Source: Eledone cirrhosa (taxonomy: Eukaryota). Taken from it: a stretch of DNA of 64,000 nucleotides. A program made the position numbers and the translations under genes. Below are positions 1 to 64,000 of this stretch, piece after piece (position 1 is the first letter of the stretch; each line of letters begins with the position of its first letter). The DNA lies in contig OZ024742.1 in NCBI GenBank assembly GCA_964016885.1, positions 247,318,001-247,382,000 of the forward strand. Reading direction: 5' to 3'. Below the pieces are notes generated by a model. It was given only the letters and a program-made list of their open reading frames with translations. It searched no databases and was not told the DNA's origin.

Positions 1-45
1 AGTCATAGTCCTTTCGTCACACACTCTGTGACCTCTTCAGTGACT
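1..45 (-). ncRNA. Minimal type I hammerhead ribozyme motif (PLE pLTR family 1)
   Basis: Minus strand reads AGUCA-CUGAAGA-G-GUCAC-AGAGUGU-GUGAC-GAAA-GGAC-UA^UGACU: stem I AGUCA/UGACU, stem II GUCAC/GUGAC, intact core boxes. Positions 1-120 resemble 10820-10930. Confidence 0.75.
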
Positions 46-130
46 GGGGATTCCTTTCCTTTGTTTCTGTGCCTTTCCTTTCTTCTATCCTACGCCATTT
101 TGTTTCTGTGTGTGTGTTGTGTGATCAGTT

Positions 131-1741
131 TCTTGGGTTTTTCATCCGCTTCCTTGTGAGTACCAATTCACACCCACCGGCCTGCGCAAGCGCATGTCCG
201 AAGGAAGTTGACCATTCTCCACCGCAGACTTCAACGAAATTTGCTTAGTCAGTTCACCCTGTCATCCAAAACAATGGCCCACCAATGCCTGTACCATATT
301 TTACTGCTACTATATATCACAGCATTATTATTAAAGGACTTGAACATCTGAAACTACTTCGCTTTTCCTTATTTGATATTTACTCCGTCACTCCTATGTG
401 GAAAAAGTACGTTGAGTGCTTGAATTGAATTGCATCAATATTTACCCTAATAATTTAGCTCCAATAGTTGAGCGCTTTACGATGTAACCGATATGGTGGA
501 GAAGAGAGGAACCAACCATAAGCTACCCCGGAAATTCCCTCTACCATGGGGATGGAAACCCCTTACACTGGACGGACATAATAATAATTTTCGGCAGGAT
601 AAATACGCGGAAACAAATAATAGGATAAACCCCTATTTTCCTGCACCAAATCGCACTTGAACAGAGGCCCCCTCAATTCAATCTATACATGGACAGATGG
701 ACAATCATATGGATCATATATGTACTCTGTGTTTTTGCATTTATTCACTGTTGGTTCTGTTCTTTTCTTCTGTGTACTTTATGTCTGTTTTTCTTTGATT
801 TTGTTCCATGTGATGGAAATTAGGACTGTGTACCAGATTCACTAATGCCTGGAGCCCTGTAGTTATAATGTACGACACCGTCGTTCAATATGTGGATAGA
901 GTAACTGTGACACTAGAATCCCTCTCAGAACATATTACTTAAACACCTCTCTCCATATTATTTACTCACTTAAGTCTATATCTTTACTCACCTCAATCCG
1001 AATTATCACCTGAAAAGAATTTTTTTAATTCTTTTTTTAATTCTTTATTTTCTAATTGTTAATTTCTTAATTGTTTAATTTATAATTTCTGATATTTAAT
1101 TTTTATTTCCAACTCTCACTCTTTACTTCCAACATAAAACCATGATACCTAGAATAAGTTTATTTTCCCTAATAAGGTGATGGTCAGTCGTACCGGCAAC
1201 GTTTAGTGAGGGGTAGTATTATGACCTGTAAAAACTAACACTCTCCCATCCCCTCTGGCTCTCGGCTGACTGTCACAGCCGTGATGGGTAGCAGTAAAAT
1301 ATGGTACAGGCATTGGTGGGCCATTGTTTTGGATGACAGGGTGAACTGACTAAGCAAATTTCGTTGAAGTCTGCGGTGGAGAATGGTCAACTTCCTTCGG
1401 ACATGCGCTTGCGCAGGCCAGTGGGGGTGAATTGGTACTCACAAGGGAGCGGATGAAAAACCCAAGAACACGCAATTCATCCGTTCCCTTGTCGATCCAA
1501 TTTGGATTGCCTCGGAAACATAACCTTATTATGTGACAAGCTGTCTGATGATAACACGACACTCGCACACAGAACAGTGTGGCCAGTGTCGTCACTGAAA
1601 TATATATCACAGCATTATTATTAAAGGACTTGAACATCTGAAACTACTTCGCTTTTCCTTATTCGATATTTACTCCGTCACTCCTATTTGGAAAAAGTAC
1701 GTTGAGTGCTTGATTTGAATTGCATCAATGTTTACCCTAAT
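131..1741 (+). mobile_element. Non-coding Penelope-like or retrozyme-like element with direct pseudo-LTRs and an inverted 5' segment
   Basis: 311-451 is directly repeated at 1601-1741; 131-310 is the reverse complement of about 1289-1469; a hammerhead at 1540-1613 overlaps the start of the second repeat; no RT ORF inside. Confidence 0.75.
1540..1613 (+). ncRNA. Type I hammerhead ribozyme motif
   Basis: GCUGU-CUGAUGA-[ACGACACU...AGUGUCGU stem II]-GAAA-UAUAUA-UC^ACAGC; palindromic stem III; the base of stem II is mismatched. Confidence 0.75.
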
Positions 1742-1801
1742 ATATATATACATATAGTGATGAAAGATAAGTCAATTGCATGAACTCATAATCCTTTATT
1801 T

Positions 1802-1857
1802 ACTGCTATATATAATTTGATGATAGCCATTGAATGGCTATGACCTCATCAGGCAGT
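1802..1857 (-). ncRNA. Decayed hammerhead motif in a PLE pLTR remnant (about 1757-2065)
   Basis: ACUGC-CUGAUGA-GGUC-AUAGCCAUUCAAUGGCUAU-CAUC-AAAU-UAUAUA-UA^GCAGU; stems I and II pair, the GAAA box is mutated. Confidence 0.55.
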
Positions 1858-2066
1858 TAGTCAGTTCTTAGATATGCCAGCTCTGTGTTTATGGTGTTGA
1901 TGGTATCAGATCCTTGGGACATATGAGCTTGTTAGGGATAATTTAATGTTGTCAGCACGTATAATCTGAATTCTCATTGGTCAGTGTGTAGATGGTAGTG
2001 GGGTTGGTATTTGACCTCAAAGAGGTAGGTGGTGTTGTAAAGTTCAAACCGTCAGGCAAGATGACA

Positions 2067-3106
<1,040 letters not shown>

Positions 3107-3321
3107 TTTCTTTATTTACCATAAAGAAAATACAAAGAGGACAAATACAAAGGGGGGAGTTTACATATAATCGAGTAAAAAGGGTGTAACATGAAAATAA
3201 TCGAAAATAACCTCAAAAGGGAGGGGACGTGATGGGGGTTGCACACACCCCCGAAAAAGTGTGCAATCCTTTGCCCGGGGAGCACATGGAGAAGGTGCTC
3301 CCCTCTTCTTTACTTCTTTAC

Positions 3322-6300
3322 CTACAGGATGGTATACAGAGAAGGCCCATTTACACGAGCCATTCTCCCTACTATCACCCACCTTTCATAAAACTGCCTG
3401 TGGCCAAGCACCTCTCTCTCCATTCTTATCCTTCTTCCGAAGTGATATCGGAAGAAGTAGACCAGACTATGGCCAGAGAGGAAGTTGCCTGACCTCAGAC
3501 CTTTCAATCGTGTCCACCAAACAACCTCTTTCAACATGGCTATTACGCACAGAAAAACCGCCTTTGCTTCCTTTGTGAAGAGGGGAGGCGGTTTGATTGT
3601 CATCAAGGACTCGGCGGTCAATTTAATCGGCGCCACCCGCGACAGCAGTCGTTCGGCGTAGCCCCACAGATCAGCCACGCCCGGACATTGCACCAATGCG
3701 TGCGCAACGGTTTCTTCGTGACGCACGCATCTAGGGCAAATCTTTTTTGAGGGATCCCTGCCCGGGCGCCCGTGTCTGTAGAGCCTCTCTCGAACGGGTA
3801 GAGCCCCCCGGTAGCACTGCCAGGCCAGTGACTTCTGGAAGTTGTCCATTGGTCCTGGGCCGAAAGTCCTACCGAACAGGCTGGCCAGTTCGTCTTTTTC
3901 CATGTCCAGCGACTCTCCAAGGGTGTCATCGCCCCTGCTAGCCACCAGCCCTCTATAGAATGATGAGGTGGATTCTCCACCGATGGCCTGGCCCGCTTGC
4001 CAGAGAGCCCTGAGCGCCTGAGCACACTCAGTGTGCCAGTCTCCCAGTTTTCCGGATATTTGCTTGACCCAGGACTGTAGCTCGGTGAGCGAGACGAGTC
4101 TCGGAAACGCTCGTTTCACGAACGGAGCCCACACCGGTTGACCAGTGAGGAATACCTGTAGGTGCCGTAGCCTTAATGCGTGCCTACGCATCATCAACCA
4201 CGGCATCCCCAGCCCTCCTTTCGAAGGTTGTTGGCAGCAGATGGATCTTCTCACCATAGGAGGGCGCTTCTTCCAAAGAAATTGGAAGAGCATGCGTTCC
4301 ATGGTGGTGAGTGTTTCCTTAGGGCAAGGCACGACAGTCAGGCGGTAGTAAGTGACGGACGCTATGTAAATGTTCGCCACCTCCGCCCGGCCTTTTAGGG
4401 ACAGCTTACACTTGGCCCATTTCTGGGTTAGTGCAAACACCTTGTTCGTAACCTCGTTCCAGTTCTTTTCCACCTGGAGGTCCGGTCCAAACCAGACCCC
4501 AAGCAACTTTACCGGGCCCTCCGTCCAGTGTCCGACGACACCGTCAGGAGGCATCGGTCTGCCTCTCCACGTTCCGAGTTGCAGCCCGATGGATTTTTCC
4601 CGGTTCAGTTTCGCTCCTGACAACCTTTCGTACTCCTCCAGTAAGGTACCGATCACCTCGATCTCCGAGTCGGTCGATACCATTACTGTTACGTCATCGG
4701 CGTAGGCCGACACCGCTTTGCTCAATCCTAGTTCCAGGGGGATACCCTGCAACAACTCCAACTTCCTCAGTAAAGGCTCGAGAGTCAATACGTACAGAAG
4801 GGAGGAGAGAGGGCACCCCTGTCGAATGGATCGTGTGATTTCGAACGCCTTCGAAAGGTAGCCGTTCACCTTGATCCTAGAACAGATGTGGTTGCTATGT
4901 AGGGCAGTGATCCAGCCTCTGAAAACAGGACCGAACCCAGCCGCCACTAGCACCGCATTCAGGTAACCATGGTCGACCCTATCGAACGCCTTAGACTGAT
5001 CCAAGTTGATCAGGGCCCCACCGAAGCCGGGTTTGTTGCCAACCCTCTCTATGATGTATCGCATGAGGTGGAGGTTATCGTGAATGGACCTGGATGGGAT
5101 AGCACATGTCTGCGCATCTCCCACCAGGCCACCCACGACAAGCGCCAACCTCTTTGCAAACACCTTGGCCAAAATCTTTAACTCTGTGTTTAGCAGGGTT
5201 ATGGGCCGAAAATTATTTATACTATCCCCCTTGTTCTCGTCCTTCCTCACCAGCGTGACTACGCCCTTGGCTACAGAACAAGGAATTCTCCCGTTCTGCT
5301 GCCAATTGCAGTAGACCGCTTCGAGGAGTTCGGAGAAGAAGACCGGCATTGCTAAATAAAGTTCGTAAGGTATACCATCGAGACCTGGAGATTTGCGTCT
5401 GCTGCATTGGCTCAGCGCATCTCCGTTCTCATCAGCCGAGATTGGTCCCTCGCAGGACTCTGCCTCTTCGCTCGAGAGACGCGGCAGGCCGTCGAGGTAT
5501 GGACCGAAATCCACGTCCCCACCCGGAGCCTCGCCTCCCCCGAACAATCGGGCAAAGTGCCTTTGAAAGGCCTCGCACATCTGCTTAGGCTCCCGGATCA
5601 CCCGTCCATCTTCGTCTTGCAACGACCGGATGGTGGATCGATTTCCACTCTTAGCTTCTGTCACGCGGGCCCATCCAACGGCTTTGGCCCACTCATTACC
5701 TAGAGCACGTATTTTACTTCGAATGACGCAGCCTTCGTGATTTGCATCGAAAAACTGGTTCAAGGCCGTCCTCGATGCCAGCACTCTGGCCACATCTTCG
5801 CTCTTGATTGCCTCTTCTAATTTACCTGTTAATTCTTTCTCGTTTCTATTCCTATCGGCAGCTAACATCTTGCTATAACTTATTGATTCTGTTCTAATCA
5901 CTCTTTTGAGAGATGCCCACCATCGGTTGTTGACGATTGCACCCGTCAACCTCTCCTTAACTAATCTGCTAATCCGGTTTCTGTAAGTCTCTTTTGCCGG
6001 TAAAGACAAATTAAGTTTCCAGTAACCGGGACCCTGTCTATGTGTTTTCTCGAGATTGACCACGCAGGTCACTAATTTGTGATCCGTGTAGCCAACCGTG
6101 CGCATTTCTGGACAGCTTAATATGTCCCTATCCTTACTTCTAACTAAGAATCTATCTAAGTACGATCTAGATTGACCACTGTGGTTTCTCCAAGTCCAGG
6201 TAGGCACAGTTGGAAAATCTAGTCGATATCTATCGACCAAGTTAAAACGGTCGAGTAACCCCTTGAGGCTGTTACACCCCCCTCTATTAGGACATGCTCC

Positions 6301-6749
6301 TGCATAGTCCCAACGTGCATCCAGGATGTCATTCCAATCCCCCGCTAGAAGCAGGGAACGCGACGTTCCCAGAAAAGTCTGAAGAAGTCGGGCCGTTCAG
6401 CTCCGTAAGGGGAGTAGACGGCGACCAGTCTGAAGGCCGCACTTTCACTACTGCTAACGTCTAGCACCAACAAACGACCCTCCGGGTCCGAGTGCACAAC
6501 CTGTACGGCAACACCCAGGTGTTTTTGCAGCAGTACGACAACCCCACCCCCACCTCCAGGTTGACAGAGAGATGCATACACCTCAAAGTCATCGAAGGTG
6601 GGGGCCAGCTGCCGCACGACGCTGATTCGAGTCTCACAGATAACCATTACATTTATACTACATGACCTGAGGTCATTTAGAAGCTTTGCTTGCTTCCAAG
6701 TTGAGCCCAGGCCACGTGCATTCAAACATCCTACTCTTAACACATCCAT
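3322..6749 (-). pseudogene. Tx1 ORF2 (APE endonuclease, reverse transcriptase, C-terminal Zn finger), one frameshift near 6370
   Basis: 6749-6345 has LNARG and ICET; 6240-3322 has YLDRFLV, TDH, NFRPITLLN, LDQSKAFDRV, QGCPLS, YADD and CPRC...ETVAHALVQC. Confidence 0.93.
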
Positions 6750-6782
6750 GTGGGCGGCAGAGCCAAAGGAGAGTGTAGAGAC

Positions 6783-8676
6783 CTACCTTTCCGCTTCCCG
6801 GGGTTCGGGTTGCACGACTTCCATGGGGTCGGGGGTGTTGGGTGAAGGGGTGTCTTGTGGTGGTGTGGGGTCGTCAGTGTGTGGTGGGGTTGGGGTGTTT
6901 GGAGTTGTGTTGGGGAGGGGAAGGGAGGGGGAAAGCTTTTTAGTAGGACGCGGTTTATGGGTTTGACAGAGGGTGGTCCTACGTCCTCCTTAAAATCCTT
7001 TTTTAGTTTTTGGTAGAGGTTCATTGGGATCTTTATTAGTTTTAAATGTGGGTAGTTTTCTGAGGAAACAAAGTTTACCCCTTCGGTTTGTACCGAAGGA
7101 TTATTGTATATGAGTTCATTTAATTTATTATTGTTTCTGTTGATGTAAGTATAGTGTAATGTCTTTTTTTCGGATGGTGTGAGTGTTTCGAAGAGGGGAG
7201 GGGCAGGTTTGGTTTTGTTTGTTGCTGGAGGGGTGTTTCCTGTTTTGCTGGATTGTGTTGAGATTTGGGTGGGTGTTGTTTGGCCTTGTGTGTTTTGCAC
7301 ATGTTTTCTTTTTTTCCTTTTAATCTGTCTGAAGGACTCCGTTTCTTCCTCCGAATTCGTTGGGTTATCTTCAGTGTTGGAGGGGAGAGGTATGTTTGCT
7401 GGTAATGTTTCCGTGTTGGTTTTCTTTGTGGGGGAGATGGATGTCACTATGTTAGACTGTGTTGTGTGTTGTGTCTGCGGTGGTTGTGTTGTTTTATTGA
7501 TTGAGAGGTTGGGTGGGCCTGTATTTTGTTTTGGGGTAATGTGTTGTGACTGTTTGTGTTGTGGCGGTGTTGTGGTTTTACTGAGGGACGGGTTGGGTGG
7601 GACTGAGTTTTGTTGTTTGTTTATCTGTTGTGGTGGTGGTGGTGGAGATGGTGTTGGTAGCAGGGTTTTCTTTTTGTTGAGTTGGGGACAAGCGGCCTTC
7701 AGGTGCCCTCTGCCTGCACAGATATGGCAGGACGGCCTTCTCCCCTCCACGCTAATGTTTATATACCCGTGGTCCTCTAATAGGATTCTGTCGGGTATTT
7801 GGGCGATGCGTTCAGGCTTCATTTGCACTACCAGCTCTATACCTGTTCCACTGAACGCATTGCCTGTGGTTTTCCCAATGGAAATCACGTTGTCATTCAC
7901 TGGATCGATAAAGCCAGCTATGAGCCAGCAGTAGTCCACATCTGGCATCATTGCATCCAGCCATATGCGTTGAGTTCTTTTCCATAAGATGGATAAAAGG
8001 TGAAATTTTTCGAACGAATCGGTGACAAAGCACATTTTTTTGCCGCCGATTCGTTCTTCATGATAATTGCTAGGCTTCCATACAGTCTGTCTTTTCTTAT
8101 GAAAGTGGTTTCATTAAGTACTTCTGTGAGTACTGTTTTGATATCTGCTTGAGAAGGCTGTTCAGGTTTTTTTGTACTGTTGTTGATGGTCCGAAACTTG
8201 ACCGTTCGGCTTTCAATGTCTTTCGTGAATTCTTGAGGCATTTTTACCGATAAAATACCATTCTCTCCTTCACTTATGTATTGTTTGGCGTCCGTGATCC
8301 TTCGTACCACATCTGAAATGTTTTCCGCTATATAAGTCAAAGATTTCATTGTTTTCTGTGCAAATGAAATCTTGTCGTCTGCTTTGCTTTCTGATATGGT
8401 GTTATTTTCAAATGTTATTTTTGTGTTTGTTGTGTCTTTGTTTGTGTTATTAGTATTGTCATGCAATTTTTCAAATTTTTTTTTTTCGTTGTTGGAATCC
8501 ATGTCCAGATTTGTGTTTTCGTCATTTTTTTTCTCCGCAGATTCGTCTGTTTTTATTTTAATTTTTCCTTCCTTCTCTATGACGTTAGTTTGGAAGGAAG
8601 GGGGGACTAAAGCGTGCGAGCTTACAACTCTTACCGCTGTCCCCCCACCACTATTTTCGTTCGCTGCGTTTAACAT
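6783..8676 (-). pseudogene. Tx1 ORF1 (gag-like nucleic acid binding protein), frameshifted
   Basis: ORFs 8676-7948 and 8035-6737 are colinear with the intact ORF1 at 30377-32149 (KDRLYGSL, GRRPSCHICAGRGHLKAACP); the true C-terminus MEVVQPEPREAER* lies in a shifted frame and stops at 6783. Confidence 0.88.
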
Positions 8677-8911
8677 TTCTGTTAGACGATTGAAATTTTT
8701 TACACAAAATTTTTTAAAACAGGTATTTCACCTCTAGGAGGGGTAAAGATGAGCTGACCCACCACCTGACAGTTCAGACGGAGGGCCAAGCTACACAATT
8801 GTATCAAAATTAAGTTTGAACTCACAAAATTTCCTTAATAAATTTGAACAAAACTTCTGTGCGAAGTGAATGACATCCACACTGTAGAACAGACGACAGC
8901 TAGATTAAAAT

Positions 8912-8948
<37 letters not shown>

Positions 8949-9389
8949 CACATGCATATATATATATACAGTATATATATATATATACGGTATGCCTGTG
9001 TATGTGTGTGTCTGTGGGTGTGTCTGTATGTGTGTATATATATATATATATACACGCACAGATGACGTGCGCAGCTGCACATATATTTCCTTTAAGGGGG
9101 TAAGGTTTTTACTTTTAAACATATACGAAAAACAATACTGTACTCCCGTTTGATCACTTTTATTAAGGAATTTTCTCATTTTCTCATTAGATCTTTATGC
9201 TTTAAGAGGAATAGCATTCAATAATCCATATGTGTATTGACATTTCTAACCTCTTAGAACCACATCTTTAGAATCAAAATGGGTATGCTTATTTTGATCA
9301 AGGGCTTAGCAGTTGCAAAGTGTCATGGGAGCAGTTGGCTATCAAGAACGCCTCATATCCCCCCTCTCTTTCTTTCTTTCTCTCCCTCC

Positions 9390-9502
<113 letters not shown>

Positions 9503-9600
9503 GCAAACAGGGAGAAAGAGACGATTATGAGGAAGAAAATATTATTATATATATATAATATTATTATATATATATTATTATATATATATTAATATATATA

Positions 9601-9672
<72 letters not shown>

Positions 9673-10039
9673 TTGTTTTATAAAATGATGTCGAATCATT
9701 GTATCATTCCAGTTCCGATGTGACAGAGTTTAGGGACAATAATTATTAAATTTATGAAGGCAGGATTTCCAGAATTCCTTTATTACACAATTGGTATAAT
9801 ATGTATTTCTGAGATGTTATTCTCCATATGGAGAGGGATCTCTGAAAGAGTAATATGGAAATTAAGTCCGTCTTCATGTGATTAAATTGTATTGCATAAT
9901 GTATAGATTGCCTACGCTGCCCTCTGAAGAACAACTGTTAGTAATTAAATGATGGCAGTATTATTTAGTTCAGAATATAACACACAAATACATATTACAA
10001 TACATTACGTAACAAAATGCATAGTACGAATCTCCCCAC

Positions 10040-10280
10040 TTGTTTTTGTGTGTATGGTGTATGACAGAACAAAGGAAGGGTACAAAATAAAAACCCAGTC
10101 ACTGAGGAGGTCACAGAATGTGTGACGAAAGATCTTTGACAATATATAAACAACCATATATATATGTATATTGTTATACTTTGGGAGGGTCATGCTGCCA
10201 ATAAAAACACACTCACCTGTTTGTTTTCACTTCAATCTATTAACAAATTTCCAGTTGCTTAGTTGGTTCGATAACCGGAT
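10040..10280. mobile_element. PLE pLTR family 1 remnants in opposite orientations
   Basis: 10050-10160 resembles 11170-11300; 10168-10280 resembles 10665-10825. Confidence 0.65.
10098..10140 (+). ncRNA. Minimal type I hammerhead motif (family 1)
   Basis: GUCA-CUGAGGA-G-GUCAC-AGAAUGU-GUGAC-GAAA-GAUC-UU^UGAC; palindromic stem III AGAUCU. Confidence 0.75.
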
Positions 10281-10296
10281 GGTCGTTTATACATTG

Positions 10297-10362
<66 letters not shown>

Positions 10363-10422
10363 TCATTAACACAACAACAGATGGCCCGACTGGAAGGATT
10401 ATTTTAGAATATTAATCCCGCG

Positions 10423-10488
10423 ATAGCACTATACATATTTCGATGACCAAGCCATATCATCGGATTTGTCGATTTCATCAGGTGTTAT
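10423..10488 (-). ncRNA. Minimal type I hammerhead motif (separate family)
   Basis: AUAACAC-CUGAUGA-AAUCGAC...GUCAUC-GAAA-UAUGUA-UA^GUGCUAU; core boxes intact, stems imperfect. Confidence 0.68.
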
Positions 10489-10819
10489 TTGCAGAATTAT
10501 ATAACAGGTTTACGTTGAACCCAAAAGAGTAGAAGATAGAAAAATAAAATAAAAGATAGTAAACAACTGACGTGGAGTGCTCTTAACGGCTTACACATAT
10601 TTTTCAACGAAAAGTCATTACGTATCAACACTTACGTATAAACAACACACCAACTATATATATATATTGTTATGCTTTGGGAGGGTCATGTTGCCAATAA
10701 GGAACACACGCACCAGTTGCTTTCACTCCAATTTATTATAAATTAAATTTATAAAGTTAAGGATTTATAAATTTCCGGTTGGTTGGTTGGTTCCATAACC
10801 GGACGGTTGTTCATGTATT

Positions 10820-10862
10820 GTCAGAGTTCTTTCGTCACACATTCAGTGACCTCTTCAGTGAC
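10820..10862 (-). ncRNA. Minimal type I hammerhead motif (family 1)
   Basis: GUCA-CUGAAGA-G-GUCAC-UGAAUGU-GUGAC-GAAA-GAAC-UC^UGAC. Confidence 0.75.
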
Positions 10863-11245
10863 GGGATTCTTTTCTTTGTTTTTGTGCCTCTCGTTTGTTG
10901 TCCTACGCCATCTTGTTTTTGTGTGTGTTCCGGGCTTAGTTTGCGCATGTGTTACATCCGAGTGTCTGTGTGTGTTTTTATTTGTTTAGTTACATGTTAG
11001 AATAGAATAGAAAACATGAATGGAATAGCAACATCGCAACTTGCAACCAAGGACAAAATGAAAACACACACATAGAACAAACAACCAGCCAGTAACATGT
11101 ATATAAACAAATAAATAAACAAATATAAACACACACAGACACCCGGATGTAACACATATGCAAACTAAGGCCGCAACACACACAAAAAGAAGATGGCGTA
11201 GGACAGAACAAAGGAGAGGCACAAAAACAAAGAAAATAATCCCCA

Positions 11246-11288
11246 GTCACTGAAGTGGTCACATAATGTGTGACGAAAGAACTTTGAC
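11246..11288 (+). ncRNA. Hammerhead motif (family 1), core mutated to CUGAAGU
   Basis: GUCA-CUGAAGU-G-GUCAC-AUAAUGU-GUGAC-GAAA-GAAC-UU^UGAC. Confidence 0.6.
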
Positions 11289-11498
11289 AATGTATGAACA
11301 ACCGTCCGGTTATGGAACCAACCACCCAACCGGAAATTTATAAATTCTTAAATTTATAAATTTAATTTATAATAAATTGGAGTGAAAGCTGCTGGTGCGT
11401 GTGTTTCTTATTGGCAACATGACCCTCCCAAAGCATAACAATATCGGTTTCAACACACGTTTACAGATAAAGAATCTTGCTAAACAAATTCAGAAACG

Positions 11499-11532
<34 letters not shown>

Positions 11533-11566
11533 GGTGTGTTGTTTATACGTAAGTGTTACGTAATGA

Positions 11567-11657
<91 letters not shown>

Positions 11658-12424
11658 GGAATACTTCCCGCATGAATCCTCCGGCTACGTATGCATAATG
11701 ATAAACACAGGCATATTTTCTTTTTGTCTTTATGTCTCTTATATGATCGAATATCAACATGCCACGTTTAAGCATGTGTGTGTGTTTATATTTATTGTAC
11801 ATGTTAACGTTTATCTTAATATATACATATATATATTTATGTCTGTTTGTTTATGTGTGTATAAATGCATATATATATCACTGTCTATGCATGAGGATAA
11901 ATGTATATGTGCATTTGTTTGCCTCTGTGGGTGTATATTTTTGTTGGTGTTATTATTTCAACATATTTATAAAGTATGCCTGTAAGTTTGAATATTTATA
12001 GTAACAGTGATTATGTTGAGAAGATGGCTTCTATAAATGAATTAGGTTTGTAATCCTTCGTTTTCAGATCACTATTGGTAGGTCCGTGAATAAAAATAAC
12101 AATTTGTATTCAAGTTTACCAATATAATCTTTATATATTAATACGAAAATGTTCCTTTGCAAACTTTTCGATTGCTGTGAGGAATGAGGTGCTAAGATTG
12201 AAAGGACAAAGGAAAGAAAATTTCCATTTTTCTTCTAATCATCAACCTAGTTGCTCTTCCCTTTAACGATATCCCCTCCTACACATTAATTTCCTAAACT
12301 TTCTCAGCCATGTGTTATCCCCACACAATTTAAACACTTCACGTCGGCCAAACGTAGCATGACCTCCATGAAGAGGGGACATCGAATGCATCCTCCAGTA
12401 TGATTATACCAATATTCTAGACAT

Positions 12425-12495
12425 CAATATCCTCCTCCTCCTCCTCCTCATCCTCCTCCTCCTCCTCCTCCTCCTCCTCCTCCTCCTCCTCCTCC

Positions 12496-12529
<34 letters not shown>

Positions 12530-12554
12530 TCTTATCTTCACCACCACCACCACC

Positions 12555-12588
<34 letters not shown>

Positions 12589-12719
12589 TCATCATCACCA
12601 TCATCGTCACCATCATCACCATCATCACCATCGTAGCCATCATAATCTTCATCATCATTATCATCATCATCATCATTCTTATCTTCACCACCACCACCAC
12701 CACCACCACCACCACCACC

Positions 12720-12771
<52 letters not shown>

Positions 12772-12985
12772 CCATCATCGTCACCATCATCACCATCATC
12801 ACCATCATCGCCATCGTAGCCATCATAATCTTCATCATCATTATCATTATCATCCTCCTCCTCATCATCTTCATCATTATCCTCACCACCACCACCACCA
12901 CCACCACCACCACCACCACCACCACCTCCACCACCACCATAATCATCATCATCCTCATCATTATTGTCGTCATCATCATCATCAT
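12425..12985. repeat. Compound trinucleotide repeat (TCC)n/(TCA)n/(CCA)n with internal duplication of about 145 bp
   Basis: The block cattcttatctt-(cac)n-(cat)n-cgtagccatcataatcttc occurs at about 12527-12670 and 12674-12850. Confidence 0.9.
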
Positions 12986-12987
12986 TT

Positions 12988-14007
12988 TGTGGCATGTAGT
13001 TAAGTCCCTTTACGTTCTGAGTTCAGAAGCCGCCGAAGTTCACTTTTGTCTTTCATCCTGACGGAATCGATAAAAGAAAGTACCAGTCACGTACTGGGGT
13101 TGATTTAATCTACTTTCCCCTGCCCCAAATTATTGACCTTTTGCCTTAATCAGAAACACTTATTTACTGTGATAACATGTGTTTTTAAGGCCGGTTGATT
13201 GGCAGTATCGGCAGAGCATCTCACAGCATGCTCTGTGGCATAAAGTTTCGTCACTTTACGGAATAAAAATCCATTCGAGATTAGCTTTGCCTTTCAGGTG
13301 GTTGGCAGTATCGGTAGAGGGTCGGACGCCCTGCTTTGCGCCATAGAGTTATGGACTTTTATGATGTGAGTTCAGATCCTACCGAGGTCAACTTTGCCTT
13401 TCATCCTTACGGGGTCGATAAAATAAAGTACCAGTAATGCACTGGTTAATTGCTGGCCTTGTGCCAAAAGTAGAAACAATTATTACGGGGGTCGATAAAA
13501 TAGAGACCCAGTAACACACTGGGACGACATTCCCTACCCCGCAAAATTGTTGGACTTATACCTAAATCAGAAGCTATATTGGCAGTATCGGTAGAGGGTC
13601 GGACGCCATGATTTATAGTATAGAGTTACGGCCCTTTATGATCTGAGTTCAAATGCCCCCGAAGTTCACTTTTGTCTTTCATCCTGACGGCATCGATAAA
13701 ATAAAGTACCAGTCACGTACTGGTGGTCGATTTAATCGACTTTCCTGCCCCCCACAAAAAAAAATTACTGGCCTTGTGCCTATATAAGAAACCATTATTA
13801 TTATTATTAACAGTATCGGTAGAATGTCGGACACCATGCTTTGAAGCATAGAGTTCCGTCCCTTTATGATCTGAGTTCAAATACCGCCGAGGTTAACTTT
13901 GCCTTTCATCCTTACGGGGTCGATAAAATAAAGTACCAGTAATGCACTGGGTATTTGCTGGCCTTGTGCCTAAAATAGAAACAATTATTATTATTATTAT
14001 TATTATT

Positions 14008-14008
<1 letters not shown>
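12988..14008 (+). mobile_element. Head-to-tail array of about 6 full or partial tRNA-derived SINE copies
   Basis: Repeated TGGCAGTATCGGTAGAG (A box-like), GAGTTCAAAT (B box-like), ctttgcctttcatcct..ggggtcgataaaataaagtaccagt and ggccttgtgcc..agaaacaattatt tail. Confidence 0.85.
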
Positions 14009-14084
<76 letters not shown>

Positions 14085-14324
14085 AAGTAGTAGAATCTAT
14101 TAATCATAGTGTTATAATCATATGTCTGGAATCATATACATGTTGACACACACATATAGTACAGTAATACATATCTAATGAGGTGAAACATCTACACACA
14201 CACGTACATACAACCGCACAGAGAGTCAGGCTTAACGGCCTGTATTGAATAAATACATTCATATGAAGGAGTGTGTGGTAGAGAGAGGGTGCAGGCCAGC
14301 TTGCTAGAAAAATGATAGCGAGAA

Positions 14325-14369
<45 letters not shown>

Positions 14370-14644
14370 GAGACAGAAAGAGAGTGATAGATAGAGAGAG
14401 AGGGAGAGAGAGAGAGTTTCATCCACAATATAGAGACGCCATTTTGTCGACCGTTAAACATTACACATGTTTTCATCAGGAACATCAGCGACAACATTAA
14501 AATTAAATCTGTTTCATACAGGTACAGACTAACACTTGCAATGTTATATAACGTATAAAATAAAGAAAATAAAGAATATAATTAAAACTACACACTTCAT
14601 ACACGCACATATATATATAAATATGGATGTATACACACACACAC

Positions 14645-14681
<37 letters not shown>

Positions 14682-14729
14682 CAGACAGCGAAGGAGAGGG
14701 GAGGGAGAGAGAGACATATATATATATAC

Positions 14730-14893
<164 letters not shown>

Positions 14894-14967
14894 GTATACA
14901 TCCATATTTATATATATATGTACATACAGTCAGGCACAAACTCACTCACTAACACACATACACAGAT

Positions 14968-15089
<122 letters not shown>

Positions 15090-15613
15090 CGAGAGGGAGA
15101 GAGAGAGGGAGAGAGACAGAGAAATATAGGGGAGGGAGAGAGAAAGAGACATGCGTGTAGCCACATATGCGTAAACGCAGGCATATACACAAACATATAA
15201 ACACGCTGAAAAAAAAACGAAACAAACAAAATTCCCAAATACGAAAAGAAGAAAGATTATAATAAAATAAAATAAATATGAATTTTATGGTTATTTCGTT
15301 TCGGTAGGTAGTAGTATACCACGTGACCGACGAATGTAACGTCATATGATTGAAATGCCTGCAAGAGAAGATTCGGTGGAAACACTGTTATTGTCGAATC
15401 GGAGACAAATGAAGATGTGATGAAGTTAGAAAAGCCATTATTGATTCAGAGATAAGACCGATATATAAAAATATTCCAACGACCACTACAACTTCTAAGA
15501 TGGCTGACCATGTACTTATACATACATACATATATGTGTGTATTTATGTGTATATGATTATATATTTATATGTATATATATATATACTTATATATATATA
15601 TATATGTATATAT

Positions 15614-15659
<46 letters not shown>

Positions 15660-15685
15660 ACTCACACACACACACAAACACACAC

Positions 15686-15953
<268 letters not shown>

Positions 15954-16116
15954 GTGCGTGTTTGTGTGTGTGTGTGAGTATATACGTACATACGAGCACA
16001 CACACGGGCATACATACACACACATATATACATATATATCGAAAACATAAAGGTGATTATAACATTAACGAAATTAAATTTACGAGTTCAATACAATTTA
16101 GAATTGTGTGTGAGTG

Positions 16117-16157
<41 letters not shown>

Positions 16158-16158
16158 G

Positions 16159-16218
<60 letters not shown>

Positions 16219-16257
16219 TATATATATATATTCATATATATATATTTATACATACGT

Positions 16258-16317
<60 letters not shown>

Positions 16318-16637
16318 TCATGTAAATATGTATGTTATATGCATATATATTTACATGAATATATATATATAGATGTTTATCCATATATATAGATGTATAT
16401 ATATGCATGTATGTAGGTACGAATGAGAATTACATGAGAATTACAGTATTCACATATAAAATGTATGTCCTCCTTATATGTTTCTATACATTCAATAAAA
16501 TATCGTGCATAAATGTTGAACATGTACATACAAATGTATATATATATATAAACAGAATTCTATCTTTCTCTCTATACATAAAAATATACATATATAAATA
16601 TCTATATATATCTATATATATATATGCACATACTCAT

Positions 16638-16887
<250 letters not shown>

Positions 16888-16957
16888 ATGTGATGTAGAT
16901 AGATGCCAGAATAAGTAATGTATACCGAAGTAGAACTTAATCATATTTATTATTATG

Positions 16958-17035
16958 GCAAAGCAATAAAATAAAGTACCAGTAATGTACTGAGTATTTG
17001 CTGGCCTTGTGCCAAAAGTAGAAACAATTATTATG
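16958..17035 (+). mobile_element. 3' fragment of the same SINE
   Basis: aaaataaagtaccagtaatgtactg...ggccttgtgccaaaagtagaaacaattatt, flanked by duplicated ttattatggcaaagcaat. Confidence 0.75.
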
Positions 17036-17421
17036 GCAAAGCAATGTCTCTGGAAAGTCACCCGTGTACTCAAAGGTAACTTTCCAGGGTAACAAGACCC
17101 ACGACCTAATTATGATAATATATAAACACGCACAGACACACATATATCTATATCTATGTATGTACGTATAAATATATATATCAATATGTATATATAAACT
17201 AGAATTAAGATGGAGGGTTTGTGGTTTTCCTAGCAAACAACAAATCCTCCATCTCAATTCTACTTCTGAAAAACATAAGAACTGTGAAACCGGTAAAGGA
17301 AATAAATAAATATTCTTAAAATGGCTCCAATTGCATTTTCGATTTCATCCCTTTTCCTCATACTTTCACTCATGTAGGACATCTCGTTTCTTTTTCATTT
17401 AAGAAAAAATTCCCTAATTTT

Positions 17422-17471
<50 letters not shown>

Positions 17472-17474
<3 letters not shown>

Positions 17475-18356
17475 CACTATATTTAGAAACACACAGATAC
17501 ATGCGGACACACACATATATACATGAATGCATCCGCACCAAACTGTGAGTTAAGGGTGCCAACTTCACCGATGTTGCTCAATGAATGACCGGGACAGACC
17601 AATTCAGTTGAACTAGACTGAACCAGTATCAGAGTTAAAAATACATTATGAAGAGAGAAGAAACATTTAGATATAATTAGTAATAAAACGTATCATACCT
17701 AAACTGCTCCTAAATTCCTCGACTACGTAGTTTCGTGGCATAAACAAAAACAATATATCATAAAGACATAGAGTCCCTGCGAGGTCTGCCGACTTATCAA
17801 GAGGATACCTCATTTTACTAGTCTCAAGAACGCGTCTACACGACGTGAGAAAGAATCCCAAAAGGCGGAGGGGGAGATAGTCACGCGATATAACGGTCGA
17901 GAAACAGAGCTAAGCCTCCTATAACCACGAAGAAAATACCACGGAGGCGGAGGGGGTATTCATATCGAGGCCGCAGAAGAGGTGGTGAAGAAGGCTAGAA
18001 GTATGAGTAATGGAAGCTTTCCAGTTGTCCCCACACTTCAAAGATTGCTCTACCAGATGGAGTTATTAACACTATATTTAGAAACACACAGATACATGCG
18101 GACACACACATATATACATGAATGCATCCGCACCCAACTGTGAGTTGGGATTCTTTCTCACGTCGTGTAGACGCGTTCTTGAGACTAGTAAAATGAGGTA
18201 TCCTCTTGATAAGTCGGCAGACCTCGCAGGGACTCTATGTCTTTATGATATATTGTTTTTGTTTATGCCACGAAACTACGTAGTCGAGGAATTTAGGAGC
18301 AGTTTAGGTATGATACATTTTATTACTAATTATATCTAAATGTTTCTTCTCTCTTC

Positions 18357-18361
<5 letters not shown>
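17472..18361 (-). mobile_element. Non-coding element with PLE-type architecture (direct terminal repeats plus inverted 5' segment)
   Basis: 17472-17551 is directly repeated at 18067-18147; 18146-18361 is the reverse complement of 17646-17861; inserted in (TA)n on both sides. Confidence 0.72.
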
Positions 18362-18421
<60 letters not shown>

Positions 18422-18610
18422 GTAGTTCCACAAGAGTGAGTTCACCATACCGAGCACAAATGTTTCACCTTAAGCGGATCTTCAGCTCGGTCTGAGTGGA
18501 GTGGTATGGTGAACTAACTTTTGTGTTACTACTTTTACCAAACTCGTCCCATGGACTGAGTGTTCTATTAATACGGATATAATTCTCCAGTGTTCTACTA
18601 TTATATATAT
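18422..18610. mobile_element. Small PLE pLTR remnant: decayed hammerhead (18449-18491, minus) between inverted repeats of about 30 bp
   Basis: ACCGAG-CUGAAGA-UCCGCUUAAGGU-GAAA-CAUUUG-UG-CUCGGU; agttcaccatacc/ggtatggtgaact inverted flanks. Confidence 0.55.
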
Positions 18611-19226
18611 ATTTTAAAGCGATGAAATACCAATGAAGGTTGGAAGATCACTGATGAAGGACTAATTTTATTCATATGTAACCCATGTGCAACCACGCAG
18701 CACTCCATTTTTCTTATATTTATATTTTTTCCTCAGCTGCGACCTGTCTGTTTCTTTCTTACTGCTTCCCCTCTCTCTGTATCTCTCACCTTCTTTTTAC
18801 CTCTCTGCCAGTCACACTCTCTCTCAACTGGCCTCTTCCTTACACTTACACTCACTCACTCTCTGCTTCTCCCCTCTCTCACTTCCTCCCGTTTGACCTG
18901 TGTGAAATCCTTTTCTCGCTCACATCTCAACCAGGTCGGATGGTCTGTATCTCTCGTCCATGATTTCACCAAGCTTAAGCTTATAGATATCATGTACATG
19001 TCTCTACCTATCTTTCTGTTGCAATACCATCTTTGTTTGTTTACATGTCTCGCTCGCTTCACCCTATTTTACTTGTCCCAATAATTTTATTTAGTTATTG
19101 CTCGCACCAACCAGAGGTATATGATTTTTAAAGCAATGAAATACCAATGAAGGTTGGAAGATCACTGATGAAGGACTAATTTTATTCATATGAAACCCAT
19201 GTGCAACCACGCAGCACTCCATTTTT

Positions 19227-19232
<6 letters not shown>
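18606..19232 (+). repeat. Direct repeats of about 110 bp, 514 bp apart (pLTR-like, with CTGATGA...GAAA remnant)
   Basis: ttttaaagc.atgaaataccaatgaaggttggaagatcactgatgaagg...ctccatttttcttatat at about 18612-18720 and 19126-19232. Confidence 0.7.
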
Positions 19233-19283
<51 letters not shown>

Positions 19284-19499
19284 AGATAAAGAAGTTTCCC
19301 TTTATATTGGTTAATTCATATTAGTGAGGATTGAATATGAAAAGAAAAGATGAAGTATATAGGATACCAGATGGTGGAGGTATGTAACAAATATCCGGAT
19401 GTTGATTCATCGATTATGGTACAAGGCTCCAAAAAATAATTTAGTATGAAATAACTATTAGGAAAAAACTAGGCAAGAAGAGAGGACATGTTTGAAGAA

Positions 19500-19870
19500 A
19501 GATTTATTACATTATATTATCTAACATGTGTTTCATCATTGTTACGCAATCCCATATCAGTGCTGAATCGGAACATTCATTCCGTTATTCACTCGCTTAC
19601 GTTATTCCGTTATTCACTAAAGTTCATTTCTCTCGAATCATCAGAGAGAAATGAACTTTAGTGAAAAATTTGAAGATAATATATTATTTGATAGAAAAAA
19701 TAATCATTTGTAAATAGACACATACCCATACGCACGTACACATAGTAATGTTAATATGTACGTTACTGTATGTAGTCGTTTGTGTCTATTTGCAAATTAA
19801 TTTTAAGCTATGAAATGATATATCATCTTCAACCATTTCAATAAAGTTTACTTCTTTCTGATGATTCAAT
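19500..19870. repeat. Nested inverted repeats, probable PLE pLTR remnant
   Basis: Hairpin ttcactaaagttcatttctctc/gagagaaatgaactttagtgaa at 19612-19665; 19635-19750 is an imperfect inverse of 19760-19868. Confidence 0.6.
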
Positions 19871-20963
19871 AGGTGCAGAGTTCTCAAACACTCCTTCCAT
19901 CCGGCTGGATCCTCAAACGAAACCAGCCAAGCTGTTGGATGTTATTCAACTATCTTGCTCATGGTCTAACCCTGGGTCTCTTGCCGGTTGGTTTTGTTCG
20001 TAAAATCTCTGCAGCGATTCCTTCCTAAGGCATTCTAACTCCATGCCTATAGTATCGGGGCTGTGATATCCCAATTGAGGGAAATAGCGGTTCTACCTGA
20101 AGTTATTTTTTGATCTCCAAGGTAATCACTCTATTGAGCAACGTTACTTCGAAGAATCTTCGGGGGAACACAATTTAGACCTGTTCTGACCAGGATCGTA
20201 TTCTTTTAGATATTACTCAAGACTCATGGTCATAGGTAAGGGTTGGCACGAATACGGAATTAAAGATAGCGAGTTTGGATTTTACACCTTGTGATTAAGG
20301 AACCACTGCACCAGCTCCTGCAACACTTGACTTACTTCAGCTCCTGCCTTCGATCATTCATCGACATGACCCCAAGATACATGAACTTCTCCATAGAAAT
20401 TTGAAATTCTACATCAGATAAATACTTAAATATTTCACTGTGCTTGGCAGATGAAAGTGAGTCAAAATATGTATATATCTTACCTTTATTGGAATAATTC
20501 ATTAGCAGTAACATTCTCCTTTAGCTCATTCTACTCAGGATGCTCTTAATGGGTGTCCAATTGTGGTAAATATTTACCAAGGCAGTAGATGACAAATTAG
20601 ACACACGATCCACTTCCAACAATTTGTTTGTCACTCACTTGATTAAAACATTCGGCACTTCAGCTGTTGATGCCAGCAGTACAGCAAGCCGAAGGAGGAA
20701 GAGCGAAATTATATGAATTCCTTATAGAATTAAGGTTAAAGAAAAATGATAAATCTATATCTACATGAAATTAGAAGGAATTTGGTTACTATTGGTTTAT
20801 ATTGAATAAATGAATATATAATGAACACGTGCGGCGGAAGCTGTATGACGTAGAATGTAATAAAGTCAATTAAAATAAACAACAGTTTATGTTAAGGTTA
20901 AATTTACGTATTAAATTTACACACGCACATCCACATACATACAAACACACGCATACACATATA

Positions 20964-21020
<57 letters not shown>

Positions 21021-21083
21021 ATATATATATGTATGTGTGTATATGTACATACACACACACACATATATATATATATATGTATG

Positions 21084-21151
<68 letters not shown>

Positions 21152-21589
21152 GTATATTATATATATGTATGTATATTCATTTATAACATATATTCATGTA
21201 CATTTATCTGAAATTTTATTTATTGGAAAGTATAGAATAGAAATTATATGTATCAATATATGCCAGCAATCAAACACTACCTCATACAAACAAATACTCT
21301 TACAAATACCCGTATCCGACACTTCCCCCCTCTTTTCTCACCCCCTCCCTCTCTCACTTACACACACATATGTGGTTGCTTGTTTGGTTGAGTGTGTGTG
21401 TGTATTTATATTAACAATATGAATAATTATTTCGTAAATACGAAAGAAAGTATTCTTTTCATGTAAAACATCTTAAGAGAATTCAAGAAATATTCAAGTC
21501 GTGTTTATAGCAATAATATAATAAAATGGTGTGATTTCTGTAATGAGAGGACAATAGCAAATAAAATAATTCCGCCCCCTTTCTCTCTT

Positions 21590-21711
<122 letters not shown>

Positions 21712-21940
21712 AGGAAGGAGACAGAGGGGAAGACCAAAGGAGTAATCCTCTCTGAGGAGAGATAAAAGACCAGAGACGGTACCTTCAGGGCGCCCTCACC
21801 TTTTTGGTCAAGTATAGGAGTGAAATGTTCACAACTAGTTAAACATTCATAGCAAGGTTAAAAGGATCTTTTTGTACATAAACATCTCATGTATGTTCCA
21901 ATATACAAACATTGTTACATCTTACATAGCATTGCTACTG

Positions 21941-21985
<45 letters not shown>

Positions 21986-22639
21986 TAAAAGAGAAAACAC
22001 AGGTACGCATTAAGAGAATGATTTTATCCTGGTATTTACGACCGTTTCATTGGTAAGTGCAACCTTATATTGCTATACTGCAAATAGCAGCCACTTAAAT
22101 AGAATTGTTGTTCATAGTCCAAATTTTCAAAATAGTAAGTTACTCTTGCAATAATTCTTAATATATAGAGAAAAACATTTATTTGGAATTGTATTTACTA
22201 GTATAGAGAGAGAGGAATCAGAAGGTGAGGGGACAAACGGAATAGTATAGAGAGAGAGGAAGGGGAGAGGTAGGAAGTAGAGTGACAAACTGAGATGGGG
22301 GGGAGGAGTAGAGGTGGAAGGATTCCTTGGTCAGTTTTGATAGCAGAATTCATGACGTGGAATGTAGTGAGTTAAAGAGAATTAAATTGATCATAGTGAG
22401 AGGGATGGATAGAGATGGGGAGAGAGAGGGGGGGGGGGGGAGACATAAAGAGATAAATATATATAACTTATATATAACTGCTCTGTAAAACAACTGATGT
22501 TATTACATTGAGCTATTTATCTTACTGGTAATAAGGTAGTAATATATTACTGCCTATCACTATTTCTGGTTTGTGAAAAAATATATATAACTACAAAAGG
22601 TTTTTGTATACGCATAACCATAAATAGTATCCTTAATAC

Positions 22640-22670
<31 letters not shown>

Positions 22671-22899
22671 AGATAAAGATAATAATGACAAAAATAAAAG
22701 CAAAAATGGGGGTGAGAAAGAAGAAGAGAAAAGATAACCAAGAAGGGAGGGAAGGAAGGAAGAAAACGAAGAAATAGAAGAGGAATGAGGGAGAAGAGGG
22801 GGATATATATATTGGTGTTGTGGGTAATTAAAAGGGTTTAGATACAACAAGAGGGTATAAAGTCTAAGTATATGCGGTTTGTCAGTTGGTAGTAAGAGG

Positions 22900-23252
22900 T
22901 TAAGGGTTCGATTTGCAGTGCGAAAACTTCTCTTTGAGTCTCTGGTTACAATAAATTGATCTTTCGATTTTATTGTTGAGTAACTTATTCTTCGAACTCA
23001 AGATGTGGAACAGCTCAAGGTCGCATAATCGACAGCTTCTCATACATCTCCGATATGGGGGCGCGTTCGATAATTTTTTCCACTTCAGGGTGTATTGATG
23101 GTTACTTTCCCTCAGTTGCCAGGTCTTGTTTTCAAGGGTAGTTACATAACGATGCTGGGAATGTTTCATTGCGTAACGGTTTGTATACCAACGGGCTTTA
23201 AATGTATTCCCAGTCGCTCCGATGTAATACCATTTCTGGTTGTCCGATTCCA
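22900..23252 (-). pseudogene. PLE GIY-YIG endonuclease C-terminal fragment
   Basis: KWYYIGATGNTFKARWYTNR...CRLCDLE...LLN...YCNQR: YIG motif, catalytic R/E/N and the CxxC motif of Penelope endonucleases. Confidence 0.85.
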
Positions 23253-23260
23253 CTGTGCAT

Positions 23261-23613
23261 TGGAATCGGACGACCAGAAATGGTATTACATCGGAGCGAC
23301 TGGGAATACATTTAAAGCCCGTTGGTATACACACCGTTACGCAATGAAACATTCCCAGCATCGTTATGTAACAACCCTTGCAAACAAGACCTGGCAACTG
23401 AGGGAAAGTAACCATCAATACACCCTGAAGTGGAACAAATTATCGAACGCTTCCCCATATCGGAGTGGTATGAGAAGCTGTCGATTATGCGACCTTGAGC
23501 TGTTCAACATCTTGAGTTTGAAGAATAAGTTACTCAACAATAAAATCGAAAGATCAATTTATTGTAACCATAGACTCAAAGAGAAGTTTTCGCACTGCAA
23601 ATCGAACCCTTAA
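23261..23613 (+). pseudogene. PLE GIY-YIG endonuclease fragment, inverted duplicate
   Basis: KWYYIGATGNTFKARWYTHR...CRLCDLE...YCNHR; the first half of the tracked ORF is only the antisense of the other arm. Confidence 0.85.
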
Positions 23614-23838
23614 CCTCTTACTACCAACTGACAAACCGCATAAACTTAGACTTTATACCCTCTTGTTGTATCTAAACCCTTTTAATTACCCACAAAACCA
23701 ATATATATATCCCCCTCTTCTCCCTCATTCCTCTTCTATTTCTTCGTTTTCTTCCTTCCTTCCCTCCCCTTCTTGGCTATCTTTTCTCTTCTTCTTTCTC
23801 ACCCCATCTTTGCTTTATTGTTGTCATTATTATCTTTT

Positions 23839-23920
23839 GGCAGTATCGGTAGAGGGTCGGACGCCATGCTTTCCAGCATAGTTACGTCCCTTTACGATCT
23901 GAGTTCAAATCCCGCCGAGA
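23839..23920 (+). mobile_element. 5' part of tRNA-derived SINE
   Basis: ggcagtatcggtagagggtcggacgccatgc...tctgagttcaaatcccgccgag. Confidence 0.8.
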
Positions 23921-24273
23921 TGTCGGTTTGTTAGGCGGGATAGCGCTCTCGCTGTTAAATGATTTTATCTGTTAGTCACCGGAATATTTCTAGTTGGTGT
24001 AGATTATTTCGCAATGGGATTACCCATGTAAACTCTCATATCGGAAGAAGTGTCGATTAAGGGTCGGGATCCGATCACACGATCACACCCGAGCTGATCG
24101 ATATGGAAACAAATTATAATATGTAATAAAGTTTACAAAAAGATGCAATTCTTATCGTTACTTTATAAACACTCTGCAAATACAGCCGCCTTAAAACTGG
24201 AGCACAAACTAACGGGAGACGGACACAGTAACAGCATCGAGTGCTTCGACCAGTGTCACCGCTAGTAACTACA
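23921..24273 (+). repeat. Unclassified interspersed repeat, possibly a solo LTR; relative at about 37640-37862
   Basis: Starts TGT, ends ACA, internal AATAAA; shares gatat.gaaaca, aataaagttta, agccgccttaa and gtgcttcga blocks with 37640-37862; no TSD seen. Confidence 0.45.
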
Positions 24274-24289
24274 AGTTACCCACCTAATA

Positions 24290-24372
<83 letters not shown>

Positions 24373-24392
24373 ATATATATATATATATATAT

Positions 24393-24617
24393 ATAACGAA
24401 GGAGTTGTGGTAAGGAACCAGATGGACCATAACGCACCAGAGTACTCAATACTTAGGGTAGTAGAGTGGGTAATAGGAAAAAGTATGACCCCGACGGCAT
24501 AGCTCAACCCGTTTCGACAGCTATTTCTGGACTGAAATAGCCGTCGAAACGGCTTGAGGTCTGCCGTCGGGGGTCATACTTTTTCATATATATATACATT
24601 CATACCCCCCCCCCCCC

Positions 24618-24662
<45 letters not shown>

Positions 24663-24873
24663 GGAACCAGTAAGACCCCGACAGCTGAGCTCAAGCCGTT
24701 TCGACGGCTAATTCTGGACTAAAATGATTTTAGTCCAGAATTAGCCGTCGAAACGGCTTGAGCTCAGCTGTCGGGGTCTTACTGGTTCCTATTACCCACT
24801 CTACTACCTCAAGTATTGAGTACTTTGGTGCGTTATGGTCCACCTGGTTCCTTACCACATTTCCTTCGTTATA
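24393..24873. mobile_element. Two opposed copies of a short palindrome-capped PLE pLTR element
   Basis: 24393-24480 is the inverse of 24786-24873; palindromes at 24477-24585 and 24660-24792; third family member at 62062-62172. Confidence 0.78.
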
Positions 24874-24978
24874 TGTATATATATATATATATAGAGCAAG
24901 GTGGGGAACAGAACTCTAGTGAGTGAACATCGTTAGTTTTTCCTCCCTCTTATCAAAGATTTGAAGACAATTTATTAT

Positions 24979-25052
24979 TCACCTGATGAGATCAGTGATA
25001 ATCGATCATGACCACACGATCGATCTATCTCTTATTGAAACATATGTCGTGA
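24979..25052 (+). ncRNA. Type I hammerhead ribozyme motif with canonical GUC site
   Basis: UCAC-CUGAUGA-[GAUCAGUGAUAAUCGAUC...GAUCGAUCUAUCUCUUAUU]-GAAA-CAUAUG-UC^GUGA; palindromic stem III ACAUAUGU. Confidence 0.8.
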
Positions 25053-25652
25053 TTAAAATGATTTGAAATTGATACCATGCCTTCGGATCTTTATTTTCAT
25101 ACATATATTCATACACATATATACATATGATAAATATATATTCCTGGGACACGAACTCCATGATTCTAGCACGAATATCAGTAAAATAATGAATGTTATG
25201 ACTTCATTAGTAAATTTCAGAGAAAAACGCTGCAAAATTGATTAAAATACAATTTGATTTCAAAAGAGGATAAATCATTGTCACGATTAAATTGAGTTTT
25301 TGACCCAAAAGAAAAGACTTACAACGGCCTTAGTAACTATGATAAATCTTAATATCCCGACCCTATCTGATTATATTTTAAAGATCACATAAGAAATGTT
25401 CTCGGATTGCGCAGAAATATAAACTTATATCATTCAAACATATTCCTGTAGCAGATTACTTTCAAGGACATTCTGGCTAATCGTACAGCATGTAGATAGT
25501 TTAGCAAATGATTAGGGAAGTTGAGCGACAAGATCCCAGACTTTATTCGCTTAACGAGTGGGGTGGATCTCGTTAAATCGGACCGAAGAAAGAATGTTTC
25601 CATTGGTCTTTCCAATTGCTAATACCATCTGTCGTTTGCAAATTTAGTCAAA

Positions 25653-25906
25653 CAGAGCAGCGTGAAATAAAGTGTCTTGCTCAAGGACATAACGCATCAC
25701 CCGGTCCTAGAATCGAAATCCCAACCTCACGATAAACAAAGGTCAACATTTTATATTTAGGATCAACTTATTTTAAACTTGCAATAAGAGTATAAAAGAA
25801 ATACATTGAAGCAGGGTCGTCCTGCTGAATAATTATTCTATCATTCTTCTGAGGATTTCATTCACTGGGCCTAGTGATGGCTAACCACTCATCCACGCGC
25901 CTTCAC
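25653..25906 (-). mobile_element. Second tRNA-derived SINE type (CORE/V-like central domain), interrupted
   Basis: Minus strand: ggcgcgtggatgagtggttag (A box), then about 140 bp of unrelated sequence, then ttcgattct (B box) and gtccttgagcaagacacttta. Confidence 0.55.
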
Positions 25907-26410
25907 TACCAAGAGATTAGATAGGCAAAAACTAGGATGATGCTTAAGCCAAAATGTTGACATGTAACAATAAGTTAAATGCATTTGTTAACCCCAACGA
26001 AGCTGGTCTTATGTTCAATACACACCCACAGGTGTACGTAATTGATACCCGTTTTAATAACACCACCTAGTCTCCCGTTTCTTTTAGCGGAGTCTATTGC
26101 AAGCGGACACTATTGCAAGCACTCACACCTGGTAACTGGCCCAAAGAAACTATCCACCTTTCCTTCCCCTCCACCAGTCACGGGTCCCCTGAAACGGGAT
26201 ACGAGCACTGTCCTCTCTACCTTCATATAACGTGAGAAAAACATTTACAACTTCCTCTGATCCGTCGTATTTTTGTTCTACTGTAATTAGTCTTCTACTT
26301 TGACAAAAGAAATCATTATGAAAAGTGTATAGTAACAATTTCGAGAGACAGGTAAGATGCAATTTTATCACTGCCGAGGATGAAAACGAAAGAAAAATAA
26401 TTACTGAAGG

Positions 26411-26464
<54 letters not shown>

Positions 26465-26549
26465 CACATACCCATATATATATACATATATATATACATA
26501 TATACATATATATATACATACACACACATATACACATATAGACATACAG

Positions 26550-26628
<79 letters not shown>

Positions 26629-26760
26629 CATACATACACACACATATACACATATATACATGCATATATATATACATATATTATGTATATATATATATAT
26701 ATATATACATATATATACATATATATATATACATATATACTTATATATATATATATACAT

Positions 26761-26807
<47 letters not shown>

Positions 26808-27352
26808 ATATACTATTGCAGTTTAGAAGATTGATTGAAGAACAAATTGAGAGAAGCTTTAAAATGTAATTATTTATTTACGACTGTTTCGGTGATGTAT
26901 ATACTATATTCACATATGTGTCTCTTACAATTTATGGCAGACAACAAATCTCGGGTAAATATTTTATCACATATCGAGTTGTTTGTTTATTTGACTAAAT
27001 GTTTTTTACGAAACATTTGTACATTGATCAATGTAGATGTTATCAGTAAAAAAATTCTTCAGCAAAATAGCAAAGAGATATATGGAAAACCGTTAAATCA
27101 GAAGACGATCAATTATTTACTGACCATTCACATATTGATTTCTCACCTTATTACTATTCAACAAATGCTTAATGGAAAGTTATACAGACCCTCCTACCTA
27201 CCTATCTCCTACCTACCCGCTTAACTATCTACCTACCTATCCTTTTACCGCCCTTCGTACAAACCGACAAAGCTAGCTACTTACCTAACAACCAGCCTTC
27301 ATACATATACATCTACATGCATACATACATAAATACATACATAACTATATTC

Positions 27353-27431
<79 letters not shown>

Positions 27432-30043
27432 ACATGCTCTGGGAAACGAGGGAGCCAAAGCTGTTAGCTGGACCCGAGTGACGGAGGCGAAATGTGGCAA
27501 CAAGTCCACGATTCGGTCTTTGAAGGATCAAGACGGACGTGTGATACGTGAGCCGAAGCAAATGTGCGCGGCCTTTCAGCGGCACTTTGCTCAACTGTTC
27601 GGGCAGGGCGGCCCGCCGGGAGGGGCTATGGATTTCGCTTCATACCTCGACGGCCTACCGCGACTCTCGGACAGCGAGGCGAAGTTCTGCGAAAGGCCGA
27701 TTTCGGCTGCTGAGATAGGGGACGCACTGAGCCAATGCGGCATACGCAAATCTCCAGGTCTCGACGGTCTACCCTACGAATTTTGCGTAGCAATGCCGGA
27801 CTTGTTCCCCGGTCTCCTGGAAGCGGTATACTGCAACTGGCAGCAGAATGGGAGAATTCCCAGTTTTGTGACCAAGGGCGTAATCACTTTAGTCAGGAAG
27901 GACGAGAACAAGGGGGAAGGCAACTTCCGGCCTATAACTCTGCTCAACACAGAGTTACAGATTTTGGCCAAGGTGTTGGCAAAGAGGCTGGCGCTTGTCG
28001 TCGAAAACCTGGTGGGAGAAGCGCAGACATGCGCAATCCCGACCAGGTCCATACACGATAACCTCCACCTCATGCGATACATCATAGAGAGGGTAGGGTG
28101 TAAACCCGATTTCGGTGGGGTCCTGATCAACTTGGATCAGTCTAAGGCTTTCGATAGGGTTGACCATCGTTACCTGGATGCGGTGCTCGAGACGGCGGGC
28201 TTCGGTCCCGTGTTCAGGGGCTGGATTGCTGCAATGCACAACAGCAACATCTGCTCAAGGGTCAAGTTGAACGGCTACCTGTCGGAGCCGTTCCATATCA
28301 CGCGATCCATCCGACAGGGATGCCCTCTCTCCTCCCTTCTGTACGTACTGACTCTCGAGCCAGTACTGCGGAAGTTGGAGCTATTGCAGGGCATCCCTTT
28401 GGAACCGGGACTGCGAAAAGCGGCGTCGGCCTACGCCGACGATGTGACAGTAATGGCATCCAGCACCTCGCAAATCGGGGAGATCGGCACCTTACTGGAG
28501 GAATACGAAAGGTACACAAGAGCGAAGCTGAACCGGGACAAATCCGTCGGTTTGCAACTCGGAATGTGGAGAGGCAAAACGATGCCTTCCGATGACGTCG
28601 TCGGACGTTGGACGGAAGGACCGGTAAAGCTGCTTGGAGTCTGGGTTGGTCCCGACCTCCAGGTGGAGAAGAACTGGAACGAGGTGACGGCCAAGGTGTT
28701 TGCGCTCACCCAGAAGTAGGCCGAGTGCAAACTATCCTTGAATGGTCGAGCGGAGGTGGCGAACACTTTTATAGCGTCCGCCATCTACTACTGCTTGACC
28801 ATTGTGCCTTGTCCAGCCAAAACGCTCACCAAAATGCAGCGCGCGCTCTTCCAATTCCTTTGGAAGAAACGGGCTCCTTTGGTTAGAAGATCCATCTGCT
28901 GCCAACATCCTTCAAACGGAGGGCTGGGGATGCCGTGGCTGACGATGCGCAAACACGCGCCTAGGCTGCGGCACCTCCACGTATTCCTCACCAGACAACC
29001 GGTGTGGGCTCCGTTCGTGAGGCGAGCCTTCCCACGACTCGTCTCGCTGACCGAGCTGCAGACCTGGGTCAAGCAAAGACCGAGGAAAATGGACGAGTGG
29101 CAAATCGAATGTGCTCAGGCGCACACAGTCCTCTGGCAAACGGACCCGGCTATAAGTGGAGACTCCACTTTGACATTCTATAGAGGGTTGGTCCGCAGCA
29201 AGTGCGACGACACGCTCGGAGAAACTCTAGGCGTAGAGGAGGACGAACTGGCCAGTCTGTTCGGTAGGACCTTCCGCCCTGAACCAATGGTCAACTTTCA
29301 AAAGTCCCTGGCCTGGCAGTGCTACCGAGGAGCTCTACCAGTTCGAGACAAGCTCTACAGACACGGGCGCCCGGGTAGGGACCCTTCAAAAAGATCTGTC
29401 CGAGATGCGTGCGCGACGAGGAAACCGTCGCACACGCATTTGTACACTGCCCGGGCGTTACCAACCTGTGGGGCTATGTAGAACGACTATTGTCGCGGGT
29501 GGGACCAATCCAGTTGACCACCGAGTCCATTGTCATGATCAAACCGCGACCCTCCTTCAAAAACGAGGGAGAGGCGGTTTTCCTATGTGTTATGGCTATG
29601 GTGAAAGAGGTTATATGGTGGACGAGGTTAAAAGGGCTGAGGTCAGACACCTTTCTCTCCGGCGAGCAACTGATTCGTTTTGTCAAATATCATTTTGGAA
29701 GAAGAATCAGGATGGAGAGAGAGGTGCTGTATCCCAGAATATTTTATAAAAGGTGGGTGAATGTGGCAAAGATGGCCCGAGTGGTTGGGCCTTCTCTCTA
29801 TATAAACCTGTAGGTTGAGGAAAAAGAGGAAGAGAGGAGGGGAGTACTCACTCTTGGTGCTCCTGGAGATGAGCGTTGTACATTTCTTTTGGGGTGTGTA
29901 CAACCCCTGTGTAACACCTCCGCCCTATTGGGGATTTCAATTGTTATTTGTTGTTTTATTAATAGTTTTATTTTCATATACCTGTATGTAAACTCCCCAT
30001 TTGAATTTGTCCCCTTCTTTTTTGCCCTTGTGGCTAATAAAAT
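27432..30043 (+). mobile_element. 5'-truncated Tx1-clade LINE (copy B)
   Basis: RT ORF 27478-28719 (QGCPLS, YADD), in-frame stop at 28717, continuation 28738-29481, frameshift into 29409-29813; (CTAT)n on both flanks (27353-27431, 30044-30160). Confidence 0.93.
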
Positions 30044-30083
30044 TATCTATCTATCTATCTATCTATCTATTATCTATCTATCA

Positions 30084-30160
<77 letters not shown>

Positions 30161-30161
<1 letters not shown>

Positions 30162-33100
30162 TGGGATGGCCACACGCGTATAACTTGCTGAGTAAGTTCT
30201 GTTTAAATTTCTATAGAAATTCTTGTCTGATAACTTTAATTTTTGTACCATTTTGTAGAGGGACTGCCAGGTCAAACTTTGATCAGGTCAGTCTCTCAAC
30301 ATATTCTACGCCTTTAGGCGAAATAGTTAAACAAAAAAAAAAAGTTTTTTCTTGTTGAAAAGTCAATATTTTTTAAATGGCCGAAGCTTCTTCACCAAAA
30401 TTCAAAGGAGGAAAGGGGAAGATGAACTTACAGCTTCCCCCTGCCACTGTCACAGTAGCAGAGGTCAAGAAGAAAGGTCAGCCAGAGGAAGAATTCTCTC
30501 CATCTGTTAACCAACAACTTGACGTTGCCATGGCAACAACCCAAAGAACCAGCAGCAACAGCAACAACAACAACAATGCGACGGACGAAAACAACACCAA
30601 TAACAATAACAATAACAACAACAACAAGACCAATAACGGTGACAACACCACCAACGACAACAACAACACAAACAAACAAAATTTCTCCTTCGCCGAGACG
30701 ACAAGGAAAACCCTCGACTATCTGCCAGTAGATATAACAAAAGCGAAGGAGCTACTGGCGGATGCGAAAAAATATATAGTGTACGGAGAAAATGGTTCAT
30801 TCACAATCCATTCCCCCCCCCCGGAACTAAAAAGCCAGAGACTCCTAAACACGGTCATGTTTAGGACAATCTCGAACAAAAGTAAAAAACCAGCTCAACC
30901 ATCACAGAGCGAGAGAGAGCTGGTTTTAAAAGACGTCATGAAGGACATCACCTTCATTCAGAAGGATAGACTCTACGGGAGTCTATCCATTCTCATGAAG
31001 GACAGGGACACAGCAGTGAAACTGTCCATCAAACCAATCACATCCAACGCATACACCTTCTACCCTACGTACATGGGTAGAAGAACACAAAAAATAAAAA
31101 TCCACACCATCCTGCCGATTATGGACATATGGTGGGTTTTGACAGGTTTTCTGGACCTGGAGGATGACATGCTGGTGTCCATGGGAAAGGCATCGGGTGA
31201 CGCGTTCAGTGGAACGAGCCTCGAACTTGTAGTTCAAATGAGGCCCGAAAGGATCGCCCAGATCCCTGAACGCGTCATACTGGATGATCTAACCTTCATC
31301 AACATTGCCGTTGAGGGTAGACGGCCCTCGTGTTACCTCTGCGGAACCAGAGGTCACCTGAGGGCTGTCTGTCCCCAACTTAATAAGAAAACCCCAATCC
31401 TGCCTACACCACCAACAACTGCACAACAAACACAATCACCACAACTACCACTACAAAAACAACCACCACAGCTCAAACCAAAACAAAACAATGTCCAACC
31501 CATCCCCTCCACTCAAAAAACAAAAACAATTTCCAAAACACCCGTACCGCAAACACAACCCGAAAATATACCCCTCCCCTCCAACGCGGAAGATGACCCT
31601 AGTTCGTCGTCAGACGAGGAGGAGAACTTCCACACAATCAAAAGAAAAAAAAGAAAACACACCTCAGACACACAAATGAAAAAAACCCCTCCCCAAAACA
31701 TAACACTGACACCAACACAAAAGAGCTCACAACAGCAAACAAAAAACACCACACAAAAACAAAAACATGCATACACATACATAAACACAAGAAACAAAAA
31801 ACTGTTAAACATTGTGTACAACAACAATCTAATAAAAACACAAGGGCCTAACTTCACCCAGGCAGGGGATTTCCCCCACCTCAAAATGATTAAGGCCCCA
31901 CAGGACACCTATAAAACTTTAAAAAACAATTTTAAAGAGGACGTGGGTCCCCCCTGCGTCGGGCCCATTAACCGCGTCCTCCTAAAAAACTATGCCACTC
32001 CCTCCCCAAACACCCACACAACTCCAAGCTCCCCAACCACACAACACACTGATGCCCCCACACTTCCACAAACCACCACCCCACCCAACAACCCATCCCC
32101 CACCCTAATGGAAATTGTGCAGCCCGATACCCGGGACGCAGAGAGGTAAGTGCCTTTTCTCTTCACCACCAACATGGCTATGCTAAGAGTAGGCTGTTTA
32201 AATGCGCGTGGCCTGGGCTCAACTTGGAAGCAAGCAATGCTTCTAAATGACCTCAGGTCACAACGTATAGATGTGATGGTTATTTGCGAGGCCCGGATCA
32301 GCAACGTGCGACAGCTGGCCCCCACCTTTGATGACTTTGAGATGCACGCATCTCTCTGTCAGTACTTTACAAGTGCGACGACGTGCTCGGACAGACGCTA
32401 GGCGTCGAAGACGACGAGCTCACCAGTCTGTTCGGTAAGAGTTTCCTCCCGGGACCTATGGACAACTTCCAGAGGTCCCTGGCCTGGCAGTGCTACCGAG
32501 GAGCTCTACCCGTTCGTGACAAGATCTACAGGCGCGGACGCCCCGACAGGGATCCTTCGAAGAGGGCGTGTCCAAGATGCGAGCAGGACATTGAAACCGT
32601 CTTGCACGCAATTGTACACTGCCCAAGCGTAAGCGACCTGTGGAACTATGCAGAACAAGTGCTGTCGTGTATGGGACAAATCCAGTTGACTGCCGCCAGC
32701 CTCTTTCAAAAACGAAAGAGAGGCGGTTTTCCTCTGAACAGTGGCTATGGTGAAAGAGGTTATATGGTGGACGAGATTGAGAGGACTGAGGACAGATGCC
32801 TTTCTCTCCGGACAAGAATTGATTCCCTTCTTTAAGTATCACTTTAGAAGGAGAATCAGGGTGGAGAGAGAGGCACTGCACCCCAGTAAATTTACTGAAA
32901 GCTGGGCGAATGAAGCGAAAATGGCCAAGTGATTCGGCCTTCTCTGTTTATAAGCCTGTAGCTTAAAAAAGCGAGCAAAACGAAGAAAGGAGCACTTGCA
33001 CAACACGCACCTGAAGTTGAGGGTTGTTATATCGACGGGGTATTAAAGAACCCATTTGTGGCGCCTCCCCCTATTGGGGATTTCGATTGTTATAATTGTT

Positions 33101-33195
33101 TGTTTCAATATTTTTACACGACTGTATAGAAAATCCCCGGCATGTGTCTTTGTATTGTCTCGTTTTCTTGTGCGCCCTTATGGCAAATAAAGAAA
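30161..33195 (+). mobile_element. Tx1-clade LINE (copy C): complete ORF1, ORF2 with large internal deletion
   Basis: 5'UTR homologous to copy A; ORF2 start MAMLRVGCLNARG at 32174 joins near 32362 to the C-terminal LAWQCYRG/CPRC region; ends AATAAAGAAA. Confidence 0.92.
30377..32149 (+). CDS. Tx1 ORF1 protein, 590 aa, uninterrupted
   Basis: CYLCGTRGHLRAVC (CX2CX4HX4C) knuckle, basic KRKKRK patch, low-complexity N/T/Q/P linkers; colinear with copy A ORF1. Confidence 0.88.
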   Translation: MAEASSPKFKGGKGKMNLQLPPATVTVAEVKKKGQPEEEFSPSVNQQLDVAMATTQRTSSNSNNNNNATDENNTNNNNNNNNNKTNNGDNTTNDNNNTNKQNFSFAETTRKTLDYLPVDITKAKELLADAKKYIVYGENGSFTIHSPPPELKSQRLLNTVMFRTISNKSKKPAQPSQSERELVLKDVMKDITFIQKDRLYGSLSILMKDRDTAVKLSIKPITSNAYTFYPTYMGRRTQKIKIHTILPIMDIWWVLTGFLDLEDDMLVSMGKASGDAFSGTSLELVVQMRPERIAQIPERVILDDLTFINIAVEGRRPSCYLCGTRGHLRAVCPQLNKKTPILPTPPTTAQQTQSPQLPLQKQPPQLKPKQNNVQPIPSTQKTKTISKTPVPQTQPENIPLPSNAEDDPSSSSDEEENFHTIKRKKRKHTSDTQMKKTPPQNITLTPTQKSSQQQTKNTTQKQKHAYTYINTRNKKLLNIVYNNNLIKTQGPNFTQAGDFPHLKMIKAPQDTYKTLKNNFKEDVGPPCVGPINRVLLKNYATPSPNTHTTPSSPTTQHTDAPTLPQTTTPPNNPSPTLMEIVQPDTRDAER

Positions 33196-33239
33196 TATAT
33201 CTATGTAGCTATCTACCTATCGTCCTATCTACCTATTTC

Positions 33240-33426
33240 CCTACCCACCTACCTTCCTACCTACCTACCTACCTACCTACCTACCTACCTACCTACCTAC
33301 CTACCTACCTACCTACCTAACTAACTACCTACCTACCTACCTACCTACCTACCTAGCTACCTACCTACCCACTTAGCCACCTACCTACCTACGTTCCTAC
33401 ATACCTACCTAACTACCTACCTATCT
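33240..33426. repeat. (CTAC)n tetranucleotide tract
   Basis: Direct reading; ends in ctatct at the junction with copy D. Confidence 0.9.
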
Positions 33427-33644
33427 GTGAAGAGAGGAAGGGAGTACTCACTCTTGGTGGTCCTGGAGATGAGGGTTGTACATTTTTTCGGGGTGTGTAC
33501 AACCCCTGTGTAACACCTCCCCCCTATTGGGGACTTCAATTGTTATTTGTTATTGTATTAATAGTTTTATTTTCATATACCTGTATGTAAACTCCCCATT
33601 TGTATTTGTCCTCTTCTTTTGTGCCCTTGTGGCTAATAAAGAAA
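33427..33644 (+). mobile_element. Tx1 3'UTR-only stub (copy D)
   Basis: Closely matches the copy B 3'UTR at 29828-30041 (ggagtactcactcttggtg...ggctaataaa). Confidence 0.88.
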
Positions 33645-33894
33645 TTAATCTGTACTATACATCAAATGAATGAGAGATACTCCTTTTATTGATTCTGGGA
33701 TTGAAAAAAGGCGAACTCGACCTCTATATTGCAACATAAACACAACTGAATATATCGGAAACGGACATATTATATATTTCTGAATTAGCGAGGATACTTC
33801 TACGTGTTTGCACAATCTGCTAGATATAGAATTTCCCTCATATAGTACAAAGAAATTTAAATTTGTTTCAATCTAAAACTCTGCTGCTGTCATG

Positions 33895-34258
33895 TACCGT
33901 TTCCCTGCGCCAAAGACGTTTCGTCCTCGAGGACGCACCCTAATTTTGAAAACCAAAAATTTGAAAGAAAATAATTGTTTCTACTTTAGGCACAAGGCCA
34001 GCAATTAACCAGTGCATTACTGGTACTTTATTTTATCGATCCCGGCGGGATTTGAACTCAGATCGTAAAGAGACGTAACTATGCTGGAAAGCATGGCGTC
34101 CGACCCTCTACCGATACTGCCAATCCACCGCCCTTTGAAAGAAAATAATAATCTTTGAAAGAAAATAATAAACTACCTTCAGCCTCCAGGACGCAAGGTA
34201 GATTTTTGAGACTTAATATAGGAAAAATGTAGTGTCTTCGACGCCGAGAAGTACTCTA
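33895..34258. mobile_element. Degenerate pogo/Tigger-like MITE interrupted by a SINE
   Basis: Begins TACCGT, carries two aggacgca subterminal motifs, ends gtcttcgacgccgagaagtac; TIRs decayed. Confidence 0.45.
33976..34133 (-). mobile_element. tRNA-derived SINE with 16-bp target site duplication
   Basis: gggcggtggattggcagtatcgg...gagttcaaatccc...agaaaca; TSD tttgaaagaaaataat at 33960-33975 and 34134-34149. Confidence 0.9.
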
Positions 34259-34674
34259 AATATTCAATGTTAATCCTCTTCCTTTAAGCCTGTACAGAGT
34301 AATACAGGGTGACCGTAGTTCCCTGAATGGTAATCTGTACCTCGTATTACAGGGCTACCAGAATTTCCACTTATGTAGTCTGTGCCTACTAACAAATAGC
34401 TACCTTAGCACCCGCTTTTATAGTCAACCCTAGTAATATATGACTAACAGAGCTCACACTCTAGTATGTGCCTAGTAATACTGGGATAGCCTGCTCCGTT
34501 TATACTCAGTCAATATCTAGTAGTAACACATGCTACACTATTTCGATCTTACATACTCTGTACCTACTATTGTAAGGCTAACATGGTTCTCTCTTAGAGA
34601 CACACAAATATATGTGTGTATGAGTGTTAAATAGATGAGCAGATAGCTTACATAGATACGCAAATATGTGTATA

Positions 34675-34777
<103 letters not shown>

Positions 34778-34823
34778 CCTTATCGAGCCCTCTCTGGATT
34801 TTAGTCTTCAATTTTATTATTAT

Positions 34824-34889
<66 letters not shown>

Positions 34890-34904
34890 ATATATATATA
34901 CATA

Positions 34905-35018
<114 letters not shown>

Positions 35019-35554
35019 TATGTATATATATATACGCACACACTAACACACATACACACACACGCATATATATATATGGAAAGATTAATTGATACATATA
35101 TAGATATTTTTTCCGAAGATATCGTTCAGAAATCTATTTTCTACGGAGCAGGTCAACACGATATCAGCGAAACGAAGGATTTCTCTGAAAATAGCGACAG
35201 CTAAAAGGATCTTTGATGGAATCTGATAATTGGAATTTCAATTTTTCTTCAAGCCTTTGGGAAAGAAACATACATTAAAATATTACTAAAGTGGTGAATA
35301 TCTTTCAAAGACATCCTTCTCAAATTTCGAAGACAATTTTACAGTCCAAAATACATCCATCTCAAGTTTCATTAATTTCGTAAGAATTTTAGGAAATAAT
35401 ACGAAAAATAAAATAAAATATATCAACCTTCCCCTCCTCAGCCCAAAATCTTACGAAAAATATAAAATAATCGATATGATGTATAGTAAATTTTATGTAA
35501 TCCAAATTGAATGATTTTTATGCTGAAAACATGTCTTTAGGATATTCTGATTAT

Positions 35555-35945
35555 GCTGATAATTATTATTATGACGATGATGATGATGATGATGATGATA
35601 ATAATAATGGTGATGATGATAATGATGATGATAATGATGAAGGTTATAGTGTGGGCGGTGCTGGGGATGATAAGGCTGGTGATGAATATAAGAATGATGA
35701 GGAAGCTGATGATGATAATGAGGAGAATGATGGCGTTGAAGATGAATATGATGATGGTGTTTATGATAGAGGTCGTGGTAATGAAGACGATGATATCAAT
35801 AAGAAAGAGAAGTAGAATTGTGATGGTAAAGGTTGTGATATGATAATGACGATGATGGTCGTGATGATGGTGATAATGTTGGTGATGATGATGGTGCATT
35901 CAACGGCGGCTTTGGTGAGGAGGAGAAGGAAGAGAAGCAAAATAA
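35555..35945. repeat. Degenerate (GAT)n/(GGT)n low-complexity tract
   Basis: Direct reading. Confidence 0.8.
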
Positions 35946-37131
35946 GGGAGGGACGGATGTTAATTTTGAAGATTTTGATGAAGAGCAATATACGGTCTCC
36001 TATTTCTGTTGATTGCGTTTAATCCCAGGTAATCCATGTTCAAATAGATCTATGATCAAAAACATTCCAGTAATAACTATCTCATCTATTTTTGTTTATT
36101 GTTCTCAAGCACAATATTTAGGATTTCATTATCAATGTGTGCTATTTTAAGCTGCTAGGGTGTAATTTGATACAGAACAACAACAGTCTTGCCAACACGA
36201 CCAACAAGGACATAAGCATCAACAGCAACAATTACAAGAAGGAGAGTCATGTGCAATGTGACTAGTAACTGCTATTAAGATTTGTAAGATGACCAGTTAG
36301 TATGTGACGTGACCTTGTCACAGCTAATGTATATATGTATGTGTAAGTGTATGTAGTGGCCAACGGTAATATTACGAACCAGCTAATGAAAGAAAGAATC
36401 CTACGTGATTTTGTTCGCTCGTTCTACCTCTCATCAAATGAATGTCACCACAAGCTCAGAACAGATAGCATTGGAATGTTGTTACCCCAGATATTAGCGA
36501 GAGAGATGTGCTGGAAAAGCCTTCCGACTTGCGAGACTCATTCCTGCGTACAGCTAAGGGTAGTGTGAATGAAAGATGTCTGCTGTTACATTAAACGTCG
36601 AAACATTTTGTAAAGAAGCTTGCAAAACTATTCCAACCTCGTGTGCTGTATTATGTTTAGTAAATATTATCAAATCACGACAACCAGTTTGATAACACAC
36701 GATCCTTGAAGTGAGAGACACAAAAGTTAAAGCGACATTAAATGTCTGTTTATAAGATTAAAATTGTAGGTAATATGTATATCTATGGCGCACAGTATGA
36801 TTCATTGACTGACGCAGTGAATGTGCGTGGCTAAGACTTTTTTAACAATCTAAAGACCTTATCTCTACATCACACGCAAATACGTTGTTAGGAATAAAAC
36901 GGCGAAAATAGATAATCATGGTGTTGTCAATAGAGAATATTTTGCAATTTTTCTAATATAATCTGACAGATAAAAGCATGTGTTGAAAATAAACCTTATT
37001 TCCACCAATAATTATATTAACGTTTCTGTATTATGTTAGATATGAAGATTCAGAGACAATTCAAACAACTCCCACTAAAATATCACGATTATTTTTCACA
37101 CACGCACACAGTTACACACTCACTCATGCAC

Positions 37132-37243
<112 letters not shown>

Positions 37244-37441
37244 TTGTATGGCTTTGTATGGCTTTGTATGTGTCTGTAGGTGAATGTTTGTGCGTGTGGG
37301 AACAAAGTAGACTCTGTCAACTTTTATCCATCTCCTGTGTTTCATATGTCCAATCTGTTCAGCTAATGTAAAGTTAAACCTCCTCTATAGTAACTCACAA
37401 CAAATTGGCTCAAAATTCTGTAAAACTATTGTTATATTGTT

Positions 37442-37581
<140 letters not shown>

Positions 37582-37582
37582 T

Positions 37583-37621
<39 letters not shown>

Positions 37622-38039
37622 CAAACTCGTATATCTGGGGAGATGTCAAAGATGAGTCGACCCCGGTCATTATGGTTGCACTCTGAGTTGATGGATATTG
37701 AAACAATTGCAATATACCAATAAAGTTTATATATAAGTTGCACCACTGACTTCGATTCTACTTACTTTATTTAAATACTGAACACTATAGCCGCCTTAAC
37801 TCTGGAAAATCAGATGGTCCTCGTAACAACATAGTGTGCTTCGAACGGCGCACCGCCTGTCAAACCCCTCTCTTGAATTAAAATAACCAAGTAGGGCAAT
37901 CTTATCCGACTTATGCATGGCATGGATTTTCTTGCCAGTAAGTTATAAAACTAGTTATTTCATTCATCTTCGGAATCAATGAGGGGGAAAAATAGATAGA
38001 TAACATTGTTAGAAATTTGCCATGAATTAATAGCATCTG

Positions 38040-38370
38040 GTGGCTCGTTTTATGCTCACTAATGTAATTTCGTGTTCAGTTGTGTTACTCCACAAGCCTG
38101 GTGATTATATTAATTTCAATGCCATCGCGCGCTTCTCGGCAGAGCTGTTTCCTTTTCCAAAGTATTCTTTATTTGGTACCAGCTTCTTTAATGTTTTCAT
38201 CTCGAGAAAGTCTAGTTTCACTCAAAGCTTCTACGTCTATATTGAATCTAGCTAATTCTCTGTACAAACGTGCGGTTTATCTCTGTATATGGTTGTTATA
38301 CACTGACGTCCGTGTTCAAACATACCATGCATCAACTGTTATAGATTCACACACTAGAAAATTTCCATGA
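38040..38370 (-). mobile_element. RTE-clade LINE relic, APE N-terminus
   Basis: Minus translation RELARFNIDVEALSETRL, the RTE/BovB-type endonuclease start. Confidence 0.65.
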
Positions 38371-38479
38371 TGAGATTGTGAATCATCCTCTTCCTCATCA
38401 TCATCATTATAAACATTTATTCCTATTCTTATTCTTATTTTTCTTATTCTTATTCTTCTTCTTATTATTATTATCATTA

Positions 38480-40440
38480 TAACTAATTTGATATCTCAGT
38501 TATTGATGTTATTTTACCGAAAAAATTGCTCTTATGAACATCAAGCAAATACCTGCGGCCTCATAGATTCAGGACGTATTGGAGCGTCCTTTTTGCTCCC
38601 AGTAGGCATGGCTTTTGGAGTGTGCGACAGAAGGATGCTGGGATAATGTTCTTTAACCAACCATGGAAACTCTTCGACATAGTACTTAGTGCTATCAGGA
38701 CGAACTTGATCTCATGGTAGTCCCAAATTATTTTCAGTTCCCACGTTAGATCCTCGTACCGGTTAATTTTGTCTTTGTCCTTTTCTTGCACCCTTGTAAT
38801 AAAGGGGTAGGCTGTATCTATAATCAGGTAAGATATTTGTTCCTTGTCAAAAACCACAGAGTCAGGTATATTGTGTTAACATTCGTTTTCTGTCTGTATC
38901 CTGAAATCCCACAATACCTTCACCCGGTCGTTTCTACATCAACTCTGGCTTATGCTCATACCATTTCTGAGAATGAGGTCATTTGTTCAGTTTGCATAAT
39001 TGTCAGTGAATCCTTTTTCCTGTGCTATCATGCCTCTTATAGTGATTCTAGGCTAGGAGTTTACACTCGGATACGATGTGAACCACAGTTTCCTCTTTTG
39101 ATCCACACATTCTATAGAGCGGGCTAGCCCCCTCCTTGTTAATATTGTGTCCTATTCACTTTGTTCTAAGGGATTGCTACTGTGCAACCAGTAGCAATCT
39201 GTCTGTAGCTTTCTTAAGGTCCCTTTCTTTAACCAGTTCCATGTCTGTGGATCTCTGAAATAAGTTTTCTTTAAACATCCTGCTTCCATATCCCTCTCCA
39301 AAATATGTTGGCCTGTTCAGCTCCAGGAATAGCATCGTTACTTCTTTCTTTCCCTTTAATCTGTTCAAATAACATTTTCTGGTTGTAGCCGAACATGCGG
39401 TTTTGTCTATAGTGGCTAACAATGTCTCATGCCTAATAACTTTTTGTGATTTCAGCTGTGACACGTTGCATTAGTACCTCAATTATAACATTTAACCTGT
39501 TTCCCTTTGTGTTGTCTTTCCTTGTCAATCTATCCTTCGTAGAAATATTTTGTAATGTTCCATTTAATAAAGACCGAATCTTCCCGATGTCCTTTCTAAT
39601 TTCCTTGAATTAACCATTCAACCGCTTCTTCCACTAAGGTTCTGAACTTTCTCGTCTGTTTTCCCTTGTTTTGATACCAAGCGATTTTGTCACCATATTG
39701 TCACCATTGCGGCTGCTTTGAGCATGTTCTTGCATTGTTGAAGATTCTTCACCTCAATTTATCGGACGACCATGTTTACCTTAGATGCCGTTTCTTTTAA
39801 CTTTTTCAGTCAACAAATCTTAGATGCATAGGTTTTCCACTATCATTATTCATTTCGTCCTCCATTAAATTCAGAATATAAACAAAATCTTGTCCTAGCT
39901 CGCCAACGTTCATTTTCTCAATGTCCGCGTCTTCACTCCAGATGTTATTTATCTTAACCATTTTATCATTGTCTTTGTCGGTTACTCCCTCGGGTCTCAT
40001 AACCACTTAACACACATTTTCTACTGAATCATTTGCCTGAATTACTCCACTTTCTACAGGCTCATTTGCCTGATCTACTCCACTTTCCATTTCCAGCTTA
40101 AACTTCCTATTCAGTTCCTTCAATTCCAACTCACTTATCCATCCATTAGTTCTTATTACACGAACCTGACCCGCTAGTTGTTGTTCACCTAATTCAAATA
40201 GAAATATATCTTTCCAGATGTTATACATTCGTTTCCTATGGTCTTTGTTAGTGGGATCAGTTTTCAGATAATATTTTCTTACACTTTTATTCAATACTTT
40301 CGTCCAGTTGGTTCTTGCCTCGTTGGTTCTTCTTCCTCCAAACACTAGCAGTATTCTGGTTCTTTCAGGTTTTTGCATAATTTAAAGTATAATTGGATAG
40401 GCTCTGAAATATCTTGTTTACTCACTTTCAGTTCCTACAA
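38480..40440 (-). mobile_element. R4/Dong-like RLE LINE relic with RT deleted
   Basis: N-terminal RTNWT...RKRMYNIW...EQQLAGQVRVIRTNGWISELEL; C-terminal LIIDTAYPF...KINRYEDL; 3' end runs into a (TAA)n-like tract. Confidence 0.75.
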
Positions 40441-40574
40441 TTTATTTACAAAATGCGTCAGTGTGAGTGCGTGTCCGTGAAACATACATATACACCAGGT
40501 TTGAACACAAAGTAACCAAACTTCTACTGTCACTGCCTCTATCTCTCCCTCTCTCCCCATCTCTCACTATTATG

Positions 40575-41420
40575 AGCAAATGGGGCCCATGCGCTGGCCT
40601 CCCGCGATTCCCTGGAGGATGGTAAGGAAGAGCATTTCCATCTCGCGAGCTCACATCTGCAGGTATCCAACTCTGTGTCGATGGTGGTGAGTAGGGAGGT
40701 CACTCTACTGCTACTTGTTCGATCGCAACCCTGTCAGAACGCGACCGATATGTGGAGAGCTTACACTTCTCTGCCTGAAGTGCAGTAGAGCCTGGATTAG
40801 TCGCAGACTGCATCAGGTTGTGACTGGAGAATGCGTCCCAGATGAGGGGTTTACTACCACAGAAAGCGAAGATGGTCATGCCGTCCGCCCTTTTGGCGTC
40901 ACCTCAGTCCAGCCCACAGGCTCGAGCTAGGAGGGGAAATCTGTAGCATCCAAGCAATGCTTTATGGCCTCGTTGAGAGCAGCATGGTATTGATCTGCAG
41001 CGACATTTGTGTGGCTCGCAGATCCGGAGGCCGACACTCAGGGAAACTCCGATTCGCCGCGTGCCAGTCTAAAAGGAGGGTAACACATTGAGCTAGGCAC
41101 GGCTGTGTTGTTACGAGGTGGAACGAATACATGCGAGGCGTTGCTGACCGCGCTGGTGCGCTAGCCTGTTAGAGGCCATGTCGCACTGGATGGCATTCCA
41201 TATGCTCCGGGAGGGAGTTGACGTCAACAGGGAGAAGAGGAGAAAAGGCGTCTACTGGGCTAAGTCGGAGCCGATTCGAAGCCTTGCTGGGGCATCACGT
41301 CCCTCGATCGCAGTGGGAGATTTATGCTACTGGGCCAAGGAGCACTTGCCGGGTGAGAGTCCTTCACATGAAGTTCTAGCCTCCTTTTCACCGGTATTTG
41401 AACTATATAGCATCGGCATT
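40575..41420 (-). mobile_element. CRE-like RLE non-LTR retrotransposon, C-terminal relic
   Basis: Minus translation ICEPHKCRC, HAALNEAIK, LEPVG, DAKRADGMT...PLIWDA...AEKCKLSTY...VAVE, resembling the CRE-type GKRPDG..WDA..AE..K..KY endonuclease. Confidence 0.7.
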
Positions 41421-42269
41421 TAAGCACCCATTAAGAGGATTAGAGAATATAAGTCCACCAACACCAATGTTTCTAACGTAACATCACTGTACTTGGGATA
41501 GTTTACATGACGCTTCTTATCATTAATACCATTAAAGCTCTTTTGCCTTCTTTAATATTTTCTAAAAATGAGCTCTGTGTGATTAATGGTGAAATCATTC
41601 TTAATATTTTATTTAAATTGCTACTTATTTTCACATGCTTCTGTGTTAGTGGTGGTTGTATGAGTGTCATTGTATTTGTTTGATGCCCGTGGCTGCTTTT
41701 TTAATCATCGTTTTTATTTTGTTTCAAGTTCAGCAATCTCAGTATATATACATATAGATGTCTACTTCGCGAAGTCATTTGCACTTCTACTGTTGTTGCT
41801 GGTTTTGTAATTTGTTTCGACTTAGCTAAACTTTGTAGCCATAACAACAAGATGAAGTGGGTGTTGCGTTGGTTTTGTATGTACACCTGTTGTCATTGCT
41901 GCTGGCAAAGTTGACATCTAACGTACTTTTGTTTTGTCAAAAATGAATTGAATTTTTGAGAAAGGCCATTAAAGATTTTTTTTCAGCGGATTAGGGGAGG
42001 GTGAACTTTGGAACAGCCCCTAAGAGTCTGTTCAGTGGGGGAATTATTGTTTTTTTCAGCACTTGTCTGATCCCTTACGGAAACCTATGATATTATTTTG
42101 GACAGATCGCGGTCGGTATAAATATATAAATTATTATCATCATTATTATGCTCCCTTCCAAATCCTGCCGAGTGTCAACGTGGCATCTGATGCAAAATTT
42201 GATAATACACACATTTTTACAATCAATTGTCACACAAATGATGCCACAAGGGCAAAAACAACAGTAAAT

Positions 42270-43835
42270 GTCGTTGCAAAGTTTTTCAATTGATAATGCC
42301 CTTCTTAGTACGTGGGCAGTACCCGTCAGCATTGCTTTCTGTATCTCTTGCTGCGGTGGCTTTCCAGTTTTCCGGTCCAAATATATTTCAGTACCCTTTA
42401 TGATCATTCCATATGCGCCGACTATCAACTGCATTGTACAGACCTTAAGATGGCACATTTTCTCAATTTCAAATGATAAATCTTCACGCTTACTGAGCTT
42501 TCCAAACTCTTCCAAGATGTTACGATCTGATGGAATGCTCATGTCAATTAAGGAACATGTTTTCTCGTTATGACCCTTCGCAATTATATCAGGTCTGTTG
42601 GCCTTGGTTGTTCTGTAGTATTCACAGGGAAATCCCAAAGGATTGCTGCGTTCTCATCTCCTCTTACTGCATCTGGGTGATGCTCGTAAAATCGTTTCTC
42701 CGTTTTCAGACCATAAAACCTGCACAGAACCCAGTGTAAGTATTGCCCCACTCTACCATGTCTCGTTTTATAGTCCTGCGCAGCTAATACCTTGCAGCCT
42801 GAAACCAGGTGGTCGATGGCTCAACATGCTCATCATAGAATCGAAACCTTTGGTCAGTTCCATTTCTGGTCACATTGGCTTGATAGTTGCGCATTGGGAG
42901 ACATTGGTCTTGTGTAAAGAAAATGAATCATTCACTCTCTGCCTTTAACCCAGAACTGCGTAGCCACTAATGGGTGAGAGCTTGATATACATCAGGTTCG
43001 TTGCTACGGGGAACATACTACACATGCAGTGGTTTTTGCTCTCAATTAGTGTGCAGTCTCTGTTAGCCTTTCATATTTTGCCAACACTTTGATATTCTTT
43101 GCGGCTTTATTTGAAGAATCGCCATTATTATTTTCAAACATTATTCCCAATTCTTCTGCAAACTTCCTACTTTCCTATGTAACTTTCCTCCTTTCCTTCC
43201 TGAACTGCGTCCATTTTCATTATCAAGTCATCTGTAGTTTTAAAGAACTGATTGAGTCCAAATGGTCGATATCCTCTATGAAAGATCTAGCTGGATCATT
43301 CTTCTACCTCCATTTTGCTTAGGGAGATAGAGGCGATTCACATCTGCTTTTGTGTGATGTATTCGATTACAGCTCAATAGCTTCCTGATTTTGGTGTCTA
43401 TTCTCTTAATTTCGTTAAATTCCAAATTATAATGTTGAAACTGTAGGTGACAACATTGAATACAAGCGCATTTATGGCAGATAATTTATTTCTCGAATTA
43501 AGCTGTTTCATGATAGCACGTACTCTCTGGTAGCAATTCCTCCCTGATTTTCTCTTTCCTGTTGGCGTGGTGAATACCTCGGCTTTCATTGATCCTTAGA
43601 TATCTTTAGACTTGTTCTTGTTCTAGTTCCCTAATTACCGTATTCGCATCTATTTCCATTGTCATTGTGCCTTTTTTAATGTTGCTTTGGCGCATTTTTC
43701 CAATCCAAACTTCATTCCCACATCATGGCTGAACACCTTGACTGTCTTTGTTTTGTTAAGTGCTAAAGACAGCGGTGTGAGTGCAATGCAAAATATCAGA
43801 GAAGAAAACGAATCATCCTGAAAAATAACACATTT
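42270..43835 (-). mobile_element. R4/Dong-like RLE LINE relic
   Basis: RT remnant VFQDDSFSSLIFCIALTPLS and RLE ANRPDII...LIDMSIPSD...KLSK.EDL; many stops. Confidence 0.75.
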
Positions 43836-43854
43836 GTTGTTGTTGCTAGTATTA

Positions 43855-46075
<2,221 letters not shown>

Positions 46076-46095
46076 TATTATCATTATTATAAAAA

Positions 46096-46207
46096 ATCCC
46101 GCCGAGGTTAACTTTGCCTTTCATCCTTACGGGGTCGATAAAATAAAGTACCAGTAATGTACTGGGTAATTGCTGGCCTTGTGCCAATAGTAGAAACAAT
46201 TATTATT
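46096..46207 (+). mobile_element. 5'-truncated tRNA-derived SINE; further copies at about 48975-49103 and 62350-62452
   Basis: aatcccgccgaggttaactttgcctttcatccttacggggtcgataaaataaagtaccag...agaaacaattatt. Confidence 0.82.
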
Positions 46208-46224
46208 AAATTTGTTAATTATTA

Positions 46225-48960
46225 TTTAAATTTCACTTCGAAAGGAAGGTGTGGGTGGAGAGAGAAGTGCTGCCCCCAGTACATTTACTGAAAGGTGGGT
46301 GAATGTGGCGAGAATGGGCCGTGTGAGTGGGCCTACTCTGATCATGCGCCTGTAGGTTGGTGAATTTGAGGAGGAGACGGGTGCTCTTCCCAGGTGCCAT
46401 CGAAGCGTCGGGTAGTTCAGGATTGGTGTAGTACCTGAATTTTCATTGTTGTATTTTTCTTGTTTATTGGTTTCCTATTTTTTACTCGATTTTTGTGTAA
46501 CACCCCCACTGTCCCCGTCTATTGTATTGCCCCCTATATGCCGGCCGTTGTGGCCAATACATGAAACCATTATCCTTGTTTAGTGTTAGTGGGCGACTTG
46601 GTTACTGTTAGTGGGGGCCTGGAACGGTATCTTAGATGCACACTGGGATTATATGGAGCTAGTAGATAGGGGATAAGGGTGTAAAAGCTTAACCAATCTG
46701 CTCAAACGTTTTGAACTGTCTGACAGGTATCAACTGAATTATCCGAATGTACCAATGGGTACATGGTCAAACCACATCGGATCATCCAGATTGTATCTAG
46801 ATAGGGTATTCTGTAGGGAAATAGATAAGGCTAGTGTAGGTTTTCCACAATTTAAAGTAGTCGACTATACGGGAAGCAATGACAGACTGCACGAGGGGTA
46901 AATCGCCAGGTTTAGATGGTCTGCCCTACGAGATTTATGCGTACGTGCTAGGCTTGTTCTCCGGACAGATTCATCCACGACAACCTCCACCTCATGTGAT
47001 ACATCAGGGAGAGGGTGGTTAAAGAACCTGGAATGGGTGGGGGTCCTGATCAACTTGGATTAATCTAAATTATTTGATAGATTCGACCATCGGTACCTCG
47101 CGGCGGTCCTCTAGGAGGCCAGCTTCGTGGTTGTCAGGAGTTGGATCGCTGCGATGCACAGCGACATCTTCTCGGTTGTGAGGGTGATCAGTCACCTGTC
47201 GCAGCCGTTCAGCATCATGCGTTGGTTCCACCTCTCGTCCCTCTTGTACGTATTCGCTCTCGAGCTGTTACTGCACAGCTTGGAGGTGATGAGGGGCGTC
47301 CCATGCGAACTGGGATGCGAGGGATCCGTGTCGGCTTACGCCGACGACATCACCGTGGTGGTGTCGAGCACTTGATAAGTCCAGATGCTCGGCACTGCTC
47401 TCGAGGAATACGAATCGTTGACATGAGCAAAGGTAATACAGGAAACGTCAGTGGGCTTGCAGCTAGGCACCTGGAGAGGCAAGCCCATGTCGCCCGACAG
47501 CGTCGTAGGGCGCTGGACGGAAGGACTGGTTAAATTTCTCGGGGTCTGGTCTTGTCAGGACCTCCAGCTGGAGAAAACCTGGAGGGAAGTGACGAGCAGG
47601 GTGGCCTTTCTCAACCAGTAACGGACCGAGATGAATCTGAACCTGAAAGGTCGGGTGGAGGTGGCGAATGCGTACATCGCATCCGTCATCTGCATTCGCT
47701 TGACCGTCGGGCTTTGCCCCGGCTCAACTCTGACCAAAATGGAGCGCCTCCTCTTCCGATATTAGTGGAAGGGACGATCCATCTGGTGTCAGTACCCGTT
47801 GCGTGGAGGACTGGGAATGCCGTGGCTGATGATGCACAAACATGCGCTGAGGCTGCGACACCTCTGGTGTTTACTTGACGGTGAACAGGTGTGGTCACCG
47901 TTTGCAAGACGCATTTTTTCCCAGCTCTTCTACTTGACGGACTTGCAGTCCTAGGTCAAGAAATGACCGAGAGATAGCGCTTGGAACCTGGAATGTCTCT
48001 AAGCGCTCATCACTCTCGACCAGCTGGGCATTAGTATCGGTGGAAAATCCATCTCGGCGTTCTATACAGGACTAGTGGCGGGGAGGGGGAGAATGATGGC
48101 GTTCTCGGGGAGTCCATGGGCGTCGAAGACGATCAGCAGTTCGCTCTCTTCAAGAAAACTTTCAGCCTGGGGCCTATGGATAACTTCCAGGAATGCCTGT
48201 CCTGGCAATGCTACTGGGGAGTGTTGCCGGTTAGAGATAAGCTCTATAGGAACGGAAGTGCCGTCAGCCGAGCCCATCTGTGATGCATGCATGGTGACGA
48301 AACCGTCATGCACGTACTTGTTCAGTGCCCGAACATTGCTGACTTGTGGGGTTATCTCGAACAGTCGTTTGTAGGATGGACCCAGTTATCGACTGACTCT
48401 GTTGTGCAGATAACCCCACCATCCTCCTTTAAGGAGGGGGAGGGCAGGCAGTTTTCATCTGCTTGGTAGCCATGGCGAAAAGGATTGTATGGTGGACAAA
48501 GCTGAAAGGGTTGAAGACGGACACTTTCCTCTCCGGTGTATCACTGATTAACTTTTTCAAGTTTCACTTGAACAGGAAAATCAGGGTGGTGAGACTAGTG
48601 CAGTCTTCTAGTAAGTTTGTTGAAAGGTGGGTGAAAGTGGCGAGTCTGGTCCTAGTGAACGGGCCCGCTCTGAGTATATGCTTGTAGACTGAGAGTGGGA
48701 GAATATTGAGTGGGCGCTTGCCCTGGTGGTCAGGGTGGCCATGATCTTTTGTGTATATTTTTTATGCCATGAATGACTCTCGGAGATTTCCTCCTTTGGG
48801 GAATTTGTGGAGTTTGATTTTTTAATTTGTTTTTACACATTTCTATTTTCTTGTTATAACCTTTTTACATGGCCAAAACCCACTGTGTATCGCCCTTTAC
48901 CGTTCTGTGCCGTCTGTAATGTGTTTCTTCTTGTTAGTCCTTGTGGCCAATAAATAAATC
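46225..48960 (+). mobile_element. Old Tx1-clade relics: 3' stub (46225-46570) followed by a deleted and decayed ORF2 copy
   Basis: APE remnant (YLDRV), IHDNLHLM, SAYADD, IVWWTKLKGL...VNGPALSICL, all homologous to copies A and B; ends ggccaataaa. Confidence 0.85.
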
Positions 48961-50380
48961 ATTAAATCACATCGAGGTCAGCTTTGTCTTTCATCATTCC
49001 GAGGTTGATCAAATAGAATACCATTTAAGTATTGGGTCGATTTAATCGACTTTCCATTCCTCTCAAGTTGTAGGCTTTGTAACTAAATTAGAAACTATTA
49101 TTATTCCGGCCTCTAGTCAGAGTTCACTAATCAAACGAGAGTGAGAAGTCCGGAGTTTATCCCAATATGCGCTCACCTGCTGAAATTCTATGACACCGCA
49201 AATAACAGGACGTCATCGATTTGTGAGTGCCAACAGGGGCTAGTATCTGACAACGTTCTGGTGCATGACAGAGGCTAGAATTTGTGAAAGTCTGGATGCA
49301 GACCAGAAGCTAGTATCTGGCAATATCTGCCTCGTCACTGCAGGAACCATCGCCATTGAACTTGAAATTTAACTGAATCCAAAAAGGTCCATTCGAATGA
49401 ATTCATTTAAGTTGGATAACACATCGTACCTGTGAAAAGCTCCACACTTAGACAGTAGTACATCTTTATGGCTCAAAAACGATTGGAACAGCTGAAATCA
49501 GTACTAAAGTTTATCATAGTCTGTCAGATTCTTGTATTTTCAGGTCAACCCGGAAAGCTCCATCACAATTGATGTTGCCCTTTTTCATCATGCAATCAAT
49601 AATCCCTAAAGATAGGGTCATTGTTTTCGTGTTTTTATCTAGGATTAATCCACTAGTCCTGCCCATATAAGAATGGAATGTTCCCTTCTGGGACCGTCTA
49701 GGAACATTGTAAATGTCAGTCCTTTTCAAAGATATGAGATTTTTCCTATTATGTAACGCTCAGTAACAGAGTGTGGCGCTATTAACTGCGCATCAGTCTG
49801 TGAAGGGTGCTAACTCTACTCTAGAAATAGAAGAAGCCAAAGCCCACGCACTAAAACATACAAAAAAATTGAAGAATATTACATACATATGTAAATTAAT
49901 TATTTTCTATATATTATGATTCCGTCAGAATTCCGGAAATATCTAACACCTTGAAGATTTTTTAAATACATGCATATAAACTTAAATATATATGATACAT
50001 ACACATACACACTCACACATACACACACATATATATGTATGTCTATATATATATACATATTTAGAAAGAGACAATGAGAACAGAGAGAGAAACTAGTATG
50101 CACACACCCAAACGCACACTCACACTCACACACACACCCACACACTTACGGACACACACACGCGCACACACATAAATATATATATGTATATATGTATATA
50201 TCGTTTACAAATATTTACAGATGAATAAAAAAAGGTAAATATGAACTAGGCCAAGCGTCAGGTGTCAGAGTCGAGGACCAAATTAAAATACAAAGTTTTC
50301 GTAGACAACATAGAAACATATATACATACATATGAAAAGTTACATACACAAACGGACGCGCGCGCGCACACACACACACA

Positions 50381-50434
<54 letters not shown>

Positions 50435-50460
50435 TATATATATGTTTATCTATCTATCTT

Positions 50461-50522
<62 letters not shown>

Positions 50523-50525
50523 TAC

Positions 50526-50560
<35 letters not shown>

Positions 50561-51322
50561 AGTGTGTGTGGGTATGATTACGGTGTATATCAGCGTGCAT
50601 GTGCGCATGCACAACTGTACGTGAGAACAGCCGATAAAAAATGACCAGAATCTTGAGAAGTATATATCTTGAATAATTTAGTTCGCTATATCAATCATAT
50701 TTTTAGAATCACTTCGTATATCATTATAATATTTTAGCTGACATATTGGTTTTAATACATGCATCTGATTTATGGACTCATTTGAATTCTAGATATTTTC
50801 CACAATATTTGATAAATATATGTATGTATGTATGTATGTATATTTGTATGTGTATGTATGCATGTATGTACGTATGTATGTATTTATGTATGTAAGTATG
50901 TTTATATTGATATATGTAGGTATGCAAGTATGTATGTGTGTATGCGTGTATGTAAGTGCGCATGTATATATGTATGCATAATGTATGTATGTGGTTGTTT
51001 GTATATATGTTTCTATCTAAATATCCAACTATGTATCTATCTATCTATTTATCAATCAATTTATGTACCTACCCTCGTATTTATGTAGGAATTTAAAAAT
51101 CCTGTTGTCATTCCAACGACACACACTCATATATATATACGCATATATATATTTGTATATATATGCATATACATATATTTATATATAGAGAGGGGGCGGG
51201 TGGGGGGGTGTATAGCGTTGTCATAAGAGATGTCAACATGAATGGACTTGGTATTTTTATCTAAAGACATTTTTCCAATTCCAACCCACCTTTCCATTCA
51301 ATCTATCTTATTTCTCATTCTT

Positions 51323-51358
51323 TCTTCTGATGAAAGACTAGCGTTCGAAATGTTAAGA
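51323..51358 (+). ncRNA. Very short minimal hammerhead motif in a PLE pLTR remnant
   Basis: UCUU-CUGAUGA-AAGACUAGCGUUC-GAAA-UG-UU^AAGA; stem III probably ACGU before CpG decay. Confidence 0.55.
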
Positions 51359-51549
51359 CCCTCTTCTTGATATTTCAAGCGTTAATCTAATATATTCCTT
51401 CCATATACTGTAACAATTGCCGCCTAACCCATGCGATCGTGGAAGATGGACGTTAAACGAAGATGATGGTGATGAATTGTGTTGTTATTTCTGTTTACGT
51501 TTTACATACATATATATATATTTATATATATATGTGTGTGTGTGCGCGC

Positions 51550-51580
<31 letters not shown>

Positions 51581-51639
51581 TGTGCGAGTGAGTGTGTGTG
51601 AGTGTTAATTTAGATGTGTTTATAATTATGAAACTACGG

Positions 51640-52330
51640 CAGACAGTTAAAATGCATATTCTTCACTTACATATTAAACGTTTGAAAGTGCACCAAAACT
51701 CCAACGTCACCCCTTCTCCGAGAGACACCCATCGTTGCAACCTCTGTGCAGGAGTCTGCAAGTCCCTATCTGCACCAACAGTCCATGTCCGCGCTGCTCA
51801 TGCTTAAGTAACAAACAATGGCATTAGTCGATAAGCGATGGCATATGTCAGGTCGATCGTCAGCGCTACTGGTATAATGTAACCCGTATAACATGTACAT
51901 GGTCGGGTCGCTGTCGATTAAACCGGTAATCCCACCCAACTTGCTTGATGATGAGGGTGATTTTGGACACCCTGTGTGATGAAAGACAAAACCCATCAAA
52001 GGGCGGAGGAGCTCAGGAGAGTCAAGGGCCATCCAATAGAGCGACTGCCAGTTTTCCTTAAGACATCTCTCTAAGAGAAGGTCACCCTGATATAAAACAT
52101 GCGACTTCGTTCGCATCCAATGATCTAGATCAGTTCTACTTTTGGGGTAGATGCATAGATGTCTAGAGAGAGTGTTTTCCCCAGTGCAAAGACTTTCTTT
52201 TCTTATAAATGCTTCAAGAACAGGTATCGCTTGATTTGTGGCATTGGTTTGCGATATGCATGGCATTACTCGCCATAGGCAAGCCCATTACAAAAATAAA
52301 AAAGCCACGTCTATGATGTTCATGATTAAG
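51640..52330 (+). mobile_element. Probable RTE-like LINE fragments (C-terminal C2H2 finger then UTR-like sequence)
   Basis: HRCNLCAGVCKSLSAPTVHVRAAH at about 51730-51805 resembles the terminal Zn finger of RTE ORFs. Confidence 0.4.
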
Positions 52331-52465
52331 TATCAAACGATGGCAATACTCAAAACCTAGTTGCAGCCATCATCAGCATGTGTGTATGTATGTATGTATG
52401 TATGTATGTATGTATGTATGTATGTATGTATGTATGTATGTATGTATGTATGTATGTATGTATGT

Positions 52466-52748
52466 TCTTCTGGTTTTATAATTTCACAAAGTTTTACCAA
52501 TAGAGAGAGAGTCGGTTTCTAACATAGACACAAGACTCTCTCATTGGAATTTATACAACATCAACTAGGTAGATATGTATGTATGCATTCATGTGTAGAT
52601 ATGGATGTTATTGTATGTGTGGATGTGTATGTTTTGAGTTGTGTGTGTGCATGTGTATATGCTTTGCATCTGTACATGTGTATATGCAGTTATTGGATGC
52701 AACATTTTTGGAATGTTTTACATATTTTTACTGTTCCATTAATGGATT
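52466..52748 (-). mobile_element. 3' stub of the adjacent R4-clade LINE, bounded by (TATG)n
   Basis: Matches 52763-53060; encodes QSINGTVKICKTFQ; (TATG)n at 52384-52465 and 52749-52762. Confidence 0.85.
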
Positions 52749-52762
52749 GTATGTATGTATGT

Positions 52763-55700
52763 CCTTCTGGTTTTATAATTTCGCAAATTTTTGCCAATAG
52801 AGAGAGAGTTGGTTTCCAACATAGTTACAAGACTCTCTCATTGGAATTTGCATAACATCCCATCAACTAGATAGATATGTATGCCTGTCTTCATGCATGC
52901 ATGTGTAGATATGGATGTTATTGCATGTGTGGATGTGGATGTTTTGAGTTGTAATTGTGCATGTGCATACGCTTTGTATCTGTACCTATGTATATGCAGT
53001 TATTAGATGCAAAATCTTTGGAATGTTTTACATATTTTTACTGTTCCATTAATGGATTGTACTTGTAATTTCCTAACTAGTTGTGTTCTTTCTGTTCCTG
53101 TGAAGCCTAGCTTCTCAAGATTTATATTGAGGCAGTTACTAACATATTCCAGTGCCCCAATAATCACAGGCATAAATCTGAAGGTGTAATCAGGGTGGAG
53201 TGTCTGCAGATTTCTCATCAGTTCTGCATAAATATTCTCCTTTTCACTAAGCTTTGATATTGTATTGGCATCTGCTGGGTAGCTAATTTCCACTACTGTG
53301 CATGCTTTCTTCTCCCTGCTCCATATCATAATATCTGGTCTGTTATGCCTGCATTTTATTGGGGTTTTTACTGGAACATTCCACCAGTACTCTTTTATAT
53401 TATGTACATGGATGTCTTCCACATTGCTGTAGCTTTTAATGTGTTTATTATCGGGGATATCTTTTTTACGAACTGCATTGTACAGTGTTTTGGCCCCTAC
53501 ATCATGCCTCATAGGTAGATAGTACCGCGATGACATCTTTGGACAGCTGCTGATGACATGGGTAATATCCTCGATGTTAGTTCTGCAGAGTCTGCACTTG
53601 TTATCACATCTAGGTGTTTTGCCTGCATCCCTATCTCTTTTGTGAATCAGGTATTTCGTGTTAATCTCCTGTTCTTGGATTGCAAAAGCGTATCCTTCAA
53701 AGTGAGAGCCAATATAGCGGTTGTTGGTCCAAGATAGACTACTTTCCTTATCTATATTACACTCACTCTGGAGCTTCCTGGCAACATATCCATGCATGAG
53801 ATTTTGCTGATAAGTATGCAGTTTTTCATCCATGGATTCACTGCGATACTACTGAGCGACTTCCCTGGGTGTGAGTTTTTGATTATCACACAGGAGGGAA
53901 TATCTCTCGAGGAGTTCCTTCCCAACTCTCATGATCTTATCTGTTTCATGCAGATAGACTTGCTCGAGAAACGGGCTTCTACGCTTTGAGGTTCGTAGAT
54001 GTTGTTGGAGAGATATGATGCGACATTCAAATGTTGTCTGGACTGATGTTAGGCCTCTGCCTCCCTGCTTACGTTTCAAGTAAAGGCGGTCTATGTCACT
54101 GTTGATGTGGAAGTTTCCGGTGTTGTTTTGTATTTTTCGAGTTCCAACATCAACTGCTCGGATTTCGTCTATCGTCCAATTGAGTATTCCAAACGTTGGT
54201 GTTAGGACAGGCACAGCAAACACATTGTGAGCCACTGTTTTGTTTTGCGCAGAGAATTCCGATGACCAAATCTTTCTTAATCGGGTGTAGTATTCCCTGG
54301 TTACGCGTTCTTTATTACAGATACCATTATAGGATATGTTCTTATCTAACCCCAGGTATCTGTAGCAGTCCTCATCAGATATTGGTGAAACAGTTAGGCC
54401 ATTGATGACAATGTTGCTAGATTGGGTTGTTGTTTTTCTCCGCTTTACAGTCATGTATGAGCATTTATCTTGGCCAAACTCCATTCCTATATCCTTTGAG
54501 AACGTTGTAACCAGGTCAAGATTTTTCTTCATCCACTCCATGTTCTTGGCATAGAATTTCAGATCGTCCACAAAGAAATAATGGGTTAGGTTCGTATTTC
54601 TGTCCTCCTTTGAGCCAATAAAGTATCCCTCACATTTCTTGAGCAGAAAGGACAAGGGGTTTAATGACAAGATGAATAAAATCACAGAGAGAGACTGTCC
54701 CACTGAAATATACCCCTGCAATATTTTATTTTATCAGTGAAAATAGAGTCCTCCCTCTCCCTCTTTACCCTCAGGATAATAGCCCAAGAAGAAGACAGCC
54801 TTTCTATGGCTCTGACAATAATGTCTGGGACTTTAGCAAGTGGGAGGGCTTCTATCATCCAGTGGGGAACAGAATCGAAATCTTTCCTGTAGTCCATCCA
54901 GACTGTAGCCATATTCCTCCTAAGTTGTCGCACCTCCGACATCGCAGTTTTGTTGATTAGGAGTTGTTCAGCAGATCCCCAAACTCCTTTCTTTCCAGCT
55001 GCTTTTTCATCTGTGATGATGTTATTATTTTCACAGTGATCTTGGAGGAATAGGTTCAGGCAGGCTGTATACATCTTATACATCAGGTTCTGGCATGCAA
55101 TGGGTCGGTAGTTTTTTGTCAAGTGGGTGTCTTTGTTCTTGGAGACCAGTAATGTTTGTGCTAATGTCAACCATTCTGGTATACGTGTATCTCCCTTAAG
55201 AACTTGTTTGTAGAGGTCAGTAAGATACCTCCGATAGAATATCAGTTTGTTGTGCCAGTAGCTGACAATAATGTCTCTTATTGGTGTTTTCTTATCTTGG
55301 AGTTTTTCCTATCACAGTCTCGAGGGTACCCTGACTTATTTTATATGTTTTTGTTGTAGTGTAGGAGCAATAGTTCTTTCGGATTTCTCTTAGCCACACT
55401 GCATCTTGGTTGAAATTCTTCTTTTCACCCCATATTTTTCTCCAAAAGGAATTTATGTCTTTCTGAGATGGGCCTCAGTGACACTTATTATTTTGCCCTT
55501 CATATCTCTATAGACTGATGTTTGGTTTCGTCTGAATCTTTTATTAAGCACTTTTCTTTCATCTACCTTCTTCAGGTATCGGCGTTTTTCGCTAACAGCT
55601 CTCAATTCTTGTTTGAGGGTGATCAGCTTATATTGAAGAGTTCTGGTTCTACTGTTACCAAACATCGTCTCTATTTTACTTTTCACTCTTTTTTGGTGAG

Positions 55701-56638
55701 GAGTGAGGTTTTTTTTGTGTTTGTTTGCATGTAAGGAGCATTGTCACATTATCGTAGGTCAGCAATCTTTTTTTATATTTTAGTTATATATGATGCTATT
55801 TTTGGTGGTGTTCTGTTCTTGTTAATATCTCTGCTATCACCAAGATAATGCTTCACTGTCGTTGCTAAGGCATATAAATAGGCGTTGATTTGCCTAAATG
55901 TTGGGGTTTTTATCCGTCGTAAATATTCATCCTCTATTTCGTCAATAACACGTAATATTTCATTATTTGTTTTTTAATTAAACATTGTCTTTTTAAAACG
56001 TACAGGAAGAGAAATATTTATACATGAATTAATTTCTCTCTGGAAGATTTCGTTGAGGGAAAATTTCAATCGTTTATACTTTTGATTATCATTATCGATA
56101 GTATTTTCCACAATAGTCGAGGTACACGTGGTGTCAAATTTCTTCGATTATTATTATTATTATCGATAGTGTTTTCCCCAGTATTCGAGGTAGACTTAGA
56201 TGGTACAAGTGGTGTCAAATTTCTTACAGGCATAGTTGTTTCAAGGCACTGTTCGACCTGGCTGCTAGGAAGTCTAGTAGCATGGCGACCTGTAGCACGT
56301 GCTGTTGATAACATGTTTGTTGTGGGGGGGCTTACAATTAATAATATTTATCTTATTTTTACGTTCAACAAACGTCGCATGTTGGCGTAATTGTTTCGCT
56401 GTTAAATAGTTTAGCTCTGGGTGTATTTCGTTCCAGTGTAGCTTCAGTCTGTTCATATAGCCAATGGAGGGATTGTTTTTTGCCATTTTATAACAATTAA
56501 ATAAATCATTATTAAGTTCGCAACTCCAAGAGAAATGCGATTTATAATTTCGGTTCCTTCTGCAGCTACAACTGAACAAACAAAGTTTGTTTACCTTCCT
56601 TGTTATTTGTCTTCAGTACTTCCTTAATTTTGTTGTTG
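52763..56638 (-). mobile_element. Near full-length R4/Dong-like RLE LINE with frameshifts
   Basis: N-term GYMNRLKLHW; RT NYRPIAC, GIFQ.DSLS, FFVDDLK, YRYLG; CCHC CRLC...HVISSC; RLE RHD, HNRPDI, VVEIS, KENIY; (TATG)n on both flanks. Confidence 0.92.
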
Positions 56639-56762
56639 ATGTATGTATGTATGTATGTATGTATGTATGTATGTATGTATGTATGTATGTATGTATGTAT
56701 GTATGTATGTATGCATGTATGTATGTATGTATGTATGTATGTATGTATGTATGTATGTATGT

Positions 56763-56952
56763 TATCTCTTTCTCTTAATTTCGAGTATATTTTTTGGACC
56801 GGCCACCTTCCTGGTGGCAAGATTGTAAAAGAAAAGAAATTGTCATCCCTTGAATCGCAAGAATGTTTTGCAAATTTTGAAGGTGCCAGCTATCGCAGCC
56901 ATTTGTAGACTATGAATTAGGGAGCTTCGCTTTTTGTCCGCAAATCCAAGTT
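56763..56952 (-). mobile_element. 3' stub of a second, related R4-clade family inside (TATG)n
   Basis: Minus translation LGFADKKRSSLIHSLQMAAIAGTFKICKTFLRFKG* aligns with LGFTGTERTQLVRKLQVQSINGTVKICKTFQRFCI*; different 3'UTR; (TATG)n at 56639-56762 and 56953-57075. Confidence 0.8.
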
Positions 56953-57373
56953 TATGTATGTATGTATGTATGTATGTATGTATGTATGTATGTATGTATG
57001 TATGTATGTATGTATGTATGTATGTATGTATGTATGTATGTATGTATGTATGTATGCATGTATGTAGGTATGTATTTATTAGAAAACTTTTTCAGTAAAA
57101 TTCTACTAAATCCCTAATCGTGTTCTAGTTTTATCTTATTGCTCATATAGATTTTTCTATATTGTTTTTTATTACATATAATGTCATTCTTTGAAGCTGT
57201 AAACTCTCTAATCGTATCATCTCCGTTTCTAGACTTTCATGATTTTATCTTCGCGACATCATTATTGTAGCCAAAGAAAGGCGTTTTGACTGCGTTTCCC
57301 ATAGGCCATTACATAACCTTGATAGCTGCACCACATAACTTTCACTTTCGTGAACCAAAAGATATGAGAGGGA

Positions 57374-57469
<96 letters not shown>

Positions 57470-58294
57470 TGTGTATGTGTGTGTATGAGCGCGTGTGTGT
57501 GTATATATATATATATATATATTTCTCTATGACTCTCTCATTTTCTCTCTCCCCCTCTCTCCCTCACACACACTCTATCATTCATAAATATTGCAGATCA
57601 AACAGTTACATAAGACGAAGAATCAACTGCATCTCTCCCTCGTATGCTACCCTACTGGCGTGAAATTTCGCACATTAGGGCGGTATTTCATTTGTAAAGT
57701 CAGTTTGGGCAAGATATGTGAGAAATACTCTGTTGGTGATATACTTGTGATACTATAATATAAAAAAGAATGGACAGGAAAATGTACGGTTACCTTGCGA
57801 AAAACAAAAGTAAAGGTAAATACATTGAAAATTACAACTAGAAATTAATCGACAATAGATTGAGCATGTTATATGTGCAACATATTACCGCTGAATAAAT
57901 GGGATGTGGTCGTGTGGTAGAGCTTAACAAAAGATGTTCTACTAACTGAATAGTAGGGAAAAGAAACACACGAGTGAACGATAGTGAGAGTAAAAGTGAG
58001 GGAAAGATAGAAATTTAGAGAGTAAAAAAGTGAAAAGGGGAAATAGAAACTATAAGGAATGAATAAGAAATATATAGAAAGAGAGAGGTGTCACACAATT
58101 GAAAATACTGTAAAAAATTGCGGGAATTACATTATATGTATAAAATAGTATCAGCAGCGAATGGACTCAGAAAACAGTTATATACGACGAATAGACAACC
58201 GAATATCTACCTTATCAGCAACCATACTGGGATGAAATTTTGCTCATTAAGTTGATATAGCTCCTGCGCTAGCTTTATGTCATATATATAGAGA

Positions 58295-59672
58295 GCGCCC
58301 GACGACGTTGTTGCTCAGCATAGACTTGACTTTGCAGGTGCCGAACTGCAAGCCCATCGACGGTTCCGGGTTTAGATTTGCTCCCGTCAATATTTCATAT
58401 TCCTCCAAATAGGTTCCGACCACTTCGATTTCCGAGGTGTTTGACATCATCACTATGATGTCGTCTCATATGCCGACACAAAATGTTCACATCTCGGTTG
58501 GAGTGGGATGCCTTGTAACAACTTCAGCTTCCGCTGGAAAGGCTCGAGAGTCAATATGTAGAGAAGGGAGGAGAGAGGGCACCCTTGACGGAACGATCGG
58601 GAGATCTGAAACGGCTCCGAAAGATGGCCATTAACTTTGACCACAAATGTGAGGCCGCCATACATTGCAACGATTAAGCCTATGAGGACGGGACCAAAGC
58701 CTCCAGGTATCGATGGTCGACCCCATCGAAATATTTCGATTGATTTAAATTGATCAGAGCTCGTCCGAAACCAGGTTTACACCCTACTTTCTCTAGGATG
58801 AATGGCATGTCGTTTATGGACCTGGTCGTGATGTGCAAGTTTGCGCCTTCTCTACCAAATCCTCGACGACAAGCGACAACTTTTTCGCTAACGCATTGGC
58901 CAACATCTTAAACTCTGTTTTTAGTAGAGTGATGGTCACGAAATTATCTAACGTATTCTTCTTGTTCTCATCTTTCCTTATCAGCATCACTAGACCTCGG
59001 CGTAGAGAACTGGCAACACTCCAGTTCTGCTGCCATTTGCAGTAGAACGCTTCGAGGTGATTGGAGAACAAGTCTGGCATATCTACGTAAATCTCGTATG
59101 GCTGACCATCCAAACCGGTTGAGTTGCACCTCGTGCAGCCGACTAGGGCATCACGAATCCCAGCTAAAGTTATCGGCCTTTCGGTAGCCCGGTATCGGCT
59201 GACTAGAGACGCGGTAGACTATAGAGGTAGGGACAGAAATCCGCTACCGTCTCTGACCCTCCACTCCTCCTGAACAGCTGAGCAAAATTTTGGCGAAAGG
59301 CCTTACACATCGGCCTGGAATTGTTTAGCTCGTATTCGTTTCGCTCTGTCAAAAATGAATTGTGAGTTTGGTACCACGCCTCTGCCACGCGGGCCCATCG
59401 AACAACTTGTTTCCACCTTACTTACAGCACACGCCTGAACTCTGACAATGTAAACTGCGTGTTTCGCTTTGAGAAAGTGATCTAATCCATTCTCACGGCT
59501 AACACGTCAGTTGCAATGCCACTACAAATAGCTTCATCTAATTTAACTAATATATCCTCCTCCTTTCTATTTTACTCTAGCTCTACTTCTTTACTAAAGC
59601 CTACCGAGATTACACTACTCTCGTTTTTGAGAGACCCCCACGATCTGTTGTTGACGACACCCACTGTCAACT
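58295..59672 (-). mobile_element. Old Tx1-clade ORF2 relic
   Basis: PYEIYVDMPDLF, FKMLANALAKKL, RSFRQGCPLSSLLY, homologous to copy A. Confidence 0.85.
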
Positions 59673-59799
59673 AAATTATTGATCGGAATAGGTGACCGTT
59701 TGAAAGTGTGCGCAACCTATACCATCCTTACCTATTGATCCAGAACAACATTTTTTCATGGAATGCACAAAACCATATCAATTTATCTTCCCTTTAGTA

Positions 59800-60365
59800 T
59801 TTAAGGGTGGTAGGGCAACTTGTGTGGTTGAGGGTGTACATTTTATGTAGGGTAACTGCTTTTATTGAGGGTGTAACTGTTGGTGTATATTGGGTTACTG
59901 GCGTTATTGAGGGAATAACCGTGGAGCAAGGCAGAGTAACTAGTTTTATTGAGGGTATAACTCTGGGTGTATGTAGGGTAACTGTTGTGTTTGAGGGTAT
60001 AACTCCGGAGCAAGGTAGGTTAACATGTGTCATTGAGCGTATAACTGAGTGTATGTAGGGTATTTGATGTGACTGGGGGTTTATCTGTGGCGGGAGGTAA
60101 GATAACTGGTGTGATGGAGGGTTTAACTGTGCGTGTAAGGATGGTATCTGATGTGACTGATGATATAACTGTGGAGGGAGGTAGGGTAATTTGAGGGTAT
60201 AACTTTAGTTGTGGGTAGGTAACTAATATGTTTGAGGGTACAAATGTGGGTGTATATAAGTGAACTGGTATGATTGAGGGTATAACTGTGGGTATAGGTA
60301 GGATAACAGTCGTTATTAACTGTGGTTATAGTTAGGGTAATTGGTGAAATAGAGAGTGTAACTAG
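59800..60365. repeat. Degenerate minisatellite with a unit of about 42 bp
   Basis: Recurring gagggtataactgtgg...tagggtaactg unit, roughly a dozen copies. Confidence 0.8.
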
Positions 60366-60562
60366 TTAGAATATGTAGAATTACAGAAGGTATAACAGAA
60401 AATTCACAGCACATTATATTTCTAAAACTTCACATTATTTCTAGCATTATATATAGAATTAGGATTGAAATTACACAACGACTTTATAATGACCCATTAT
60501 TCACGTATACACACACACATATACACATACCCAAACAGACACACACACACAAGTAGATCTTT

Positions 60563-60631
<69 letters not shown>

Positions 60632-61020
60632 GGTGTATGTGTGTGTGAGTATGCATAAATATATGTCTGTGCCTGTGTGACTCAGTGGGTATTTATATGT
60701 ATGTATGTCTATATGTGTCTACAGTTGATAAGAAGATAGTGAATGTGATATCTAACTGAAATCACCATATCTCTCGCTCTCTATCATACAGCCGCCATAA
60801 TTATTCCAACAGCTTCACATCCAACCATATTCCCATTATCTTACAATGTTAATTACAAATATTACTTTACACAATTTTTCGGTTGTTAATTAATCGAAAA
60901 CAAGATGAATATGAAAATATATAAATATAAAGATGTTCATATGCATGTACAAATGATGTTGACATCTCTCTATATCTCTCCCTCTCCTATATACACACAC
61001 GTATATATATATATGTAATA

Positions 61021-61100
<80 letters not shown>

Positions 61101-61245
61101 CCTAGTAACACGCGCACACAGAGAAACTTGTATGGTGTGTGTGTGTGTGTTGTATATTCTGTATATATATATATATATGAATAAATGTGTTCGTATGTCT
61201 ACATAAATAAATACATACACGTATGTATTGTGTATACTTATATAT

Positions 61246-61387
<142 letters not shown>

Positions 61388-61712
61388 GTTTGTATTATAT
61401 ATATTTATATATGTATGTATGTATATATATATATACACGTATGTATTATGTATACTCATATATATATATATATACATATACACACACAGATGCATAGACA
61501 TACATATGTATGTGTGTGCACATATATAAGAAGTATCTTTATTATCTCCAAAGCATGATTCTGGTTCAAACAAATCCAACTGTATAGTATTTTTCATGTT
61601 TCAATTTAAAAGAATCTTCTATTTATAGCAAACATTATGTTCATAATTTATTAACTACTAGGTGCATTTTCTGTAAACAATAATAGCAACATATGTAGAA
61701 ATACACACACAT

Positions 61713-61743
<31 letters not shown>

Positions 61744-61783
61744 CACTCATATATATATATATATATATATACATACATACATA

Positions 61784-61835
<52 letters not shown>

Positions 61836-62026
61836 CCTAGTAACACGCACACACAGTGACACGTGTATGGTGTGTGTGTGTGTATTGCAATTCAACCAAT
61901 ATAAACCCATCCATAATCATATATTTATTTTTGTGGCAGCTTAACTATCTACCTATATATACATATATACATACAAGTACTTATATAAACATATAAGTAA
62001 ACACACACATACACACAAAGATATAT

Positions 62027-62061
<35 letters not shown>

Positions 62062-62065
<4 letters not shown>

Positions 62066-62172
62066 AACAAGTAAGACCCCTATTGTTCCTATTACCCACT
62101 CTACCACCCTAAGTATTGAGTACTTTGGTGTGTTATGGTCCACCTGGTTCCTTACCACATTTCCTTCGTTAT
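62062..62172 (+). mobile_element. Third copy of the 24393-24873 family
   Basis: taggaacaagtaagacccc then gttcctattacccactctac...ccacatttccttcgttatat; palindrome centre missing. Confidence 0.8.
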
Positions 62173-62186
62173 ATATATATATATAT

Positions 62187-62225
<39 letters not shown>

Positions 62226-63253
62226 AGAAAGAGAGATAGGTATATAGATATAAATATATATAGATAGATGGAGAGATGGTTAGAGAAATAGATACTAGTG
62301 CAAATCCACCATCTTGAAGAGTGTGTGTATATAGATAAATATGGATGCGAATTGGTAGAGTCGGTATTTCATCTCACTCTCTACATTCCGAGACCAATGC
62401 CGTCGTAGTCAACTTTAGCTTTCGTTCTATGAAAGTCGATCAATAAAATACCTGTCCATTGCTGCTGTCCATGTTTTCACCGTTTCTTTTTCACTATTTC
62501 TCAATCTTTCTGTGGAAGCAATTGGATCTGTTCTAACCTGAAAAGAGGTGCTCTCTCCTTGGTTTAAAATACTAAAGACACGCCGTGTGTCTTGGTATAC
62601 TCCTTGGATGGCTTCGTGGATTCTTGTCGTGAAAGGTGTCAGAGGACTTGTCGGGGTGTGAAATGATTGGCTGTAAAAGGGCCTACACCATCGGGAACGA
62701 TATCGGAGGCAGCTGAGAAAGCGAATCATGACATCTGGCTCAAGAGAGACGAGTGGTGCGCCTGATTGGTTGAGGTCGATTGAGGCCTCTCGCCGAGAAT
62801 CACACTAGACCCTTTAATTTCGTGCTCTTCTGAAGCTTTGCGTTAGGCGGAGAAGTCTGGCCCTGGCTCACAACATTAGACGCATTAAATTTTGTGCATG
62901 AGTTTTATCGCTTACTGGGTTGAATGACTCTGAGTAGCTCTGGTGTTGCTGTGGAATGGGCTGAAATACTCAAATGTCTTTACCAATTATATGTAGATGG
63001 AAATAACTATGGAAACTGCAGATAGTCGTATGTCTTGATTTATGGAGGCAATTAAATATGAGGGTAATGAACTGAAGATCCACCAGCAATTGTATATTTA
63101 TAAACTCTGTTAATGTGTGAAAGTGCTTATAAACCAGAAAAATAGACACATTACATTTTTCCGCTCGCCACTTTAAACGAATGGATTATGACTTATATAT
63201 TTATGTCTGAAGATGTTAAAGTCAAAATATGTGTTATAAGCAGAAATTGAAAA

Positions 63254-63316
<63 letters not shown>

Positions 63317-63319
63317 CTA

Positions 63320-63970
63320 TTCATATATATATAGCTATTTCAGAGCGCCAATTCTAATTTTCAATTTCTGCTTGACCGGCAACCGCTCTGTATAATCAGT
63401 TCTTGATTATTACTAGAAATTCTATAATAATCAAACATTCATGATTTTTAGCAAACAGGTGGAGTACTTGGCTTTGATAAGTACCAATCAGTACGAAACA
63501 TAGCTCTATCAGCTTTATCTCCTCTGTTTGCTGAAAATTTAATGTAAGTGAGACTGTCACTACTCTAAAACAATAGCATAAGGTCTTCGAAATGCTTTTA
63601 ATTAAGCATACAGTGTATTGCAAAATACACTATATATACATTCATATATATATAGCTATTTCAGAGTGCCAATTATAATTTTCAATTTCTGCTTGACCGG
63701 CAACCGCTCTGTATAATCAGTTCTTGATTATTACTAGAAATTCTATAATAATCAAACATTCATGATTTTCAGCAAACAGGTGGAGTACTTGGCTTTGATA
63801 AGTACCAATCAGTACGAAACATACCTCTGTCAGCTTTATCTCCCCTGTTTGCTGAAAATTTAATGTAAGTGAGACTGTCACTACTCTAAAACAATAGCAT
63901 AAGGTCTTCGAAATGCTTTTAATTAAACATACAGTGTATTGCAAAATACACTATATATACATTCATATAT
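63320..63970 (+). repeat. Tandem duplication of a 321-bp unit, each with a decayed hammerhead motif (63470-63514, 63791-63835)
   Basis: Twin ORFs offset by 321; GGCU-UUGAUAA-GUAC-CAAUCA-GUAC-GAAA-CAUA(G/C)CUCU(A/G)-UC^AGCU inside a long stem (uuuuagcaaacagg/cucuguuugcugaaaa in copy 1). Confidence 0.8.
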
Positions 63971-64000
63971 ATGTATATATGTGTGTGTATGTGTGTGTGT

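What the first reader, a model, noticed from the sequence alone, without database searches (positions are those of the whole stretch)
52384..57075. R4/Dong-like RLE LINEs that appear to target (CATA)n, with two families in one tract
Seen: three same-orientation inserts (52466-52748, 52763-56638, 56763-56952) are each bounded on both sides by (TATG)n. The third encodes a diverged C-terminus (GTFKICKTFLRF versus GTVKICKTFQRF) with an unrelated 3'UTR, so it is a separate family using the same site. The other R4-like relics here end in (TAA)n-like tracts. Known: Dong targets (TAA)n, and ACAY-repeat targeting is known for the APE-type R1-clade Waldo elements. Inference: an RLE lineage that moved to a (CATA)n target, convergent with Waldo.
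Basis: partly seen in the sequence, partly recalled or inferred. Interest (0 to 1): 0.75.

Follow-up and report, generated by a model that had tools for sequence, protein, structure and literature searches.

The report
Dong-like retrotransposons targeting four-letter repeats
Three dead, front-truncated copies of two jumping-gene families sit stacked in one CATA repeat, as most sampled copies of these multi-thousand-copy families do; they belong to a separate branch of the Dong/R4-like retrotransposons that likely cuts four-letter repeats (CATA here, CTTA in relatives elsewhere) instead of the usual three-letter TAA.

Summary
Observation confirmed. Three minus-strand, 5'-truncated inserts of two single-ORF RT + restriction-like-endonuclease LINE families (A, B; about 44-50% amino-acid identity) lie in one (CATA)n tract. 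Genome-wide, 4,610 of 5,669 exact A ends and 3,801 of 5,070 exact B ends run straight into CATAC. In samples, CATA also lies at the 5' junction (A 26/39 and 15/24; B 34/38 and 16/22; background under 1%), so it is a target and not only a tail. The stub is not a local duplication (97.5% to a remote copy, 86.8% to its neighbour). A young family in the same genome keeps (TAA)n (30/30). The interpretation needs one correction: this is not a local switch. A and B are not sisters; they lie in a deep clade (100/100) apart from Dong-like TAA elements, and relatives from other hosts sit in (CATA)n or (CTTA)n. A fourth, opposite-strand non-coding retroelement shares the tract. Whether protein or RNA-target pairing sets the specificity is untested. 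I found no description in print, but Repbase and key papers were unreadable. The scan noted this before on other pieces of this genome.

The parts
51849..52378 (+). Element S: ~530-nt non-coding retroelement, opposite orientation to A/B, (TATG)n tail; older (74-79% to other copies); likely a non-autonomous RTE-type element (clade not tested here)
   Evidence: (4,594 first-look candidates); truncated copies of subfamily S2 keep the end next to this tail
52383..52465 (.). (TATG)n/(CATA)n tract 1: tail of S and 3' flank of the family-A stub
52466..52748 (-). Family A, 283-nt 5'-truncated stub (last codons + 3'UTR); 4-nt microhomology with the repeat at its 5' junction; independent insertion
   Evidence: 97.5% to a remote copy vs 86.8% to the neighbour
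52749..52762 (.). Short (TATG)n tract 2, 14 nt, between the two family-A copies
52763..56638 (-). Family A, 3,876-nt copy lacking about 230 nt at the 5' end; dead (stops, frameshifts); 4-nt microhomology at the 5' junction
56337..56570 (-). N-terminal three-helix domain, predicted Myb/SANT-like (candidate DNA-recognition module)
   Evidence: (frame 2), alignment, model of the family-B homologue, fold search (Z 5-6.6, suggestive only)
53849..55308 (-). Reverse transcriptase domain remnants (FFVDDLKFY motif)
   Evidence: Pfam RVT_1 E 3.7e-9 and 2.4e-4
53230..53596 (-). CCHC zinc knuckle and PD-(D/E)xK restriction-like endonuclease core (RPD..E..K)
   Evidence: whole-protein model of family B matches R2 structures best
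56639..56762 (.). (TATG)n tract 3: 5' flank of the long A copy and 3' flank of the B stub
56763..56952 (-). Family B, 190-nt 5'-truncated stub (C-terminus + own 3'UTR); young family (98-99% to other copies); an intact 1,174-codon frame exists elsewhere (L116)
56953..57075 (.). (TATG)n tract 4: 5' flank of the B stub

Best explanation
The three inserts are independent, 5'-truncated copies of two single-ORF RT + restriction-like-endonuclease retrotransposon families that sit in (CATA)n in one fixed orientation, likely because their own protein binds and nicks that repeat. Shown: anatomy, repeat on both sides, fixed strand, fixed 3' junction phase, independent origin of the stub, and a clade apart from TAA-type Dong-like elements whose members elsewhere sit in (CATA)n or (CTTA)n. 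Inferred, by analogy with R2: the N-terminal Myb-like domain and the endonuclease recognise the repeat and nick the TATG strand at about TATG^TATG (one base uncertain; TAAG^TAAG for the CTTA relatives); the freed 3' end primes reverse transcription at the RNA's 3' end; the cDNA, often incomplete, is joined to the upstream half of the repeat, helped by 1-4 nt of microhomology. Every insertion leaves repeat on both sides, so the site stays a target and copies of A, B and the opposite-strand element S pile up head to tail.
For: 3' junctions genome-wide: A 4,610 of 5,669, B 3,801 of 5,070 followed by CATAC within 2-3 nt; reversed-pattern controls 0-4. Similarity-picked copies, strict 8-mer rule within 20 nt: A 37/39 at 3' and 26/39 at 5'; B 31/38 and 34/38; none with TAA, none with the opposite strand. 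First 30 copies by position on C1: A 28/30 and 15/24, B 26/30 and 16/22 (6 and 8 copies ran off the locus). Truncation points are scattered along the element, so 5' CATA cannot come from the element. Full-length copies start directly after CATA: A 23 of 29 by eye, five of the six misses being one duplicated locus; B 6 of 6. Background 0.5-0.9% per 20-nt window; in the window (TA)n is about nine times commoner. Microhomology at 37 scored of 51 examined truncated junctions: mean 1.51 nt vs 0.82 expected, reached in 5 of 10,000 draws. 27 of 69 B ends have an A end within 5.1 kb (null mean 1.8, max 9), 25 of 27 on the same strand. Internal control: family T, 1,216-codon frame, about 98% identical copies, TAA at 30 of 30 3' ends, CATA at 0. 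Relatives: L270, L271 with CATA on both sides; L269 with CTTA on both sides; L266, L267 at the 5' side and L272, L274, L276 at the 3' side. Tree and AU tests. Domains.
Against: Not every junction fits. After inspection many misses are later insertions, internal deletions, A/B chimeras or decayed repeat, but some 5' junctions are plainly non-CATA (L010, L013, L171, L175, L035, L122, L309, L312, L333, L344; L324 has the repeat in the opposite strand), and about a fifth to a quarter of exact 3' ends lack a perfect CATAC. No empty (pre-insertion) allele was found, and a target-site duplication cannot be read inside a repeat. No data here separate protein recognition from RNA-DNA pairing. The Myb-like assignment is below the aligner's own threshold (Z 6.6 or less; no Pfam or Foldseek hit). 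The metagenome relatives come from two record sets and short contigs, one contig per family.
Confidence: 0.72

Rival explanations
1. RNA-guided targeting: the endonuclease is loose, and the site is chosen because read-through (CAUA)n at the RNA's 3' end pairs with a nicked (TATG)n strand and primes there. The target would then be inherited through the RNA tail.
For: Every copy's transcript would read into CATA; the fixed strand and the clean split between CATA, CTTA and TAA families fit this too. The unrelated element S uses the same repeat from the other strand, so the repeat is open to more than one machinery.
Against: The 3' junction phase is nearly fixed (30 of 39 A copies have the identical junction), which suits a defined cut. 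In R2, bottom-strand cleavage is set by the element's endonuclease (PMC5035012, passage). The clade keeps a conserved N-terminal three-helix domain.
Confidence: 0.2
2. Tail plus later rearrangement: (CATA)n is made by slippage at the 3' end at arbitrary sites, and the 5' repeat arises later by duplication, deletion or recombination between tails.
For: Some loci are tandem or segmental duplications (L066-L069/L073, L339/L342, L355-L358), and a minority of 5' junctions lack CATA.
Against: The young family B (96-99% identity) already has CATA at 34 of 38 5' junctions at scattered truncation points; the window stub is closer to remote copies than to its neighbour; in the window the tract is the tail of the much older element S.
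Confidence: 0.05
3. Recent local switch: a TAA-type Dong of this genome changed its specificity to CATA once and gave rise to A and B.
For: TAA-type and CATA-type families coexist in this genome and in this window.
Against: AU tests reject A+B+T+R42 as one clade (p 1.7e-9) and A+B as sisters (p 4.4e-6); CATA- and CTTA-flanked relatives from other hosts branch among them.
Confidence: 0.03

Closest known systems
Dong (R4 clade; Bombyx Dong, DongAg, snail DongBg, ostracod Dong1/2)
   Same: Single ORF with RT, CCHC knuckle and restriction-like endonuclease; N-terminal Myb/SANT-like domain without zinc fingers (described in PMC7998251, passages); microsatellite on both sides; about 4.1-4.2 kb.
   Different: Target (CATA)n or (CTTA)n instead of (TAA)n (PMC3812793; PMC7998251 says TAA in 'most' insects, molluscs and cnidarians). 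Only 32-36% identical over RT-RLE to Dong-like proteins of insects and crustaceans and separated from them by a 100/100 branch. No 5' HDV-like ribozyme found, but that test was inconclusive.
Octopus 'Dong-R4' LINE families in genome annotations (PMC13282606, PMC9115989, PMC8967140, PMC10294476)
   Same: Abundant, partly young Dong-R4 families are annotated in octopus genomes; the closest named homologue of family B is from Argonauta hians (64% over the tree columns).
   Different: The passages and term searches I ran in these papers give no target sequence and do not split the group; whether A or B is among their consensus sequences was not checked (libraries and supplements not seen).
Waldo (WaldoAg1/2, WaldoFs1; R1 clade, APE endonuclease; clade recalled)
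   Same: Targets ACAY microsatellites, the class that includes (ACAT)n (PMC3812793).
   Different: Unrelated endonuclease type and architecture; the match is in the target only.
R2 (R2Bm, R2Tg and others with solved structures)
   Same: Best structural matches of the family-B model (Foldseek E 3e-34 to 3e-28, TM 0.51-0.57); source of the inferred nick-and-prime mechanism.
   Different: 16-20% identity; R2 has N-terminal zinc fingers and targets 28S rDNA.
Other microsatellite-targeting RLE families: Togen (TG)n, some HERO families
   Same: RLE elements in microsatellites (PMC4640811, passages).
   Different: Other clades and other repeats; no sequences were available to me for comparison.

Membership tests
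RLE-type non-LTR retrotransposon | One ORF with RT followed by CCHC knuckle and PD-(D/E)xK endonuclease, no APE domain | tested here: met
   Intact frame P0001; Pfam RVT_1 and no Exo_endo_phos; CCHC and RPD..E/D..K aligned in A, B, T and relatives; best fold matches are R2
RLE-type non-LTR retrotransposon | Fixed 3' end, variable 5' truncation (target-primed reverse transcription signature) | tested here: met
R4 clade | RT phylogeny groups it with named R4-clade references (R4, Dong, Rex6, EhRLE) | tested here: inconclusive
   No sequence named R4, Dong, Rex6 or EhRLE was obtained. Similarity is far higher to Bombyx, Euphydryas, Pediculus, Anolis and Diaphorina Dong-like proteins (E about 1e-113 to 1e-130) than to R2 (1e-28), but the clade is sister to, not inside, that group; HERO, NeSL and CRE were not in the tree
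R4 clade | N-terminal diverged Myb/SANT-like domain, no N-terminal zinc fingers | tested here: met
   Three-helix domain aligns with family T (W, W, HPE, L invariant); pLDDT 83; top structural rows mostly Myb/SANT at Z 5-6.6, below the tool's threshold of 8; no zinc-finger motif seen in the N-terminus
Dong (narrow sense) | Insertion into (TAA)n | tested here: not met
   0 of 39 A and 0 of 38 B copies have TAA at either junction; family T has it at 30 of 30 3' ends
Dong / R4 | [quoted passage not shown] | tested here: inconclusive
   No Rfam hit at gathering score; my own descriptor found none in A, B, five relatives, S2 or T, but it had no positive control
RLE site-specific elements | Sequence-specific nicking of the target by the encoded endonuclease | not testable with these tools
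   needs a biochemical assay
Waldo (R1 clade) | APE endonuclease, two ORFs | tested here: not met
   single ORF, RLE at the C-terminus, no APE hit
Bipartite non-autonomous RTE (element S) | 5' and 3' ends shared with an autonomous RTE | not tested

The most novel reading that the evidence does not exclude
An undescribed, old and widespread sister lineage of Dong that specialises in tetranucleotide microsatellites and has switched between (CATA)n and (CTTA)n more than once. It would give a natural series of closely related, compact (about 1,170 aa) single-protein gene writers whose targets differ by one base, with an intact member in this genome, so the residues that set RLE target specificity could be mapped directly.
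Probability: 0.5. Interest if true: 0.68.

Novelty: new variant of a known kind. Interest (0 to 1): 0.52.

Why it matters
How RLE retrotransposons change target is an open question, studied mostly in R2. Here TAA-, CATA- and CTTA-specific relatives exist, two target classes are young in one genome, and intact frames are available for both, so domain swaps can test directly whether the Myb-like domain, the endonuclease or the RNA tail sets the site. It also explains a visible part of this genome's structure: more than 10,000 copies that stack in CATA tracts together with an opposite-strand element. It is still a change of target within a known mechanism, not a new kind of system.

Tried and rejected
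Local tandem duplication of the stub: rejected. Empty-site search among the loci held: 72 flank pairs, only other element-repeat-element stacks, no true empty allele. Rfam at E up to 1 on 7 loci: only microsatellite-driven miRNA and snoRNA matches below gathering score. HDV-like descriptor: no hit, no positive control. Pfam, PDB-profile and Foldseek searches of the N-terminal domain: no significant hit. ESM Atlas: sequence not held. GTDB scan: one weak hit, uninformative. Papers not held: Fell 2025, Xiong and Eickbush 1993, Biedler 2015. In one search the row 'OUT_RTElike' is mislabelled; it is 79% identical to the L1/Tx1-like ORF at 3322-6396. Rows dropped before trees: 2 short proteins; 121 thinned to 69; 30 of these dropped and 9 metagenome rows added; 29 of 48 kept. 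R38 is a long, unreliable branch and was left out of the later trees.
Full report
Observation. The window is G000:C3:247318001-247382000 in a 3.0-Gb genome. The closest named homologue of family B is from Argonauta hians and Dong-R4 is reported almost only from cephalopods among molluscs (PMC10294476, passage), so the host is likely an octopod (inference). The long one carries RT remnants (Pfam RVT_1), a CCHC knuckle and an RPD..E..K endonuclease core. It lacks about 230 nt of the 5' end and has stops and frameshifts. The stub is 86.8% identical to its neighbour but 97.5% to a copy on another contig, so it is an independent insertion. The third insert is a young second family, B (98-99% to 39 other hits). 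One B copy has an intact 1,174-codon frame (L116, P0001). A and B share about 44% amino-acid identity over the whole frame and about 50% over RT-RLE, and no UTR sequence.

Target or tail. Exact 3'-end patterns occur 5,669 times for A and 5,070 times for B; 4,610 and 3,801 of these are followed by CATAC within 2-3 nt. The 5' side is the test. Among copies picked by 3'UTR similarity (39 of A, 38 of B, window copies excluded) a CATA 8-mer lies within 20 nt of the 3' junction in 37 and 31 and of the 5' junction in 26 and 34; none has TAA or the opposite strand. Among the first 30 copies by position on C1 the figures are 28/30 and 15/24 for A, 26/30 and 16/22 for B (some A loci are duplicates of each other). 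Background is 0.5-0.9%. Inspection of the misses shows later insertions or chimeras with CATA further upstream (L157, L173, L045), internal deletions and decayed repeat, and a residue of about ten truly non-CATA 5' junctions. Truncation points are scattered along the element, so the 5' repeat belongs to the site. Full-length A starts right after CATA in 23 of 29 loci (by eye; five misses are one duplicated locus) and full-length B in 6 of 6. Truncated junctions show more microhomology to the repeat than chance (mean 1.51 vs 0.82 nt; 37 scored of 51 examined; 5 of 10,000 draws); both A junctions in the window have 4 nt. A and B cluster: 27 of 69 B ends have an A end within 5.1 kb (null mean 1.8, max 9), 25 on the same strand. 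No empty allele was found.

Internal control. A Bombyx protein query found a young family T with a 1,216-codon frame, the family of the relic at 43.8-46.0 kb. It has (TAA)n at 30 of 30 3' ends and CATA at none, and (TAA)n before most visible truncation points. The relics at 38.5 and 42.1 kb also end in TAA-like tracts in most other copies. So two target classes coexist without mixing.

Relatives and tree. A scan of metagenome contigs with an alignment of 24 homologues gave 33 loci; I looked at the flanks of 16. L270 and L271 (45-46% to B) have (CATA)n on both sides. L269 has (CTTA)n on both sides, L266 and L267 on the 5' side, L272, L274 and L276 on the 3' side; L266 follows another element's 3' end across a CTTA tract. 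L268, L277, L279 and L285 end before a junction. L280, a more distant (36%) match not placed in my trees, has (TAA)n at its 5' side; L282, L284 and L286 showed no tetranucleotide flank. The CATA and CTTA loci come from two record sets with unknown hosts. Trees on RT-RLE split this clade from the group holding the Bombyx, Euphydryas, Pediculus, Diaphorina, Anolis, Penaeus, Plodia and Armadillidium proteins and family T, at 100/100 in the careful tree. AU tests reject A+B+T+R42 (p 1.7e-9) and A+B as sisters (p 4.4e-6). CATA and CTTA each need two changes on the tree, though a single origin of CATA is not excluded by the well-supported branches. No sequence named R4, Dong, Rex6 or EhRLE was available, so placement in the R4 clade rests on similarity (E about 1e-113 to 1e-130 to Dong-like proteins; 1e-28 to R2) and on the shared N-terminal domain.

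Protein. The family-B model (pLDDT 83) matches R2 structures best. Residues 22-80 form a three-helix bundle that aligns with family T; folded alone, its top structural rows are mostly Myb/SANT domains at Z 5-6.6, which is suggestive only; Pfam, a PDB profile and Foldseek gave nothing significant. This fits the diverged Myb/SANT domain reported for R4/Dong (PMC7998251, passages). A 5' HDV-like ribozyme, known for Dong and R4 (PMC3774820, passages), was not found, but the test had no positive control.

Mechanism. Shown: fixed strand, fixed 3' phase (30 of 39 A copies share one junction), repeat on both sides, 5' truncation with microhomology. Inferred from R2 (PMC5035012, passage, and general knowledge): the protein nicks the TATG strand at about TATG^TATG, primes reverse transcription there, and joins the cDNA to the upstream repeat. 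The site survives on both sides and is reused. The main rival is that pairing of a read-through (CAUA)n RNA tail with the nicked strand chooses the site; sequence alone cannot exclude it.

Fourth insert. At 51849-52378 lies a ~530-nt non-coding element S (4,594 first-look candidates, 74-79% identity), with CATA or related simple repeat at the ends of most copies. Truncated copies of a younger subfamily keep the end next to the window's first tract, so S reads on the plus strand, opposite to A and B, and is also joined to the repeat at its truncation points. An earlier AI note prompted this polarity test. Its likely RTE origin is recalled and taken from earlier notes and PMC5786205 (passages), not tested. 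Because S is the most diverged of the four, the tract probably predates the A and B insertions (inference).

Comparison and novelty. Known microsatellite targets: Dong (TAA)n, Waldo ACAY, Mino, Kibi, Koshi (PMC3812793, passage); Togen (TG)n and some HERO (PMC4640811, passages). Octopus annotations list Dong-R4 families without a target in what I saw: PMC13282606 (part 1 of 3 plus term search), PMC8967140, PMC9115989 and PMC10294476 (passages). PMC13708176 was seen as passages only. Nine full-text searches returned no paper describing a CATA- or CTTA-specific RLE element. Repbase Reports, Kojima and Fujiwara 2003 and 2004, Fujiwara 2015 and Fell 2025 (a survey of RLE elements) were not read, and no supplements were seen; any of them may already hold this. 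I reached the CATA/CTTA reading before opening earlier findings; at least five notes on other pieces of this genome say much the same and are not independent support. Verdict: real, well supported as a target preference, a new variant of a known kind; interest 0.52.

Noticed in passing
window 51849-52378 (+); subfamilies in L086, L037, L147: Very abundant non-coding retroelement S that shares the TATG/CATA repeat in the opposite orientation; its 5' end looks like a three-way junction whose third stem has different but still pairing sequences in three subfamilies (by eye); autonomous partner not found.
   Followed up: partly
window 27433-30043 (+), 3322-8727 (-), 30170-33200 (+): L1/Tx1-like APE elements (the first two 79% identical in RT) bounded by (CTAT)n on both sides; the third follows the same (CTAT)n tract and ends in (CTAC)n. 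Possibly a (CTAT)n-targeting Tx1 family.
   Followed up: partly
L251-L265; relic at window 43845-46020 (-): Family T: young (about 98%) TAA-specific Dong-like family with many intact 1,216-codon frames and a long 5'UTR that contains a SINE-like fragment; the (CA)n at 43951-44109 lies inside the relic's 3'UTR.
   Followed up: partly
window about 46095-46210; after TAA tails in L181, L183, L184, L194, L229: A ~170-nt SINE-like element that repeatedly adjoins (TAA)n tails and also interrupts family-A copies (L173, L174).
   Followed up: no
L116:1216-1300, L270, L271, L269, L267: A short GGAYGTG motif 20-45 nt from the 5' end is shared by B and four metagenome relatives but not clearly by A; role unknown.
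   Followed up: no
G000:C10 about 25.9-26.4 Mb (L066-L069, L073, L077, L079): Family-A copies recur every 50-70 kb; five share the same junction, which suggests a segmental tandem array.
   Followed up: no
L004, L045, L324: A/B chimeric junctions without a repeat between them, and one B copy whose 5' flank is the repeat in the opposite strand.
   Followed up: no
L122:1399-3933, L123:282-2807: RT frames of about 840 codons with a PHD-finger match just after the RT domain (Pfam E about 3e-6); clade not determined.
   Followed up: no
L027, L034, L088: Further RLE fragments 61-76% identical to family B in protein, i.e. more members of the same clade in this genome.
   Followed up: no
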